The notes under the pieces: generated by a model
What the model saw: the letters and a program-made list of their open reading frames with translations, nothing else
Told to the model about the DNA's origin: nothing
Database searches by the model: none
DNA from: Terrimonas alba
GTDB taxonomy: Bacteria > Bacteroidota > Bacteroidia > Chitinophagales > Chitinophagaceae
Assembly (NCBI RefSeq): GCF_042434975.1
Contig: NZ_JBHMQM010000009.1
Span: 216,831 to 280,830 of the forward strand
Direction of reading: 5' to 3'
DNA length: 64,000 bases
Shown here: piece after piece, positions 1 through 64,000 of the stretch
Position numbering within the stretch: position 1 is the first letter of the stretch
Layout: each line of letters begins with the position of its first letter
Program-made: the position numbers and the translations under genes

Positions 1-350
1 GTGGCATTGGCACCAATACTTGCACCCCTGCGAACATAAGTAGGTTTGTATTCACTTTTCCTGCTGACTGCACTGCGTGGATTGATCACATTCGTAAATA
101 CCATGGAAGGGCCAAGAAACACATCATCCTCACAAATAACGCCCTCATAAATGGAAACATTATTTTGTACCCTTACATTATTGCCCAATACAACTTTCGG
201 AGATACTACTACATTTTGCCCTAAATTACAGTTCTCTCCTATAATACAGTTGCTCATCACATGACTAAAGTGCCAAATTTTGGTTCCGGCGCCTATGATG
301 CATCCTTCGTCAATTACTGTTGTTTGATGTGCAAAATATTGCTTACTCAT
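1..350 (-). CDS. Hexapeptide-repeat sugar N-acetyltransferase, 3'-truncated by the window edge. The start overlaps the aminotransferase stop (ATGA).
   Basis: The minus-strand translation from 350 reads MSKQYFAHQTTVIDEGCIIGAGTKIWHFSHVMSNCIIGENCNLGQNVVV... This is the isoleucine-rich left-handed beta-helix hexapeptide pattern typical of WbbJ/PglD-like acetyltransferases. It extends past the window start. Confidence 0.6.
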   Translation of the reverse strand, partial: MSKQYFAHQTTVIDEGCIIGAGTKIWHFSHVMSNCIIGENCNLGQNVVVSPKVVLGNNVRVQNNVSIYEGVICEDDVFLGPSMVFTNVINPRSAVSRKSEYKPTYVRRGASIGANA

Positions 351-1474
351 TTAAAAAATTCTTTGATAGTTGAAATGATATAATCAGCGGTTTCTTTGTC
401 AAATTCCGTGTGAATCGGTATTGATATCACTTCCTGGCAGAGCTGTTCAGTAACGGGTAAAGTAAAGCCTGCCGGCACATAGCTACTAAACGCATCTTGT
501 CTATATAACGGCAACGGATAATAAATCATACTTGGAATTTTTTTACTTGAAAGGTATTCCTGCAACTCATCTCTTTTTCCATCTTTTACCTTTAACGTAT
601 ATTGATGAAAAACATGAGTTGATCGATTTGCTCTGACAGGGATTTGCAAACCTTTTGTTCCTGCAAGATTCTCATCGTAATAGGAAGCCATTTTATTTCT
701 TGCAGCGCTATATTCATCCAGGTATTTGAGCTTTATTGTTAGTACTTCAGCTTGCAACGTATCGAGTCGGGAATTGCAACCCAATACTTTATGATAATAT
801 TTTTTTTCCTGGCCATGGTTAGCGATCATCCTGATTTTTACTGCGAGTTCATTATCATCGGTCATCAACGCCCCACCATCGCCGTAGCATCCCAGATTCT
901 TTGAGGGAAAAAATGAAGTGCAGCCAATATGTCCAATAGTGCCGGCTTTTTTAATCGCTCCATTTGTAAAAGTATAATCAGCCCCTATAGCTTGTGCATT
1001 ATCCTCTATTACATACAGGTTGTATTTTTTAGCGAAATTCATGACATGTTCCATGTCCGCGGTTTGCCCGTACAAATGTACCGGCACAATAGCCTTTGTA
1101 TTTGGAGTCAGAACATTTTCCAACCCACTCATTTCTATGTTAAAAGTCTCAGTGTTTACATCAACCATGACCGGCTTTAATCCAAGTAAACCTATGACCT
1201 CTGCGGTAGCAACATAGGTAAAAGCGGGACAGATTACCTCATCACCTGGCTTTAAATCCAGGGCCATCATGGCGATCTGTAATGCATCTGTTCCATTCGC
1301 GCATGGAATTACATGCTTTACGTCTAAGTATGCTTCAAAATCCTTCTGGAAAGTAGTAACTGCAGGACCATTAATGAATGTTGCATTGCTTAGGCACTCC
1401 AAGATATTTTTATCGATCTCTGCTTTTATTTTTTCATATTGACCCTTTAGGTCGACCATTTGAATTTTGTTCAT
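347..1474 (-). CDS. DegT/DnrJ/EryC1/StrS-family PLP-dependent sugar aminotransferase
   Basis: 375 aa. The fold-type I aminotransferase signature is present (...DVICPAFTYVATAEVI..., ...SFFPSKNLGCYGDGGAL...). It lies in the sugar-nucleotide gene cluster with rmlA and rmlB. Confidence 0.85.
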   Translation of the reverse strand: MNKIQMVDLKGQYEKIKAEIDKNILECLSNATFINGPAVTTFQKDFEAYLDVKHVIPCANGTDALQIAMMALDLKPGDEVICPAFTYVATAEVIGLLGLKPVMVDVNTETFNIEMSGLENVLTPNTKAIVPVHLYGQTADMEHVMNFAKKYNLYVIEDNAQAIGADYTFTNGAIKKAGTIGHIGCTSFFPSKNLGCYGDGGALMTDDNELAVKIRMIANHGQEKKYYHKVLGCNSRLDTLQAEVLTIKLKYLDEYSAARNKMASYYDENLAGTKGLQIPVRANRSTHVFHQYTLKVKDGKRDELQEYLSSKKIPSMIYYPLPLYRQDAFSSYVPAGFTLPVTEQLCQEVISIPIHTEFDKETADYIISTIKEFFK

Positions 1475-1490
1475 TTTTAAGTACCCCTTT

Positions 1491-2348
1491 TTAAAAAACT
1501 TTTTTTAAATACTCTCCGTAACCACTTTTCTTCAAACTCTCCGCCAGACCTTTCAATTGATCCTTGGTAATAAATTCATTCCGGTAGGCCACCTCCTCAA
1601 TGCACCCAATTTTAGTTCCCTGCCTTTTCTCTATCACCCGCACAAATTCACTGGCATCGCTAAGCGAATCAAAGGTACCGGTATCCAGCCAGGCTGTGCC
1701 GCGGTCCAGCACCGCAACTTTCAATTTTCCCTGCTGCAGGTATTCTTTATTGACATCGGTAATTTCATATTCACCCCGCGGTGACGGTTTCAGCTCCTTC
1801 GCAATTTTCACCACTGCGTTATCATAAAAATATAAACCCGGTACCGCATAATTTGATTTTGGTTGTGCCGGTTTCTCTTCAATACTGATAGCTTTCATCT
1901 CCCCATCAAACTCTACTACTCCGTAACGCTCCGGGTCGCTGACCTGGTAGGCAAATACATAACCCCCCTCAATATCATTCAAAGTCTTCAACTGTCTTCC
2001 CAGCCCCGCACCATAAAAAATATTGTCCCCAAGCACCAGGGCCACTTTGTCATCACCGATAAAATCAGCGCCGATCACAAAAGCCTGCGCCAGCCCGTTG
2101 GGCACTTCCTGTATGGCATACTCAAAGCGGCAACCCACCTGTGACCCGTCACCCAATAAACGTTTGAACGACGCATTATCTTCAGGCGTGGTGATGATGA
2201 GTATCTCTTTAATGCCTGCCATCATCAGGGTAGATAGCGGGTAATAGATCATCGGCTTATCATAGATGGGCATCAGTTGCTTACTGATCGCCCTGGTAAT
2301 CGGGTAAAGACGTGTACCGGATCCGCCGGCTAGAATTATTCCCTTCAT
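1491..2348 (-). CDS. rfbA: Glucose-1-phosphate thymidylyltransferase
   Basis: 285 aa starting [18 protein letters not shown]...[24 protein letters not shown]. This is the canonical RmlA N-terminus and length. Confidence 0.9.
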
Positions 2349-2370
2349 TAAATTGATTAGCGTTTAGAGT

Positions 2371-2745
2371 TTAAGGTTTAGTTGCTTTTGCCAGTTGAGC
2401 GTTTCTCAATGCTGCTACTTTTGCCGTCACTGTTTCAATTTGATTTCGACCTTCCGTCAGCATTTCGTCGGAAAGAAATCCTAAATCATTCGCGATGATC
2501 AGTTGATTTAAAATTTCCGTAAGACTGCTATAAGCGATTTGCGAAAAATGAGCCTGGTCTTTAAAGGATGTTCTGCTACTGCCTTCTGCCAGGTTTGAGA
2601 CAACCGACACGGCAGCCCGTCGCAGTTGCATCACCAGTCCGAACTTTTCATCGGCCGGAAAGAAGGAACTTGTTTTATAAATCCATTTCACCAACAATCT
2701 CGCATCCTTCCATACCTGTAATTTTTCGAATGAATAAATATGCAT
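2371..2745 (-). CDS. Four-helix-bundle protein (23S rRNA intervening-sequence protein family)
   Basis: 124 aa with the motif ...KFGLVMQLRRAAVSVVSNLAEG..., typical of this family. The family is frequently embedded in Bacteroidetes polysaccharide loci. Confidence 0.7.
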   Translation of the reverse strand: MHIYSFEKLQVWKDARLLVKWIYKTSSFFPADEKFGLVMQLRRAAVSVVSNLAEGSSRTSFKDQAHFSQIAYSSLTEILNQLIIANDLGFLSDEMLTEGRNQIETVTAKVAALRNAQLAKATKP

Positions 2746-2861
2746 AGGAAATACGAGTTTATGGTTTAGTGTTTAGTGGTAATGTGGCTTTGAGATTAAT
2801 TTACTGAAGCATTTTCTAAATTCTAACCTTCCATCTCTGCTAAACTACTAAACGCTCAACC

Positions 2862-3926
2862 CTAAACTCTCCCCCGCTCCGCATACTGCTTCTCATAATA
2901 CCCCTGGTATTCCCCACTGGTCACATGCTTCAGCCATTCTGTGTTTTCTAAATACCAATCAATGGTCTGCGCAAGGCCTTCTTCAAAAGTTACCGAAGGT
3001 TTCCAGCCCAATTCCTTATTGATCTTGCTGGCGTCAATGGCATAACGGCGGTCATGGCCGGGACGATCTTTTACATAGGTGATCAGTTGCTCACTGGTGC
3101 CGGCAGAGTGACCAAGCTTTTCATCCATTAGCTTGCACAGCAGCTTTACCAGGTCGATATTAGTCCACTCATTAAAGCCGCCGATATTATAGGTGTCATG
3201 GGTTTTACCCTCATGAAATACGAGGTCAATCGCTGTCGCATGATCCTTAACAAATAACCAGTCCCTGGTGTAAAGTCCGTCGCCATAAACCGGCAAGGGC
3301 TTTTTCGTGATGATATTATTGATAAAAAGCGGAATCAGTTTTTCAGGGAAATGGTGGGGGCCGTAATTGTTAGAGCAATTGCTGATCACGGTGGGTAACC
3401 CATAGGTGTCTGCATAAGCTCGTACAAAATGGTCGCTGGCCGCTTTGGATGCACTGTAGGGCGAATGTGGATCATATTTCGTTTGCTCGGTAAAAAAACC
3501 GGTGCTGCCTAAGGCGCCATATACCTCGTCAGTGGAAACATGATAAAACAATTTACCCGTATAGTCATCTTTCCAAAAATGTTTCGCCGTGTTCAGCAGG
3601 TTTACTGTACCAATTACGTTGGTATAAACAAAGTCGAGCGGCGAAAGGATGGAACGGTCCACATGCGACTCTGCGGCGAGATGTATAATGCCATCGGGTT
3701 GATGGAGCACAAAAATTCTTTCCAGGCTGTCCGCATCCAGTATATTGGCCTTTTCAAAATAATAATTGGGGGCTGATTCTATATCCCGGAGATTCTCCAG
3801 GTTGCCCGCATACGTCAGCGCATCTAAATTGATGATCTTATAGTCCGGGTATTTTGTAACAAATAAACGAACGACATGCGAACCGATAAAACCGGCTCCC
3901 CCTGTTATGATAATGGTTTTTGACAT
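2862..3926 (-). CDS. rfbB: dTDP-glucose 4,6-dehydratase
   Basis: 354 aa with TGGAGFIGSHVV, YSASKAASD (YxxxK) and the conserved RmlB C-terminus. Confidence 0.9.
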   Translation of the reverse strand: MSKTIIITGGAGFIGSHVVRLFVTKYPDYKIINLDALTYAGNLENLRDIESAPNYYFEKANILDADSLERIFVLHQPDGIIHLAAESHVDRSILSPLDFVYTNVIGTVNLLNTAKHFWKDDYTGKLFYHVSTDEVYGALGSTGFFTEQTKYDPHSPYSASKAASDHFVRAYADTYGLPTVISNCSNNYGPHHFPEKLIPLFINNIITKKPLPVYGDGLYTRDWLFVKDHATAIDLVFHEGKTHDTYNIGGFNEWTNIDLVKLLCKLMDEKLGHSAGTSEQLITYVKDRPGHDRRYAIDASKINKELGWKPSVTFEEGLAQTIDWYLENTEWLKHVTSGEYQGYYEKQYAERGRV

Positions 3927-3968
3927 TTAAGATTAAGGTTAAAGCTAAGATTAAGAATAAGGTTGAGG

Positions 3969-4328
3969 TTAAGATGAAATACCTTTTATTATTTTATTTA
4001 GCCCTTCTATTACAAGCAGGCATTTTTGTTGAATTGGATGAATTTGCTCCATATTAAAATATCCGGCCGTTTTTCCACTGAACAAATGACTACGAACTTC
4101 ATGAGCACTACCCCTGGAATAATAATAAAAATTGATCTTGTCTTTAATATGTCCGCGACCAAAACCTTCAGCAATATTGCCGGTAATACTTACTGCGGCA
4201 TCTCGTAATTATGAACAGAGAGCATAGTCCTATCTTTTAGGAAGGGTTTCTGTTAGCTTATATATTTCAGCAACAACCTGATCCCCCAATTGCCAAACAG
4301 GCATCTCAGCAAAATCATTATATGCCAT
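3969..4328 (-). pseudogene. Frameshifted paralog of the four-helix-bundle protein
   Basis: The minus strand reads MAYNDFAEMPVWQLGDQVVAEIYKLTETLPKR then a stop. In another frame it resumes as ...RDAAVSITGNIAEGFGRGHIKDKINFYYYSRGSAHEVRSHLF...KGISS*. The RRAAVS.xxNIAEG core is collinear with the intact copy at 2371-2745. At least two frame disruptions are present. Confidence 0.45.
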
Positions 4329-4389
4329 TTCTCCCTTTTAATTTTTACTCAATCTCAACCTCAGTCTCAACCTCATCCTTATTCCTTCG

Positions 4390-5349
4390 TCAGCCTAAAC
4401 CTCCCTCTTCTTTATACCATCTAAAGGTCGTTCTTAATCCTTCTTTTACAGATACAGACGGATCGTAACCTAAAATAGTCTTTGCTTTTGAAATATCGGC
4501 AAGGCTATGTTTGACATCTCCCGCCCGGTCAGGGCCATGATGAGGCATCAACTCGCTTTTAGCTTCTTCTTTTAATGCATCAAAAAGCTGCAACAAAGAA
4601 GTCTGTTCGCCACAGGCGATATTATAAACCTGGTTTACGGCTTCCTTATTATCGGTAAACAATGCGGCTATATTGGCCTGTACAGCATTTGACACAAATG
4701 TAAAATCGCGGCTATGGCTGCCATCCCCGTTAATTACAGGCGCCTTATTTTCAAGCAATGCTTTCGCAAATAAAGGTATCACCGCAGCATAAGCACCCTG
4801 GGGGTTTTGACGGGGGCCAAAAATGTTGAAATAACGCAGCCCGATAAATTCCATTCCATAGAGATTGCCGTACACTTTGGCATACAATTCATTCACCAGT
4901 TTGGTAACAGCATAGGGTGATAACGGGTTACCGGTTTTGTCTTCTACTTTCGGCAAACCGGGATGATCCCCATAGGTGGAGGAACTCGCAGCATACACCA
5001 CTCTTTTTATATTTTTTTCTTTAGCCGCCGTAAAAATATTCAGGGTGCCGGTGATATTGACCTCGTTGGTTGTCAACGGGTCGTTGATGGAACGGGGAAC
5101 AGAACCCAGGGCTGCCTGGTGAGTGATGGCGTCGATTCCTTCACAAGCCTGCAGGCAGGTTTGATAATTCCTGATATCGCCTTCTATAAATTCAAATTTG
5201 GGATTCGAAGAGAAGGAAGAAATATTTTTCAATGAACCGGTTGCTAAATTATCCAGTACCCGCACAAAACTAACTCTATCATCATTCAATAACCGTTCAA
5301 CAAGGTTGGACCCAATAAAACCGGCACCACCTGTAACCAAAATTTTCAT
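4390..5349 (-). CDS. NAD-dependent epimerase/dehydratase (WbpP/TviC-like UDP-sugar 4-epimerase)
   Basis: 319 aa with MKILVTGGAGFIGSNLVERLL and YAVTK (YxxxK). It belongs to the short-chain dehydrogenase/reductase (SDR) extended family and sits in the polysaccharide locus. Confidence 0.8.
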   Translation of the reverse strand: MKILVTGGAGFIGSNLVERLLNDDRVSFVRVLDNLATGSLKNISSFSSNPKFEFIEGDIRNYQTCLQACEGIDAITHQAALGSVPRSINDPLTTNEVNITGTLNIFTAAKEKNIKRVVYAASSSTYGDHPGLPKVEDKTGNPLSPYAVTKLVNELYAKVYGNLYGMEFIGLRYFNIFGPRQNPQGAYAAVIPLFAKALLENKAPVINGDGSHSRDFTFVSNAVQANIAALFTDNKEAVNQVYNIACGEQTSLLQLFDALKEEAKSELMPHHGPDRAGDVKHSLADISKAKTILGYDPSVSVKEGLRTTFRWYKEEGGLG

Positions 5350-5439
5350 AGTCGTTATAAATCGATAAAAATTAAAAACACTTGTAATAACCGTTCACCC
5401 TCAACCTCAGCCTTAAACTCTCAACTTAACCTCACCCCT

Positions 5440-7866
5440 TTACCTTTCTGCCTTTCTCCGAAACCATTTTTTGATACTTAATCTTTCCGTCCACCCTCTG
5501 GAAGGTTGTTCCTCCTCGTAATAGCCATTATTGCCATAGCCATAACCATAGCCGTAGCGGCCGTAGCCATAGTAGCCGTACCCGGCTTTCAATTTTACAT
5601 CATTTACCACGATTGCAACATGGGGCAGCTTCCTCTCCTGGTACAGGTCGTCAATCAATGCTATCTGCTTTTTAAAGGTATATCCCTGCCTCACCAGGTA
5701 GAGTGTACAATCGGCAAACTTACCCAGTGTTTGAGCATCGCTTACCATGCCCACCGGCGCCGTGTCGATAATGGTAACATCAAAATTTTCCCGCAACCAC
5801 GCAAAAAGTTCGGTCACTTTCTCGTCAAGCAACAACTCAGCCGGGTTGGGTGGAATGGGGCCGCAGGGCAATACAAAAAGGTTTTCATGACCGGATATCG
5901 GCAAAATCAAACTTTTCAGATCTGCCTTGCCTACCAGGAAATTGGAAATACCGGGATGCCTGCCCATATTCAAACCTGCCAGGACCTTTGGTTTACGAAT
6001 ATCAAATTCCAGGATGATGGTTTTTTTTCCCGTCAACGCCATCACGGCGCCCATATTCGTGCTCACAAAGGACTTGCCTTCCCCGCTAAAGGAGGAAGTG
6101 ACAAGAATTACCGGCTTTTCTGTTTTGGTTAACACGTACTGGAGGTTGGAACGGATAATCCTGAACTGCTCGGCCACCATGCGGCGGCTGGTTTTGTTCA
6201 CCACCAGGGCATTCTCCGAATAAGAGTGCCCCACCTCACCCATAATAGGCACCTGAGTTATCTTCTCAATATCAAAGCGGGTAGTAACTTTATCATTTAA
6301 TATTTCAGCGATAAAGATCACCAATGCCGGTAGCGCCAAACCTATCAAAACAGCCATAATCTGGATAGTGCGATCATTGGGCTTGACAGGATCAGATGAC
6401 GCTGTGGCCTTATCAACGATCTTAGAATTAGAGATAGTAGCCGCCCTGGAAATGGCAGCTTCTTCTCTCTTTCCTTCCAGCAGGCTGTAGAGGGCGAGTT
6501 TGGTAGTAACCTGCCGTTCCAGGTCCACATACTCTTTCATCTTATAAGGCAGGGTCTCTAATTCACTTTCTTCGGATTGGGTCTGTCCTTTCAACCTGGA
6601 AATAGCATTGCTAAAAGAAGACTTGATATTTTGCAGGTTTTCCAGCACACTCTCCCGTTGCTGCTCGATCAGGGCCTCTGATTCTTTAACGGCGGGATTA
6701 TCCGGCGGTATATTGGATTCCAATAATGATTTTCGTGCCAATTGTGCTTTGTTATAGCCACTCACCAGTTCATTCAACGTCACATCTTCCAGGCCCAGCG
6801 AAGATGGAACAACTATTTTGCTGTATTGATTTTGTTTATCTCTCAGGTAATCATCGATCATGCCTGCCACCGAAAGCCGCATTTGTTGCTCATTGATCAG
6901 CTTGTCAGCCTCCATGATAGTTTGAAAGGAATTGGTCGACTGCGTTTCCACATTGATCAGCTTATTTTTCTGGCGATAGTCTAGTAAAATACCCTGTAAA
7001 CTGTCTAATTCACCTTTCAATTTATCCAGCCTCACGTCAATAAAACCAATCATCTGATCGGTGGAAAAATTATTCTGTTCAATCGTCAGGGAGTCATATT
7101 GAACCATTAAATTGTTGACTATATCAGCCGCCATTTGCGCATTAGTAGTTTCCATGCTAATAATAAGCCCGGTCCCGCTCACTTTTGGCGTCACGTTTAC
7201 AGCAGCAGCGAGGCTCGTAGCAACTGCCTCGATAGGTCTCCACCCGATTTCATATTCCGTACCGGTGACGGCACCGCCTTTCTTTTCTAGGGCAAATACG
7301 CCATATTTATTTTTAAATACCTGGCCAAAACCTATCTCAGTTGATTCATGATTAACATAGAACCTGTTTTCATCGTTGAACTTTATATTCATGCTGAATG
7401 ACCGGGAAGAATCATTTATTTCAAAAGCTTTGATCGTAAAAGGAGCTCTCTTATAAACATTTTCATCTTTTATTCTTCCGATCGCCGTGTAACTAAATTG
7501 CAAATCGAGTTTTTTGACCACCCTGGCCATCAATGGCCGGGACTTCAGAATTTCAATTTCGCTTTGAATATTTTCCGTCCGGTTATTTCCCATCAGGATA
7601 TCTTCCACCTTGTCGGACGAACGCCCGCCTCCTGAGACTTCACTTTTTATTTGCAGGCTACCGGCTGCACTATAAATACGCGTCGCATAACGCAGGTAAA
7701 CAAAAGCTATCAACAAAGCAAGGGCTACTGATAAAAGAAATACAGGCAGGAAACGAATATATTTATAGAACAGGTCCCTTACACTTAAATTTGACAATTC
7801 TGATTTGCCGTTGTTGGTAACCTGTTCCTCGATTATTACTTGCGATGAGTTTTCGGAAATAGCCAT
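5440..7866 (-). CDS. Polysaccharide co-polymerase / tyrosine autokinase (Wzc/GumC-like)
   Basis: 808 aa. An N-terminal transmembrane helix and a periplasmic coiled-coil region are present. A second TM helix follows. The C-terminal domain is a P-loop kinase. The C-terminal tail is tyrosine-rich (YGYGYYGYGRYGYGYGYG). Confidence 0.85.
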   Translation of the reverse strand: MAISENSSQVIIEEQVTNNGKSELSNLSVRDLFYKYIRFLPVFLLSVALALLIAFVYLRYATRIYSAAGSLQIKSEVSGGGRSSDKVEDILMGNNRTENIQSEIEILKSRPLMARVVKKLDLQFSYTAIGRIKDENVYKRAPFTIKAFEINDSSRSFSMNIKFNDENRFYVNHESTEIGFGQVFKNKYGVFALEKKGGAVTGTEYEIGWRPIEAVATSLAAAVNVTPKVSGTGLIISMETTNAQMAADIVNNLMVQYDSLTIEQNNFSTDQMIGFIDVRLDKLKGELDSLQGILLDYRQKNKLINVETQSTNSFQTIMEADKLINEQQMRLSVAGMIDDYLRDKQNQYSKIVVPSSLGLEDVTLNELVSGYNKAQLARKSLLESNIPPDNPAVKESEALIEQQRESVLENLQNIKSSFSNAISRLKGQTQSEESELETLPYKMKEYVDLERQVTTKLALYSLLEGKREEAAISRAATISNSKIVDKATASSDPVKPNDRTIQIMAVLIGLALPALVIFIAEILNDKVTTRFDIEKITQVPIMGEVGHSYSENALVVNKTSRRMVAEQFRIIRSNLQYVLTKTEKPVILVTSSFSGEGKSFVSTNMGAVMALTGKKTIILEFDIRKPKVLAGLNMGRHPGISNFLVGKADLKSLILPISGHENLFVLPCGPIPPNPAELLLDEKVTELFAWLRENFDVTIIDTAPVGMVSDAQTLGKFADCTLYLVRQGYTFKKQIALIDDLYQERKLPHVAIVVNDVKLKAGYGYYGYGRYGYGYGYGNNGYYEEEQPSRGWTERLSIKKWFRRKAER

Positions 7867-8693
7867 TAGTTAAAAATATTATAGAGCAAAGCAATCGCCG
7901 TAATAAGGCTTAAGCCAAAGCTGACCTGCCGCATCACGACATCTTGTTCGGCTTTCTTCGCTTTTCTTTTTGTAGGATCTACCACCACTACATCATTTTG
8001 TTGTAAATTATAATAAGGGGATTCGAACAGATCCCTGGATGAAAGATCGACCAATCCAACTTCCCGCTTTCCATCTGTTTCCCGCATCACTTTGACAGTA
8101 TTTTTCATTCCAAAATCAGTAGTACCGCCCGCCAGCCCTATCGCATCCAATAATGTCACCCTTTCTCCCGGCACACTAACGGGTCCCTGCCTATTTACCT
8201 CACCCAGCACGGTTACCTTTAAATTCATAAAACGAATAATGACAGATGGGTTTGTCAGCACCGAATCCTTTTCGTTGATCTTTCGTTTAATAGTATCTGC
8301 CAACTGCAGCTTCGTCAAACCTTCCACTTGAATCACGCCTAATTGAGGATACTCAATATTACCATTCACATCCACCAAAAAACCTCCGGTACCCGATCCC
8401 GAACCGCTGCTCCCCTGGCCACCCGAGGATGAACTTGATGAAGGCAGATTATAAGGCGCATCGGAAATTTCAGGCTTGGTACTAGCACTATATACCTGGA
8501 TAGATAAAAGGTCGTTTTTCTGAATTTTCAGCTCAGGAATTTTCACCTCACCTTTACCGGTACTGTCATTTACATGTTGCAGGTAATTGGGGATTCTACG
8601 CTGTGTGCCGCAGGAAATTAAGTAAAAAGATAACACAAGTAATACAAGAAGCCGGACAAATTTCATGGATGATATTTTAGTAGAAGCCCGCAA
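7866..8693 (-). CDS. Polysaccharide export outer-membrane lipoprotein (Wza family)
   Basis: 275 aa. A signal peptide with a lipobox Cys (LISCGT) and the Poly_export/SLBB architecture are present. There is a Ser/Gly-rich linker. The stop overlaps the wzc start. Confidence 0.8.
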   Translation of the reverse strand: MRASTKISSMKFVRLLVLLVLSFYLISCGTQRRIPNYLQHVNDSTGKGEVKIPELKIQKNDLLSIQVYSASTKPEISDAPYNLPSSSSSSGGQGSSGSGSGTGGFLVDVNGNIEYPQLGVIQVEGLTKLQLADTIKRKINEKDSVLTNPSVIIRFMNLKVTVLGEVNRQGPVSVPGERVTLLDAIGLAGGTTDFGMKNTVKVMRETDGKREVGLVDLSSRDLFESPYYNLQQNDVVVVDPTKRKAKKAEQDVVMRQVSFGLSLITAIALLYNIFN

Positions 8694-8706
8694 AAATAAG
8701 ATTTGT

Positions 8707-9207
8707 TCAATCGGGGTCCGTCGAAGTTAATTTAGTTCGGTCAATATAAGCCACCAACACATACCCGAGACTATCAATCGCAACCTTGACGGATTTGCGG
8801 TTGATACCGATCACTTCCCCTTCCTGGTCCATCAACGGACCAGCAGTAATTTTCACCCGTTGCTTCAACTCTACCGTCATCGGCTTCACTTCCACGTTCT
8901 CGTACTCGTTCAAAAAACTCTTGATCGCATTGATCTCCCTTTCTTTCACCACCGCAGGCTTCCCATCCCAGTACACAAAATTGATAACGCCGGGCGTCAT
9001 TCTCACTTCGGTACGGTCCTCGTCATTCACTTTTACAAATACATAGGATTTGAAAAGCGGTTCTTCCACCAGCTTTACCCGGTCACTCCATTTGCGTCTT
9101 ACCTTATTTAATGGACAGTAGCTTTCCAGTCCTTTTTCGGTGAGCAATTGGGTGACTTTTTTTTCCCAGCGGGGACGGCTATATATGGCTAACCATTTAC
9201 GTGACAC
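8707..9207 (-). CDS. UpxY-family transcription antiterminator (NusG/KOW-like)
   Basis: 166 aa starting MSRKWLAIYSRPRWEKKV... (NusG N-terminal domain) with a C-terminal KOW-like segment. It is the first gene of the polysaccharide locus, as in Bacteroidetes capsule operons. Confidence 0.8.
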   Translation of the reverse strand: MSRKWLAIYSRPRWEKKVTQLLTEKGLESYCPLNKVRRKWSDRVKLVEEPLFKSYVFVKVNDEDRTEVRMTPGVINFVYWDGKPAVVKEREINAIKSFLNEYENVEVKPMTVELKQRVKITAGPLMDQEGEVIGINRKSVKVAIDSLGYVLVAYIDRTKLTSTDPD

Positions 9208-9319
9208 AGCGGGTTATTAGGATGGCTTCGCCACCTCGGTCACAGCTTATTTTTTGTGACCGGCTAAAAAGAATGGCCACTGTAACGGTTTTTGCTTAGT
9301 GGCTATTGTATTTCGGCTG

Positions 9320-9351
9320 CAAATATAGGTGGCTAAATGGGACTGGCAAAA
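9320..9351 (-). promoter_or_regulatory. Bacteroidetes sigma-A promoter for the polysaccharide operon (-33 TTTG, 19 nt, -7 TAtaTTTG)
   Basis: The minus strand reads cTTTTGccagtcccatttagccaccTATATTTGcag, with 19-nt spacing. It lies about 110 nt upstream of the upxY start. Confidence 0.45.
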
Positions 9352-9567
9352 GAATAAAATTAGCAGATTGTGAAGCCTTTGGCAATCTAACCGGGCAACC
9401 AGTTACCCACACAGTTCATCGTTTTTGATTATTAATAAATTACTTGTCATTAGCCAATTACCCGTTACATTTTTCGGGAACTTATCAGGTGCGCTAAGAG
9501 AAGGACCAATTTGATTACTAAGTATATACTTGAAAATCTTACATTTAAACCTTAAAGTATCACTGCT

Positions 9568-10773
9568 TTGAACCAACGTTTTTACTCCCTGGATGTTTTT
9601 CGCGGAGCCACCGTTTGCCTCATGATCCTGGTCAATAATCCCGGCTCCTGGGGACATATTTACCCGCCCTTAAAGCATGCCCCCTGGCATGGACTGACAC
9701 CTACCGATCTCGTTTTTCCTTTTTTTCTTTTTGCGGTGGGCAATGCCATGGCCTTTGTGATGCCCAGGTTGGAAGCAGCAGGTGATGCTGTTTTCTGGAA
9801 AAAAGTCATTAAACGAACCGTCATCATTTTTTTGATTGGCCTTTTTTTAAACTGGTGGCCCTTCTTCCGGTGGCAGGGCGATCAGCTCTCCTTTATCAAT
9901 TGGGTGAACGAAGAAGACCCGTCAAAAGGAGTGAGAATATTGGGTGTACTGCAACGAATAGCACTATGTTATTTTTTTGCCTCGGTGATTATTTATTACC
10001 TCAAACTAAAAAAAGCGTTTTATGTTGGCCTGGTAATCCTGCTGTTGTATTGGCTGCTTTGTTATGTTGGCAATCCAATCGACCCCTATAGCCTTAAAGG
10101 CTGGTTTGGGACCGCTATTGATAAAGATGTGTTGGGCATAGCCCATCTATATAAAGGAGAAGGCGTTCCTTTTGATCCTGAAGGCCTGGTAAGCACACTG
10201 CCGGCAATTGTAGAAGTAATACTGGGTTATATGGTGGGGGATTATATCCGGCAAAAAGGAAAACTGCTATCACTAGCTGCTGAATCCAATCAAAATAATC
10301 TCTACCCGATGTTGACCGGGCTATTTGTATCCGGCGTGGCGATGCTGCTGGCTGGCTTTTGCTGGGACATGATTTTCCCCATCAATAAAAAAATATGGAC
10401 AAGCTCTTACACTATTTATACCTCCGGCCTGGCTACGATCACCATTGCCACGATGATTTATATGATTGAAATAAAAAATATCAGGGGCGGGCTTGCCCGG
10501 TTCTTCGATGTGTTTGGGAAGAATGCATTATTTGTTTTTGCCCTGAGTGCTTTTCTGCCAAAAGGCCTGGCGCTGATCCGTATCCCTAATGGATTCAATG
10601 CTAAGGGTGAACCGCTATACACAAGTCCATGGAACTGGCTCTACCAGGAAGTATTGGTCAATATTCCCGGTGATCCAAGATTAGGATCCCTCCTGTTTGC
10701 GCTTTGTGTGATCTTATTTATGTGGTTCATTTGTTATTGGATGGACAGGAAAAAAATTTATGTGAAAGTTTAG
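9568..10773 (+). CDS. DUF5009/DUF1624 acyltransferase-like membrane protein (heparan-alpha-glucosaminide N-acetyltransferase-like)
   Basis: 401 aa, multi-TM. The N-terminus YSLDVFRGATVCLMILVNNPGSW...PWHGLTPTDLVFPFFLFAVG matches the HGSNAT-like family. It is divergent from the capsule locus. Confidence 0.7.
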   Translation: MNQRFYSLDVFRGATVCLMILVNNPGSWGHIYPPLKHAPWHGLTPTDLVFPFFLFAVGNAMAFVMPRLEAAGDAVFWKKVIKRTVIIFLIGLFLNWWPFFRWQGDQLSFINWVNEEDPSKGVRILGVLQRIALCYFFASVIIYYLKLKKAFYVGLVILLLYWLLCYVGNPIDPYSLKGWFGTAIDKDVLGIAHLYKGEGVPFDPEGLVSTLPAIVEVILGYMVGDYIRQKGKLLSLAAESNQNNLYPMLTGLFVSGVAMLLAGFCWDMIFPINKKIWTSSYTIYTSGLATITIATMIYMIEIKNIRGGLARFFDVFGKNALFVFALSAFLPKGLALIRIPNGFNAKGEPLYTSPWNWLYQEVLVNIPGDPRLGSLLFALCVILFMWFICYWMDRKKIYVKV

Positions 10774-11360
10774 TTTGTCGTAAGTGGGAAGGCGGAATAA
10801 TTAATGCACTCTTCGATTTGCTTGTTTTGGATGGCACAGTAATTGAAACCTGTGTCACAAGCAAAAATATTTATATGAAAAAGCCCTTCACAAAATTGAT
10901 CACTGCGTCGCTAAAAAAAATCAAACAGCATAAAGAGCAGTTGAAGAAATTTAGTTTTTCCAACTATAGGGAAGACTTTGTAATTACTTCACAGGAGGAA
11001 AGAGAAGGGGGCTTTTTTGGCCGGATAAATTTCAAAACATACCCTACTTTAAAAGAAGGATAAGCACTGCAGCCGGTATTTTTTTTACGCTGGCTCTTGT
11101 TATCGCCATTACCCGGAGAAAAGTGAAGCTGTTGCAATCTTTCCCCATTCAATAAGCCAAAGAAATATTTCTTTGGCTGTCCGGGTTATGCTTTACTGTA
11201 TTGGTACATTCCCCTTTTACTTGGCTGATAAACTAAGCCAGTATGAGAGAATCGGTAATTATGAAAAATCATAGCTCTGCAAATATGGTCTTTCATATTT
11301 TTTACAGGCAACTTACCACCTGCGACCAGTACTTTATTAATAAATGCATTACAATAAGTA

Positions 11361-11972
11361 TTACTTCGGCCACTTCTTCAGGTGCGGATTAAATTTTTCA
11401 AGTGGCCTTGGTAAAAAATAGCCGCGGATGCAATCGGGGTTGATCACGCAAACTTGTATATGCAATCTCGTGGAAACCGTTGCGCCGGGATAAGCTGCCG
11501 ATCCTTCCTGGAAAGCGCACCGCACCGTATCATACCGGTGTTTTCCTTCCTTTTTATTAGATTGATGGATATATTGAATGACGGCGCAATCAAGTGCTTT
11601 ATTATTGCCTTTGTTGACCGGCATGCCTTGCCCGGCCTCCCCCATTAATTTTTCAAGACCGGCATACGCCTCCTGTAATATTTTTAAAGATTGGTTTTCT
11701 ACCAGGTTTAAGCAATTGCCCAATTCAATATGAGCGCCAAGCACAAACGGAGTAACGATTGGAATTTTATTGAATTGTTTTCTTTCCGCACTTTCCCGGG
11801 CGTATTCAAAAGCCCTGATAGGATTTTGTTCCCAGAAATAAATTCCCTCTCCCAGCCAGTCCCAGGTATTTTGACTCGGCCTGAGTTCGTCATCTCCGTT
11901 TAATACACGTAGCCCTACTTCTCTATCACAACTATGGAAACCAATAATGCTGAAGGGATGATGATGAGGCAA
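11361..11972 (-). CDS. Hypothetical protein with an ADP-ribosyltransferase-like motif (DUF3990-like?)
   Basis: 203 aa with an apparent TTG start. The N-terminus has GFHSC followed by LGEGIYFWE. This resembles the H-x-S/T and GxG[IF]Y[FV] elements of H-Y-E ART-fold proteins and is only tentative. It is tightly coupled to the upstream small ORF. Confidence 0.45.
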   Translation of the reverse strand: MPHHHPFSIIGFHSCDREVGLRVLNGDDELRPSQNTWDWLGEGIYFWEQNPIRAFEYARESAERKQFNKIPIVTPFVLGAHIELGNCLNLVENQSLKILQEAYAGLEKLMGEAGQGMPVNKGNNKALDCAVIQYIHQSNKKEGKHRYDTVRCAFQEGSAAYPGATVSTRLHIQVCVINPDCIRGYFLPRPLEKFNPHLKKWPK

Positions 11973-11974
11973 TC

Positions 11975-12135
11975 CTACTTTTTCTTTTTATCGTCACGAT
12001 TTACCGCAGAAGTCGGTTCACGTTTAACGATGCCGGCCTCTTTAAGAAATTGTAGCGCAGCTTCTTTAGATTTGGCAGCATTTTCAGTTGCCTTTTGAAT
12101 GGTTCTGATCTGGTCTTGGATAAGGGTTTGAGTCA
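11975..12135 (-). CDS. Small hypothetical protein (53 aa), upstream partner of the ART-like ORF
   Basis: An ATG at 12135 gives MTQTLIQDQIRTIQKATENAAKSKEAALQFLKEAGIVKREPTSAVNRDDKKKK*. The stop is 3 nt before the next ORF start. It is below the 60-aa cutoff of the ORF track. Confidence 0.35.
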
Positions 12136-12284
12136 TGACGCAGTTTTTAGATGCACAAAATACAGTACAGCCATTCTAGTTCCAAAATTCTGGCCAAAAT
12201 GCCGGCATATTTTATTAACACCGGTTGAAAAAATTTATATGAGAACACCATTGCCCAAAGCTACCTAAAGTTTAGTTTAAGATT

Positions 12285-12320
12285 CCGGCACGTGGTGGCA
12301 CGTGCCGGGGCGTTCTTTTT
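12285..12320 (+). terminator. Perfect 10-bp inverted repeat plus T-run (intrinsic terminator-like, plus orientation)
   Basis: CCGGCACGTG-gtgg-CACGTGCCGG is followed by ggcgTTCTTTTT. No annotated plus-strand gene lies upstream. Confidence 0.35.
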
Positions 12321-12420
12321 ATAAACGGACACTAACCACCGCAGCAGGATATCGACACAGCACCGGGGCAGCAATAAGAAAGAAATGAAATACTTCATGG
12401 TTGCAAGTTTTTAACCTTTG

Positions 12421-12456
12421 ATGAATAAAGAACCCCGACTCGCTAAAATCGGGGGC
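12421..12456 (-). terminator. Intrinsic terminator of the 119-aa secreted-protein gene
   Basis: The hairpin CCCCGA...TCGGGG is followed on the minus strand by TTCTTTATT. Confidence 0.4.
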
Positions 12457-12547
12457 CCTAATCAAAAACCATTAACCATTAAACCTTATCCTATGAAGTT
12501 TCTAAATTAGAACTTGTCATTAAGAAAACCAATAAGCACATAAGCAT

Positions 12548-12907
12548 TTATTCTCCTTTAATTTGCTCTTTCGCCTTCACCACCACCTGCTCCTTCCCCT
12601 TATACAACTCAATCTTCCCCACCACACAAACCTCTTTATCAGTAAAAAGCTCTTCTGGTGTCTTTTCAAATTTCTTCCTCACTTCGCCCCATATTACAAT
12701 CGTCAAAAGCTGATTCGGATACGCGCCGCCAACATTGATAAACGTAGGGCTATTCTTTGCTTGCTCCAGGTACCGTATCCCATATACTTTCCCACAGACT
12801 TTTACACTGTCTCCTACATGCTTACTAACATCTTCAAGTTTAATCGGGGCTTGAGCCAAACTATTAGCAGCAATTAGCACGAATGCTAAGGAAAGTAAAT
12901 ATTTCAT
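12548..12907 (-). CDS. Secreted hypothetical protein (signal peptide, possible OB-fold)
   Basis: 119 aa starting MKYLLSLAFVLIAANSLAQA. No family was recognised. Confidence 0.55.
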   Translation of the reverse strand: MKYLLSLAFVLIAANSLAQAPIKLEDVSKHVGDSVKVCGKVYGIRYLEQAKNSPTFINVGGAYPNQLLTIVIWGEVRKKFEKTPEELFTDKEVCVVGKIELYKGKEQVVVKAKEQIKGE

Positions 12908-12987
12908 ATAATTAGCTTTGACTAAATTTGAGAACTTTCGGGGAATTAAAAAACCATGTTTCTACACCTTTTCCAAAAAACTTTAAA

Positions 12988-13200
12988 TTATTTCCAGGTT
13001 GTTGAAACTAATAAGTCCCTGATATCAATTTTTAAAGCCTTTGCTATTTCATATAGCGTTTCGATAGAAGGTTGATTTTGGTTTGTACACCACCTAGATA
13101 CTGTTTGTGGTTCTACACTTAATTGAGATGCAAGTTTTTTATTAGTTACTTTTTTTTCAGCCAAAGCTGCCTTAATTCTATTATACTGTATTGGCTTCAT
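12988..13200 (-). CDS. XRE-family helix-turn-helix transcriptional regulator
   Basis: 70 aa with ...KKLASQLSVEPQTVSRWCTNQNQPSIETLYEIAKAL, a classic HTH_3 domain. Confidence 0.75.
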   Translation of the reverse strand: MKPIQYNRIKAALAEKKVTNKKLASQLSVEPQTVSRWCTNQNQPSIETLYEIAKALKIDIRDLLVSTTWK

Positions 13201-13332
13201 ATTTACCTCGGAACGAAAACAAATATATCAATCCAGTAATTAATTGAATTTTAATAAGTTGTAACATAATTTGTTTATTAATAAACTAATTGTGTTAAAT
13301 AGATAACTTTATTTGTTTATAATTTAATAAAT

Positions 13333-13361
13333 TTTGTTTATTTTCACAACGATTATATTTG
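13333..13361 (+). promoter_or_regulatory. Candidate Bacteroidetes promoter (TTTG ... TAtaTTTG) in the AT-rich region upstream of susC
   Basis: aTTTTGtttattttcacaacgatTATATTTGcg. The spacing is 17 nt, which is short of the 19-21 nt consensus. It would give a leader of about 580 nt. Confidence 0.3.
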
Positions 13362-13947
13362 CGATTCTTCTATAAAATAATTTGAAGCATTCGCTTTGAA
13401 TCTCGCCTTGAAACCTCGGAAATTTCTAACGGAAACGAGATGATAAGTAGAATGCCCACGCTACGGCGTGGGCTCTCTTATTCGTTTCCGGGCTCACCGA
13501 GGGCCTCAAGGCGGTAAGTTGAGTTCCACGCCTAAATTTTTTTCAAAACGTACCCTCGTAAAAAATCAGGAAGATTATAGCTGGTTTATAAGCCAGCATC
13601 ATAGTAGAAGAACAACCTTCCAGGCAGGGAACTTTCTTACAGGGCTTCAAAGCGGCCAAACCTGTAAATATGAAAGTTCAGTACATCCACAAAGAACTTC
13701 ACTTATTGCTTACCCGCTTTGCGGTTAAACCAAAGAACCCCGTTTAAGGCAGGCTAAAACGGTTAGTAGCTCTCATGTCTTGTTAGGGCTACTTCGGTTA
13801 GTAGCACTCTTTAGAAACATTCATTTCATAACGACTCTTCCCAGGCTCTCCCCTAACAAATTCCACTTCCGTTTCTCTTCTCCTTTAGGAGAAGGTGGCT
13901 GAAAGCCGGATGAGGTGGGGAGCGGGGAGGGGGCCAAACTGCTTAAT

Positions 13948-16900
13948 ATGAAACCCCACTACTTCATCATCGCACTGCTATGCCCGCTCTTCAGCATGTG
14001 CCAAACCATACCTGTATCAGGCAACATCATCAACGAACACGGCGAGCCTGTTCCCTCCGCCACCATCACGGTAAAACGTACCAAACAATCGGTCACTGCC
14101 AACAGCAGTGGCCAGTTCACCATTCACCACTCACTGCTCACCGACACTTTCATCGTCTCCGCCATCGGTTACCTCTCCACCGAAGAGCCTAACAATGAAC
14201 GGGGTCAAATCACCATCATCTTAAAACGAAAGATCACCGAGCTCGACCAGGTATTGATACAAGCCTATGGCACTACCACCCGGCGGTTGAACACCGGCAG
14301 CATTGCTAAACTGGCGGGCGAGGATATCAGCCGCCAACCCGTACCAAATCCCCTGGCTGCATTACAGGGAAGAATCCCCGGCCTTGTCATTACCCAAACG
14401 AGCGGTGTGCCCGGCTCTTCATTTAACATTGAAATAAGAGGCCGCAGTTCATTAGACTTATCATTGTCCCGCAACGATCCCTTATTCATCATCAACGGTG
14501 TTCCTTTCGAACCCGGCAATCTTCCAACCAATCAATTAATATCCTCGGTTAACAAACCACGAAGCACCACCGAAGGTGGCCTTAGTCCCTTAAATACCAT
14601 CAACCCCGCCGACATCGAAAGCATCGAAGTATTAAAGGATGCCGATGCTACCGCCATCTACGGCAGCCGTGGCGCTGGCGGTGTCATTCTCATTACCACC
14701 AAAAAAACAACGGCCGGTAAAACAAGCATCATGGTTACTTCCAGCGCCGGTTTCAGCCGTGCTGCCCGCACCATGGATATGCTCAACACGGCACAATACC
14801 GGCAAATGCGCCGGGAAGCCCTGGCCAACGATGGCTTTACCCCCCAAGCCAACTTTCCTTATACCGATGGCTATGCACCTGACTTGCTGGTTTGGGATAC
14901 CACCGTTTTCATTGACTACAAAAAAGAATTGATCGGTAATACGGCTCATGCCTCGGATGCGCAAGTATCATTGTCTGGCGGCAACAATACCACGCAGTTT
15001 TTAATAGCCGGCAATTTCCACCGGGAAACAAACCTTTTTTCAAGATCGCTTACAGCCAATAAGTCCGGCTTGCACTTCAACATCAGTCACAGTTCCGCAA
15101 ATAAAAAATTCAACGCTTCACTCGCTGGCTTCTACACCAGTGATAAGAACAATCTGCTACAAAAAGACCTGACCCAGTTTTTGAACCTGCCGCCCAATTT
15201 AAAAATCTATAATGAAGCTGGCCATCCCAATTGGCTACAGGATGATATCCTGGTGCATAATCTCGATATGTCCTTTGCTTCCATTCCTGCCGCCGAATTA
15301 TTAAAGAAATACAAGGCCCTCAACGAAAACCTTTCATCCAATCTCCTTTTATCCTATTCCATCCTGCCCGGCCTGGTAGCCAAAGCTAGCCTTGGTTACA
15401 ATCGCTTCTTGACCGATGAAAACTCCATCATCCCTAAAGCAGCGCTAAGCCCTCAATCCAATGAATTAGCTTCTTCCAATTTTGCCAAATCATCTTCCTC
15501 CGGTTGGATCATAGAACCGCAATTGCACTGGAGTAAAAAAATAGCAAAAGGAATTGTAACGCTGTTGGCAGGCACCACCTGGCAGGAAAGAAAATACGCA
15601 GCTACATCCATAGCAGCTACCAACTATACCAATGATTTATTGCTCACTTCGCTGGATGCCGCAGGTCACATCAATGCATCGAACAGTTATAGCCTGTATC
15701 GTTACACCGCTTTCTTTGGCCGTTTCAATTATAATTGGCAAAACAAATACATACTGAACCTCACAGGTCGCAGGGATGGCTCCAGCCGCTTCGGCCCCGG
15801 TAATCGCTTTGCCAACTTTTCGTCCATCGGTATGGCATGGATATTTTCGGATGAACCATTTTTTAAGAAACTAAGCAACATCGTAAGTTTTGGAAAATTA
15901 AGAGCAAGCTATGGCTCTACCGGTAATGATCAGATCGGCGATTACAAATACCTCGACCGGTGGCGTTCGGCTTTCAATTCTTACCAGGGTTATCCCGGTC
16001 TGGTACCGTCTGCTCTCTACAACCCCGCCTATCAATGGGAGCGCAATAAGAAATGGGAAGCCGCTATTGAATGGGGCTTCTTCAGGGATAGGATTTTTTT
16101 ATCTGCCGCATACTATCGCAATCGAAGCAACAACCAGTTGATCAATTACAAACTGCCCAACCAGTCGGGCTTTTCATCCATCATTCAAAACTTGCCGGCA
16201 TTGGTTCAAAACACCGGTCTTGAATTTTCACTTACCTCCAAAAATTTTACAACAAACAAGTTTAGCTGGACCACTTCCCTCAATCTCACGTTCCCAAGGA
16301 ACAAGCTTATTTCATTTCCCGGCCTGGCAGAATCGGGTTATGCAGCAGTCTATAAAGAGGGATTACCACTCAGTATTTTCTCAGGATTCAACTACCTCGG
16401 TGTTGATCCGGCTACTGGTGTGTATACGGTGCAGGACATTAATAATGACGGCCAGTTTGACAACAGTGACTACAAGGTGCTCGGCAACACGGATCCAAAA
16501 TATTATGGCGGTATACAAAATAGTTTTACCTATGGAAGTTTTGAGCTAAGCATCTTCTTCGAAGGCAGGAAACAATTAGGTAAAAATTACCTGACCAGTT
16601 TGTTGGGCAATCAACCCGGCCTCGCTACCAACCAGCCGGTAGGCGTACTGGATCGTTGGCGGCATCCCGGTGATATTACCACGGTACAAAAGTTTTCCAG
16701 CAGCTACAGTGGCACAGCGGCATTTGGCGCATATTATTTCAGGAACTCAAATGCCATCTATACTGATGCCTCGTTCATTCGTTTAAAAACCATCTATGCT
16801 GCTTATAACATCCCATCCCATTTTTTAAGAAAGGCAAACATCGAAAGCCTGCGCATTTACCTGCAGGCACAAAACCTGTTCACCATCACAAGCTATCTCG

Positions 16901-16980
16901 GTTCCGATCCTGAAACACAGGATATACTCGTTCTGCCACCATTAAAAACAATCGCCTTCGGCATTCAACTTAAATTTTAA
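13948..16980 (+). CDS. SusC/RagA-family TonB-dependent outer-membrane transporter
   Basis: The start is refined to MKPHYFIIALLCPLFS (signal peptide). A carboxypeptidase-like regulatory domain, plug and beta-barrel follow. The C-terminal ...IAFGIQLKF is the typical terminal Phe. Confidence 0.9.
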   Translation: MKPHYFIIALLCPLFSMCQTIPVSGNIINEHGEPVPSATITVKRTKQSVTANSSGQFTIHHSLLTDTFIVSAIGYLSTEEPNNERGQITIILKRKITELDQVLIQAYGTTTRRLNTGSIAKLAGEDISRQPVPNPLAALQGRIPGLVITQTSGVPGSSFNIEIRGRSSLDLSLSRNDPLFIINGVPFEPGNLPTNQLISSVNKPRSTTEGGLSPLNTINPADIESIEVLKDADATAIYGSRGAGGVILITTKKTTAGKTSIMVTSSAGFSRAARTMDMLNTAQYRQMRREALANDGFTPQANFPYTDGYAPDLLVWDTTVFIDYKKELIGNTAHASDAQVSLSGGNNTTQFLIAGNFHRETNLFSRSLTANKSGLHFNISHSSANKKFNASLAGFYTSDKNNLLQKDLTQFLNLPPNLKIYNEAGHPNWLQDDILVHNLDMSFASIPAAELLKKYKALNENLSSNLLLSYSILPGLVAKASLGYNRFLTDENSIIPKAALSPQSNELASSNFAKSSSSGWIIEPQLHWSKKIAKGIVTLLAGTTWQERKYAATSIAATNYTNDLLLTSLDAAGHINASNSYSLYRYTAFFGRFNYNWQNKYILNLTGRRDGSSRFGPGNRFANFSSIGMAWIFSDEPFFKKLSNIVSFGKLRASYGSTGNDQIGDYKYLDRWRSAFNSYQGYPGLVPSALYNPAYQWERNKKWEAAIEWGFFRDRIFLSAAYYRNRSNNQLINYKLPNQSGFSSIIQNLPALVQNTGLEFSLTSKNFTTNKFSWTTSLNLTFPRNKLISFPGLAESGYAAVYKEGLPLSIFSGFNYLGVDPATGVYTVQDINNDGQFDNSDYKVLGNTDPKYYGGIQNSFTYGSFELSIFFEGRKQLGKNYLTSLLGNQPGLATNQPVGVLDRWRHPGDITTVQKFSSSYSGTAAFGAYYFRNSNAIYTDASFIRLKTIYAAYNIPSHFLRKANIESLRIYLQAQNLFTITSYLGSDPETQDILVLPPLKTIAFGIQLKF

Positions 16981-17099
16981 AATGAAACCCCAACCCTCCA
17001 TCCCGTCAAACTCTATCTGCTGTAGTTCACTAAGCCCCCTCTCTCCTGAGCTTGTCGAAGGACGGAGAGGGGTTGGGGTGAGGTCTAAAAACTTAATTA

Positions 17100-18484
17100 T
17101 GAAACAACACATCAACATTCCAATTGCAACCATAAGTGCATTGCTCTTGCTATTCTTTACAGGCTTAATGTCCTGCAAAAAATTCCTGGCCATCCCTCCT
17201 TCACAAACAGAAACCCAAACAAAACAAATCTTTGAAAACGATGATGCCGCTGTGTCAGCTACTACTGGGTTATACAACCAAATGCTCACCAGTAATCTTT
17301 GGCTGGCCAATGGCGGCGTTACGGTATACAGTGGGTTGTCAGCCGATGAATTGGTAAACACCAACTCAGCGATGGCTGTAGATGGTTTCACTGCAAACAC
17401 GCTGATGCCGGATAACGAGATACTGGCAGCTAATTTTTGGATACCGGCCTATAAAACCATTTACCATGCCAATGCAATTCTCGAAGGTTTGCAGAATACT
17501 TCAGCCTTAACACCCGCTGTGCATAGCCAGCTACAAGGAGAAGCCTTGTTGGTAAGAGCCCTCCATTATTTTTACCTCGTTAATCTCTTTGGTGATGTTC
17601 CCTTATTAATAACATCAGGCTATCAAATAAACAGCCGTTCTCCCCGTAAAGAAGCTTCGGTCGTTTATGAACAAATCATCGCCGACTTGGAAACAGCAAA
17701 AACACTGTTGAATGTCAATTATCCTTCGGCAGGCAGAACAAGACCCAATCAATTCACGGTAGAAGCGCTACTGGCAAGGGTGTATCTATACAAAGGGGAT
17801 TGGTCAAAAGCAACGATAGCGGCAACGGCAATCATAGATGCAGGCCTCTATGAATTGGTCACCGACATTGACCAGGCTTTTGTAATGGATTCACCGGAAG
17901 CAATCTGGCAGCTCGTCACGGACAATTACAATACTGCCGAGGCAGCGGCTTTTATTCCGGCACTGAGCTTTTTCAAACCTGCTTATGTTGCAACGGACCA
18001 TTTATTAAATGCGTTTGAACCCGGTGACACCCGAAAAGAAAAATGGCTGAAGCTAAGTACCGCAGGTGGTCAAAACAATTACTATCCTTTCAAGTATAAA
18101 ATGCGATCGGCTGCACCCACTACTGAATACTATATGATATTTCGACTGGCAGAACAGTTTTTGATTAGGGCAGAAGCCCGGGCACAGCTGGGTAACATAG
18201 CAGGAGCAATAGCAGACCTTAATATCATCCGTCACCGCGTCAGCTTAGGTGATACTCCGGCAAATAATAAAGTGAGTCTTTTAGAAGCTATCCAACACGA
18301 ACGAAGAACAGAGCTCTTTGCCGAATGGGGCCATCGTTGGTTCGACCTGAAAAGAACGAATACAGCAGATGCCATACTGCAAACAATAAAAGCTCCTCAC
18401 TGGCAGCCAGCTGACACACTCTATCCAATCCCATTAGCTGAAATAAAAACAAATCCATTCCTAATCCAAAACCCCGGCTATTAG
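17100..18484 (+). CDS. SusD/RagB-family nutrient-binding outer-membrane lipoprotein
   Basis: The start is refined to MKQHINIPIATISALLLLFFTGLMSCKK (lipoprotein signal). The TPR-like SusD body ends ...DLKRTNTADAILQ.... Confidence 0.85.
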
Positions 18485-18597
18485 TTCTTTAAACATCGGG
18501 ATTAAGAAAACTGTTGAGAGAAGCGTTAAGCGGCGCAAATGATGAGTAGAATTACAAAAGTTGAAGTCACAGTAGTGCAAAAGCTTAATCAGGGTAC

Positions 18598-18640
18598 GGT
18601 CCCGAAAACGGGCTGTAATCGTTTTCGGGGGTCCTTTTTG
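18598..18640 (+). terminator. Intrinsic terminator after susD
   Basis: CCGAAAACG-ggctgtaat-CGTTTTCGG followed by GGGTCCTTTTTGG. Confidence 0.5.
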
Positions 18641-18699
18641 GTTACTTTTTTGGACAAGCAAAAAAGTAAAAAGACAATCATTTAATTAAAATCAACCCC

Positions 18700-19974
18700 A
18701 TGCACACCTTAAAATACATTGCCCAAATTGGCCTCGTGTTAATCACTATTCAAACCCATTCCCAGCAAAAACAATTATCAATCGGTGATAAGCTTCCCTT
18801 ACTCACCTTGCCCAACACCATCAACAACAAATCGGGCCATTTAAACTTCGCCGATTACAAAGGCAAATCCATTATCCTCGATTTCTGGAACCAGCGTTGT
18901 GCTCCCTGTATCGCCGCCTTCCCGCACCTTGATTCACTACAGCAACAATTCGATAATGATATACAATTGATACTGGTAAACAAAGAAAGTAAAGACTCAA
19001 CAATTAATTTTTTTGCCCGGCGAAAAAAAATAAAAATGCCCTCGCTGCCCATGATCACCGGCGACACATTGTTGTCATCTATGTTTCCGTCCGAAGGTTA
19101 TCCCTATCATGTTTGGATTGACAGGAACGGGACAATCAGCTATTTCTCCGGCGGCTATAATACAACAGTTAAACACATCTCGGATTTTTTGGAAGGAACT
19201 AAACTAAAATTGAAAAATCCAACATTCACAAAACGAAATGACAACCCGGCAATGAATACCACAATGCAAAAAGGATTGATATACTACTCGGCAATCTCCC
19301 GATGTTCCAATGAACTGGATATCGGTAATGTTATGGGAGAAATAATAAATGAAGGCAAAGCCGTAAAACTCTCGGTGAATTGTTCTTCAGTGTTGGATTT
19401 ATACAAACTTGCTTTTGAGGAAAAAGGAAAATACAGCTTCGCAGCCCAATATAGTTTGAATCTACAGGTAGCTGATAAACATTCTTATATCCCGCCTCTT
19501 AACAACAATAAAATGGATGATTGGCTGGATAATCACGCATTCAATTACCAGTTGATAGTACCGGCAGCCATGGCCAACAATCGTTTTAAAATTATGCAAC
19601 AGGACCTCCAGCGTTTTTTTGACCTGGATGCAAAGATTGAGATTAGGAAAGTTAAAAGCCTCGTACTTAAACATACAAGGTCTATGTCGTCTTCAATCAA
19701 ACCGGTTTTACTAAATGGAGATTCAGCTTTTCATTTTATCAATCAGCCGCTAAGCGATTTAATAAATTTTTTAGAAGGTTGGATTGCCTATGAATACCCG
19801 TTTATTAATGAATTGGATGAAATGATTCTCATAAATGCAATCGTGAAGGCAAGTTCTGTAACACCCTTGAACCCATCTTCCCTGATGCAGGACCTTCATT
19901 TCTCGGGCCTTGAATTGTGTTGGGAAGAAAGGGATATGCCTGTTCTGTCTTTAAGCCAAAAGAAAAACCAATAA
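18700..19974 (+). CDS. TlpA-like thioredoxin-fold protein with a C-terminal domain of unknown function
   Basis: 424 aa with a signal peptide. The motif ...ILDFWNQRCAPCIAAFP... is a redoxin CxxC motif (CAPC). It is the third gene after susC and susD. Confidence 0.65.
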   Translation: MHTLKYIAQIGLVLITIQTHSQQKQLSIGDKLPLLTLPNTINNKSGHLNFADYKGKSIILDFWNQRCAPCIAAFPHLDSLQQQFDNDIQLILVNKESKDSTINFFARRKKIKMPSLPMITGDTLLSSMFPSEGYPYHVWIDRNGTISYFSGGYNTTVKHISDFLEGTKLKLKNPTFTKRNDNPAMNTTMQKGLIYYSAISRCSNELDIGNVMGEIINEGKAVKLSVNCSSVLDLYKLAFEEKGKYSFAAQYSLNLQVADKHSYIPPLNNNKMDDWLDNHAFNYQLIVPAAMANNRFKIMQQDLQRFFDLDAKIEIRKVKSLVLKHTRSMSSSIKPVLLNGDSAFHFINQPLSDLINFLEGWIAYEYPFINELDEMILINAIVKASSVTPLNPSSLMQDLHFSGLELCWEERDMPVLSLSQKKNQ

Positions 19975-20012
19975 TAAAAAAAGTAGCCGCATAGCGGCTA
20001 CTCCTTGTTTTC
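19975..20012. terminator. Bidirectional hairpin terminator
   Basis: AAAAAAGTAGCCGC-ata-GCGGCTACTccttgTTTT, between convergent genes. Confidence 0.5.
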
Positions 20013-20051
20013 TCATGTAGTCCTTTGTCAAAAGTAATTGGCCTGGCTTAA

Positions 20052-20414
20052 TTATTGGGGCTTGGGCGTCGAAGCATCATACGATGTGGTTGGCAAGCTT
20101 GGCATGCTGGTAAATCCCCGCAGGCAATGCTTTTGATTGACGTCTGCACAGCCGTCATTGGCTTGTGCATCAGCTTGTGTCAATTTGTTACCGGAAAATA
20201 CAGGTGATGCACCAGAGGGTACTCTTCCTTCCGGCACACTATAGTCAACAGCAAACCAGAAATACTCGGTAGGCCGCTGTTCTTTCTTTTCTTTGTCGCC
20301 GGAAAAAGAACTGAAGCCAATAATAATACCTGCAGTTAATAACACGGCAACAAGAGGTAAAATGAATTTTAATTTGATCATAGTATATCTTGCTTTTATA
20401 ATCTTAAAAAACAA
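20052..20414 (-). CDS. Small secreted or membrane hypothetical protein
   Basis: 120-aa ORF. The likely start is the internal MIKLKFILPLVAVLLTAGIIIG (signal or TM). Two Cys occur near the C-terminus. Confidence 0.4.
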   Translation of the reverse strand: MFFKIIKARYTMIKLKFILPLVAVLLTAGIIIGFSSFSGDKEKKEQRPTEYFWFAVDYSVPEGRVPSGASPVFSGNKLTQADAQANDGCADVNQKHCLRGFTSMPSLPTTSYDASTPKPQ

Positions 20415-20538
20415 TAAAAACTCTAAGGTTAATGCTCTCCAATATTTATCCAGGTTTCAAGCTTTACCTGCATCATGCACGACAGGTTAAAGTTGCATCA
20501 CATCTATGCGGCATGCATTATGGATTCAGGACTATTAA

Positions 20539-21498
20539 TTAGGAATGATCGTTATTCTTTTTTCGTAACTGGCCCGGGGGATAGCCAAAATAATTTTTGA
20601 AGGCTTCCGAGAAATGGGCATCAGTTTTGAACCCGAGGGCAAATGAAATTTCTTTCATCGATTGATCACTGTTTTGAATCTGTTGCTCGGCCAGCTCCAT
20701 TTTTATAGCGAGGATATATTGATGAATAGTGGTTCCAAAATACAATTTAAAATATCGTTTCAGCTGTTCGGTATTCAGGGAAAAAGTTTTGGCAAGTTGT
20801 ACAACGGTAAAGTTTTCGTCCACCTGCCGGCGTATCAATGAATCGATACTGATCATTTTCTCAATGACAGTCTCGGGTATAATTTCTCTTTTTTGACCAG
20901 TTGCAAAGCTTTCATAAAACAGCACAAATAATTCTTCACATTTTAATCGCAAATACAACTTTTTGCGCCCCGTCGATATTGGGAAGTATAGCATATGCTG
21001 TACGATGCTGGCCATATGTGAATCCAGCTTTATCACGTCTTGCCTGCGAGAAGATTTATCAGGGTTTAATCTCGTTGTTATAGTATGCTTAGTGCTGTAT
21101 AACAGTAATAACAATCTTCCTTTCCCTGCAGGACAGCGCAGTTCAACCGGTGACTGATGGCCCGACAAAAAAGGAATTCGGTAAACAAGTAATGACTTTT
21201 CAAAAACCTTAGCATAATTATTGTCAATACTGGCAGGCCATTGTATAAGTATTTTTAGTTCATCATTGTTGGAGGAGGCTTGTATAAAAAAAGATTGTTG
21301 AATATGATAGTCACCTAACCACAACAGGCATTCTCCGGTATCAATAATTTGAAACTGGCATTGTCCTGTTTTCGTTTCGGCAGCAATATGTCGGGAATAT
21401 ACTTGCTCATGGCCGTTGCTCACCTGCTCATGCTCCAGCAGCACTTCACTCTCATGGCTCAGTAGTTTCACTTTCATAACAAAAACGCTGCTAATCAT
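20539..21498 (-). CDS. AraC-family transcriptional regulator
   Basis: 319 aa. The C-terminal HTH_AraC domain reads ...QLAKTFSLNTEQLKRYFKLYFGTTIHQYI...FKNYFGYPPGQLRK. Confidence 0.8.
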   Translation of the reverse strand: MISSVFVMKVKLLSHESEVLLEHEQVSNGHEQVYSRHIAAETKTGQCQFQIIDTGECLLWLGDYHIQQSFFIQASSNNDELKILIQWPASIDNNYAKVFEKSLLVYRIPFLSGHQSPVELRCPAGKGRLLLLLYSTKHTITTRLNPDKSSRRQDVIKLDSHMASIVQHMLYFPISTGRKKLYLRLKCEELFVLFYESFATGQKREIIPETVIEKMISIDSLIRRQVDENFTVVQLAKTFSLNTEQLKRYFKLYFGTTIHQYILAIKMELAEQQIQNSDQSMKEISFALGFKTDAHFSEAFKNYFGYPPGQLRKKNNDHS

Positions 21499-21559
21499 TC
21501 ACTCCACCTGGAAAATAAACAGAACCTCTCTCGTACTTCGTATTCCTACCTCTTACTTC

Positions 21560-21620
21560 ATATCTCGTATCCTGTATCTAATATCTCGTATCTCGCATCT
21601 CGTATCCCGTATCCCGCATC
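21560..21620. repeat. Imperfect tandem 10-14-bp repeats (ATCTCGTATC-like, 4-5 copies)
   Basis: atctcgtatcctgt/atctaat/atctcgtatctcgc/atctcgtatcccgt/atcccgcatc. They lie between the response-regulator stop and the araC start. Confidence 0.6.
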
Positions 21621-22275
21621 AAGCCTTATATATCCCATTCTTTATAGCGTAGATCACAATACCTACCACGTTCCTGGCTCCGATTTTTTGCATGATACGG
21701 TCCCTGTACTTTTCAATAGTTCGGTGTGCCAGGTTGGTAGCACCCGCTATTTCCTTACTGGCATATTGTTCGCAGATCAGCCGGATAATATCAAGCTCAT
21801 TATCGTTAAACTTGATTTCCTGTAAGTTTTTAAATAGGTTGGTTTTAGTGGCAGCAAGCATTTTACCAAGTTTCAACGAGGTGGAGTTACAGAAATACTT
21901 TTTTCCTTCGTACACAGATTCAATGGCATACACCAGCTCTTCTTTCGTGGCATTTTTTCGCATATAACCTGCTACATCCTGTTCCATCATATCGGCAATC
22001 AGGTGTTCATCTTCATACATTGTAAGGGCAATAATTTTGATCGTTGGGTAATTTTCTTTTAAGAATTTTGCCACTTCTATCCCGTTAAGCGAAGGCATCT
22101 GGATATCGGTGATAACCACATCGGGCACTTCTTTTTCAATAAGCGATAAAAGAGTAGCACCGTTTTCGGCTTCGCCAATGATTTTAAGATGGTCATAATG
22201 CCGGAGTAAAAGATGAAGGCCTTCTTTAAACATGGGGTGATCATCGGCTATCATCAACGTAATAGGTAGTTTCAT
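21619..22275 (-). CDS. NarL/FixJ (LuxR)-family response regulator
   Basis: 218 aa. The REC domain (ADDHPMF...VITDIQMP) is followed by a C-terminal LuxR HTH. Confidence 0.9.
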   Translation of the reverse strand: MKLPITLMIADDHPMFKEGLHLLLRHYDHLKIIGEAENGATLLSLIEKEVPDVVITDIQMPSLNGIEVAKFLKENYPTIKIIALTMYEDEHLIADMMEQDVAGYMRKNATKEELVYAIESVYEGKKYFCNSTSLKLGKMLAATKTNLFKNLQEIKFNDNELDIIRLICEQYASKEIAGATNLAHRTIEKYRDRIMQKIGARNVVGIVIYAIKNGIYKA

Positions 22276-22276
22276 A

Positions 22277-23023
22277 TTAATCAGTTAATGGTATTTCCAA
22301 TAAATATTCAGTGCCGCCATTTGTACTATATTGAAGGCGGCCTCCAAGCATTTCAATCCTGTTTTTTAAACTGTCCAATCCAAGCCCTGTTGAATTGGTT
22401 GAATTGATCGCACCTTTCATTCCTATTCCATCATCTTTACAATGCACGTATAAGAACTGCTTCCTTTCAAAAAGCACAACCTTAAGGTTCTTTGCCTTCG
22501 AATGCTTAACGGCGTTATGAACGATTTCCTGCACCATCTTGTATACCTGTGTCCGTAGCACTACAGGTATGTCCTGCTTTACATGATAGGCATAGTGCAA
22601 TTGAATAGATGTCACCTCTTGGTATTCATTGAAAAAATCTTGCATGGCAGCATCCAGGCCTTTTTGCAGTAGTCGTTTAGGTATAAGATTCCGGGCGATT
22701 CCTCCAAGCCTTTCTGTTAATTCTTCTATATGTTGATTGGCTCTTTGCTGCAAAGTCTTGTTTTCCTCATCTTCCGTTTCTATTTCACTGATCTCGATTT
22801 TGGTAATGGAGAGCAAAGGCCCGAGTTCGTCATGCAGGTCACTGGCTATCCGGGTTCGTTCTTTATTTAACAAATCTATTTCTGCCAGGAAATGACCTTT
22901 CTGTGTTTCATAATATTTCTTTAACCGCCTGATAATCGTAAAACCAAAATAGCCAAAAACGATTGCCAGTACAATACAGGAAATCAATACCGCAGTATAT
23001 ATTGAGTTTTCAATGGTATCCAT
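22277..23023 (-). CDS. Sensor histidine kinase (HisKA_3/HATPase_c, NarX/DesK type)
   Basis: 248 aa. One N-terminal TM helix is present. The H-box reads DLHDELGPLLS. A C-terminal ATPase domain (GLGLDSLKNRIEMLGG) follows. Confidence 0.85.
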   Translation of the reverse strand: MDTIENSIYTAVLISCIVLAIVFGYFGFTIIRRLKKYYETQKGHFLAEIDLLNKERTRIASDLHDELGPLLSITKIEISEIETEDEENKTLQQRANQHIEELTERLGGIARNLIPKRLLQKGLDAAMQDFFNEYQEVTSIQLHYAYHVKQDIPVVLRTQVYKMVQEIVHNAVKHSKAKNLKVVLFERKQFLYVHCKDDGIGMKGAINSTNSTGLGLDSLKNRIEMLGGRLQYSTNGGTEYLLEIPLTD

Positions 23024-23634
23024 AACAAGGCAAAGGCAAATAGAAGGTTCGTAAATAAATTTATGTAAGCCAGTATTTCATAAATCCTGATCCTGAAAAA
23101 ACTACTTTTATTTAACCCATAAATCCAAAAAGCTTCTACCATAACAGAGTAAGTATAAAATATAAGCAATCCCATGCAAATCAAAAAGCCAGGGTGCAGG
23201 TACAGTTTTCTTTTAAGTGGAAATATTTCCCGGTTGATCTGTTCAATACTGAGGAAAACAATAATAAAAGAGTATCCGATTATAAAATAAGAAACAAATA
23301 GATGCTCCTTCCTGGTGAAATAAAGTTCGGCCAGCCATCCGCTTATAAAAAGAGTCTGCAGTAAAAAATAAATTTGTTTACTCCTGAACAAGCCCCACCT
23401 GTAAAACTGCCATCCTAACAATAGCGCTGCTGTTAAAGAGTATAGGTTAAAGCTGCTGGAGTTGGAATATCCCTTGGATACGAGCGCAAAACTCGTAAGC
23501 TCGTTCACAAAACCTGCTCCCATTAGCAAGACAAATGGCAAATAGGCTAGATCAGTTTTTTTGATCCTGATCCAGCCTATAATAGCTGCAATTCCAACAG
23601 ACATACTGAAAACAGCATTGGTGAGAAAGCTCAT
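22984..23634 (-). CDS. Multi-pass membrane protein (about 7 TM), possible detached sensor domain of the kinase
   Basis: 216 aa and highly hydrophobic. It overlaps the kinase ORF by 40 nt in a different frame. Confidence 0.55.
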   Translation of the reverse strand: MSFLTNAVFSMSVGIAAIIGWIRIKKTDLAYLPFVLLMGAGFVNELTSFALVSKGYSNSSSFNLYSLTAALLLGWQFYRWGLFRSKQIYFLLQTLFISGWLAELYFTRKEHLFVSYFIIGYSFIIVFLSIEQINREIFPLKRKLYLHPGFLICMGLLIFYTYSVMVEAFWIYGLNKSSFFRIRIYEILAYINLFTNLLFAFALLWIPLKTQYILRY

Positions 23635-23645
23635 GCACTAAATTT

Positions 23646-24089
23646 TTAAGTGTTCAGTGGCGAGGGCTCCGCGCAAAGGTCAGGACATCGTATAGCCCTG
23701 TCAATTACCGAATCATCCTCTTCAGTAAGAGAAGCGCTACTATCAGGCAGGATATCCGCATTGGCTGCATCTACACCTACAATAATAGCATGAATTTTAA
23801 GATCTTCAGACATTCCGTAATAAATTCTCAAGCCCATGCATCCTGATTTACCTAGTACGGTATCAAAGGGTGCTCTGTCGAAAGTCTCCGAAATGCAAAG
23901 AAGATTTTGACCTTCATAGTTTGTTTTTAAAATGTTTTCTTTTTGGTTTCTGTACCGCTGGGTCATTACTGCGGCTTCAGCTACGGGAATAAAGTGGTTC
24001 ATAAGGAATGAATTTGTTACAGCACAAAAATCTTTTGTAACCATCTCCTGTGAAACCTGGCTTCCACGACTGTTTTGTCGCATTTCCAC
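23646..24089 (-). CDS. Hypothetical protein
   Basis: 147-aa ORF. No family was recognised and the start is uncertain. Confidence 0.35.
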   Translation of the reverse strand: MEMRQNSRGSQVSQEMVTKDFCAVTNSFLMNHFIPVAEAAVMTQRYRNQKENILKTNYEGQNLLCISETFDRAPFDTVLGKSGCMGLRIYYGMSEDLKIHAIIVGVDAANADILPDSSASLTEEDDSVIDRAIRCPDLCAEPSPLNT

Positions 24090-24213
24090 GACTTATATCA
24101 GGTCTATAGCATTAACACGGGTGAATAATACACCTGCCTGGCGTATTAATGGGCTGGATGCTATTAAAGGTTCTTATAAACTTTGAATAGCCATTAACCT
24201 TAAATATCCACCC

Positions 24214-24417
24214 ATGAAAACTTTACCCACCCGTATTGTTATTTATCCAAAGGATATTGTCAACATCACCGGTCGCCGCGAACGTACAGCACGGAGCCTG
24301 TTACAGAAAATCAGGAGTGCATTAGGAAAGCGGTCACACGAATTCATTACCATCAAAGAGTTTTGCCTTTTTACCGGCATCAGTGAGGAATTGATAAAAG
24401 ATTTTTTGCAGGACTAA
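24214..24417 (+). CDS. Excisionase-like HTH_17 DNA-binding protein
   Basis: 67 aa: MKTLPTRIVIYPKDIVNITGRRERTARSLLQKIRSALGKRSHEFITIKEFCLFTGISEE. This matches the small Bacteroidetes mobile-element-associated HTH family. Confidence 0.55.
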   Translation: MKTLPTRIVIYPKDIVNITGRRERTARSLLQKIRSALGKRSHEFITIKEFCLFTGISEELIKDFLQD

Positions 24418-24488
24418 TTTGAAAAATCGCTTGGATATGCTATACCCCTTTCTAAGTACTCTCAACGTTTACCAAATAAGAGGAATGA

Positions 24489-24680
24489 TTATCCTTCACC
24501 GCCTAATTCTCTTTCATCTTCTTCGATATTATCGTCAAGGTCAGTGGGTGTAGTCTTATTCTCGTAGTCCTTATTCTTTTGCATATCCGGGGATGATTCT
24601 GTATCGGTACCCTTTATAGGCGGTTTATCGTCATGACTACCGACAAGGGGGTTGGTGGCTTTTTTCTTAGCTTTTGCCAT
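24489..24680 (-). CDS. Small acidic hypothetical protein
   Basis: 63 aa and low complexity (MAKAKKKATNPL...DDNIEEDERELGGEG). Confidence 0.3.
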   Translation of the reverse strand: MAKAKKKATNPLVGSHDDKPPIKGTDTESSPDMQKNKDYENKTTPTDLDDNIEEDERELGGEG

Positions 24681-24813
24681 ATATCAAATTTACAATTTTC
24701 CTTATGCAGTTGGCGTCTCATAATAGGATGGTTTTTTTGAATTTAAGTAAGGAGCGGCTTGGATGAAAAAGACCCCACCGTTGGGTAGGGTCTTCTCTAC
24801 AATAGAAACTGAC

Positions 24814-24993
24814 TTAGGATCTTTTCCACCATTTAACCAGTTCTTTCATCAGGAAAGAAATGATAAAACTCACAAGGGCTCCAACTCCTGCCAGCACCGC
24901 GGTTTTAATCACATCCCCGCTATTGATATTAGCCAGTATAATGGTAATGGTTCCACCTACAGTTCCTGTTTTCGTATAAGAATGCTCGTTCAT
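24814..24993 (-). CDS. Small membrane peptide (59 aa)
   Basis: MNEHSYTKTGTVGGTITIILANINSGDVIKTAVLAGVGALVSFIISFLMKELVKWWKRS*. The start overlaps the stop of the upstream 71-aa ORF (ATGA). It is below the ORF-track cutoff. Confidence 0.35.
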   Translation of the reverse strand: MNEHSYTKTGTVGGTITIILANINSGDVIKTAVLAGVGALVSFIISFLMKELVKWWKRS

Positions 24994-25208
24994 CAGTATC
25001 GCTCATTTTTAATCGCAGTTTGGCTCACGGTGCTGGCAACCGTAGCTGCTACAGCCAGGTAACCGGCAAGTTGTGTTACAACTACGGGTAGGGCTACAGG
25101 TGCAGCGAGCACACCTGTGCTGATGGCGGCCATGGCAAGGCCAATATTCCTGAGCTTTCTGAAAAACCTTGGCGTTGGTTTATTCATTCTTTTTGCAACC
25201 TTATTCAT
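24993..25208 (-). CDS. Small membrane peptide (71 aa)
   Basis: MNKVAKRMNKPTPRFFRKLRNIGLAMAAISTGVLAAPVALPVVVTQLAGYLAVAATVASTVSQ.... It is translationally coupled to the 59-aa ORF. Confidence 0.4.
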   Translation of the reverse strand: MNKVAKRMNKPTPRFFRKLRNIGLAMAAISTGVLAAPVALPVVVTQLAGYLAVAATVASTVSQTAIKNERY

Positions 25209-25426
25209 ATTACTTTAATTGAAAGGATTAAGAAATAAGTATTCGGTCTTTATGAATCATTCAACAGATGGGTTGTAGCTCAACATTTACAATACCATTG
25301 CTTACCCGGCTGCATGAAGCATAGGTTTTTCTTCGTTGGTTCAAAATTTCAGAACACAACATTGATCCCTTGAGGGAAGTTGCTATGAAACGGGGTAAGA
25401 ACGGTAAAGTAGAAGTTGAAAGGCCC

Positions 25427-26275
25427 TTACAAACCGTTCACCTTCACCAGTGCAAGCGCATTAAATGCACCGTTTTTCAACGGGTACAAAGCAGCGTTTA
25501 CCTGCTGGTAAAACTCAATTCCCAGTGCAAGGAAAAGAGGGTGAGTACTGTTGGCAGCGATGGTGTTATCAAGATTGATAACGGCGGTAGCTGTTGCATT
25601 CCACGGCAATTCAGCAGTTGCGCTTGTGACCACCTCAAAGGTTTCATTTTCAAAATTGATGCTGGCTCCTGCTGATACAATTTTGAAATGAGTAGCTCCG
25701 TTAGGAGCAGCAACCATGTTGGCCGGTATAAAGGAAGGAATTTGAACAGTCAAAGCTCCGGTCACCCGGTCAACAGTACTGGTATACGGTGCAAATAGTG
25801 TCGTACCCAATTTACCATTGCTGTTAAATTCAAACCCTTCCAGTAATTCAGCTTCGCCATCGATCACGTTGCGCATGCCTCTTACATTCACTGCATCTGC
25901 CTGTATTACCTTCATCATTTCCCTTGTCAATCTTGCTATCATCCGGCTGTCAGCTGTGTTTTGTAGCAGGGATCGAAGTGCTGTTCTTAACACTTTTCCG
26001 GCTATACCAGCTCTGCCAAATTCGGCTCCGTTTTCGCGGGTGCGTTGAAAGGCCGGGTCAGTAGCGATGCGTTGTGCATCAACACCGCCTTTTTCCCTGG
26101 CCAGGTATCCATCACCTGATTTATAAAAGGTGATGTTACCAATTGTTCCTCTTAGTGGGATTATCCCTTTTTGTTGTGCCATGATTAAAAATTGAAGTAA
26201 AAAGATCAGCATGTTTACCGGCACATCCTGTTTAAGCCGCATCATGATGTTTGCAATTGCACAACAAGAATACAA
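25427..26275 (-). CDS. Hypothetical protein
   Basis: 282-aa ORF. The likely true start is the internal MAQQKGIIPLRGTIGNITFYKSGDGY.... No family was recognised. Confidence 0.5.
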   Translation of the reverse strand: MYSCCAIANIMMRLKQDVPVNMLIFLLQFLIMAQQKGIIPLRGTIGNITFYKSGDGYLAREKGGVDAQRIATDPAFQRTRENGAEFGRAGIAGKVLRTALRSLLQNTADSRMIARLTREMMKVIQADAVNVRGMRNVIDGEAELLEGFEFNSNGKLGTTLFAPYTSTVDRVTGALTVQIPSFIPANMVAAPNGATHFKIVSAGASINFENETFEVVTSATAELPWNATATAVINLDNTIAANSTHPLFLALGIEFYQQVNAALYPLKNGAFNALALVKVNGL

Positions 26276-26669
26276 AGCACCTGTAGCGATTAAAAACCAA
26301 CGGGCCGCTTTGGCCGTTTATGCCAACTAATAACACTAAAGCTGTTTCTTACCAATTCGGCCGCTTTGGCCGGAATTGTGCAAGACAGGTTGCTTTTTTG
26401 CTATATGGCCGATCCCGGTCAAAGCCCACTCAAAGGCCCGGATAAAGCGTTAAATCAGTCATTCGACTAGCGGTTTGAGAAGATGCAGATCGCGTTATAG
26501 GAAGGGTGAAAACAATCCTTCAGAATCAGGTAAACCATGACGCGGGTTGGCGATTTGAATCAAGAAAATTTATGACTATACCATCTGGTTTGCGGAAAAT
26601 GACAACGCTATAAAAGGTTAGCGGCATTTATCTGTGAGTTTCTTTGACAGCTAAATACCGCTGTGGCCA

Positions 26670-28166
26670 TTACTCCCCACTGATTTCTTCTTTTGACTTT
26701 GATTTCCACACCTTATGTTTTGCTCCATCCATCTTTACGATCTTCGGTGTAAACCTGCCCACGATGTCAACCAGGTGTTGCTGGCTCTTCATCACTACTT
26801 CGATGTCCTTATAAGCAAAAGGTGATTCATCTAAGCCGCCACCAATCAATTTTACACCGTGTTTTTGCAATTCATCTTTCAATTGTTTATCAGTAACCGA
26901 AGCCATGGCTTTGGTACGGCTCATTTTTCTTCCGGCGCCATGCGACGCAGAGTTGACAGAAGCTGCTTCCCCTTTACCCTTTACAATAAATCCATCCGCC
27001 GTCATTGAACCAGGAATAATTCCCAATACATCTTTACCGGCAGGTGTTGCTCCTTTACGATGAACGATCACTTCTTTCTTCCCCCCTTCGACTCCGCTCA
27101 GGCTTTCTTTCCAGGCAAAGTTGTGATGGTTCTCAACCATCTTTAAGGGTTTTCTTCCCAACTGCTTTGCAATTTTATCATGGATCACATGATGACAGGC
27201 TGATGCATAATCACCGGCAAGGTTCATCGCATGCCAGTATTCAATGCCTTCTTCTTCATCCAATGTCAGCCACGCCAGGTTTTTGGCGTCCTGCGGCAAA
27301 CGTCTTTTGCTAATGGCAAGCTTGGTGTAATGATTCGCAATATTTGCTCCCAGTGCTCTCGAACCGGAATGTGACAATAAGCCCACATACATTCCGGGAT
27401 CAATACCCAGCACTTCATCACTTTCTGCAATCTCAATTACACCAAACTCTACAAAGTGATTGCCTGACCCGGAAGAACCTAATTGTTTCCACGCCCTTCC
27501 ATGCAGGTTCTTCAATAAGGGCAATTGATAAAATATTTCATTGTCCATCACCTCATGATCAGCGGCACGGTCAAACTGTGCGCCGCTGCCAAACAGTGTA
27601 GCTTCATTGATCTCTCTTGCAAAATAGTTTTCTTTTTGCACCAGCTCCTTTGGATCAATATCAAATACACTCAGGCACATTCTGCAACCAATATCAACTC
27701 CTACTCCATAAGGGATCACAGCATTTTCTGTTGCCAGCACACCGCCAATCGGCAGGCCATAACCGCTGTGCGCATCGGGCATTAATGCGCCGGCGACAGC
27801 GATCGGTAATTTAGCCGCGGTGTACATCTGGTGCATGGCACCTTCCTCGATATGTTCCTGGCCGAAGACATTGAACTGGATGCCTGAATTATTTAATGAT
27901 AAGGCCCCCTCTAAATCTCCCCCGCCAGCCGGCGGGGAGACTTTTGAAGACTCCAATTGCTGTATAAGCTTTTCTGCTATTGTTGCCACTTTTGGATCAT
28001 CTTTAAATGCTCCTGGTTTCTCCAATATTCTCTTTAATATTTCCATCACTTCTTCCTTTGTATCATGTTTAAAATTCTTTTGCATTGTATTCATGGCAAT
28101 GCTGATCACCGGGCCTTCAGGGTAGCCGATGGATCGTAGTTCTTTTCCTTGTATTTTAAGTTTCAC
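26670..28166 (-). CDS. rtcB: RtcB-family RNA 3'-phosphate/2',3'-cyclic-phosphate ligase (long form, about 90-aa N-terminal extension)
   Basis: 498 aa. Conserved RtcB motifs are present: ...GSGNHFVEFG..., ...NHHNFAWKE..., ...SHGAGRKMSR.... These include the metal-binding His and Cys residues and GMP-His loop context. Confidence 0.9.
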   Translation of the reverse strand: MKLKIQGKELRSIGYPEGPVISIAMNTMQKNFKHDTKEEVMEILKRILEKPGAFKDDPKVATIAEKLIQQLESSKVSPPAGGGDLEGALSLNNSGIQFNVFGQEHIEEGAMHQMYTAAKLPIAVAGALMPDAHSGYGLPIGGVLATENAVIPYGVGVDIGCRMCLSVFDIDPKELVQKENYFAREINEATLFGSGAQFDRAADHEVMDNEIFYQLPLLKNLHGRAWKQLGSSGSGNHFVEFGVIEIAESDEVLGIDPGMYVGLLSHSGSRALGANIANHYTKLAISKRRLPQDAKNLAWLTLDEEEGIEYWHAMNLAGDYASACHHVIHDKIAKQLGRKPLKMVENHHNFAWKESLSGVEGGKKEVIVHRKGATPAGKDVLGIIPGSMTADGFIVKGKGEAASVNSASHGAGRKMSRTKAMASVTDKQLKDELQKHGVKLIGGGLDESPFAYKDIEVVMKSQQHLVDIVGRFTPKIVKMDGAKHKVWKSKSKEEISGE

Positions 28167-28177
28167 TAATTCGTATT

Positions 28178-30316
28178 TTAATTGTTATAAGAAATAGAAG
28201 GGGGGTCTGTTTTATCAGGTTTTACCAAACCTCTTTCTTCTAAAAATTTCATCCAGGCTTTTGCCCTGTCATCACTATGGCATGCATAAATTCCCTGCCA
28301 ACTACACAGTTTTTTGGGAAACCCTAACGTTGTTTTAAACTTCAATTCCAGCAGTTTAATAATTAGGTAAACGCCGTCCTCTCTTCTTCCTCCACCACCG
28401 CCGACAAATGCATCAACGACGTCATATTTAAGAACTTCATAAATACCTGGAAAGTATAAATTACCTGAATTATCAAAACAATTAATTCCTGTTGTCTTCA
28501 AGTAATATTCATACACTTCTTTTTCTGCCATCGAGGAATATAGATTAAGAAATTTTACGAGCTCTATGGAGTCTTGAATATTTACGCTAAACCCAAAATC
28601 ACTCTCAAGAAAATGAAATTTATCATACGTCTCCAATAAAGTATCCCCCATAAGAATTTTCATCGAAAGTCCTATCTGCTGATAACCTATTTTGCCGAAC
28701 AGTTCTTGCATCTCCCTCTTTTTGTCATCATCTTCTTTCTTACTAAACCTTATTGATTGGAATTTTACTTCCAAATTTTTGACGCCATACTGCCGGTTAT
28801 TTTCTCTCCCAACCCTTTCCCCTTTTAACTTCAAAGATGGAACTTGGCGATAAGTTCCAAGAATTTTATTTATTTGTTCCTTTATATCCCGATCATTTGT
28901 TGAATTTAAAATTGCCTTTAAGTTATTGATCGTTGCTTCAGAAGAATTCTCAAATTTCCGTCTATACTTATTGCAGATCCCAATGATACCTAGATCATCA
29001 AATAATTTTGCCTTCTTTAAGTACAACAACAAACTTTTTTTATCAGAACAAAGGGATTTCCACTTACGGGAATAAAATTTATCAAGGACTCTCCCAATAG
29101 AATAAGTAAGATCCCACTCTTGTCCATGAATCAACCCGTAGTATTCAATTGCCGTTACTGTTTCCAGGTTGAGATTTTCAATTATATAATTTTCAAGACG
29201 GTATCTGGACCTATAATTTAACTCTTGCTTTAATTTATTCAAGGAGTCTTCTAGCCATCCTTCAGCTTTATAAATTATTTGATTATCCCGGCAATACTGC
29301 GTCAACAAAACAGCTTGCCTTAAGAACTTATAAAGAAAAGTTGGTAACCGATGATTATTGTCAATATCATTTGCTTCATATTCTTTCGCTAAACTTTTAA
29401 CGACCGACGTATCCAACTGGATCAATTGCATATATGCATCTATAGCAATTGAATCCTCCTCCGAGTTTAATAACCCAAACAAAATTTCCTCCCTTAATTT
29501 ATCCTCAGCTTCGTCTTTAATGTTCTCAAAAAAATTCTTCTCGTTATTCCATCTATAATCTGCATAATGATTTACCCAGTAAATCAGATAATTCAACCTC
29601 GCTGTTGCATAATAGTCATCCTTGTAAAGAAATGTGGTCTTTCCATTTCCATCAGGTACTCCCAAATCCAGATGCGTAAGACTTTTCATCAAATCAAGAA
29701 ACTCCTCGTTATCAGAATCATATCGGTTAAACCTGGACCTATTCCTGTACCATGCGGAAGCGATCCACATCAGGGCCTGAGGGTCTTTGTTTAATAATAA
29801 ACCGTCTATTTGATTCTCATAGTACCAATCAGGATATGGAGATCTGACGACGGTTGTATCTATGCGTTCTAAATCGAATGTCGAAAGATTCTTTAACTGA
29901 TACACCGTTTTTCGTCTTCCAATTTGAGTGATAAGAAATCTACCGCTCAAATCATCAAATTCGACCCTTCCGCTATTCAAAACTTTCAAAAAACTCTCAG
30001 AAGATATGGTTGAATCTATCTTTAACTCATCATCATCGAATAAACAGTTTTCCTCAACTATTCTAATTGCTATACCTCTTGCTGTATTCGGATAGAGATG
30101 GTAGCCTAAAAATTCCTGAACAAAAGTGGTGTCGTCAAGGAATTTTGCCATCTCTTTTAATGATTCAATGTTTCCTTTTATGACTCCATCCTCAATTTTA
30201 TATAGATTAGATTTCAAATCATTTCTTTGAGAATGACTTGAAAAAACAATTGCTATCATGGAAAACAGAAGAATAATTTTCTTCATAAGCCAGAGTTGAT
30301 TCTTTAAATTAAACAT
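28178..30316 (-). CDS. Large secreted hypothetical protein, AT-rich (foreign-looking), co-oriented 11 nt upstream of rtcB
   Basis: 712-aa ORF. The probable start is MKKIILLFSMIAIVFSSHSQ (signal peptide). The sequence is rich in N, K, Y and E with no recognised domain. GC content is markedly lower than in neighbouring genes. Confidence 0.6.
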   Translation of the reverse strand: MFNLKNQLWLMKKIILLFSMIAIVFSSHSQRNDLKSNLYKIEDGVIKGNIESLKEMAKFLDDTTFVQEFLGYHLYPNTARGIAIRIVEENCLFDDDELKIDSTISSESFLKVLNSGRVEFDDLSGRFLITQIGRRKTVYQLKNLSTFDLERIDTTVVRSPYPDWYYENQIDGLLLNKDPQALMWIASAWYRNRSRFNRYDSDNEEFLDLMKSLTHLDLGVPDGNGKTTFLYKDDYYATARLNYLIYWVNHYADYRWNNEKNFFENIKDEAEDKLREEILFGLLNSEEDSIAIDAYMQLIQLDTSVVKSLAKEYEANDIDNNHRLPTFLYKFLRQAVLLTQYCRDNQIIYKAEGWLEDSLNKLKQELNYRSRYRLENYIIENLNLETVTAIEYYGLIHGQEWDLTYSIGRVLDKFYSRKWKSLCSDKKSLLLYLKKAKLFDDLGIIGICNKYRRKFENSSEATINNLKAILNSTNDRDIKEQINKILGTYRQVPSLKLKGERVGRENNRQYGVKNLEVKFQSIRFSKKEDDDKKREMQELFGKIGYQQIGLSMKILMGDTLLETYDKFHFLESDFGFSVNIQDSIELVKFLNLYSSMAEKEVYEYYLKTTGINCFDNSGNLYFPGIYEVLKYDVVDAFVGGGGGRREDGVYLIIKLLELKFKTTLGFPKKLCSWQGIYACHSDDRAKAWMKFLEERGLVKPDKTDPPSISYNN

Positions 30317-30488
30317 TCATATATCATCTTACCTGATGATTCTTTGTTAAAGATTACACAAGCTTTTTGACTATTGCCCAATAGCGAAGAACCCTGAAGT
30401 GTGCGATGCTTCGGCTTCGCTCTGCACAGGCTACACAGCCGATGCCATTAGCACTGCAGCCGGAGACATAAATATTTTCTTCACTGAT

Positions 30489-31316
30489 CTATTCAAACAC
30501 AACCGTCTTATTATTATATACAAACACCCGGTCTTCAAACAACATCTTCAGCGCTTTGGCCAATACGGCCTTTTCAATTTCCTTGCCGGCAGTTACCATA
30601 GCAGCAGGTGTAAACGTATGATTGACCGGTATGATCTGCTGTTCAATAATGGGCCCTTCATCAAGATTATTGGTTACAAAATGCGCCGTAGCACCGATCA
30701 GTTTCACCCCGCGGATAAAGGCCTGCCGGTAAGGATTGGCCCCCACGAATGCCGGTAAAAATGAATGATGGATATTGATGATATTCGGCGGGTGTTTGGC
30801 TATAAACTCCGGCGACAATATCCGCATAAACTTGGCCAGCACCAGGTAATCGTATTCATACTGCTTCAAGTGATGTTCCAGCTCCGCTTCAAACTGCTCT
30901 TTGCTTTTCTGTTCATGACTGACATGTATAAACGGCACACCGAATCTTTCACATATATCCTGCAGCACAGCATGATTGCCGATAACAGCCTGTACCCGGG
31001 CGCCCAATGTTTTGAAATGATTGCGTATTAAAATATCACCGAGGCAGTGATACTCCTTTGTCACCATCACCACTATTTTCTTTTCGGGCTGGGGGTTTAC
31101 TGTAATAGCCGCATCAGCAGGCAGTACTGCCTTTAATTCATCATACAGTTTGCCGGCATCGGAATGCGAATCGGTTGCCAGTCTTAAAAAAAACTGTCCT
31201 TCGATGGTGTCCACATGTTCCCGCATGGAAAGTATGTTGATGCCATTGCCGGCCATCACCTGCGCAATAACCGCTACCAACCCAACCTTGTCTTTGCACT
31301 GAATAAGAATGATCAT
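30489..31316 (-). CDS. purU: Formyltetrahydrofolate deformylase
   Basis: 275 aa. The N-terminal ACT domain (MIILIQCKDKVGLVAVIAQVMAG) and the formyltransferase domain (...IINIHHSFLPAFVGANPY...) are present. Confidence 0.85.
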   Translation of the reverse strand: MIILIQCKDKVGLVAVIAQVMAGNGINILSMREHVDTIEGQFFLRLATDSHSDAGKLYDELKAVLPADAAITVNPQPEKKIVVMVTKEYHCLGDILIRNHFKTLGARVQAVIGNHAVLQDICERFGVPFIHVSHEQKSKEQFEAELEHHLKQYEYDYLVLAKFMRILSPEFIAKHPPNIINIHHSFLPAFVGANPYRQAFIRGVKLIGATAHFVTNNLDEGPIIEQQIIPVNHTFTPAAMVTAGKEIEKAVLAKALKMLFEDRVFVYNNKTVVFE

Positions 31317-31450
31317 ATCATTATAGTCTTTACAACAAATGTTTTACTCCTGCTTGTTTACCTCATAAAAATACTTTAGAAAAGGTTGCCAGCCGTCCGT
31401 TTGCTTCTCCACCGCGGCGGAACGCAATGCCTGGCTGGCAACCATCATTA

Positions 31451-32551
31451 CTATTTAGGCGGCACGAAGATCTGCTTCAACTGTTCTACCAGCATGCCAT
31501 TGCCGCTTACACTGATGCTGCTGATCTTATCTGCGATTGTTGAGACGTATTCCATCTCTTTCAGCTTCCACAGCATCGCATTTTCTTCCATCAGTTTGGC
31601 AGTGTTCAGCAGGCTACGGGTACTTGCAGTTTCCTCACGACGCATGATAGTATTAGCCTGCGCTTTCTTCTCAGCGATCAATACCTGGTTCATGATCTTC
31701 TTTACATCACCCGGCAGGATGATATCACGGATACCAAAACCATTTACCTCCACACCCAATGCAACTGCTTTTTCCTTTACCTGTTGCAGGACGAAAGGAG
31801 CAATCGCTTCTTTCTTTTCCAGCAACTCATCAAAACTGTAACCAGCTACATATTCACGCAGTGCCAGTTGAAAAGCCACATACAATTGCTTATCGTACTC
31901 TTTGTTCATCAACACGGCTTTTTCAATATCAGCCACCTTGTACTGCGCCCAGGCATTGATACGCAAAGCAGCCTTGTCCCTGGTCAGGATTTCCTGGCCA
32001 TTTATTTCCAGCTGCTGCTGACGCATATCCACCCGTGCAATATGAACGGCAATATTGTTCTTCCACCAATAATATACACCGCTATTCAGCACTTTATCAA
32101 ACTTACCGTTAATAAACAGCACAGCCTTTTCATAGCTCTCAACACTTAGGTTACGAACATAAGGCGCTACATATTTGCTCATCAAAACGGACCGGTCTAT
32201 GTTTTCAGTGATTTCGATCTTACTGATATCAGCACGAACAAAATCATACTGAACAACTGATTTCCAGAAAGTGTAACGACCAGCGGTCAATACCTGTTTT
32301 AGCAAACCATTTTCATACTGCAAAACAATCTCGTTGTCTCCAACTTCTACTACATGCAGAATGTCTGCCAGTATAGCGTCCTTCAGCAGGATGTTCAGTT
32401 CAACCGGCGCAATGAACGGCCTGGTCACATCATAGAGGTACACATTTTCATTTTTCCAGAACCAATACTTACCGGTCAGCAATACACGCTGATAAGCTCC
32501 ATTCTTAAATACCAGCGCTACCTGGTATTCGTTTACTTTTACTCTTTTCAT
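31451..32551 (-). CDS. SPFH/band-7 domain protein with three N-terminal repeats of about 45 aa
   Basis: 366 aa. The C-terminal half is a prohibitin (PHB) domain (...LRINAWAQYKVADIEKAV...GVEVNGFGIRDIILPGDV...). The N-terminus carries a repeated GxYxxVLLTGKYWFWKN-like module three times. Confidence 0.7.
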   Translation of the reverse strand: MKRVKVNEYQVALVFKNGAYQRVLLTGKYWFWKNENVYLYDVTRPFIAPVELNILLKDAILADILHVVEVGDNEIVLQYENGLLKQVLTAGRYTFWKSVVQYDFVRADISKIEITENIDRSVLMSKYVAPYVRNLSVESYEKAVLFINGKFDKVLNSGVYYWWKNNIAVHIARVDMRQQQLEINGQEILTRDKAALRINAWAQYKVADIEKAVLMNKEYDKQLYVAFQLALREYVAGYSFDELLEKKEAIAPFVLQQVKEKAVALGVEVNGFGIRDIILPGDVKKIMNQVLIAEKKAQANTIMRREETASTRSLLNTAKLMEENAMLWKLKEMEYVSTIADKISSISVSGNGMLVEQLKQIFVPPK

Positions 32552-32567
32552 ATTGTTTGTTTTTAGC

Positions 32568-32618
32568 CACAGATGAACACAGATTTACACAGATTTACAC
32601 AGATTTACACAGATGATC
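32568..32618. repeat. Tandem 10-bp repeats (CACAGATTTA x3, flanked by two degenerate copies), 17-67 bp upstream of the SPFH gene start
   Basis: cacagatgaa/cacagattta/cacagattta/cacagattta/cacagatgat. Each minus-strand copy (TAAATCTG) is one mismatch from the Bacteroidetes -7 box TAnnTTTG. Confidence 0.6.
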
Positions 32619-32969
32619 ATTTATGGCTGTTCAAAATTTTTTTAATAAAGTCAATGTTGCTCATCACCCGGTAATCGCGGAAAAAGATTTCAATCATGCT
32701 TTCTATACCAGTTTGTCATCACTCAACTGCCGGGATGTTCACAACAGTTTTACAATGAAAAAGTGATACATTCCACATGATTGTTTACCTGCCTGCAGGT
32801 GCTTACCAGGTTGCAGCATTTCCAAAACTTTCCCATTCAAGGTACTCGTTCTTTCAAGTCCTCATCATGATACATTACTGCATCATATCAGGAAGTCATA
32901 GGCCTTACTGCCGATAAACAACATTGACTTTAATTTCTCTCACCATTTGAGAAGTGGTGTACTTCTTTT

Positions 32970-33050
32970 CCTCTACATTATCAGTGTAGTGCTCTAACCA
33001 ACTGAGCTATCCAGATTATGAGCCTGGAGCAGGAGTCGAACCTGCGACCC
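32970..33050 (-). ncRNA. Circularly permuted tRNA-Ile(GAU)-like element: T-arm, loop-closed acceptor hairpin, D-arm, anticodon-like hairpin
   Basis: The minus strand reads GGGTC-GCAGGTTCGACTCCTGC (perfect T-arm with TTCGACT loop), then TCCAG-gctcataat-CTGGA (acceptor strands joined by a loop), then TA-GCTCAGTTGGTTAGAGC (consensus D-arm), then A-CTACACTGATAATGTAG (anticodon stem-loop with anticodon GAT). The order 3' half then 5' half is not a standard tRNA. Confidence 0.4.
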
Positions 33051-33086
33051 TTGTTTGCGTCTACCTTTTCGCCATCATGACTTATC

Positions 33087-33110
33087 GTGAGTAGGATTCG
33101 AACCTACACG
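33087..33110 (-). ncRNA. Second tRNA-like T-arm minihelix
   Basis: The minus strand reads CGTG-TAGGTTCGAATCCTA-CTCACG, a perfect T-arm (loop TTCGAAT) coaxially extended by CGTG/CACG. No D-arm partner is present. Confidence 0.25.
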
Positions 33111-33337
33111 TCTGTGGTCAGACAAACTAGTGGGGATTACATATTGCTGCAACAGCATACAGCGGGTTACTACTGCTGCACTATGGTGTTTCTTTGAAAC
33201 ACTCATCCGGTTTGCTGTCAACATGCAAATTCCCATCTTGCCGTTAAGCAAGCTTTTGTGTTGATTTGAAATCAACAATATTGTCAAGAACTTTGTCTAC
33301 ACCATGATTTGAGAAGATTAGTCACGGTTCAGACTTT

Positions 33338-34414
33338 TTAATTCATCAACTCTGCCTGTCGCCTGAATCCGACCACTTCTGTTTTTTCAATAGGCTGAGT
33401 TTTCTCGTTTGGATTTGCGATCTCAGCGATGGTCATCGGCTGATTGATTACCGTATCAAATCCAAAGTGCTTTGATAACCGTTGTGCCTTTTTTATTCCC
33501 AGTTTTTCAAATTCATATTTGGCGATCAATCTTCCTTTTCGCAACAGGGCATTGTCCACCATCGTCAGCGAACTGTTGAACGTACAGATCAGTTGCACAT
33601 TCAGAAAATCTGCCAGCAGGCCGTCAGAAATATTCAACAGGTTCGACACCGACGAACTGCTGTTGTGTCTTCTGTCCATGATGATATTCTCCGCATCTTC
33701 AATAATCAAAACAGTGTTCGGATTGTCGATCAGCAGTTCGATAAAGTCAGGGTTCATCAGGTTGCCTGCAACCGATGGAGACAAGAACAACACTCTTTTT
33801 TTGATCTTACCCACCAGGTAGCGCAGGTAAGTCGTTTTACCTGTACCCGGCAACCCGTGAAGCAACACAATGCCTTTATCATTCTTCTGGCTTAGCCTAT
33901 TCCTGATCACTTCATCTGTTTCTTTAAAATCATCTTCATAAAAAAGATCAAGGTCCAGTTTTGTCCGTTTAATCTCCATCGCTTTCAACCCCAGTTGATT
34001 CCTGTTCTGCACAATCAGGTTGATCTCGAGTGGTTGCCTTCGCTGTCTTTCTTTGAACTGTATAGCAATCATAAAAATTGCTTCTACCAATTCCGGTTGC
34101 TGACCGTCATGCAGGATCTCGCAATAATAATCATCCACCTCCAGCACAATATTTTTATTCATAATGATGATCGTCTTGTCAAACTCAAACCGCTTTTTAG
34201 CCTTCTTGTACCATCTCGTTTGGTGAATGTTTGCTATACTGCCTGCAAACTTTTCCCTGATCGCGGCAAAGGCTTTTTCTCCATTGATCTGCCCGATATA
34301 ATTTATACTCGGTAGCAGGTTGAAGCTGTACAGGTAAAGCATTTTAGCATCCAGGAAGGAATCGGTAAACACGTTGTTGGCGCTGATCACTTTCTGGTTA
34401 TATAGATTGTCCAT
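33338..34414 (-). CDS. Classical-clade AAA ATPase with a family-specific N-terminal domain of about 140 aa
   Basis: 358 aa. The Walker A motif is LLHGLPGTGKTT, the Walker B motif is VLIIEDAE, and the second region of homology (SRH) is LLRKGRL. The N-domain is homologous to the stand-alone ORF at 35282-35701. Confidence 0.8.
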   Translation of the reverse strand: MDNLYNQKVISANNVFTDSFLDAKMLYLYSFNLLPSINYIGQINGEKAFAAIREKFAGSIANIHQTRWYKKAKKRFEFDKTIIIMNKNIVLEVDDYYCEILHDGQQPELVEAIFMIAIQFKERQRRQPLEINLIVQNRNQLGLKAMEIKRTKLDLDLFYEDDFKETDEVIRNRLSQKNDKGIVLLHGLPGTGKTTYLRYLVGKIKKRVLFLSPSVAGNLMNPDFIELLIDNPNTVLIIEDAENIIMDRRHNSSSSVSNLLNISDGLLADFLNVQLICTFNSSLTMVDNALLRKGRLIAKYEFEKLGIKKAQRLSKHFGFDTVINQPMTIAEIANPNEKTQPIEKTEVVGFRRQAELMN

Positions 34415-34529
34415 TTTGTTTAATTTTTTAACCCTCCAAACCTCCCTAAAGGGAGGCTTAGAAGACTCCAGATTATTTTAAATCTTTTAATTACTGGCGA
34501 CTCCAAAGTCTCCGCCGCCTAGCGGAGAT

Positions 34530-35039
34530 TTAGGGGTTTACCACTTTATTTGCACAATTGGAACTCGCAAAAGCTTCCGGCTTGGCTTTGAAAGCAAAGC
34601 CCATCCCAACGATATAACCCATGGCTTCTTTCAATGCATCATTGCTTTTGAAGTTAGGGTTGGTGTTGATGTCGGCATGCACTTCCAAATCCACACTGTA
34701 GCGGGAAAAGATATTGCACAGGTCAAAAGCCACTTCAATGCTCTTACCCACTTCCACCAGCATCCGTTGTTTGATACTCATCTTTTGTTGAGTGATCTCA
34801 TTATGCATATACATGAAACCGCCCTTTCCTTTCCGGATGAATACGATCACGGTGGCAAACTCAATGATCTTTCCTTTTACCTGGCTATCGGTACCGATGC
34901 ATACTTTCAGCTCATGACCAGCTTCTCTTTCACGCATCAATACATTAGTTACTTCTTCGGCAATAGGAATTTTAATTCGTTCGCCGTTTAATTTTCTCCA
35001 TTTCTGCTGTACCTGTTCCATTGTTTTATCATTTATCAT
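34530..35039 (-). CDS. DUF458 / YkuK-like RNase H-fold protein
   Basis: 169 aa. The family-characteristic motif is KVCIGTDSQVKGKIIEFATVIVF. It is co-directional and immediately upstream of the AAA ATPase gene. The true start may be M7, because a tRNA-like gene ends only 4 nt upstream. Confidence 0.55.
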   Translation of the reverse strand: MINDKTMEQVQQKWRKLNGERIKIPIAEEVTNVLMREREAGHELKVCIGTDSQVKGKIIEFATVIVFIRKGKGGFMYMHNEITQQKMSIKQRMLVEVGKSIEVAFDLCNIFSRYSVDLEVHADINTNPNFKSNDALKEAMGYIVGMGFAFKAKPEAFASSNCANKVVNP

Positions 35040-35043
35040 TCAG

Positions 35044-35115
35044 CACGGGTTGAAGGATTCGAACCCTCATCCACAGATTTGGAGTCTGTGATGTTAGCCA
35101 TTACAATAAACCCGT
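35044..35115 (-). tRNA. tRNA-Trp(CCA)-like gene with no encoded CCA and a weak D-stem
   Basis: The minus strand reads ACGGGTT-TA-TTGT-AATGGCTA-ACAT-C-ACAGA-CTCCAAA-TCTGT-GGAT-GAGGG-TTCGAAT-CCTTC-AACCCGT-G. The acceptor stem is perfect at 7 bp, U8 and A9 are present, the anticodon loop is CU-CCA-AA, the T-loop is canonical and the discriminator is G73. The D-stem has one mismatch. Confidence 0.55.
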
Positions 35116-43116: not shown

Positions 43117-44409
43117 ATGAAAGCAATAGTTGATTGTAATAATTTTTATTGCTCCTGCGAAAGGTTGTTTAAACCGCATCTTGACAATAAGCCTGTTGTT
43201 GTTTTAAGCAACAACGATGGTTGCATCATTTCCCGCAGTGATGAGGCGAAGAACCTGGGTGTAGAAATGGCAGGTCCTTACTTTATGGCGAAGCCGTTGA
43301 TTAAGAAACATAATATAGCCGTATTTTCTTCCAATTACAACCTGTATGGCGACCTGAGCTGGCGGGTAATGGAAACGCTTAGGACGATTGTAGGCAAACA
43401 AAATGTGGAAGTATATTCTGTAGACGAAGCCTTTTTAGATCTCAGCATTTTTCCGGTAGAAGACCTTCCTTCTATTGCAAAGCAAATAAGAGAAACCGTA
43501 GAGCAATGGACGGGTATTAAAGTGTCAGTGGGTGTGGCGCCTACGAAAGTTTTAGCAAAACTGGCCAATCGTCTGTCGAAAAAAAACAAAGAAAAAACAG
43601 GTTGTGTAATGGTACTTGATACCGATGACAAGATCATTGCCGCATTACGCAAAACGGAGGTGGGTGATATCTGGGGAGTAGGCCATCAATATGCCAAAAA
43701 GTTAAAAGAACTCTGGTGCATTTATGACGCATTGCAGTTACGAAATATGAGTGAAGAGTTTGCTCACACGCACCTCGGCGGCGTAGTAGGGGTACGGTTA
43801 ATAAGAGAGCTGAAAGGAATTCCGACAAAAGAAATGGAAGATGAGCTGACCACAAAAAAAATGATCGCTACCACCCGCATGTTTGGTAGCCCTGTGGGTA
43901 ATATCAGCGATATCAAAGAGGCAATAGCCACTTACACATCGAGAGCAGCCGAAAAGCTCAGGAGACAAAAAAGTGCAGCCAAAATGATCAGCATTTTTGT
44001 CGTTGCCAAAGAGCAAAATCACCTGATTGATTTTAGAGATCGTTATACAAGCGGCACCTTAACCACTTCCGTGATGCTTCCTGTTGCCACATCTTTTACC
44101 AACGAGTTAATCAAACCAGCCGTTGAAATGGTCGATAAGATTTTTACAAAAGGTGTGCTATACAAAAAAGCCGGCGTCATGCTGAGTGGTATTGTTCCTG
44201 ACGAATCTATCCAGGGAAATTTATTTTTGCCCGATACAAAAAATTGTGAGCGAAAGTTGATGGACATGATTGACAATGTCAATTTCAGTCAGCGGGATGA
44301 TGTATTAAAATTTGCCGCCAGTGGAACAACAAGAGACTGGAAGATGCGGCAGGAACTCAGAAGCCCCCGGTATACGACCCGTTGGAATGAGCTGTATGCA
44401 ATTCATTAA
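43117..44409 (+). CDS. umuC: Y-family DNA polymerase V catalytic subunit (UmuC-like)
   Basis: 430 aa starting MKAIVDCNNFYCSCERLF...VVLSNNDGCII...SVDEAFLDL. Confidence 0.9.
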   Translation: MKAIVDCNNFYCSCERLFKPHLDNKPVVVLSNNDGCIISRSDEAKNLGVEMAGPYFMAKPLIKKHNIAVFSSNYNLYGDLSWRVMETLRTIVGKQNVEVYSVDEAFLDLSIFPVEDLPSIAKQIRETVEQWTGIKVSVGVAPTKVLAKLANRLSKKNKEKTGCVMVLDTDDKIIAALRKTEVGDIWGVGHQYAKKLKELWCIYDALQLRNMSEEFAHTHLGGVVGVRLIRELKGIPTKEMEDELTTKKMIATTRMFGSPVGNISDIKEAIATYTSRAAEKLRRQKSAAKMISIFVVAKEQNHLIDFRDRYTSGTLTTSVMLPVATSFTNELIKPAVEMVDKIFTKGVLYKKAGVMLSGIVPDESIQGNLFLPDTKNCERKLMDMIDNVNFSQRDDVLKFAASGTTRDWKMRQELRSPRYTTRWNELYAIH

Positions 44410-45329
44410 CCAAACAAACTTGTTTGCTTGTCTTTTTGCTCGCTGATAAACTTCGGTTTTATCAAATTAAGTCCGCATTCCTTATTCAGTTTATCCACCA
44501 AATAAACAGTTAACTCTGGCGAAGTAGCTTCATCGTGCATATGCATAAAAAAATATAATTCTTCTAATCCATTTTCCAGCCAGTATTTCACTCGTTTCAC
44601 CCAGGCATCACTTCTTGTATAGTCGCTTGGATGCAGGCTATTGCCTACATAACGGATAAATGCTTTCGGAATCGTTAAGTGCATGTGGGCGCAATCCCTG
44701 CGCCCGGCTGTGTCGGTGATCACCGCCCCGAAATTGTTATCCCGTAAAAATGCAAATAGATCCGTCCTTTCTTTCTCTTTGCCGAACCAATCGGGATGCC
44801 GGACTTCCAGGAAGAACTGCAGGTCCTTTGGCAGTGCCGAAAGAAAATCAAACAATTCCTGTTTCCGTTTGGGAGAAAATGTATCACTCACCTGTACAAA
44901 GACGGGGCCCAAATGTTTTTCAAAAGCAACAATACCCCTGAAGAATTCATTAAGAAGAGGGTGCCTTGCATCTAACTTTCCCTTATGTGTCAATCCCTGG
45001 TACATCTTGGGACAAAACAAAAAATCCTTTCCTTTTGCTTTCTCAGCCCATTTACGGATGCCCGGCTCACCATAAATTTTATAATGCGTAGCGTTTAATT
45101 CAATACAATTATAATGCTGAACATAATGCTGCAAAAAATCTTTCTCCCGGGTTTTTAGCGGATATATTTTTCCAACCCATTCTTCCCTTCCCCATTTAGC
45201 GCAGCCCAGATAAACTTTAGCATTTTTAGCGGGCTTTCCTTTTAGTACAGCCTTATTGAAAGCAGGTTCTGCCGGTAAAGAAAAATCAATATGCGGCAAT
45301 TCATTTTCATCTACCCGTCCAAATTCCAT
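44406..45329 (-). CDS. DUF72 (UPF0759) family protein
   Basis: 307 aa with ...KVYLGCAKWGREEWVGKIYP... and a TIM-barrel DUF72 pattern. Confidence 0.75.
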   Translation of the reverse strand: MEFGRVDENELPHIDFSLPAEPAFNKAVLKGKPAKNAKVYLGCAKWGREEWVGKIYPLKTREKDFLQHYVQHYNCIELNATHYKIYGEPGIRKWAEKAKGKDFLFCPKMYQGLTHKGKLDARHPLLNEFFRGIVAFEKHLGPVFVQVSDTFSPKRKQELFDFLSALPKDLQFFLEVRHPDWFGKEKERTDLFAFLRDNNFGAVITDTAGRRDCAHMHLTIPKAFIRYVGNSLHPSDYTRSDAWVKRVKYWLENGLEELYFFMHMHDEATSPELTVYLVDKLNKECGLNLIKPKFISEQKDKQTSLFG

Positions 45330-45411
45330 ACTGTTATTTTATTCCTTCAAAAGTACTCAATCAGGTCAACAGAGTTATCAGGAAAAAAAGTACGCCGGTG
45401 AATTAAGGTGC

Positions 45412-45903
45412 CTAAATAACACAGGGAACTTTTCTAAAAGGCCTGGTGCTGTCAAATCTCAGTTGATCAGGTTTAGCAAACAGCGTCGTGTCATTTTTTT
45501 GTGTCACTTCACCGATGGCAGGCCATAGTTCTTCGCCATTTATCTTCCAGGCAACCTGGCGAACGGAAATTATTCCTTCTGACTTAAACAGGTACCAGCC
45601 TTTTATAATATCTCCGGACTGCTCTGCCATTACCGTTCCGTCGTTACGATCTTTCTGGTAAATGGAATAAGATAAAGCACCCGTTAAACTACTGCCCTTT
45701 TTTTGTAACTGCAGCGAAGATGTATCACGTTGTATTATTTGAGAATAACAACCCGATGACAGAGTATCCTCTGCTACGATGCTGGCAGGAGGAGTTATAG
45801 AATCTTTTTCTACTTGTGTAGAGGTTTTTCCTTCGTTATTGCAAGAGCCTGCCAGTAAAACAAAGGCCAGCAAGGCTTTAATACCCTTGTTCATAACTAT
45901 CAT
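45412..45903 (-). CDS. Hypothetical lipoprotein
   Basis: 163 aa with the signal and lipobox ...LLAGSCNNEG. Confidence 0.45.
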   Translation of the reverse strand: MIVMNKGIKALLAFVLLAGSCNNEGKTSTQVEKDSITPPASIVAEDTLSSGCYSQIIQRDTSSLQLQKKGSSLTGALSYSIYQKDRNDGTVMAEQSGDIIKGWYLFKSEGIISVRQVAWKINGEELWPAIGEVTQKNDTTLFAKPDQLRFDSTRPFRKVPCVI

Positions 45904-46028
45904 TTTTTGAAATGACAGAAATAGTTATGCCAAACTGTAAAGCATCTCTAGTTTTAGGAGCCGAATTAATTCAAGTGCCGCATCAGTCGCCAGTATTTCT
46001 TTTTACAGCATTTAATAATTTAAAAAAG

Positions 46029-46057
46029 AAAAAGGTGACTTACTGGCCACCTTTTTG
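46029..46057 (-). terminator. Hairpin terminator downstream of the aldehyde dehydrogenase gene
   Basis: AAAAAGGTGacttactggcCACCTTTTT. Confidence 0.4.
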
Positions 46058-46078
46058 CTTTGCCTCTAACATTGCGAA

Positions 46079-47611
46079 CTAGAAAAATCCAAGCTTTTGT
46101 TTATTATAAGAAATAAGCATATTCTTAGTTTGGCGATAATGATTGAGCATCATCTTGTGTGTCTCTCTACCAAAACCAGACTTCTTATAGCCACCGAAAG
46201 GAGCATGAGCAGGGTAAGCATGATAACAGTTCACCCAAACCCTTCCCGCCTGTATCGCTCTTGGTACCTGGTACATTTCATGTGCATCTCTTGTCCAGAC
46301 ACCGGCACCCAATCCGTATAACGTATCATTAGCAATAGCGATAGCTTCTTCTACTGTTTTAAATGTCGTCACAGCAGTAACAGGCCCAAAGATCTCTTCC
46401 TGGAAAATGCGCATCTTGTTGTGGCCTTTAAATATGGTAGGCCTGATATAATAACCATGTTCCAACCCACTGTTTTGATGAAAGGCTTCACCACCACATA
46501 ACACCTGCGCTCCTTCCTGCTTACCGATATCCAGGTAGCTCAAAACTTTATTATACTGGTCTTCTGACGCCTGTGCGCCCATCATCACGGTGCCATCCAA
46601 AGGATTTCCCAGTTTGATTGCCTTCGTTCTCTGTATCACCCGATCCATGAACTTCTCATAGATTTTCTCATGCACCAGTATTCTTGAAGGACAGGTACAA
46701 ACCTCACCCTGGTTCAGGGCAAACATCACTGCGCCTTCTACAGCCTTATCAAAAAATTCATCATCGGCATCCGCCACCGATTCAAGGAAAATATTGGGAC
46801 TCTTACCGCCGAGTTCCATCGTTACCGGTATTAAGTTCTCAGATGCATATTGCATGATCAATCTGCCGGTTGTTGTTTCACCGGTAAATGCGACTTTATT
46901 TACTCTCGGAGATGATGCTAATGGTTTACCTGCCTCCGGGCCGAAACCGGTCACTACATTCAAAACACCTTTTGGCAAAATATTACCGATCAGTTCCATC
47001 AATACCATGATGCTGGTTGGTGTTTGTTCTGCAGGCTTTACTACCACAGTACAACCGGCAGCTAATGCCGGGGCTATTTTCCACGTGGCCATCAATAATG
47101 GAAAATTCCATGGGATGATTTGTCCTACTACTCCGATAGGTTCATGCAGGTTGATACTGACAGTAGTTTCATCATGCTCACTTACCGTTCCTTCTTCACT
47201 ACGAATAACACCGGCAAAATACCGGAAATGATCTATTACAAGTGGAAGATCCGCGGCTCTTGTTTCCCGCAATGCCTTTCCGTTATCTATTGTTTCCACG
47301 ACAGCGAGATACCCGAGGTTATCTTCAATTACCTGTGCTATTTTTAATAATAAATTACTGCGATAACTGGCTGCTGTTTTTCCCCATGATTGAAAAGCGG
47401 ATTGCGCCGCATCAATAGCTTTATCGATATCTTTTGAATTGCCGCGGGCCGCTTTTGTAAATACTTTTCCGTCGATAGGTGAGATATTATCAAAGTATTC
47501 ACCGCTATTGGGCGCTATCCACTCACCGTTAATATAATGATCGTATTTGTCTTTAAATTTTGGCCGGGCGGCCACATTGGATTTAGGGGCTGAAGTTGTT
47601 GCTGTGCTCAT
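46079..47611 (-). CDS. NAD(P)-dependent aldehyde dehydrogenase
   Basis: 510 aa. The motifs ...[12 protein letters not shown]..., ...ELGGKSPNI... and ...[20 protein letters not shown]... contain the catalytic Glu and Cys. Confidence 0.9.
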
Positions 47612-47741
47612 ATGTAAGCGTTTTAATCGTTAAAGAATACCCGAATTTTTAAAATATCCGGTCAGCTATGGCGCATTTTTGTACTTATTTGTAGCACAAT
47701 CGTACCAAAATCATTTGGCAGATTAAAAAGAATAGCTATTA

Positions 47742-48692
47742 TTGAGCTTACAAAAAAATGTTGTGGCTGCCAGGAGTTATTTAAATAAGATTGATCTTAC
47801 CCAACCCAAATACCTGCAAACGCTGGTAGAAAATCGCCGTGTTTTTAACCTGAATAATTGCGAGCTGAATATTTTTGAAAGCTACCAGGAAACCTATCGT
47901 GTACCCTTAACCTTTAGTGACTTCGTCATTACCAGTATGGTGCGTGGAAAAAAGGTAATGCATCTTTTTGACAAACCTTCATTTGATTATTTGCCGGGTG
48001 AAACCGTTATTGTTCCCGCCAACGAAACTATGGTCATTGACTTCCCCGAAGCACAGGCGGAAAATCCTACACAATGTATCGCTCTTGCAGTTGATGAGCG
48101 ATATGTAAACAACACGTTGCAGTATCTTAATACTTTTTACAATAGTGACCGGTCGGGAGAGCATGAATGGAAACTACAATTCAATCAATATCATTTTGAC
48201 AATGATACTGAAGTAACAGATTTGATCAACAAGCTAATGCGGGTCTGCAGCAGCGGAGACAAGGCTAAAAATATTTTTGCAGATCTAAACCTGAAGGAAT
48301 TACTGATACGTCTCGTACAAAGCCAGTACCTGCAACAGGTAAAAATCGAAAGTGGTAAAGACTCGAATCAAAACCGTCTTCACTATGTGTTACATTATAT
48401 CCATGAGCATCTGACTGAAAAAATTGCAGTGGACAAACTGAGCCGCCGTGCTTATATGAGCCGCAATTTGTTTTTTGCCTGGTTTAAAGAACAATTTGGT
48501 ATCACACCGTTGGAATACATCAATAAAGAACGAGTAAAACTGGCTAAGCAATTACTGGCTGATAAAAATAATAGCATCACCAGTGTAAGTTTGCAATGCG
48601 GTTTTAGCGATGTCAATTATTTTGTTCGCCTGTTCAAAAAGACTGAGGGTATTACACCGGGAGCATATAAAAACTGTACCCTGAATTCATGA
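47742..48692 (+). CDS. AraC-family transcriptional regulator (cupin plus HTH)
   Basis: 316 aa. The C-terminus reads ...LSRRAYMSRNLFFAWFKEQFGITPLEYI...FVRLFKKTEGITPGAYK. Confidence 0.8.
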   Translation: MSLQKNVVAARSYLNKIDLTQPKYLQTLVENRRVFNLNNCELNIFESYQETYRVPLTFSDFVITSMVRGKKVMHLFDKPSFDYLPGETVIVPANETMVIDFPEAQAENPTQCIALAVDERYVNNTLQYLNTFYNSDRSGEHEWKLQFNQYHFDNDTEVTDLINKLMRVCSSGDKAKNIFADLNLKELLIRLVQSQYLQQVKIESGKDSNQNRLHYVLHYIHEHLTEKIAVDKLSRRAYMSRNLFFAWFKEQFGITPLEYINKERVKLAKQLLADKNNSITSVSLQCGFSDVNYFVRLFKKTEGITPGAYKNCTLNS

Positions 48693-48698
48693 TCCCCT

Positions 48699-51110
48699 TC
48701 ATTCAACCCTGAATGAATTTGAGGCCGATACTATTTCCCCATTAGCATTAATTCCCTGTAAAACAATTAAGAAATCGCCTTTTTTATCTGAAGTATAGAA
48801 CTGCATTGAAGCATTGCCTGATTCATCAATTGGTACATTTGGATTCCAATATAGTGTACTTCGAAAATCAGGAATCCGTTTTTGTCTTTCACTTTCCTGG
48901 TCATACCTGGGAGAATAAAATTCCCGTTGTAATTGCAGTCCATCATAATCAATCGCTACAAGCCCTGGTGTCAATTCAAACCCATCAAACTTACCATTAT
49001 AGGTTTCGAAGCTGGCAATGCTTTTAAAGTTTACACCTCCTACCAGGTATTTACGGGGAACTACGTCCAGCTTTTTTACTTTTAATGGATCATAGGAAAA
49101 TATTTTTTGGAAATCCATCAACGGTACACCGTCGAGCAAAACAAGCAACTGGTCATTGTAAACTGTCTGTGAAACTTCATCATATATGCTCATATAGAGC
49201 TTACCTCCTCTCAATACGACATTGATTGGCGTTACATACTCCCGCAACACTTCTTCCATTGTAGTAAAACGCTTATACTCATCCAACCGGTATGAGTATT
49301 CTGCTTTGCCAAAAAAAGGCAGTGTGTCTGAAAATGCAGGTGCAGTAAACCGACGAACACTATCAGCCCTGTAAATGTTCTGTACCTGCATAGAGATATT
49401 TTTATCAGTTAGCCGTGCTTCTTCATTTTTCGAAATGGCCAAATAGGGAGGCGATAAATTCATCTTTTCGTCTGAGTAAGACGTCAATACATCTACACGA
49501 TAATTGGTTTGTGGTTCTGTTCCGGCCTGCACTATAATTTCTCCGGGGCCATAATAATTTTTTACATCAAACCATGCAACACCTTTACTGTCTGTTTTTG
49601 CAACAGAAAAACCAAATGGCGTGGTAGAATAAGATAGAAAACATTTAATACCCGGGGCAGGTTTTCCATCGGTGATATGCGTGATCCGGGCGGCAACCAG
49701 GTGACCCCTGTATTCAGGAATGAATAACCCGTTGCCGCCCCCGGCAGGCGAAAGAACCTCTTCCCATTCAAAACGCCGCCATCCCTGTGTAAGTAATAAA
49801 TTATCGATCCCCTCTTCCACAGCCGCGTCATTGGAAAAGTAAAATCCCGGTGATTCAATGGATCCTTTTAACTCATCGCCAAGCCAGGTATAACTGACTA
49901 TATCTTGCTGATCGGATTCCCCCAAAGAATCGAGCTGGTATACGGCTATTGAATAATTGTCGTTTTGATGGTTTTTATTACTTGTTGGATAAATGTCCAA
50001 CTGAATTTTTTGTCTTGGCTCATAAATAACCTTATCACTTTTAAGACTTACATTGCTTACAACCTTCGGTCTTTTAAAAACCAACCTTTCGCAAACCGGC
50101 CTCTGACTGGCGTTGAATAAAGTCAAGTAGCTGATACCATCACCCAGGTCTTCTTTATTAACGTACAGTACGAGGTCACTTTCGTAATTGATAAAACCAG
50201 CTTCCGCCTTTTTAATTTGCTGACGGGTATGCGCCATCAAAAAAACCCTTTCTCCCCGAATAGCGACATCACTGCTTTTAGCCCGGATAAGTATCTTTAT
50301 CCGTCCATCCCTGTTGTCCGTTACGCTCATTACATAACCGTGGCTATACGCTACTGGTAAAGCAGTGGTAAATATTTTTCCTTCCGGCAGTAAGAATGTG
50401 ATTTTATATTGCTGATCCTGCTGTGGCTTCAATAAAAAACTACCCATTCCAAACTTGTGGGGCGAAAAATTGGCAATGGTGTCACCGTTGTTACTGGTCA
50501 ATATCCCACGGGCATCAATCCCCTTGCCATTTTGATCTGCAATTTTAAAAGCGACTTTGCTTTCTATTCCTTCGACAAGGTTTCCACCTTCGGGGAAAAA
50601 AGCCGCTGTGATATAAATAGAATCCTGTTGAACCTTCTTTTCCGCAGGTTTAATAGTATTTACGATACTAACTACTTTTTCAAAAAATGATTTCGCACCT
50701 TCATTTCTCATCCAGTTGGTATAAGCTCTTAACACGTAATTATCTGAATTCAATGAGAGAGGCAAATAAAGAGAACCAGATCCACCTTTTTTAGTCAATT
50801 CAATTTTTGCCTGGAGTACAGGTCTACCGGTTCTGTCCAAAACCTCCAGATAAGCTACTTTACTGAAGTGGAGCGGTTGATTATTTGAAGCATCGACGCT
50901 ATATAATTTGAACCAGATAATCTCACCGGCCAGGTAAAAATTTTTATCGGTATGTAGATACAGTTTTTCCTGAACTTGTTGATGATTGGCACTGGCAAAT
51001 TTTTGCCTGATATTTTCAAACCGGTCTTCCTGGGCTAATAATACAAACGGCATTATTATCAGCGTAAAGAACATCAAGCCGGATAAAAAACGTTTTTTTT
51101 CTTCGTTCAT
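48699..51110 (-). CDS. Secreted MG2-domain (alpha-2-macroglobulin-like) protein
   Basis: 803 aa with a signal peptide. The motif ...LYLHTDKNFYLAGEIIWFKLYSVD... is MG2-like. Confidence 0.5.
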   Translation of the reverse strand: MNEEKKRFLSGLMFFTLIIMPFVLLAQEDRFENIRQKFASANHQQVQEKLYLHTDKNFYLAGEIIWFKLYSVDASNNQPLHFSKVAYLEVLDRTGRPVLQAKIELTKKGGSGSLYLPLSLNSDNYVLRAYTNWMRNEGAKSFFEKVVSIVNTIKPAEKKVQQDSIYITAAFFPEGGNLVEGIESKVAFKIADQNGKGIDARGILTSNNGDTIANFSPHKFGMGSFLLKPQQDQQYKITFLLPEGKIFTTALPVAYSHGYVMSVTDNRDGRIKILIRAKSSDVAIRGERVFLMAHTRQQIKKAEAGFINYESDLVLYVNKEDLGDGISYLTLFNASQRPVCERLVFKRPKVVSNVSLKSDKVIYEPRQKIQLDIYPTSNKNHQNDNYSIAVYQLDSLGESDQQDIVSYTWLGDELKGSIESPGFYFSNDAAVEEGIDNLLLTQGWRRFEWEEVLSPAGGGNGLFIPEYRGHLVAARITHITDGKPAPGIKCFLSYSTTPFGFSVAKTDSKGVAWFDVKNYYGPGEIIVQAGTEPQTNYRVDVLTSYSDEKMNLSPPYLAISKNEEARLTDKNISMQVQNIYRADSVRRFTAPAFSDTLPFFGKAEYSYRLDEYKRFTTMEEVLREYVTPINVVLRGGKLYMSIYDEVSQTVYNDQLLVLLDGVPLMDFQKIFSYDPLKVKKLDVVPRKYLVGGVNFKSIASFETYNGKFDGFELTPGLVAIDYDGLQLQREFYSPRYDQESERQKRIPDFRSTLYWNPNVPIDESGNASMQFYTSDKKGDFLIVLQGINANGEIVSASNSFRVE

Positions 51111-51144
51111 TTATATTCAAATAATTTATTTAGTTGACAGACGA

Positions 51145-52278
51145 TTACCAATAAGAAGGCCTGATAAGCGAACCATCCCTCGCCGTACACTCGACGCATG
51201 GTTTAGTTGAAAATTTATAGTGAGAGATCGTATTAAATGGAGTAAATACCGCACCATAAATAGAACCGTTACCATCATATGCCGCCTGGATACTATCAGG
51301 ATCATTTTTAACAAGTATTTCCGGACAGTCTTCATAAAAATTCCACCAGTTCAGTTCAGATCTTGAAATAAATCTTCTCTTTTCGCTTACCTCTGAGGCC
51401 GATATAAAGCCTATCACTAATTCACCGGGGGCGGAAACACTGTGAATATTTCCTCTTAATTCGGATGGCTGCGCATCAAAAATAGTACCCAGGCTTTCAG
51501 AATTTTTTTTCATCATCTCATAGAATTCATACCCCTGTTTATCCAGCGCATATTGCCGAATTAAAATGCTATAACGAACATCCAATTTCTCATCACCATT
51601 GAAAAGAAAAGCAATTGGAGCCCGATGTATAATATCTGACTGCAATCGGGCCGATGATCCTAATAAAATGGAATTTGATACATCATATTTCCAGCAGGTA
51701 GCCACCGCTTCATCCAGTGTCCGTTTGCTAACTACCCCGTTTACATACTTAAATTCAGAATAATAAAAGGTTCTTATTTCCCATGTTTCATCATACTCCC
51801 AACGATAGTAACGGGTATTATTTCCAGGGTCATGTGTATCTACATTTAACTGCACACCTTTTTCATCCTGTTTCCAACTAATACTGTCAATAACAGGCGT
51901 GCTTCTCGCAGTAACATAATCGGATAAATATTCTTTGCCTCCGGCCGTTTTTATTCGTAACCGATATTCATTGTTGATAGCAAGGCCCAGGTCGGGAGAT
52001 GAATAAACACCATCGCCTGTCATAGTTAATGTCCTTACAGTGTTATCCTTGCCTTCAACTGTTACCTGTGCATTGCGTTCGCCCTGCAATCGGGCTGTAT
52101 CATCGAGCTTAAAAGTTCTGGAGAGCCGGATATTTGTAGGGCCTGCTCCCGCGATCAACACTCCTTCTACTACCAGATACGAGTCTGCAGAGGAAATCAC
52201 TATGGGTTTATAAACCTCCTTACAGGAAAATAATGCTATAAGCATCCAGCATACCAATAAAATTTTCAGATTGCTCAT
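51145..52278 (-). CDS. DUF4249-family lipoprotein (partner of the TonB-dependent receptor)
   Basis: 377 aa with the signal and lipobox ...ALFSCKE. The family is typically downstream of non-SusC TonB-dependent receptors in Bacteroidetes. Confidence 0.55.
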   Translation of the reverse strand: MSNLKILLVCWMLIALFSCKEVYKPIVISSADSYLVVEGVLIAGAGPTNIRLSRTFKLDDTARLQGERNAQVTVEGKDNTVRTLTMTGDGVYSSPDLGLAINNEYRLRIKTAGGKEYLSDYVTARSTPVIDSISWKQDEKGVQLNVDTHDPGNNTRYYRWEYDETWEIRTFYYSEFKYVNGVVSKRTLDEAVATCWKYDVSNSILLGSSARLQSDIIHRAPIAFLFNGDEKLDVRYSILIRQYALDKQGYEFYEMMKKNSESLGTIFDAQPSELRGNIHSVSAPGELVIGFISASEVSEKRRFISRSELNWWNFYEDCPEILVKNDPDSIQAAYDGNGSIYGAVFTPFNTISHYKFSTKPCVECTARDGSLIRPSYW

Positions 52279-52279
52279 T

Positions 52280-55042
52280 TTAGAACCGAATATTAAAATT
52301 TACAAATGGCAACATGCTGCCGAAAATTGACAACTTATATCCATTGACTAATCCATTCTCCGAAATAAAATACACGGAGTATGGGTTTTTTCTGCCCAAT
52401 AAATTGTATGCACCTATCGTCCATGAATTATGCGTTTTCTGGTTGACTTTATGGTTACCGTCTATGTTCAATGAAAAATCTGTGCGTATGTAATCAGGTA
52501 TGCGATAAGCATTCCTGTCAGAATAGAGCACTCTTTCTGATCCTGCATAGTAATACCTGCCAATCGGAAGTGTTATCGGCCTGCCTGTGCTGTAAGTAGA
52601 ATTTAATGAGACGCTAAAGCGATGATTCACCCTGAAATTTCCGGCCAGTGTTACATCATGCGGTTTATCATAGTTGGCCGGATAGTATTCCCCACTGTTC
52701 ACCCGCAGCTCAGGATCCTCTGTATTTGTTTTTAGCATAATGCGGGAATAGGTATAGCTGATCCATCCATTTAATTTTCCGCCCGGTTTTTTTATTAAAA
52801 ACTCCAAACCGCAGGCTTTACCCTTCGTGTTGATAACACCTGTTTCAATAGTATGGTTCAATAATAATTTGGCTGCCGGTTTATAGTCGAGGTAGTCCTT
52901 AATATTTTTGTAGTACACTTCAACCGATGTTTCAATCGTATTGGCCTTTAAATTTTTATATAAGCCAAACGACACCTGGTCACCCTGTTGCGGTTTTATA
53001 TTGGGATCGCTCAGCTTCCATATATCAGTCGGAGCAATAGCCGTTGTATTTGACAACATATGAATGTACTGCCGCTGCGTATTGTAAGCGGCTTTGATTG
53101 AAAAACTTGTAGTAAATGCATATCGTATGGAAAATCGATATTCAGGTCCATAATAATTTTGAATAGATTTTCCTTTTCCAAACTGCTTTGTTTCTGTTAC
53201 ATTACCTGGCGTGACCGGGAGCCCGGGTGCATAGTAATTTATAGTTTGTGGCCCGAGATAATTAAATAGCGAGTAACGCAACCCGGTGCTTACCGATAGT
53301 TTATTAGTTGGAGTAAACCGATGGGTAAAATATATATTGCTTTCAAGGCCCTGTTCATCTTCTACCAAATCAGGACTAACAATGGAATTATCATCATAAG
53401 GCTCATAAGAACCCGGCTGAAGATTATAACGAATAGCACCAGCCCCAAAATCAAAAGAATGCTTTTGATTGACATAGTAAACAAAGTTGGCTTTTGCATT
53501 TAATTGTGTAATTCCAAAACGTAGCTTAAAGGCCGTCTCCTTATCTTCCCGCCGGAATACTTTGTATTTATACTGATCGAATCCAATAATAAAGGCGGAG
53601 CTAAGTCTGTTATTAAAATTATGTGTCCATTTCAAACTAAAATTGCGGTTTGTGTAGGCATACGTCGTGTCACTGTCGAGAGCAAAGCGGTCATTGCTGA
53701 AATACCCTGAAAAGTAAAGATTGCTCGAGCTATCGACCCGGTGACTTATACCAAGATTCACATCCTGGAAAGAGGCCCGGCTATCTTCATACTCAGATGG
53801 AAGAAGCCCCAACAACCAATTGGCATAAGTGCTACGGGCACCAAAAATAAATGACGTTTGATCTTTTGCGATCGGCCCTTCCAGATGCACCCTGCTGGTA
53901 ATAAGTCCAATACCCGCAGAACCGGTAAGCTTTTTTTTATTTCCTTCGCGGCTGTTTATATCTAAAACCGATGCTAACCGGCCACCAAACTTTGCAGGTA
54001 TGCTGCTTTTATACAATTCTACATCTTTTATCACTTCGGGATTAAAGGCAGAAAACATTCCGAAAAAGTGAGAAGGATTATAAATCGTAGCATCATTGAA
54101 AAGAATAAGGTTTTGATCGGCTGACCCACCCCGCACATTGAAACCGGTACTGGCCTCCCCCACTGTTTTCACACCCGGCAAACTTGTAATAGCCCTCAAT
54201 ACATCGGCTTCCCCAAATACTGCAGGCACTTTACGGATATTATCAATGCTCATTCTTTCCACGCCCATTTGCACCCTGTTTATGTTGACAAGTTTTTTGG
54301 ATGAAACGATCACTTCTTTCAAAGTAGTTACTTGTTCCCGGATATCTATATCCAGTTTGCCGGTTGAATAAACTGCTAATTGCAATTTTGTATCCTTCAT
54401 ACCTATGGCCAGGATATTCAACGTATGCTTACCAGCCGGCACGGTGAGAGAATAGTTGCCATAGGCATCTGTTACTGTAGAATGTTCATTGCTAATGAAC
54501 ACTGACGCATTAATGAGCGGTTCGCCCGATCTCGCATTCCGTACAGTACCGGTCAGGATAGCATTTCCCCTGACAGTATTCGTTTTTACTCCTATTTCGT
54601 AAAGTTTGCTTTCTGATGTTACTACACCAGTTTTTTTGAGTTCCAGCCCATAGTCAACGACAGTGTCCTTCATCGAATAAACAGGGGTTTTTCCCTCAGC
54701 CTGGAAAAATCCTTCCGGCAGTGTCGTAACAATTTTAATTCCTTTTGTGACATAAATCCTATTATCTCTGTCTATTGAAAATTGCAGACCGGTATTGTGA
54801 AATACCTTCGTCAGTACTGATGACAGCGTTTCGTTTTGCACTACCAGGTTTATACTGGTAGAATCGAGCTGAGCAGCATCGTAATAAAAAAAACAGGGTG
54901 CTTGTGATTCTATTTGCTTAAAAAATTCCGGCAACAGCAGACTATCAAAACGTCCGCTTATCACTATTTCTTTTTTACCCTGTGCCATGATCACCAGTGT
55001 AAACAATAAGAAAAAAGAACTGATTGCCAAATGCTTTTTCAT
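52280..55042 (-). CDS. TonB-dependent receptor with a carboxypeptidase-regulatory-like domain
   Basis: The start is refined to MKKHLAISSFFLLFTLVIMAQG. A plug and barrel are present. The protein ends ...FNIRF with a terminal aromatic residue. Confidence 0.85.
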   Translation of the reverse strand: MKKHLAISSFFLLFTLVIMAQGKKEIVISGRFDSLLLPEFFKQIESQAPCFFYYDAAQLDSTSINLVVQNETLSSVLTKVFHNTGLQFSIDRDNRIYVTKGIKIVTTLPEGFFQAEGKTPVYSMKDTVVDYGLELKKTGVVTSESKLYEIGVKTNTVRGNAILTGTVRNARSGEPLINASVFISNEHSTVTDAYGNYSLTVPAGKHTLNILAIGMKDTKLQLAVYSTGKLDIDIREQVTTLKEVIVSSKKLVNINRVQMGVERMSIDNIRKVPAVFGEADVLRAITSLPGVKTVGEASTGFNVRGGSADQNLILFNDATIYNPSHFFGMFSAFNPEVIKDVELYKSSIPAKFGGRLASVLDINSREGNKKKLTGSAGIGLITSRVHLEGPIAKDQTSFIFGARSTYANWLLGLLPSEYEDSRASFQDVNLGISHRVDSSSNLYFSGYFSNDRFALDSDTTYAYTNRNFSLKWTHNFNNRLSSAFIIGFDQYKYKVFRREDKETAFKLRFGITQLNAKANFVYYVNQKHSFDFGAGAIRYNLQPGSYEPYDDNSIVSPDLVEDEQGLESNIYFTHRFTPTNKLSVSTGLRYSLFNYLGPQTINYYAPGLPVTPGNVTETKQFGKGKSIQNYYGPEYRFSIRYAFTTSFSIKAAYNTQRQYIHMLSNTTAIAPTDIWKLSDPNIKPQQGDQVSFGLYKNLKANTIETSVEVYYKNIKDYLDYKPAAKLLLNHTIETGVINTKGKACGLEFLIKKPGGKLNGWISYTYSRIMLKTNTEDPELRVNSGEYYPANYDKPHDVTLAGNFRVNHRFSVSLNSTYSTGRPITLPIGRYYYAGSERVLYSDRNAYRIPDYIRTDFSLNIDGNHKVNQKTHNSWTIGAYNLLGRKNPYSVYFISENGLVNGYKLSIFGSMLPFVNFNIRF

Positions 55043-55043
55043 T

Positions 55044-55745
55044 CTATTTACGCAGTTGATTATAGTATTGGGCAATAGCAATAATCGCCTTTTCCTGGTC
55101 GTCTTTATATCTTATACCCTGCGATTTCAGGTGCTTTATTATCGCCTGCCTGTTGACTTTTAAGATATCGAATAAAAATTTCTGTCTGTGAATGGGATGA
55201 TAAGCGCCATCTCTTAAAATAAAATAACGGGTGGCTGAAACAAACTTTCGTTCGACTCTCATGTCAACGATATTTTCTTCTATTTTTTTACTGCGATGCA
55301 CCAGGATTGTTGCATTTCCTTCGACAAGGTGCTGATAGAATCCTGGTTTTAATACATGGTCTTTATCAGCATTAAGCCGAACAAAATTCAATCCGTCAAA
55401 ACTGAATTGCGCAATTCTCCCACTAAACAATCTTATTGGAGTTGAGCCTGGGTGAAGCAGAATGACATCGTCCTGGTAGATATCATACATGATCGAAACA
55501 TCATGATACCAGGTGCCGTCAAATAATATGGAACCTTTTTGAAAAGCCGTAGAGGGATAAAAAGCATCACCAACAATACCCGGATAACCCAAAAAAACCC
55601 TTCCATTGTGAATAGCAAGTGTTTCGCCCTGATTGGCAAAATAGAAAGCCGCAATGCTGTCTACACCCGGGCTATCGGCAATTTGTGAATGCTGGCCCTC
55701 AACAATAAATGGAAGCAGAAAAAAGAATACAGTTAGTTGTCTCAT
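55044..55745 (-). CDS. Secreted hypothetical protein
   Basis: 233 aa with a signal peptide (MRQLTVFFFLLPFIVEGQ). Confidence 0.45.
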   Translation of the reverse strand: MRQLTVFFFLLPFIVEGQHSQIADSPGVDSIAAFYFANQGETLAIHNGRVFLGYPGIVGDAFYPSTAFQKGSILFDGTWYHDVSIMYDIYQDDVILLHPGSTPIRLFSGRIAQFSFDGLNFVRLNADKDHVLKPGFYQHLVEGNATILVHRSKKIEENIVDMRVERKFVSATRYFILRDGAYHPIHRQKFLFDILKVNRQAIIKHLKSQGIRYKDDQEKAIIAIAQYYNQLRK

Positions 55746-55923
55746 ATGCTATCACAATGTTTACAGTATTTCCCGGATGAAAAAATTATTCGGAAGTTGA
55801 TGAAATACTAAAGACCGGCTTGCATTTAACAAAATACCGCCTTTATCAATTCAAAAATCCCTCCGCTCGGATTTTATAGATGAACGGCGATTTTCATGTA
55901 TCGAATTGAGGATATTGGCTTTT

Positions 55924-58551
55924 CTACTGTTTGCTTTTCTCGCCATACTCACTGATCAGCTCGGCTACAAGGGCCGTCCAACCCGTTTGATGGCTGGCGC
56001 CTAATCCCCGGCCACTGTCGCCATGAAAATATTCGTAAAAGGTTAGCAGGTGCTGATTGCCCGGTTGCTCATAAAACCAGCTATACTTTCCATACAAGCG
56101 GCGCTTCTTGCCATCTCCATTTTGCCCAAACAAGCTGATCACTCTTTTGGTCAATTCGTTGGCTACTTGTGTTAGATTTATTTTATTGCCCGATCCTGTG
56201 GGGTACTCGACGAGCAACGTATCGCCATAAAACTCGCCGTATTTTCGGATAGACTGAATGATGAGGAAGTTAATGGGCATCCACACGGGGCCTCGCCAGT
56301 TGGAATTACCACCAAACATGTCGGAGGTTGAATCACCGGGATCATATTTAATGCTGTAGATAATTCCATCCACTGTCACGGAGTAAGGTTTCTCTTCGTG
56401 GTATTTGGATAATGCCCTTATACCGCCGTCAGATAAAAACCCGTTTTCATCCAACAGGGGTTTGAGTAAGTCCACCAGCCTGTCCTTCGGAATCAGTGAC
56501 AATAAAGTTTCACCGTCATTGCTTCTTTCCTCATTGGGCCAAAATTTTTTGTTCTTCTTACGGTAGTTCTCAAACCAGGTTATACGCTTTTTGAAATCGA
56601 CAAGCTTATCCAACACTTTTTTACTGATCGTTGAAACCGCATAAAGAGAAGTGACACCGACGATAGATTGAATGCGAAGCGGAATGGGATCATTGCCCGT
56701 CACACATAAAACATCATAAAAGAAACGATCCTCTTCATTCCAGAGACCATGTTGGTTGAGTGATTCGGCTATTAATACAAAGTGCTCAAAAAACTTGGTG
56801 GCGGTATCTTCAAATGAAGGATCCTGCATGGCAATTTCCACGGCTATATCCATCATATCCAAAGCATAGGTGCCCATCCAGCTTGTACCATCGGCCTGTT
56901 CCAACTGCATTTCACCGGCAAAATGAAAACTCCGGTTAAAGACTCCAATATTATCCAGGCCCAGGAAGCCGCCTTCAAAGATATTGTTTCCTCTTACGTC
57001 CTTTCGGTTGATCCACCAGGTAAAGTTGATAAGCAGTTTTTGAAATACTTTTTTTAAAAAATTAATGTCGCCTTTTCCGGTTTGCTTTTTTTCAATATTG
57101 TATACCTGCATCGCCGCCCATGCCTGCACCGGTGGGTTAACATCACTGAAGTTCCATTCATAAGCCGGCAATTGCCCATCCGGTTTCATATACCATTCAC
57201 GCATTACCAAAAGCAATTGATGTTTGGCAAACGTGGGATCAACTACTGCCATGGAAATACATTGAAAAGCCAGGTCCCATGCCGCGTACCAGGGGTATTC
57301 CCATTTGTCGGGCATCATTATGATGTCCTGGTTTTTCAGGTGCGTCCAGTCATTATTCCGGCCCGTAAGGCGGTTATTACTAATAGGGGTGATGCCATCT
57401 GTTTTATTCAACCATTCTTCTACATCAAAATGATAGTATTGCTTGCTCCACAAAATACCAGCTAAGGCCTGTCGTTGTATTCTAGCCATATCTTCACTCA
57501 TCCCCTTTGGCAAAATCGCCGCATAAAATTCATCAGCTTCCTGCTTACGAACGGAAAAGATGTCCTTGAACCCACGGGCAAATGGATTATCCGTCATTTT
57601 ATTGTTCAGCCGGCAATAAACTGTTTTAGTTGCTCCTGCCGCTATTCTCATTTTATAAACCGGGGAAAACTTGGTACCTACCTGCTTTTGAGAAAGTTCT
57701 TTAATATTCTCTCCATTGATAACTGCATCATGAAAGGCATCTTTTACAAATATGGATTCATTGGGTACGCCTGTTACTTTTTCGGTATTGGTTTCATTCT
57801 CGGTAAAAAAACTCTTTTCGGTGGGCTGAAAATAAAAATAATAATTACCGAGTCTTTCATGTTCGGCCTTTACCGTTGTTTTATTTACATAAGTGATTGA
57901 AGGTCTCTCTTTGAAACTTCCGCCATCCCACCGGTTATAAAACCATAAGGTAGGTAATACATGAATCTCCGCAGCCTTGCTATACTGGTTGGTAATATCA
58001 ATTTTTATAAAGATGTCCTGCGGACCTTGCTTAGCGTACGTTACCAAAACATCAAAATACTGGTTATTATCGAAGACACCTGTATCCAGTATCTCATACT
58101 CAGGGTCCTGTTTGTTTAGTTTTTGATTTTCCTGTCTTAGCTGATCATAAGGGAAAGCCTGCTGCGGGTATTTGTACAAATACTCCATGTAGTAATGCGT
58201 AGGAAGATTATCGAGGTAATAATACAACTCCTTCACATCCTCACCATGATTACCCTGTGGATTGCTCAAACCAAAAAGCCTTTCCTTCAATATGGGATCT
58301 TTACCATTCCAAAGCGCTACGCAAAAACAAAGATTGCCAAAAAAATCAGATATCCCGGCAAGGCCATCTTCGCCCCACAAATAAGTACGGCAATGTGCAT
58401 GATCGAATGGAAAATAATGCCAGGCATCTCCGTATACGCTGTAATCTTCCCGCACCGTACCCCATTGTCGTTCGCTCAGATAGGGTCCCCATTGCACCAA
58501 AGGAATTTCTTTATCGGCATTCACCGCAAGGCGCTGATGTTCTACTGTCAT
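55924..58551 (-). CDS. GH63-like glycoside hydrolase (MGH1 / mannosylglycerate hydrolase / processing glucosidase-like)
   Basis: 875 aa. The N-terminus ...LVQWGPYLSERQWGTVREDYS...AWHYFPFDHAHCRTYLWGEDGL is typical of bacterial GH63-family enzymes. Confidence 0.6.
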   Translation of the reverse strand: MTVEHQRLAVNADKEIPLVQWGPYLSERQWGTVREDYSVYGDAWHYFPFDHAHCRTYLWGEDGLAGISDFFGNLCFCVALWNGKDPILKERLFGLSNPQGNHGEDVKELYYYLDNLPTHYYMEYLYKYPQQAFPYDQLRQENQKLNKQDPEYEILDTGVFDNNQYFDVLVTYAKQGPQDIFIKIDITNQYSKAAEIHVLPTLWFYNRWDGGSFKERPSITYVNKTTVKAEHERLGNYYFYFQPTEKSFFTENETNTEKVTGVPNESIFVKDAFHDAVINGENIKELSQKQVGTKFSPVYKMRIAAGATKTVYCRLNNKMTDNPFARGFKDIFSVRKQEADEFYAAILPKGMSEDMARIQRQALAGILWSKQYYHFDVEEWLNKTDGITPISNNRLTGRNNDWTHLKNQDIIMMPDKWEYPWYAAWDLAFQCISMAVVDPTFAKHQLLLVMREWYMKPDGQLPAYEWNFSDVNPPVQAWAAMQVYNIEKKQTGKGDINFLKKVFQKLLINFTWWINRKDVRGNNIFEGGFLGLDNIGVFNRSFHFAGEMQLEQADGTSWMGTYALDMMDIAVEIAMQDPSFEDTATKFFEHFVLIAESLNQHGLWNEEDRFFYDVLCVTGNDPIPLRIQSIVGVTSLYAVSTISKKVLDKLVDFKKRITWFENYRKKNKKFWPNEERSNDGETLLSLIPKDRLVDLLKPLLDENGFLSDGGIRALSKYHEEKPYSVTVDGIIYSIKYDPGDSTSDMFGGNSNWRGPVWMPINFLIIQSIRKYGEFYGDTLLVEYPTGSGNKINLTQVANELTKRVISLFGQNGDGKKRRLYGKYSWFYEQPGNQHLLTFYEYFHGDSGRGLGASHQTGWTALVAELISEYGEKSKQ

Positions 58552-58696
58552 TCAGAGTATTTATCGTCAAAATAAGATGGCGAACAACCATGTTGCTATA
58601 AAAGAATTTTCAGGGACAATCATTTACTATCCGATAAAATTAACTCATAACAGGCAAAAAAGCGCAGGATGTATAGAAGATGTATAGAAGAAGTCG

Positions 58697-59515
58697 TTAT
58701 TGATACTTTTTTTGCAGATCGACTAATATTTTCTTATCGCTATCAGTTAAAACTTGAGTTGAATCATTTTGCACGAAATGCAATTTGAATGATTGAATAG
58801 CATTTTCTTCTTTTTTGATATCATAACCGATAATGCGCAATGCCTGCATAGCATTAAAATCAGCAGGCACTTCCACATTGGTTGTATCATACCAATAGCC
58901 AAAACCCTGTTCTGCCAATTTTTGCCAGGGAAAGTTGCGGTTAGGATCAACCTTTCTTCCCGGTGCTATATCAGCATGACCAATAAAATTGGCTATCGGA
59001 ATAGTATAGGCGTTCTTCAATCGTTGTAACAGAGCCAGTAATGTATTAATCTGCGCATCGGTAAATGATTCAAGCCCGTTATTGTCAATTTCAATACCGA
59101 TGCTGCTACTATTGATGTCAGATGCATTACCCCATTTACTAACGCCGGCATGATGTGCCCGCAACAAATCATTCAACATATGATGCACTGTTCCGTCTTT
59201 GCAAATAACATAGTGAGAACTTACCTGTGTACGGGGCAATGTAAACGTTTTTAAAGTTTGTTCGCAACTGTTTTGCGCTGTATGATGAATGATTACGTAA
59301 TTAGGACGCCGCATGCTGAAATTTGTGGTACCGACCCATTTGGTAGCATAAAGCAAGCCGACTGAATCTTCCACGGGATATTCACGCAACAATTTCGCAT
59401 AGGCCTTTGCCTGTTTCTTATAGCTCTTGTTTGTTTTGCTGTATGAACCGGGTGCACAAGCTTGTAGAAAAACCACTGCGGTCACAGATAGGGTAACGAC
59501 CAAATATTTGAACAT
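58697..59515 (-). CDS. N-acetylmuramoyl-L-alanine amidase (amidase_2/PGRP fold)
   Basis: 272 aa with ...NYVIIHHTAQNSCEQT...AHHAGVSKWG... (zinc amidase motifs) and a signal peptide. Confidence 0.8.
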   Translation of the reverse strand: MFKYLVVTLSVTAVVFLQACAPGSYSKTNKSYKKQAKAYAKLLREYPVEDSVGLLYATKWVGTTNFSMRRPNYVIIHHTAQNSCEQTLKTFTLPRTQVSSHYVICKDGTVHHMLNDLLRAHHAGVSKWGNASDINSSSIGIEIDNNGLESFTDAQINTLLALLQRLKNAYTIPIANFIGHADIAPGRKVDPNRNFPWQKLAEQGFGYWYDTTNVEVPADFNAMQALRIIGYDIKKEENAIQSFKLHFVQNDSTQVLTDSDKKILVDLQKKYQ

Positions 59516-59554
59516 GACACTTAACGATTTCAGTGAAAGATAAAAATAATCCTG

Positions 59555-59730
59555 TTTATGGCTTAAACCCTTGGGTGCATTCCAAATTTTCGCAGCGTTG
59601 TCGCTTACGCTATTACAAAAAGGGAATGCTGCATCCCCCCTGGGAGGGGAAGAAACAGTTTAGCATAAGAAAATTTCGATGGGGTGGGTTTGGGTTATGC
59701 GAAAATTTGGAATGCACCCTAAACCCTGAA
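59555..59730. mobile_element. MITE-like palindromic element with 22-bp terminal inverted repeats
   Basis: Left arm GGGTGCATTCCAAATTTTCGCA (59573-59594), right arm TGCGAAAATTTGGAATGCACCC (59698-59719). Internal sub-palindromes are present. It is adjacent to the RAYT gene. Confidence 0.45.
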
Positions 59731-59836
59731 TTATCACCGCACCGTTGTAAATATGAGTCCGGGTAACGATTCCTGGAATTAATTCTTTGCGGGCTAATTA
59801 ATATTTTGAAGTGCTGGAATGATATGATCCGTTTGT

Positions 59837-59851
59837 TTGTCCCAGCGGGAC
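59837..59851. repeat. REP hairpin TGTCCC-agc-GGGACA (downstream flank of RAYT)
   Basis: A matching TGTCCC-tac-GGGACA lies at 60494-60508 on the other flank. A variant CGTCC-ctata-GGACG lies at 60442-60456. Confidence 0.5.
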
Positions 59852-59933
59852 AATAGGTTGGTAGAAAGAAACAGGTAATGTTTTTTTATGCCCCATAGGG
59901 GCGTCAGGTGATGATTGTTGAAAAAAATAAAAA

Positions 59934-60440
59934 TCAGATCGGCTCATTAAAAATATATTGTTCGTCATATTCCACCTCAAATGCTTTTAAAAAAGCCCTG
60001 TATTCATCTAAAAAAGTTTGCTTTTTATGATGAATTTCCTGGTTTTGAATGTAAGAAATTACCCGGGGTAACTGGCTTTTAGCATAAGAAAATGCACCGT
60101 AGCCGCCTTGCCAGGCAAATTTTTCTTTCGTCAATTTATTATGGTTGATCCAGTTTGTACTCTCTGCTTTAACAACCTGCATTAATGAGGAAATGGATTG
60201 ATTCGGACGAAGTCCTATCAGGACATGCACATGATCAGGCATGCTGTTAATCTGTAACATTTTGTGTTGGTTTCTTTGAAAAATTCCGGTTACATATTGA
60301 TGCAATCTTTCTTTCCATAAAGCATCAATCAGGGCTGCCCTGTATTGAACTGCAAAAACAAATTGAATATGCAATTGAGTATAGGTATTGGCCATAAGAA
60401 AACATTTTAAAAAAGATAAAACATTTCTCTGAATCACCAA
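59934..60440 (-). CDS. IS200-like Y1 (HuH) transposase, REP-associated (RAYT)
   Basis: 168 aa. The HuH motif is ...MPDHVHVLIGL.... The catalytic Tyr context is ...FAWQGGYGAFSY.... It is flanked by REP hairpins. Confidence 0.8.
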   Translation of the reverse strand: MVIQRNVLSFLKCFLMANTYTQLHIQFVFAVQYRAALIDALWKERLHQYVTGIFQRNQHKMLQINSMPDHVHVLIGLRPNQSISSLMQVVKAESTNWINHNKLTKEKFAWQGGYGAFSYAKSQLPRVISYIQNQEIHHKKQTFLDEYRAFLKAFEVEYDEQYIFNEPI

Positions 60441-60493
60441 CCGTCCCTATAGGACGCAAGAGGGATCATTTTCCCTTTTTGTTACCTACCTGT

Positions 60494-60508
60494 TGTCCCT
60501 ACGGGACA
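60494..60508. repeat. REP hairpin TGTCCC-tac-GGGACA (upstream flank of RAYT)
   Basis: See 59837-59851. Confidence 0.5.
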
Positions 60509-60616
60509 GCTAAATTATTTAGGCCGGGTCCTGCACCTCAAAATATTAATTAACCTCTTTGCGGCATCCTTATAAATGGCCTGGATATTGTCTGTAATTT
60601 TGAAAAAAAGATCCAC

Positions 60617-60832
60617 ATGGCAACTAATCAATTTAAATTGCAAAAACCGTGGGAAGATGTCAAAGAGGATTTGAAGGAAAATAATATTTACCTGACCGAT
60701 GAAGATCTTAACTATCAACCGGGGCAGGAAGATGCGCTACTGGAACGCCTTGAGAAAAAAATGAATCTTAGTAAGGAAGAAATAAAACAATTAATAGAAA
60801 GCATCTCTGCCAACGAAGGAAGGGCTTCCTGA
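60617..60832 (+). CDS. CsbD-like general stress protein
   Basis: 71 aa. The pattern ...KPWEDVKEDLKENNIYLTDEDLNYQPGQEDALLERLEKKMNLSKEEIKQLI matches CsbD (W..K..LKE....LTDDDL...G....L...L.K....SKEE). Confidence 0.5.
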   Translation: MATNQFKLQKPWEDVKEDLKENNIYLTDEDLNYQPGQEDALLERLEKKMNLSKEEIKQLIESISANEGRAS

Positions 60833-60867
60833 AAAGGAATACGGTTAAGATGCTTTTGCCTTTTTGC

Positions 60868-62085
60868 TTAGCGTTTGCCGCCCGGTTTACGATGGTAAAA
60901 TTTTCGATTGGGCCTTTTGCCGCCTGTTCTTAATCTTGGGTTATAAACAGGGCCGGGTCCGAGCTCAATGGGGATGCCTGCTTTTTCTACTTCTTTACCA
61001 ATGAGTGCTTCAATGCCGGCAAATTTGTTTTGTTCTTTCTCTCCTACCATTGTAAAAGCCATTCCATCCGCTTCCGCTCTTGCCGTACGTCCAATCCGGT
61101 GTACATAATCTTCACCATCATGCGGCACATCATAGTTTATCACCAGGTCGATCGTATCGATGTCAATACCGCGGCTTAAAATATCGGTAGCTACCATCAC
61201 CGGTATCCGGCCGCTTGTAAAACCGCCTATTACACTTTCCCGTTGCGACTGCTCTAAATCGCTGTGCATTTCTTCAATCGAAAACCCCGCCTGTTTTAAC
61301 ATCCGGGCTAATTGTTTTACATTTTGTTTACGGCTGCAAAAGATCAACGCACTTTTATAAGGCGTACTCTTCAGTAAATGTTTTACCAATGGAAGCTTCT
61401 GCTCTTCATGTACGACGAAAGCTTTTTGAACAATTTTTTCCGGTGGCTTGGAAATAGCAATATTGATCTCTGCAGGTTCATGTAAAATATTCCTGGCAAG
61501 CTGCCTGATCTTTGGCGGCATGGTGGCCGAAAACAGTAATGTCTGGCGTTTTACCGGCAATGTTTTAATGATGCGGGTCAGCTCATCATGAAAACCCATG
61601 TCCAGCATTCGGTCCGCTTCATCCAATACTAAAAATTGCAGGCCTTTCATGGACACATAACCCATATTCAGGTGGGCAATCATGCGGCCGGGTGTACAAA
61701 CAATAATATCGGCGCCTGATTGTAACGCCTTTTTTTCAGCAACAAAATTCTGTGCATCATTACCCCCATACACTGCGATAGAACTAAGATGCGTGAAATA
61801 AGAAAGGCCTTCCAAATGTTGGGAGATCTGTATCGCCAGTTCACGGGTGGGCACAATCACCAGGGCGCCAACCTGTCCATCCACATGATTGCTCAGTAGC
61901 TTATGAATAACGGGCAATAAAAAAGCCGCTGTCTTGCCAGTGCCCGTCTGGGCAGAAGCAATGATATCTTTACCGGCAAGTATGGCTGGAATAACCTGTT
62001 GTTGTACTGGGGTGGCTTTTTCATAGTTAGAAGCCTCAATCCCTTCCATGAGGTTCGGATGAAAATTAAAATCGGTGAATCGCAA
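60868..62085 (-). CDS. DEAD-box ATP-dependent RNA helicase
   Basis: 405 aa. The Q-motif is present. AQTGTGKTAAF, DEADRMLDMGF, SAT and HRIGRTAR motifs are present. The C-terminal tail is basic. Confidence 0.9.
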   Translation of the reverse strand: MRFTDFNFHPNLMEGIEASNYEKATPVQQQVIPAILAGKDIIASAQTGTGKTAAFLLPVIHKLLSNHVDGQVGALVIVPTRELAIQISQHLEGLSYFTHLSSIAVYGGNDAQNFVAEKKALQSGADIIVCTPGRMIAHLNMGYVSMKGLQFLVLDEADRMLDMGFHDELTRIIKTLPVKRQTLLFSATMPPKIRQLARNILHEPAEINIAISKPPEKIVQKAFVVHEEQKLPLVKHLLKSTPYKSALIFCSRKQNVKQLARMLKQAGFSIEEMHSDLEQSQRESVIGGFTSGRIPVMVATDILSRGIDIDTIDLVINYDVPHDGEDYVHRIGRTARAEADGMAFTMVGEKEQNKFAGIEALIGKEVEKAGIPIELGPGPVYNPRLRTGGKRPNRKFYHRKPGGKR

Positions 62086-62358
62086 GTTGATAAATTATTA
62101 ATGTGAGGCAGGTTGCTCCTGCTTTTTGGAAAGCGCAAAGATAGTTGAACGGGGGGAGGATACAATGTGGCGTCTTTCACTAATGTCCGGCACTGCAGCT
62201 TTTTATCACTTCCTTAATCAATCTGATAGCGGTGTCAAATTTAAGCTATTGGCGAGTTGCGCATATTTCTATATGGCTTGACAAAGAATGAGTTGAAAAA
62301 ATTGTTTGGTAGTTGGAGAAGCGTATTTTAGCGGTAATACAACTGTTAGCACAAGCTT

Positions 62359-63333
62359 ATGAAACAGCATTCAGTATTCATCTTCCTTTTTTTCTGCTTA
62401 CAGGCTACGGCGCAACCTGTCAAAGATAAACTTGTTGGAGACTGGAAGTTTTATCTCAAAGACAAGACAAGTTTTGAATTTTTAAGACTTAGTTCAGACG
62501 GAACAGGAATAAAATGTTTTGGACAGACCATCAATGGTAAAGATTCTCTATTCCTAAATCATGTCACGACATTATTAATCACAAATTGGCTAGTTGAAAA
62601 AAGAAAACTTTCTATTGAAAGCGAGAACGCCGTCAGTTTTAAAGTAAACCCAGAATACATACTTGATTTGGACGACAATAATATCCTGAGGCTGGAAGGT
62701 GAGCATCTAATTTTTTATCTATATCCAAGTCATTTAAATCGAAGTGAGTTTAAGAGAACTGTTATTTATCAGAGAGCAGATAAAATCCCCAAAGACTATG
62801 GTGTGAAGACGGCAAAATGTATAGTAGAAGACAGGCATCTTTTTTCAATACAACAAATTGATAGTACAACTCAACTTGCAACCTACAAAGGGTTTGATGA
62901 TCTAATTCCATATATCGTTAGCTGCAATAATGGCTTTGAGTATGTTCAAAATTATTATGACCCACCATATAGTTTGACAATTCCAAATTCAATTCATAAG
63001 TGGTCATTTGGATTTGGAAATAAAGAATTCTACATTTCATTTAATTCAGATGATGGTGACACAAGTGAAACTTCAATAGTAATTTACTATGACTTTGACA
63101 ACGAACTAAAAACCTTTTTTTTCAACCAACTTAATTCAGGTAAGGTTAAGAAAAATGTAGTAAATCTGAATGGCTTGACTATTTACAAGACCCAATATAC
63201 ACAAGACAAATTTGAGGGTAGGATTTTTTATGACAATCAAATAATCATAATGTATTATACTAAAAACGAAAAAATACAAGATGATCTTCAAAACTCTTTA
63301 GCATCGTTTAAGTATAAAGAAAATATCAACTAG
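62359..63333 (+). CDS. Secreted hypothetical protein (AT-rich gene)
   Basis: 324 aa with the signal peptide MKQHSVFIFLFFCLQATAQ. No domain was recognised and GC content is low. Confidence 0.45.
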   Translation: MKQHSVFIFLFFCLQATAQPVKDKLVGDWKFYLKDKTSFEFLRLSSDGTGIKCFGQTINGKDSLFLNHVTTLLITNWLVEKRKLSIESENAVSFKVNPEYILDLDDNNILRLEGEHLIFYLYPSHLNRSEFKRTVIYQRADKIPKDYGVKTAKCIVEDRHLFSIQQIDSTTQLATYKGFDDLIPYIVSCNNGFEYVQNYYDPPYSLTIPNSIHKWSFGFGNKEFYISFNSDDGDTSETSIVIYYDFDNELKTFFFNQLNSGKVKKNVVNLNGLTIYKTQYTQDKFEGRIFYDNQIIIMYYTKNEKIQDDLQNSLASFKYKENIN

Positions 63334-63556
63334 TTTGACTAAAGAAAGCCTGTGCCTAACATCGCTTGGCAATATGGTGACTTCCGAATATAACCTGATC
63401 GACATTAACGCGGATGTGTTGCAGTTCCGATTTTCCGGATCACAGATGAGCTTTGGAATATAAACTCAGCATTATATCTTTACCGGGCACAGGTTCGGGC
63501 TGATGAATCACGGAATACCACCACATCGCCAAGCCCTCGACGTTAGCTTAAATTTT

Positions 63557-64000
63557 ATGTCAACCCAAAGTCAACTAAAAACTGATAAAAATGAATTTTC
63601 CAAGCTAGAAAAGTTCCTAGTTGGGCTTGCTATCACATTCGCCATTTGGGGTGCAGTTACAATAATCGGATCGGTCTTTTTATTTAAAAATGCCGAAACA
63701 TTCGATGTTGATAAAAAAATAAACGACGAAAAATTTGGAAATTTTGGTTCGTTAATTAGTGGGACAGTTGGTGCTTTATGGAGTCTTGTGGGAGTAATTC
63801 TTTTTTACATAACCTTACGATTACAAAGGAAAGAGCTTGCTTTCCAACGCGAAGAATTGGAATTGACCCGAGGTGAGCTACAAGGTCAGAAGGAACAAAT
63901 GATTCGACAAAACGCTACGTTAATTCAACAACGATTTGAAACAACATTTTTTCAATTACTGACCTTACACCATCAAATTGTGAATGCAATGGACCTGAGG
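63557..64000 (+). CDS. Hypothetical membrane protein (two TM helices then a coiled coil), 3'-truncated by the window edge
   Basis: An ATG at 63557 gives MSTQSQLKTDKNEFSKLEKFLVGLAITFAIWGAVTIIGSVF...LWSLVGVILFYITLRLQRKELAFQREELELTRGELQGQKEQ.... The frame stays open to the window end. It is not in the ORF track because there is no stop. Confidence 0.4.
   Translation, partial: MSTQSQLKTDKNEFSKLEKFLVGLAITFAIWGAVTIIGSVFLFKNAETFDVDKKINDEKFGNFGSLISGTVGALWSLVGVILFYITLRLQRKELAFQREELELTRGELQGQKEQMIRQNATLIQQRFETTFFQLLTLHHQIVNAMDLR

Follow-up and report, generated by a model that had tools for sequence, protein, structure and literature searches.

The window analysed here is a stretch of 64,000 nucleotides from the Terrimonas alba genome (contig NZ_JBHMQM010000009.1), which contains, on its minus strand, a cluster of genes connected with RNA repair and, between the AAA ATPase and slipin genes of that cluster, a conserved structured RNA. 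The main loci are as follows.

26670..28166, minus strand: RtcB RNA ligase gene (Pfam RtcB, E = 2.2e-80)
31451..32551, minus strand: slipin/SPFH (Band-7) gene, an obligate neighbour on the downstream side of the RNA (Pfam Band_7, E = 1.9e-33)
32643..33276, minus strand: the whole conserved structured RNA, ~630 nt (nhmmer, full-length alignment and covariation; limits predicted)
33338-34414, minus strand: AAA ATPase gene, upstream of the RNA (Pfam; order conserved in relatives)
34530-35039, minus strand: DUF458/RNase H-like gene, upstream (Pfam; order conserved in relatives)
35043..35115, minus strand: tRNA-Trp(CCA) gene (ARAGORN)

The cluster also holds two LigT-like phosphoesterases. The tRNA-Trp(CCA) gene is the sole intact survivor in T. 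alba of a tRNA array present in relatives, where the arrays at this place comprise up to 16 tRNAs and are rich in those for Asp, Gln, His, Arg, Lys, Asn, Tyr and Glu. Relatives of the Band-7 protein are annotated as 'slipin family protein', and no evident N-terminal hydrophobic segment was noticed in the T. alba protein when judged by eye. The first-pass annotation had described a small element without RtcB company at this locus. RtcB is in fact encoded 4.8 kb downstream on the same strand, with slipin as the immediate neighbour, and was detected in 63 of 80 related loci; relatives have it downstream of both the RNA and slipin. A search with PADLOC and NCBIfam returned no named system for the DUF458, AAA, slipin or RtcB genes. 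A candidate defence pair, PDC-M30, was noted in the region.

The nhmmer search with the RNA region revealed matches in 54 of the 80 related loci, on the strand of the AAA gene and extending from about position 10 to 650 of the query. The entire 786-nt intergenic region between the AAA and slipin genes houses one conserved structured RNA, which had been overlooked; the element of about 80 nt previously regarded as free-standing turned out, by homology search, alignment and covariation, to be a single domain of this ~630-nt molecule. The RNA was located directly 5' of slipin and on the same strand in every related locus whose contig reaches slipin. Loci lacking slipin also lacked the RNA, which was seen only beside an intact slipin gene, and in three loci the RNA and the slipin N-terminus had been deleted together. 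A protein-coding reading of the region was rejected, as it offers just a 70-aa TTG ORF and is contradicted by single-base indels and compensatory changes. No Rfam family corresponds to the ~630-nt RNA. Scanning of the minus strand for sigma-70 promoters and intrinsic terminators gave none, and Bacteroidota may use other promoter types.

The T. alba RNA is predicted from the alignments to be composed of two tandem tRNA-shaped modules together with a 5' domain, an H-type pseudoknot and a 3' domain. The tRNA-like region, all on the minus strand, comprises the following features.

33110..33123, minus strand: stub hairpin GTCTG-ACCA-CAGAC (by comparison with related loci L006, L008, L119 and L049)
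33057..33107, minus strand: tRNA-like module A, without anticodon arm (46.5 bits with covariance model R1 at 33056-33110; match to the T-loop motif)
33107-33091, minus strand: module A T-arm
33090-33075, minus strand: module A capped acceptor hairpin, with one mismatch
33072-33057, minus strand: module A D-arm of Leu/Ser type, GCG-AAAAGGTAGA-CGC
32991..33050, minus strand: tRNA-like module B, consisting of a variable-loop remnant GGGTC, T-arm, capped acceptor hairpin, U8-A9 and D-arm
33045-33029, minus strand: module B T-arm GCAGG-TTCGACT-CCTGC
33028-33010, minus strand: module B capped acceptor hairpin TCCAG(G)-loop-(T)CTGGA
33007-32991, minus strand: module B D-arm GCTC-AGTTGGTTA-GAGC, preceded by TA (U8-A9)
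32973..32989, minus strand: anticodon-stem-loop mimic CTACA-CTGATAA-TGTAG (helix 9; 5 of 5 stem pairs covary, 97.9% paired)

Module B and the adjoining anticodon-arm mimic make up the element originally flagged, and its T-arm, capped acceptor stem, D-arm and anticodon-like hairpin are all present at 32973-33050 on the minus strand as described. The five Watson-Crick pairs of the acceptor stem also held, with a G.U pair to be added, thus giving a stem of 6 bp with a loop of 7 nt instead of 9. The minimum-free-energy fold reproduced these four hairpins; the folding energy of the element was unremarkable (z = -0.37) and is uninformative as evidence.

The alignment of orthologous loci from 28 Chitinophagaceae relatives showed 95.6% pairing in the stems of the tRNA-like region, with compensatory changes at 32 of 42 pairs. 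Slid alignments used as a control were only 40-48% paired, and none of 500 shuffles matched the observed values. Within module B, helices 5-8 were 89-99% paired with compensatory changes, and the module scored 68.4 bits with the generic module covariance model R1. As this model also gives ~18-44 bits at gene junctions in tRNA arrays, only matches above ~45 bits were counted as modules in Chitinophagaceae. The T-loop motif GGTTCGANTCC occurs three times in the window (0.06 copies expected). U8, A14, part of the G run in the D-loop and the T-loop were invariant or almost so across relatives, and each module keeps the T-arm, the D-arm and the bases which presumably lock a tRNA into its L shape. 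On these comparative grounds, the flagged sequence is best described as a genuine, selected tRNA mimic whose acceptor stem carries a loop as a cap and thus offers no end for aminoacylation.

The anticodon loop was compared in 101 RNAs, in which Y32, U33, R37 and A38 were kept and positions 34-36 varied. The Ile specificity assigned earlier does not hold, since the triplet changes freely among relatives and CTGATAA was present in just 13 of the 101 loops. In some variants (L128, L095 and L194), the anticodon arm is entirely absent.

Module A, also overlooked at first, lies at 33107-33057, 10 nt upstream of the flagged module. The position of the stub hairpin is occupied in loci L006 and L008 by a 4-5 bp closing stem enclosing a first tRNA-like module, and loci L119 and L049 carry a plain hairpin there, as T. 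alba does; comparison of these sequences indicates that the first module of relatives appears to have been lost in T. alba. Modules have been gained, lost or swapped for plain hairpins among relatives, hence their exact number is not critical. An inter-module pairing of acceptor strands (the 3' strand of hairpin 1 with the 5' strand of hairpin 2), an idea which came from a 41.7-bit Rfam tRNA match in L008, was not supported, with 63.3% pairing against 60.1% in shuffles.

The remaining domains of the RNA comprise the features below.

33260..33276, minus strand: variable-sequence hairpin GTTGATTTCAAATCAAC just past the AAA stop codon (a hairpin of different sequence there in relatives)
33131..33252, minus strand: 5' domain (RNAalifold, 29 sequences: 32 pairs, 16 with compensatory changes)
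33252-33237, minus strand: 5'-domain hairpin CTTGC-TTAAC-GGCAAG
33235-33229 with 33137-33131, minus strand: helix enclosing the 5' domain
33202-33186, minus strand: 5'-domain hairpin
33184-33152, minus strand: invariant junction of the 5' domain, GTGCAG...CTGTATGCTG
32941..32965, minus strand: H-type pseudoknot (exact 4-nt complementarity in 46 of 52 RNAs with the hairpin, 7 covarying variants)
32965-32951, minus strand: pseudoknot hairpin GAAGT-ACACC-ACTTC
32643..32931, minus strand: 3' domain, ~290 nt (RNAalifold, 27 sequences: 59 pairs, 49 with compensatory changes)
32931-32919 with 32659-32647, minus strand: long-range helix closing the 3' domain, AAAGTCAATGTTG with CAACATTGACTTT
32801-32791, minus strand: conserved CACCTGCAGGC of the 3' domain
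32682-32660, minus strand: UUCCG...GGUG region of the 3' domain

The hairpin at 33260..33276, which has no U-tract and was not called as a terminator, is possibly part of the RNA; if it belongs instead to the 3' end of the AAA gene, the 5' limit of the RNA could be 33252. The 5'-domain pattern gave 0 matches against viral contigs. In the pseudoknot, CACC of the loop pairs with GGTG (32944-32941) over an A-rich linker. The pseudoknot is located directly downstream of the flagged element and had been overlooked there. The long-range helix closing the 3' domain terminates at ...GGCUUUAUUA, 20-90 nt ahead of the slipin start codon.

The same cassette order, with a tRNA-like RNA followed by slipin and then RtcB, was found in Photobacterium, Burkholderia and Subdoligranulum, and about one quarter of complete E. 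coli genomes contain a slipin island preceded by a related element.

The tRNA-mimicking RNA may act as a partner of the slipin-RtcB repair machinery, a reading based on gene linkage which we adopt with middling confidence. It is supported by the presence of RtcB in most related loci, LigT and the tRNA arrays nearby, as well as by the linkage to slipin and the same position of the RNA in Photobacterium, Burkholderia and Subdoligranulum, and by the earlier prediction of a Band-7-associated tRNA-like RNA beside RtcB (10.1101/312249). The turnover of modules among relatives counts against it. The tRNA-shaped domains would dock proteins recognising the shape of tRNA, for example the RtcB ligase and enzymes of end healing or modification, and the 5' domain, pseudoknot and 3' domain would attach to the slipin oligomer or to the AAA/DUF458 proteins. 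Such an assembly might keep broken tRNAs in place or present them for resealing, in the way that Y RNA serves as an adapter between Ro60 and its effector, YrlA biology being used here as the comparison for a tRNA-mimicking RNA (PMC4201824). A more far-reaching proposal, offered tentatively as a possibility, is that large ornate bacterial RNAs of this kind (~550-650 nt) form a class not described before, whose members nucleate the assembly of slipin (SPFH) around RtcB into a vault-like or Ro-like RNA-repair particle. The swappable tRNA-shaped modules and the generic mimic of the anticodon loop would serve as a bait or sensor for tRNA-cleaving toxins, and the permuted modules might have arisen from Proteobacterial tandem canonical units via re-pairing of neighbouring acceptor strands.

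Another explanation is that the RNA acts in cis as a leader and damage sensor, forming the 5' UTR of the slipin-RtcB transcript: tRNA-damaging agents would cut or bind the tRNA-shaped domains, the 3' domain would refold and the repair genes would be turned on. The RNA always immediately precedes slipin and shares its strand, in Proteobacteria and Firmicutes too, which is in line with such a role, and the strict order and the distance of ~20-90 nt to the start codon fit a leader as well as they fit a partner of the repair machinery. The closing helix of the 3' domain ends shortly before that codon, the anticodon loop retains the generic shape of a nuclease substrate, and no RtcR-type regulator was present among the Pfam-scanned ORFs of the cluster. 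However, an RNA of ~630 nt with several independent domains is far above known leaders in size, no terminator/anti-terminator alternative was found on the minus strand, and the start codon is set apart from the RNA by a 10-bp tandem repeat and additional sequence in T. alba and in some of its relatives. We regard a leader as rather unlikely, though deserving serious consideration.

The capped mimics could also be decoys absorbing tRNA-targeting toxins (e.g., anticodon nucleases) and so shielding the real tRNAs, with the neighbouring tRNA array and RtcB meanwhile replacing or resealing the damaged ones. Such a function would agree with the free positions 34-36 of the anticodon loop, which differ between species, with the composition of the arrays in relatives, whose isoacceptors we take to be the targets of colicin E5, colicin D, PrrC and zymocin, and with the candidate PDC-M30 pair. 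Against it, one or two mimics per transcript would be outnumbered by the cellular tRNA pool unless the RNA was very abundant, the anticodon arm is missing in the variants mentioned above, and the strict coupling to slipin is left unexplained. A decoy is improbable.

The similarity to YrlA was evaluated with the Rfam model (RF02553), which recognised the T-arm, acceptor and D-arm core of the flagged module at 32991-33049 (E = 1.5e-5, 36.6 bits; model positions 27-81) and module 1 of L008 (E = 2.8e-5, 33.2 bits), where the alignment takes in the 4-bp closing stem. Both scores are below the gathering score of 69, and model positions 1-22 and 86-114 were unmatched in the window and L008 (1-26 and 82-114 in the window), these ends being presumably the Ro60-binding helix. 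Pfam scanning of 30 window ORFs, among them the cluster genes and all ORFs of 400 aa or more, detected no TROVE/Ro60 domain. The YrlA-type label thus captured the tRNA-like core, but the RNA is not a member of that family. Nor is the topology exactly that of YrlA, as had been claimed: YrlA has a closing stem where a tRNA has its anticodon arm, whereas the flagged module keeps a local anticodon hairpin. The definition of YrlA places it on the strand of Ro60 and within 4 kb of that gene (PMC4201824). It is very improbable, despite the alignment of the model to the core, that the RNA is a true Y RNA of the YrlA type with a Ro60 (Rsr) partner encoded elsewhere in the genome.

The chance that the element is a circularly permuted tRNA-Ile gene, cut and religated (e.g., by RtcB) into a working tRNA, or a decaying tandem duplication, is close to negligible: the D-arm and anticodon arm do resemble tRNA-Ile(GAU) and RtcB is nearby, but the anticodon is unconserved and the acceptor stem (4-7 bp, its cap varying in length) has neither discriminator nor CCA. 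In place of the free 7-bp acceptor with a 3' end and the conserved anticodon of a functional tRNA, a capped acceptor and a variable triplet were found, and ARAGORN called no tRNA at the element. The Rfam tRNA model matched 32944-33016 with 33.3 bits, above the threshold of 29; the canonical reading of this segment, pairing the acceptor 5' strand with the downstream UCAAAUG, was nevertheless rejected, as it was paired in 42.3% against 42.9% in shuffles. Decay of a tandem tRNA-Ile duplication, the alternative put forward earlier, is excluded by the 95.6% pairing with compensatory changes, conserved in at least 28 genomes, and the nearest relative, T. pollutisoli, has the same permuted module at this place and no intact tRNA-Ile.

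For YrlA as well as the predicted Band-7-associated tRNA, the tRNA-mimicking RNAs of RtcB repair operons, a mechanism has yet to be demonstrated. What is new here is a richly covarying, alignable version of the Band-7-associated RNA with defined domains, represented by more than 170 natural sequence variants, among which natural 'deletion mutants' have one or two modules, with or without the anticodon arm. The repair targets of slipin-RtcB systems, and the use of the tRNA shape as a handle, thereby become accessible to direct experiment. The slipin islands of E. coli, with their related element, may provide a genetically tractable model. The RNA is a candidate new Rfam family and a candidate large bacterial RNA of unknown function.

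Among known systems, GOLLD and ROOL resemble this RNA in being noncoding RNAs of several hundred nucleotides with many covarying helices near tRNA arrays; no resemblance in sequence or structure was detected with the Rfam models (GOLLD 14.4 bits against a gathering score of 150, ROOL no match). In tmRNA and the 3' tRNA-like structures of plant viruses, a tRNA-shaped domain with a free, aminoacylatable acceptor end is joined to a pseudoknot, and the T. alba RNA similarly has an H-type pseudoknot, with an A-rich linker, after a tRNA-shaped domain. No tmRNA, including two-piece and permuted forms, was identified by ARAGORN or Rfam, and there was no tag reading frame. Circularly permuted tRNA genes occur in Cyanidioschyzon merolae, some green algae and Thermofilum, where they mature to functional tRNAs; we know of no bacterial case. 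They share with the present modules the placement of the 3' half (T-arm and acceptor 3' strand) ahead of the 5' half in DNA, but have conserved anticodons and processed acceptor ends, whereas here the anticodon is variable and the cap is part of the conserved fold. With YrlA, the likeness extends to the domain order (T-arm, loop-capped acceptor stem, D-arm), the closing stem in place of the anticodon arm in module 1 of relatives, and the coding in RtcB-containing repair operons with a proposed aid to RNA ligation. The differences are the tandem modules, a length about five times that of the 114-position YrlA model, a score of about half the threshold, and the lack of a Ro-binding helix and, among the window ORFs scanned, of a Ro60 gene.

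The closest counterpart is the Band-7-associated tRNA-like RNA (b7a-tRNA) beside RtcB, which was predicted in 2016 by Burroughs and Aravind, as cited in the preprint 10.1101/312249; there, tRNA-like RNAs are proposed to help ligation, and the Band-7-associated RNA is given as being without experimental validation as of 2018. This preprint was the only literature found linking slipin/SPFH/Band-7 to a tRNA-like RNA or RtcB. The T. alba RNA is likewise tRNA-like and adjacent to a Band-7/SPFH gene in a cluster with RtcB, and is set alongside the 2016 RNA by its description in that preprint. Regarding the strong resemblance to authentic tRNA described there, all arms are present and the Rfam tRNA threshold is passed, with canonical acceptor pairing at the level of shuffles. 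Two tRNA-like units per RNA are common to both. In the Proteobacterial cassettes examined, the tandem units follow the canonical order and score 42-54 bits with the Rfam tRNA model, above its threshold, whereas in Chitinophagaceae the acceptor stems are closed locally in a permuted topology, canonical pairing being unsupported, and the units lie within a much larger RNA with a 5' domain, pseudoknot and 3' domain. We infer that the T. alba RNA is the Chitinophagaceae form of the slipin/Band-7-associated tRNA-like RNA.

The permuted tRNA-like element on the minus strand, taken in the first-pass annotation for an isolated 80-nt unit, proved to be part of a conserved spacer RNA of about 630 nt. 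Its arms had been described accurately, as every one of them was read at 33050-32973:

start of 33050-32973, minus strand: variable-loop remnant GGGTC
33045-33029, minus strand: T-arm GCAGG-TTCGACT-CCTGC
33028-33010, minus strand: capped acceptor hairpin TCCAGG-CTCATAA-TCTGGA
33007-32991, minus strand: D-arm GCTC-AGTTGGTTA-GAGC, preceded by U8-A9
32989-32973, minus strand: 5-bp/7-nt hairpin CTACA-CTGATAA-TGTAG, preceded by A26

In the hairpin at 33028-33010, a loop connects the two acceptor strands, which form five Watson-Crick pairs and one G.U pair. ARAGORN called a single tRNA, the tRNA-Trp at 35043-35115, and none at this element. Rfam at gathering thresholds detected the tRNA-Trp and a 33.3-bit tRNA match at 32944-33016, and the YrlA model, run in E-value mode, aligned to 32991-33049 (36.6 bits, E = 1.5e-5, model positions 27-81 of 114). 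The T-loop motif GGTTCGANTCC occurred in three copies in the window against 0.06 expected, with the second copy only 62 nt upstream of the first. The alignment of both Rfam models and the covariation of the stems supported the idea of a tRNA mimic.

A Pfam scan placed the RNA in a gene cluster lying entirely on the minus strand, in the following order:

two LigT-like 2',3'-cyclic phosphodiesterase family genes, minus strand
PA0069-family radical SAM gene, minus strand
37847-39768, minus strand: TcmP/DUF5131 pair
two small ORFs, minus strand
35133-35196, minus strand: decayed tRNA-like sequence
35043-35115, minus strand: tRNA-Trp
DUF458 (RNase H-like) gene, minus strand
33338-34414, minus strand: AAA ATPase gene
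786-nt intergenic region carrying the RNA
31451-32551, minus strand: slipin/SPFH (Band-7) gene
PurU-like gene, minus strand
712-aa ORF with no Pfam match, minus strand
26670-28166, minus strand: RtcB gene

The AAA ATPase matched a protein of Terrimonas alba (Chitinophagaceae) at 100% identity. The element had been thought to lack the company of RtcB, which was wrong, as RtcB is encoded in the same cluster, and the most telling neighbor, the Band-7 gene, had been overlooked. The TcmP (GMT-wHTH) and DUF5131 pair, an insertion in T. alba between the radical SAM gene and the tRNA region, matched the candidate anti-phage system PDC-M30 (A: 3.3e-93, B: 1.4e-127), with the DUF5131 protein scoring slightly better on PDC-M41B (3e-129). 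The PurU-like gene and the 712-aa ORF, whose N-terminus is hydrophobic and signal-peptide-like, were inserted between slipin and RtcB in T. alba (28178-31316, minus strand) and were absent from this position in most relatives. In the RtcB protein, the Pfam RtcB domain covered residues 113-477 and was preceded by an extra N-terminal stretch of about 110 residues, and the RtcB genes of relatives opened with the same extension (M..KLKLTGK.LRSIGYPEGPV...). In 71 loci, the tblastn matches of a 139-aa ORF at 35282-35701 (minus strand) fell on the N-terminal region of the AAA gene, and the ORF looks like a paralogue of the N-terminal domain of the AAA protein. A tandem repeat with a 10-bp unit, CACAGATTTA, separates the RNA 3' end from the start codon of slipin, with 4.7 copies on the plus strand (32568-32614). 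Similar repeats occurred in two related loci (L004 and L028), and the repeat may bind a regulator or act as a promoter element.

Scanning one genome per species with the AAA-homologue alignment yielded 80 loci (L001-L080), nearly all from Chitinophagaceae. In most of them, a simple pattern search found two tandem copies of a module (T-arm, capped acceptor hairpin and D-arm) downstream of the AAA gene. In an nhmmer search with the T. alba intergenic query, 54 of the 80 loci gave matches on the AAA strand. These spanned about 640 of the 730 nt of the query, and therefore the whole spacer is one conserved element, which in the window lies on the minus strand between about 33276 and 32643.

The module region of 28 sequences was aligned and ten helices were defined by the analyst: the closing stem, T1, acceptor 1, D1, T2, acceptor 2 (two helices), D2, the anticodon-like stem and a pseudoknot hairpin. 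The helices were 95.6% paired, with changes on both sides in 32 of 42 pairs. These values were reached in 0 of 500 shuffles, and sliding the partners by 1-3 columns reduced pairing to 40-48%. U8, A14, part of the D-loop G run and the T-loop GTTCRANYC, which we take to be the bases giving tRNA its L shape, were invariant or nearly so. Downstream of the modules, the loop of the hairpin GAAGU-ACACC-ACUUC pairs with GGUG beyond an A-rich linker, forming an H-type pseudoknot. The hairpin was found in 52 RNAs, 46 of which kept the exact 4-nt complementarity, in seven covarying variants (CACC/GGTG, CAGC/GCTG, CATC/GATG, GGCC/GGCC, CGCC/GGCG, CACT/AGTG and TGCC/GGCA). Compensatory changes were also detected in 16 of 32 predicted pairs of the 5' domain and in 49 of 59 of the 3' domain, the latter closed in T. 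alba by a 13-bp long-range helix (32931-32919 with 32659-32647). The RNA is a selected multi-domain fold. Two alternative pairings were unsupported: the canonical acceptor derived from the Rfam tRNA match was paired at 42.3% versus 42.9% in shuffles, and hairpin-to-hairpin pairing of acceptors between modules at 63.3% versus 60.1%. The permuted topology with a capped acceptor is therefore the selected one.

The fold varied in a modular way. The 5'-domain pattern matched at least 120 metagenome contigs and none of the viral contigs searched. Among 117 RNAs with a recognizable pseudoknot, the T-arm pattern found two arms in 99; in the other 18 it found one, and some of these are two-module RNAs whose T-loop is degenerate (L007, L031). 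The variants comprised:

single module with an anticodon arm: L163, L179, L185
plain hairpin instead of module 1: L119, L049
second module cut down to a T-arm and an acceptor hairpin: L128, L095, L194

T. alba is itself a variant, with a stub GTCTG-ACCA-CAGAC (33123-33110) where relatives have module 1 within the closing stem. Next come a module whose D-arm is of the Leu/Ser type (33107-33057) and the flagged module, in that order. A generic-module covariance model found exactly two modules in the window, the flagged one and that at 33107-33057 (68.4 and 46.5 bits). The standard two-module form is present in T. pollutisoli, the nearest relative, whose second module is nearly identical to the flagged one.

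The anticodon-like loop was tabulated for 101 distinct RNAs with the hairpin, from genomes and metagenomes:

position 32: pyrimidine, 85%
position 33: U, 75%
positions 34-36: no preference except G at 51% of position 34
position 37: purine, 97%
position 38: A, 86%

The Ile-like CTGATAA of T. alba was the commonest loop, yet it accounted for only 13 of the 101; therefore, the generic anticodon-loop architecture is kept and the anticodon identity is not.

The RNA was directly followed on the same strand by an intact slipin gene wherever the contig extended that far, and loci with AAA or DUF458 directly before RtcB had neither. In L023, L034 and L037, most of the slipin gene was gone and a C-terminal fragment was left. 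In L023 (about 8530-8620), the start of the 5' domain was fused to this fragment, which indicates that the RNA and the slipin N-terminus were co-deleted. RtcB was present in 63 of the 80 loci. Just upstream of DUF458-AAA, some 1-2.5 kb before the AAA gene, relatives had tRNA-gene arrays with as many as 16 members, in which Asp, Gln, His, Arg(ACG), Ile, Lys, Asn, Tyr, Ser(GCU) and Phe were abundant. At this site (35043-35196) T. alba has only the tRNA-Trp and a decayed tRNA-Phe(GAA)-like remnant with a truncated T-arm (35133-35196, 23.3 bits).

The tRNA-shaped domains of the RNA cannot be charged. Genetically, the RNA cannot be separated from slipin, and it lies in an RNA end-healing/sealing gene cluster beside tRNA arrays. 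Most likely, it would act as the RNA partner of a slipin-RtcB repair assembly, much as a Y RNA does for Ro60. Proteins recognizing tRNA shape would use the tRNA-shaped domains as handles, and other domains may make contact with slipin or with AAA and DUF458. In the main rival explanation, the RNA would serve the slipin-RtcB genes as a cis-acting leader or sensor, which the invariant position directly 5' of slipin fits equally well. A decoy against anticodon nucleases is a possibility compatible with the other roles. A decoding tRNA-Ile was excluded, since the loop lacks anticodon identity. The molecule offers a concrete handle on the Band-7/RtcB RNA-repair systems, so far unvalidated.

An RNA of this size with such rich covariation and tandem tRNA mimics is unusual, and no family in Rfam 15 matched it. 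No description of it was found in literature searches. A 2018 preprint on the structure of YrlA (10.1101/312249) cites a prediction by Burroughs and Aravind (2016) of a Band-7-associated tRNA-like RNA beside RtcB, which as of 2018 lacked validation. YrlA occasionally adjoins a Band-7 protein (10.1101/312249). YrlA is defined by a tRNA-like domain, a Ro60-binding helix and a location within 4 kb of a same-strand TROVE gene (PMC4201824). Of these, the T. alba RNA has the tRNA-like domain alone, and it is not a YrlA member; no TROVE/Ro60 domain was detected among 30 window ORFs scanned with Pfam (the cluster genes and every ORF of at least 400 aa).

Full-length slipin homologues from other phyla (35-42% identity) were also compared. 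In Photobacterium, Burkholderia and Subdoligranulum, the order was tRNA-like RNA, slipin and RtcB, with the tRNA-like units before the cassettes at 3665-3816 (L204), 3190-3325 (L203), 3427-3555 (L205) and 6650-6740 (L082), some of them with 4- or 6-nt anticodon loops. In Burkholderia and Subdoligranulum, RtcB was followed by an ORF sharing an N-terminal motif with an annotated E. coli nucleotidyltransferase. An E. coli slipin island without RtcB was present in 1425 of 5426 complete genomes; beside lysC (L081, CP061233.1, 6700-10000) it encodes slipin, the nucleotidyltransferase and a zeta-toxin-family protein, with a T-arm (TGGG-TTCGATT-CCCA) and a capped hairpin about 190 nt upstream of slipin, where no RNA is annotated. 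In the Proteobacteria examined, the tRNA-like units were in canonical order, scoring 42-54 bits, above the Rfam tRNA threshold, and two such units abut in Photobacterium. Among the slipin-associated tRNA-like RNAs, that of T. alba is best regarded as the Chitinophagaceae form, with a YrlA-like permuted topology and much extra structure.
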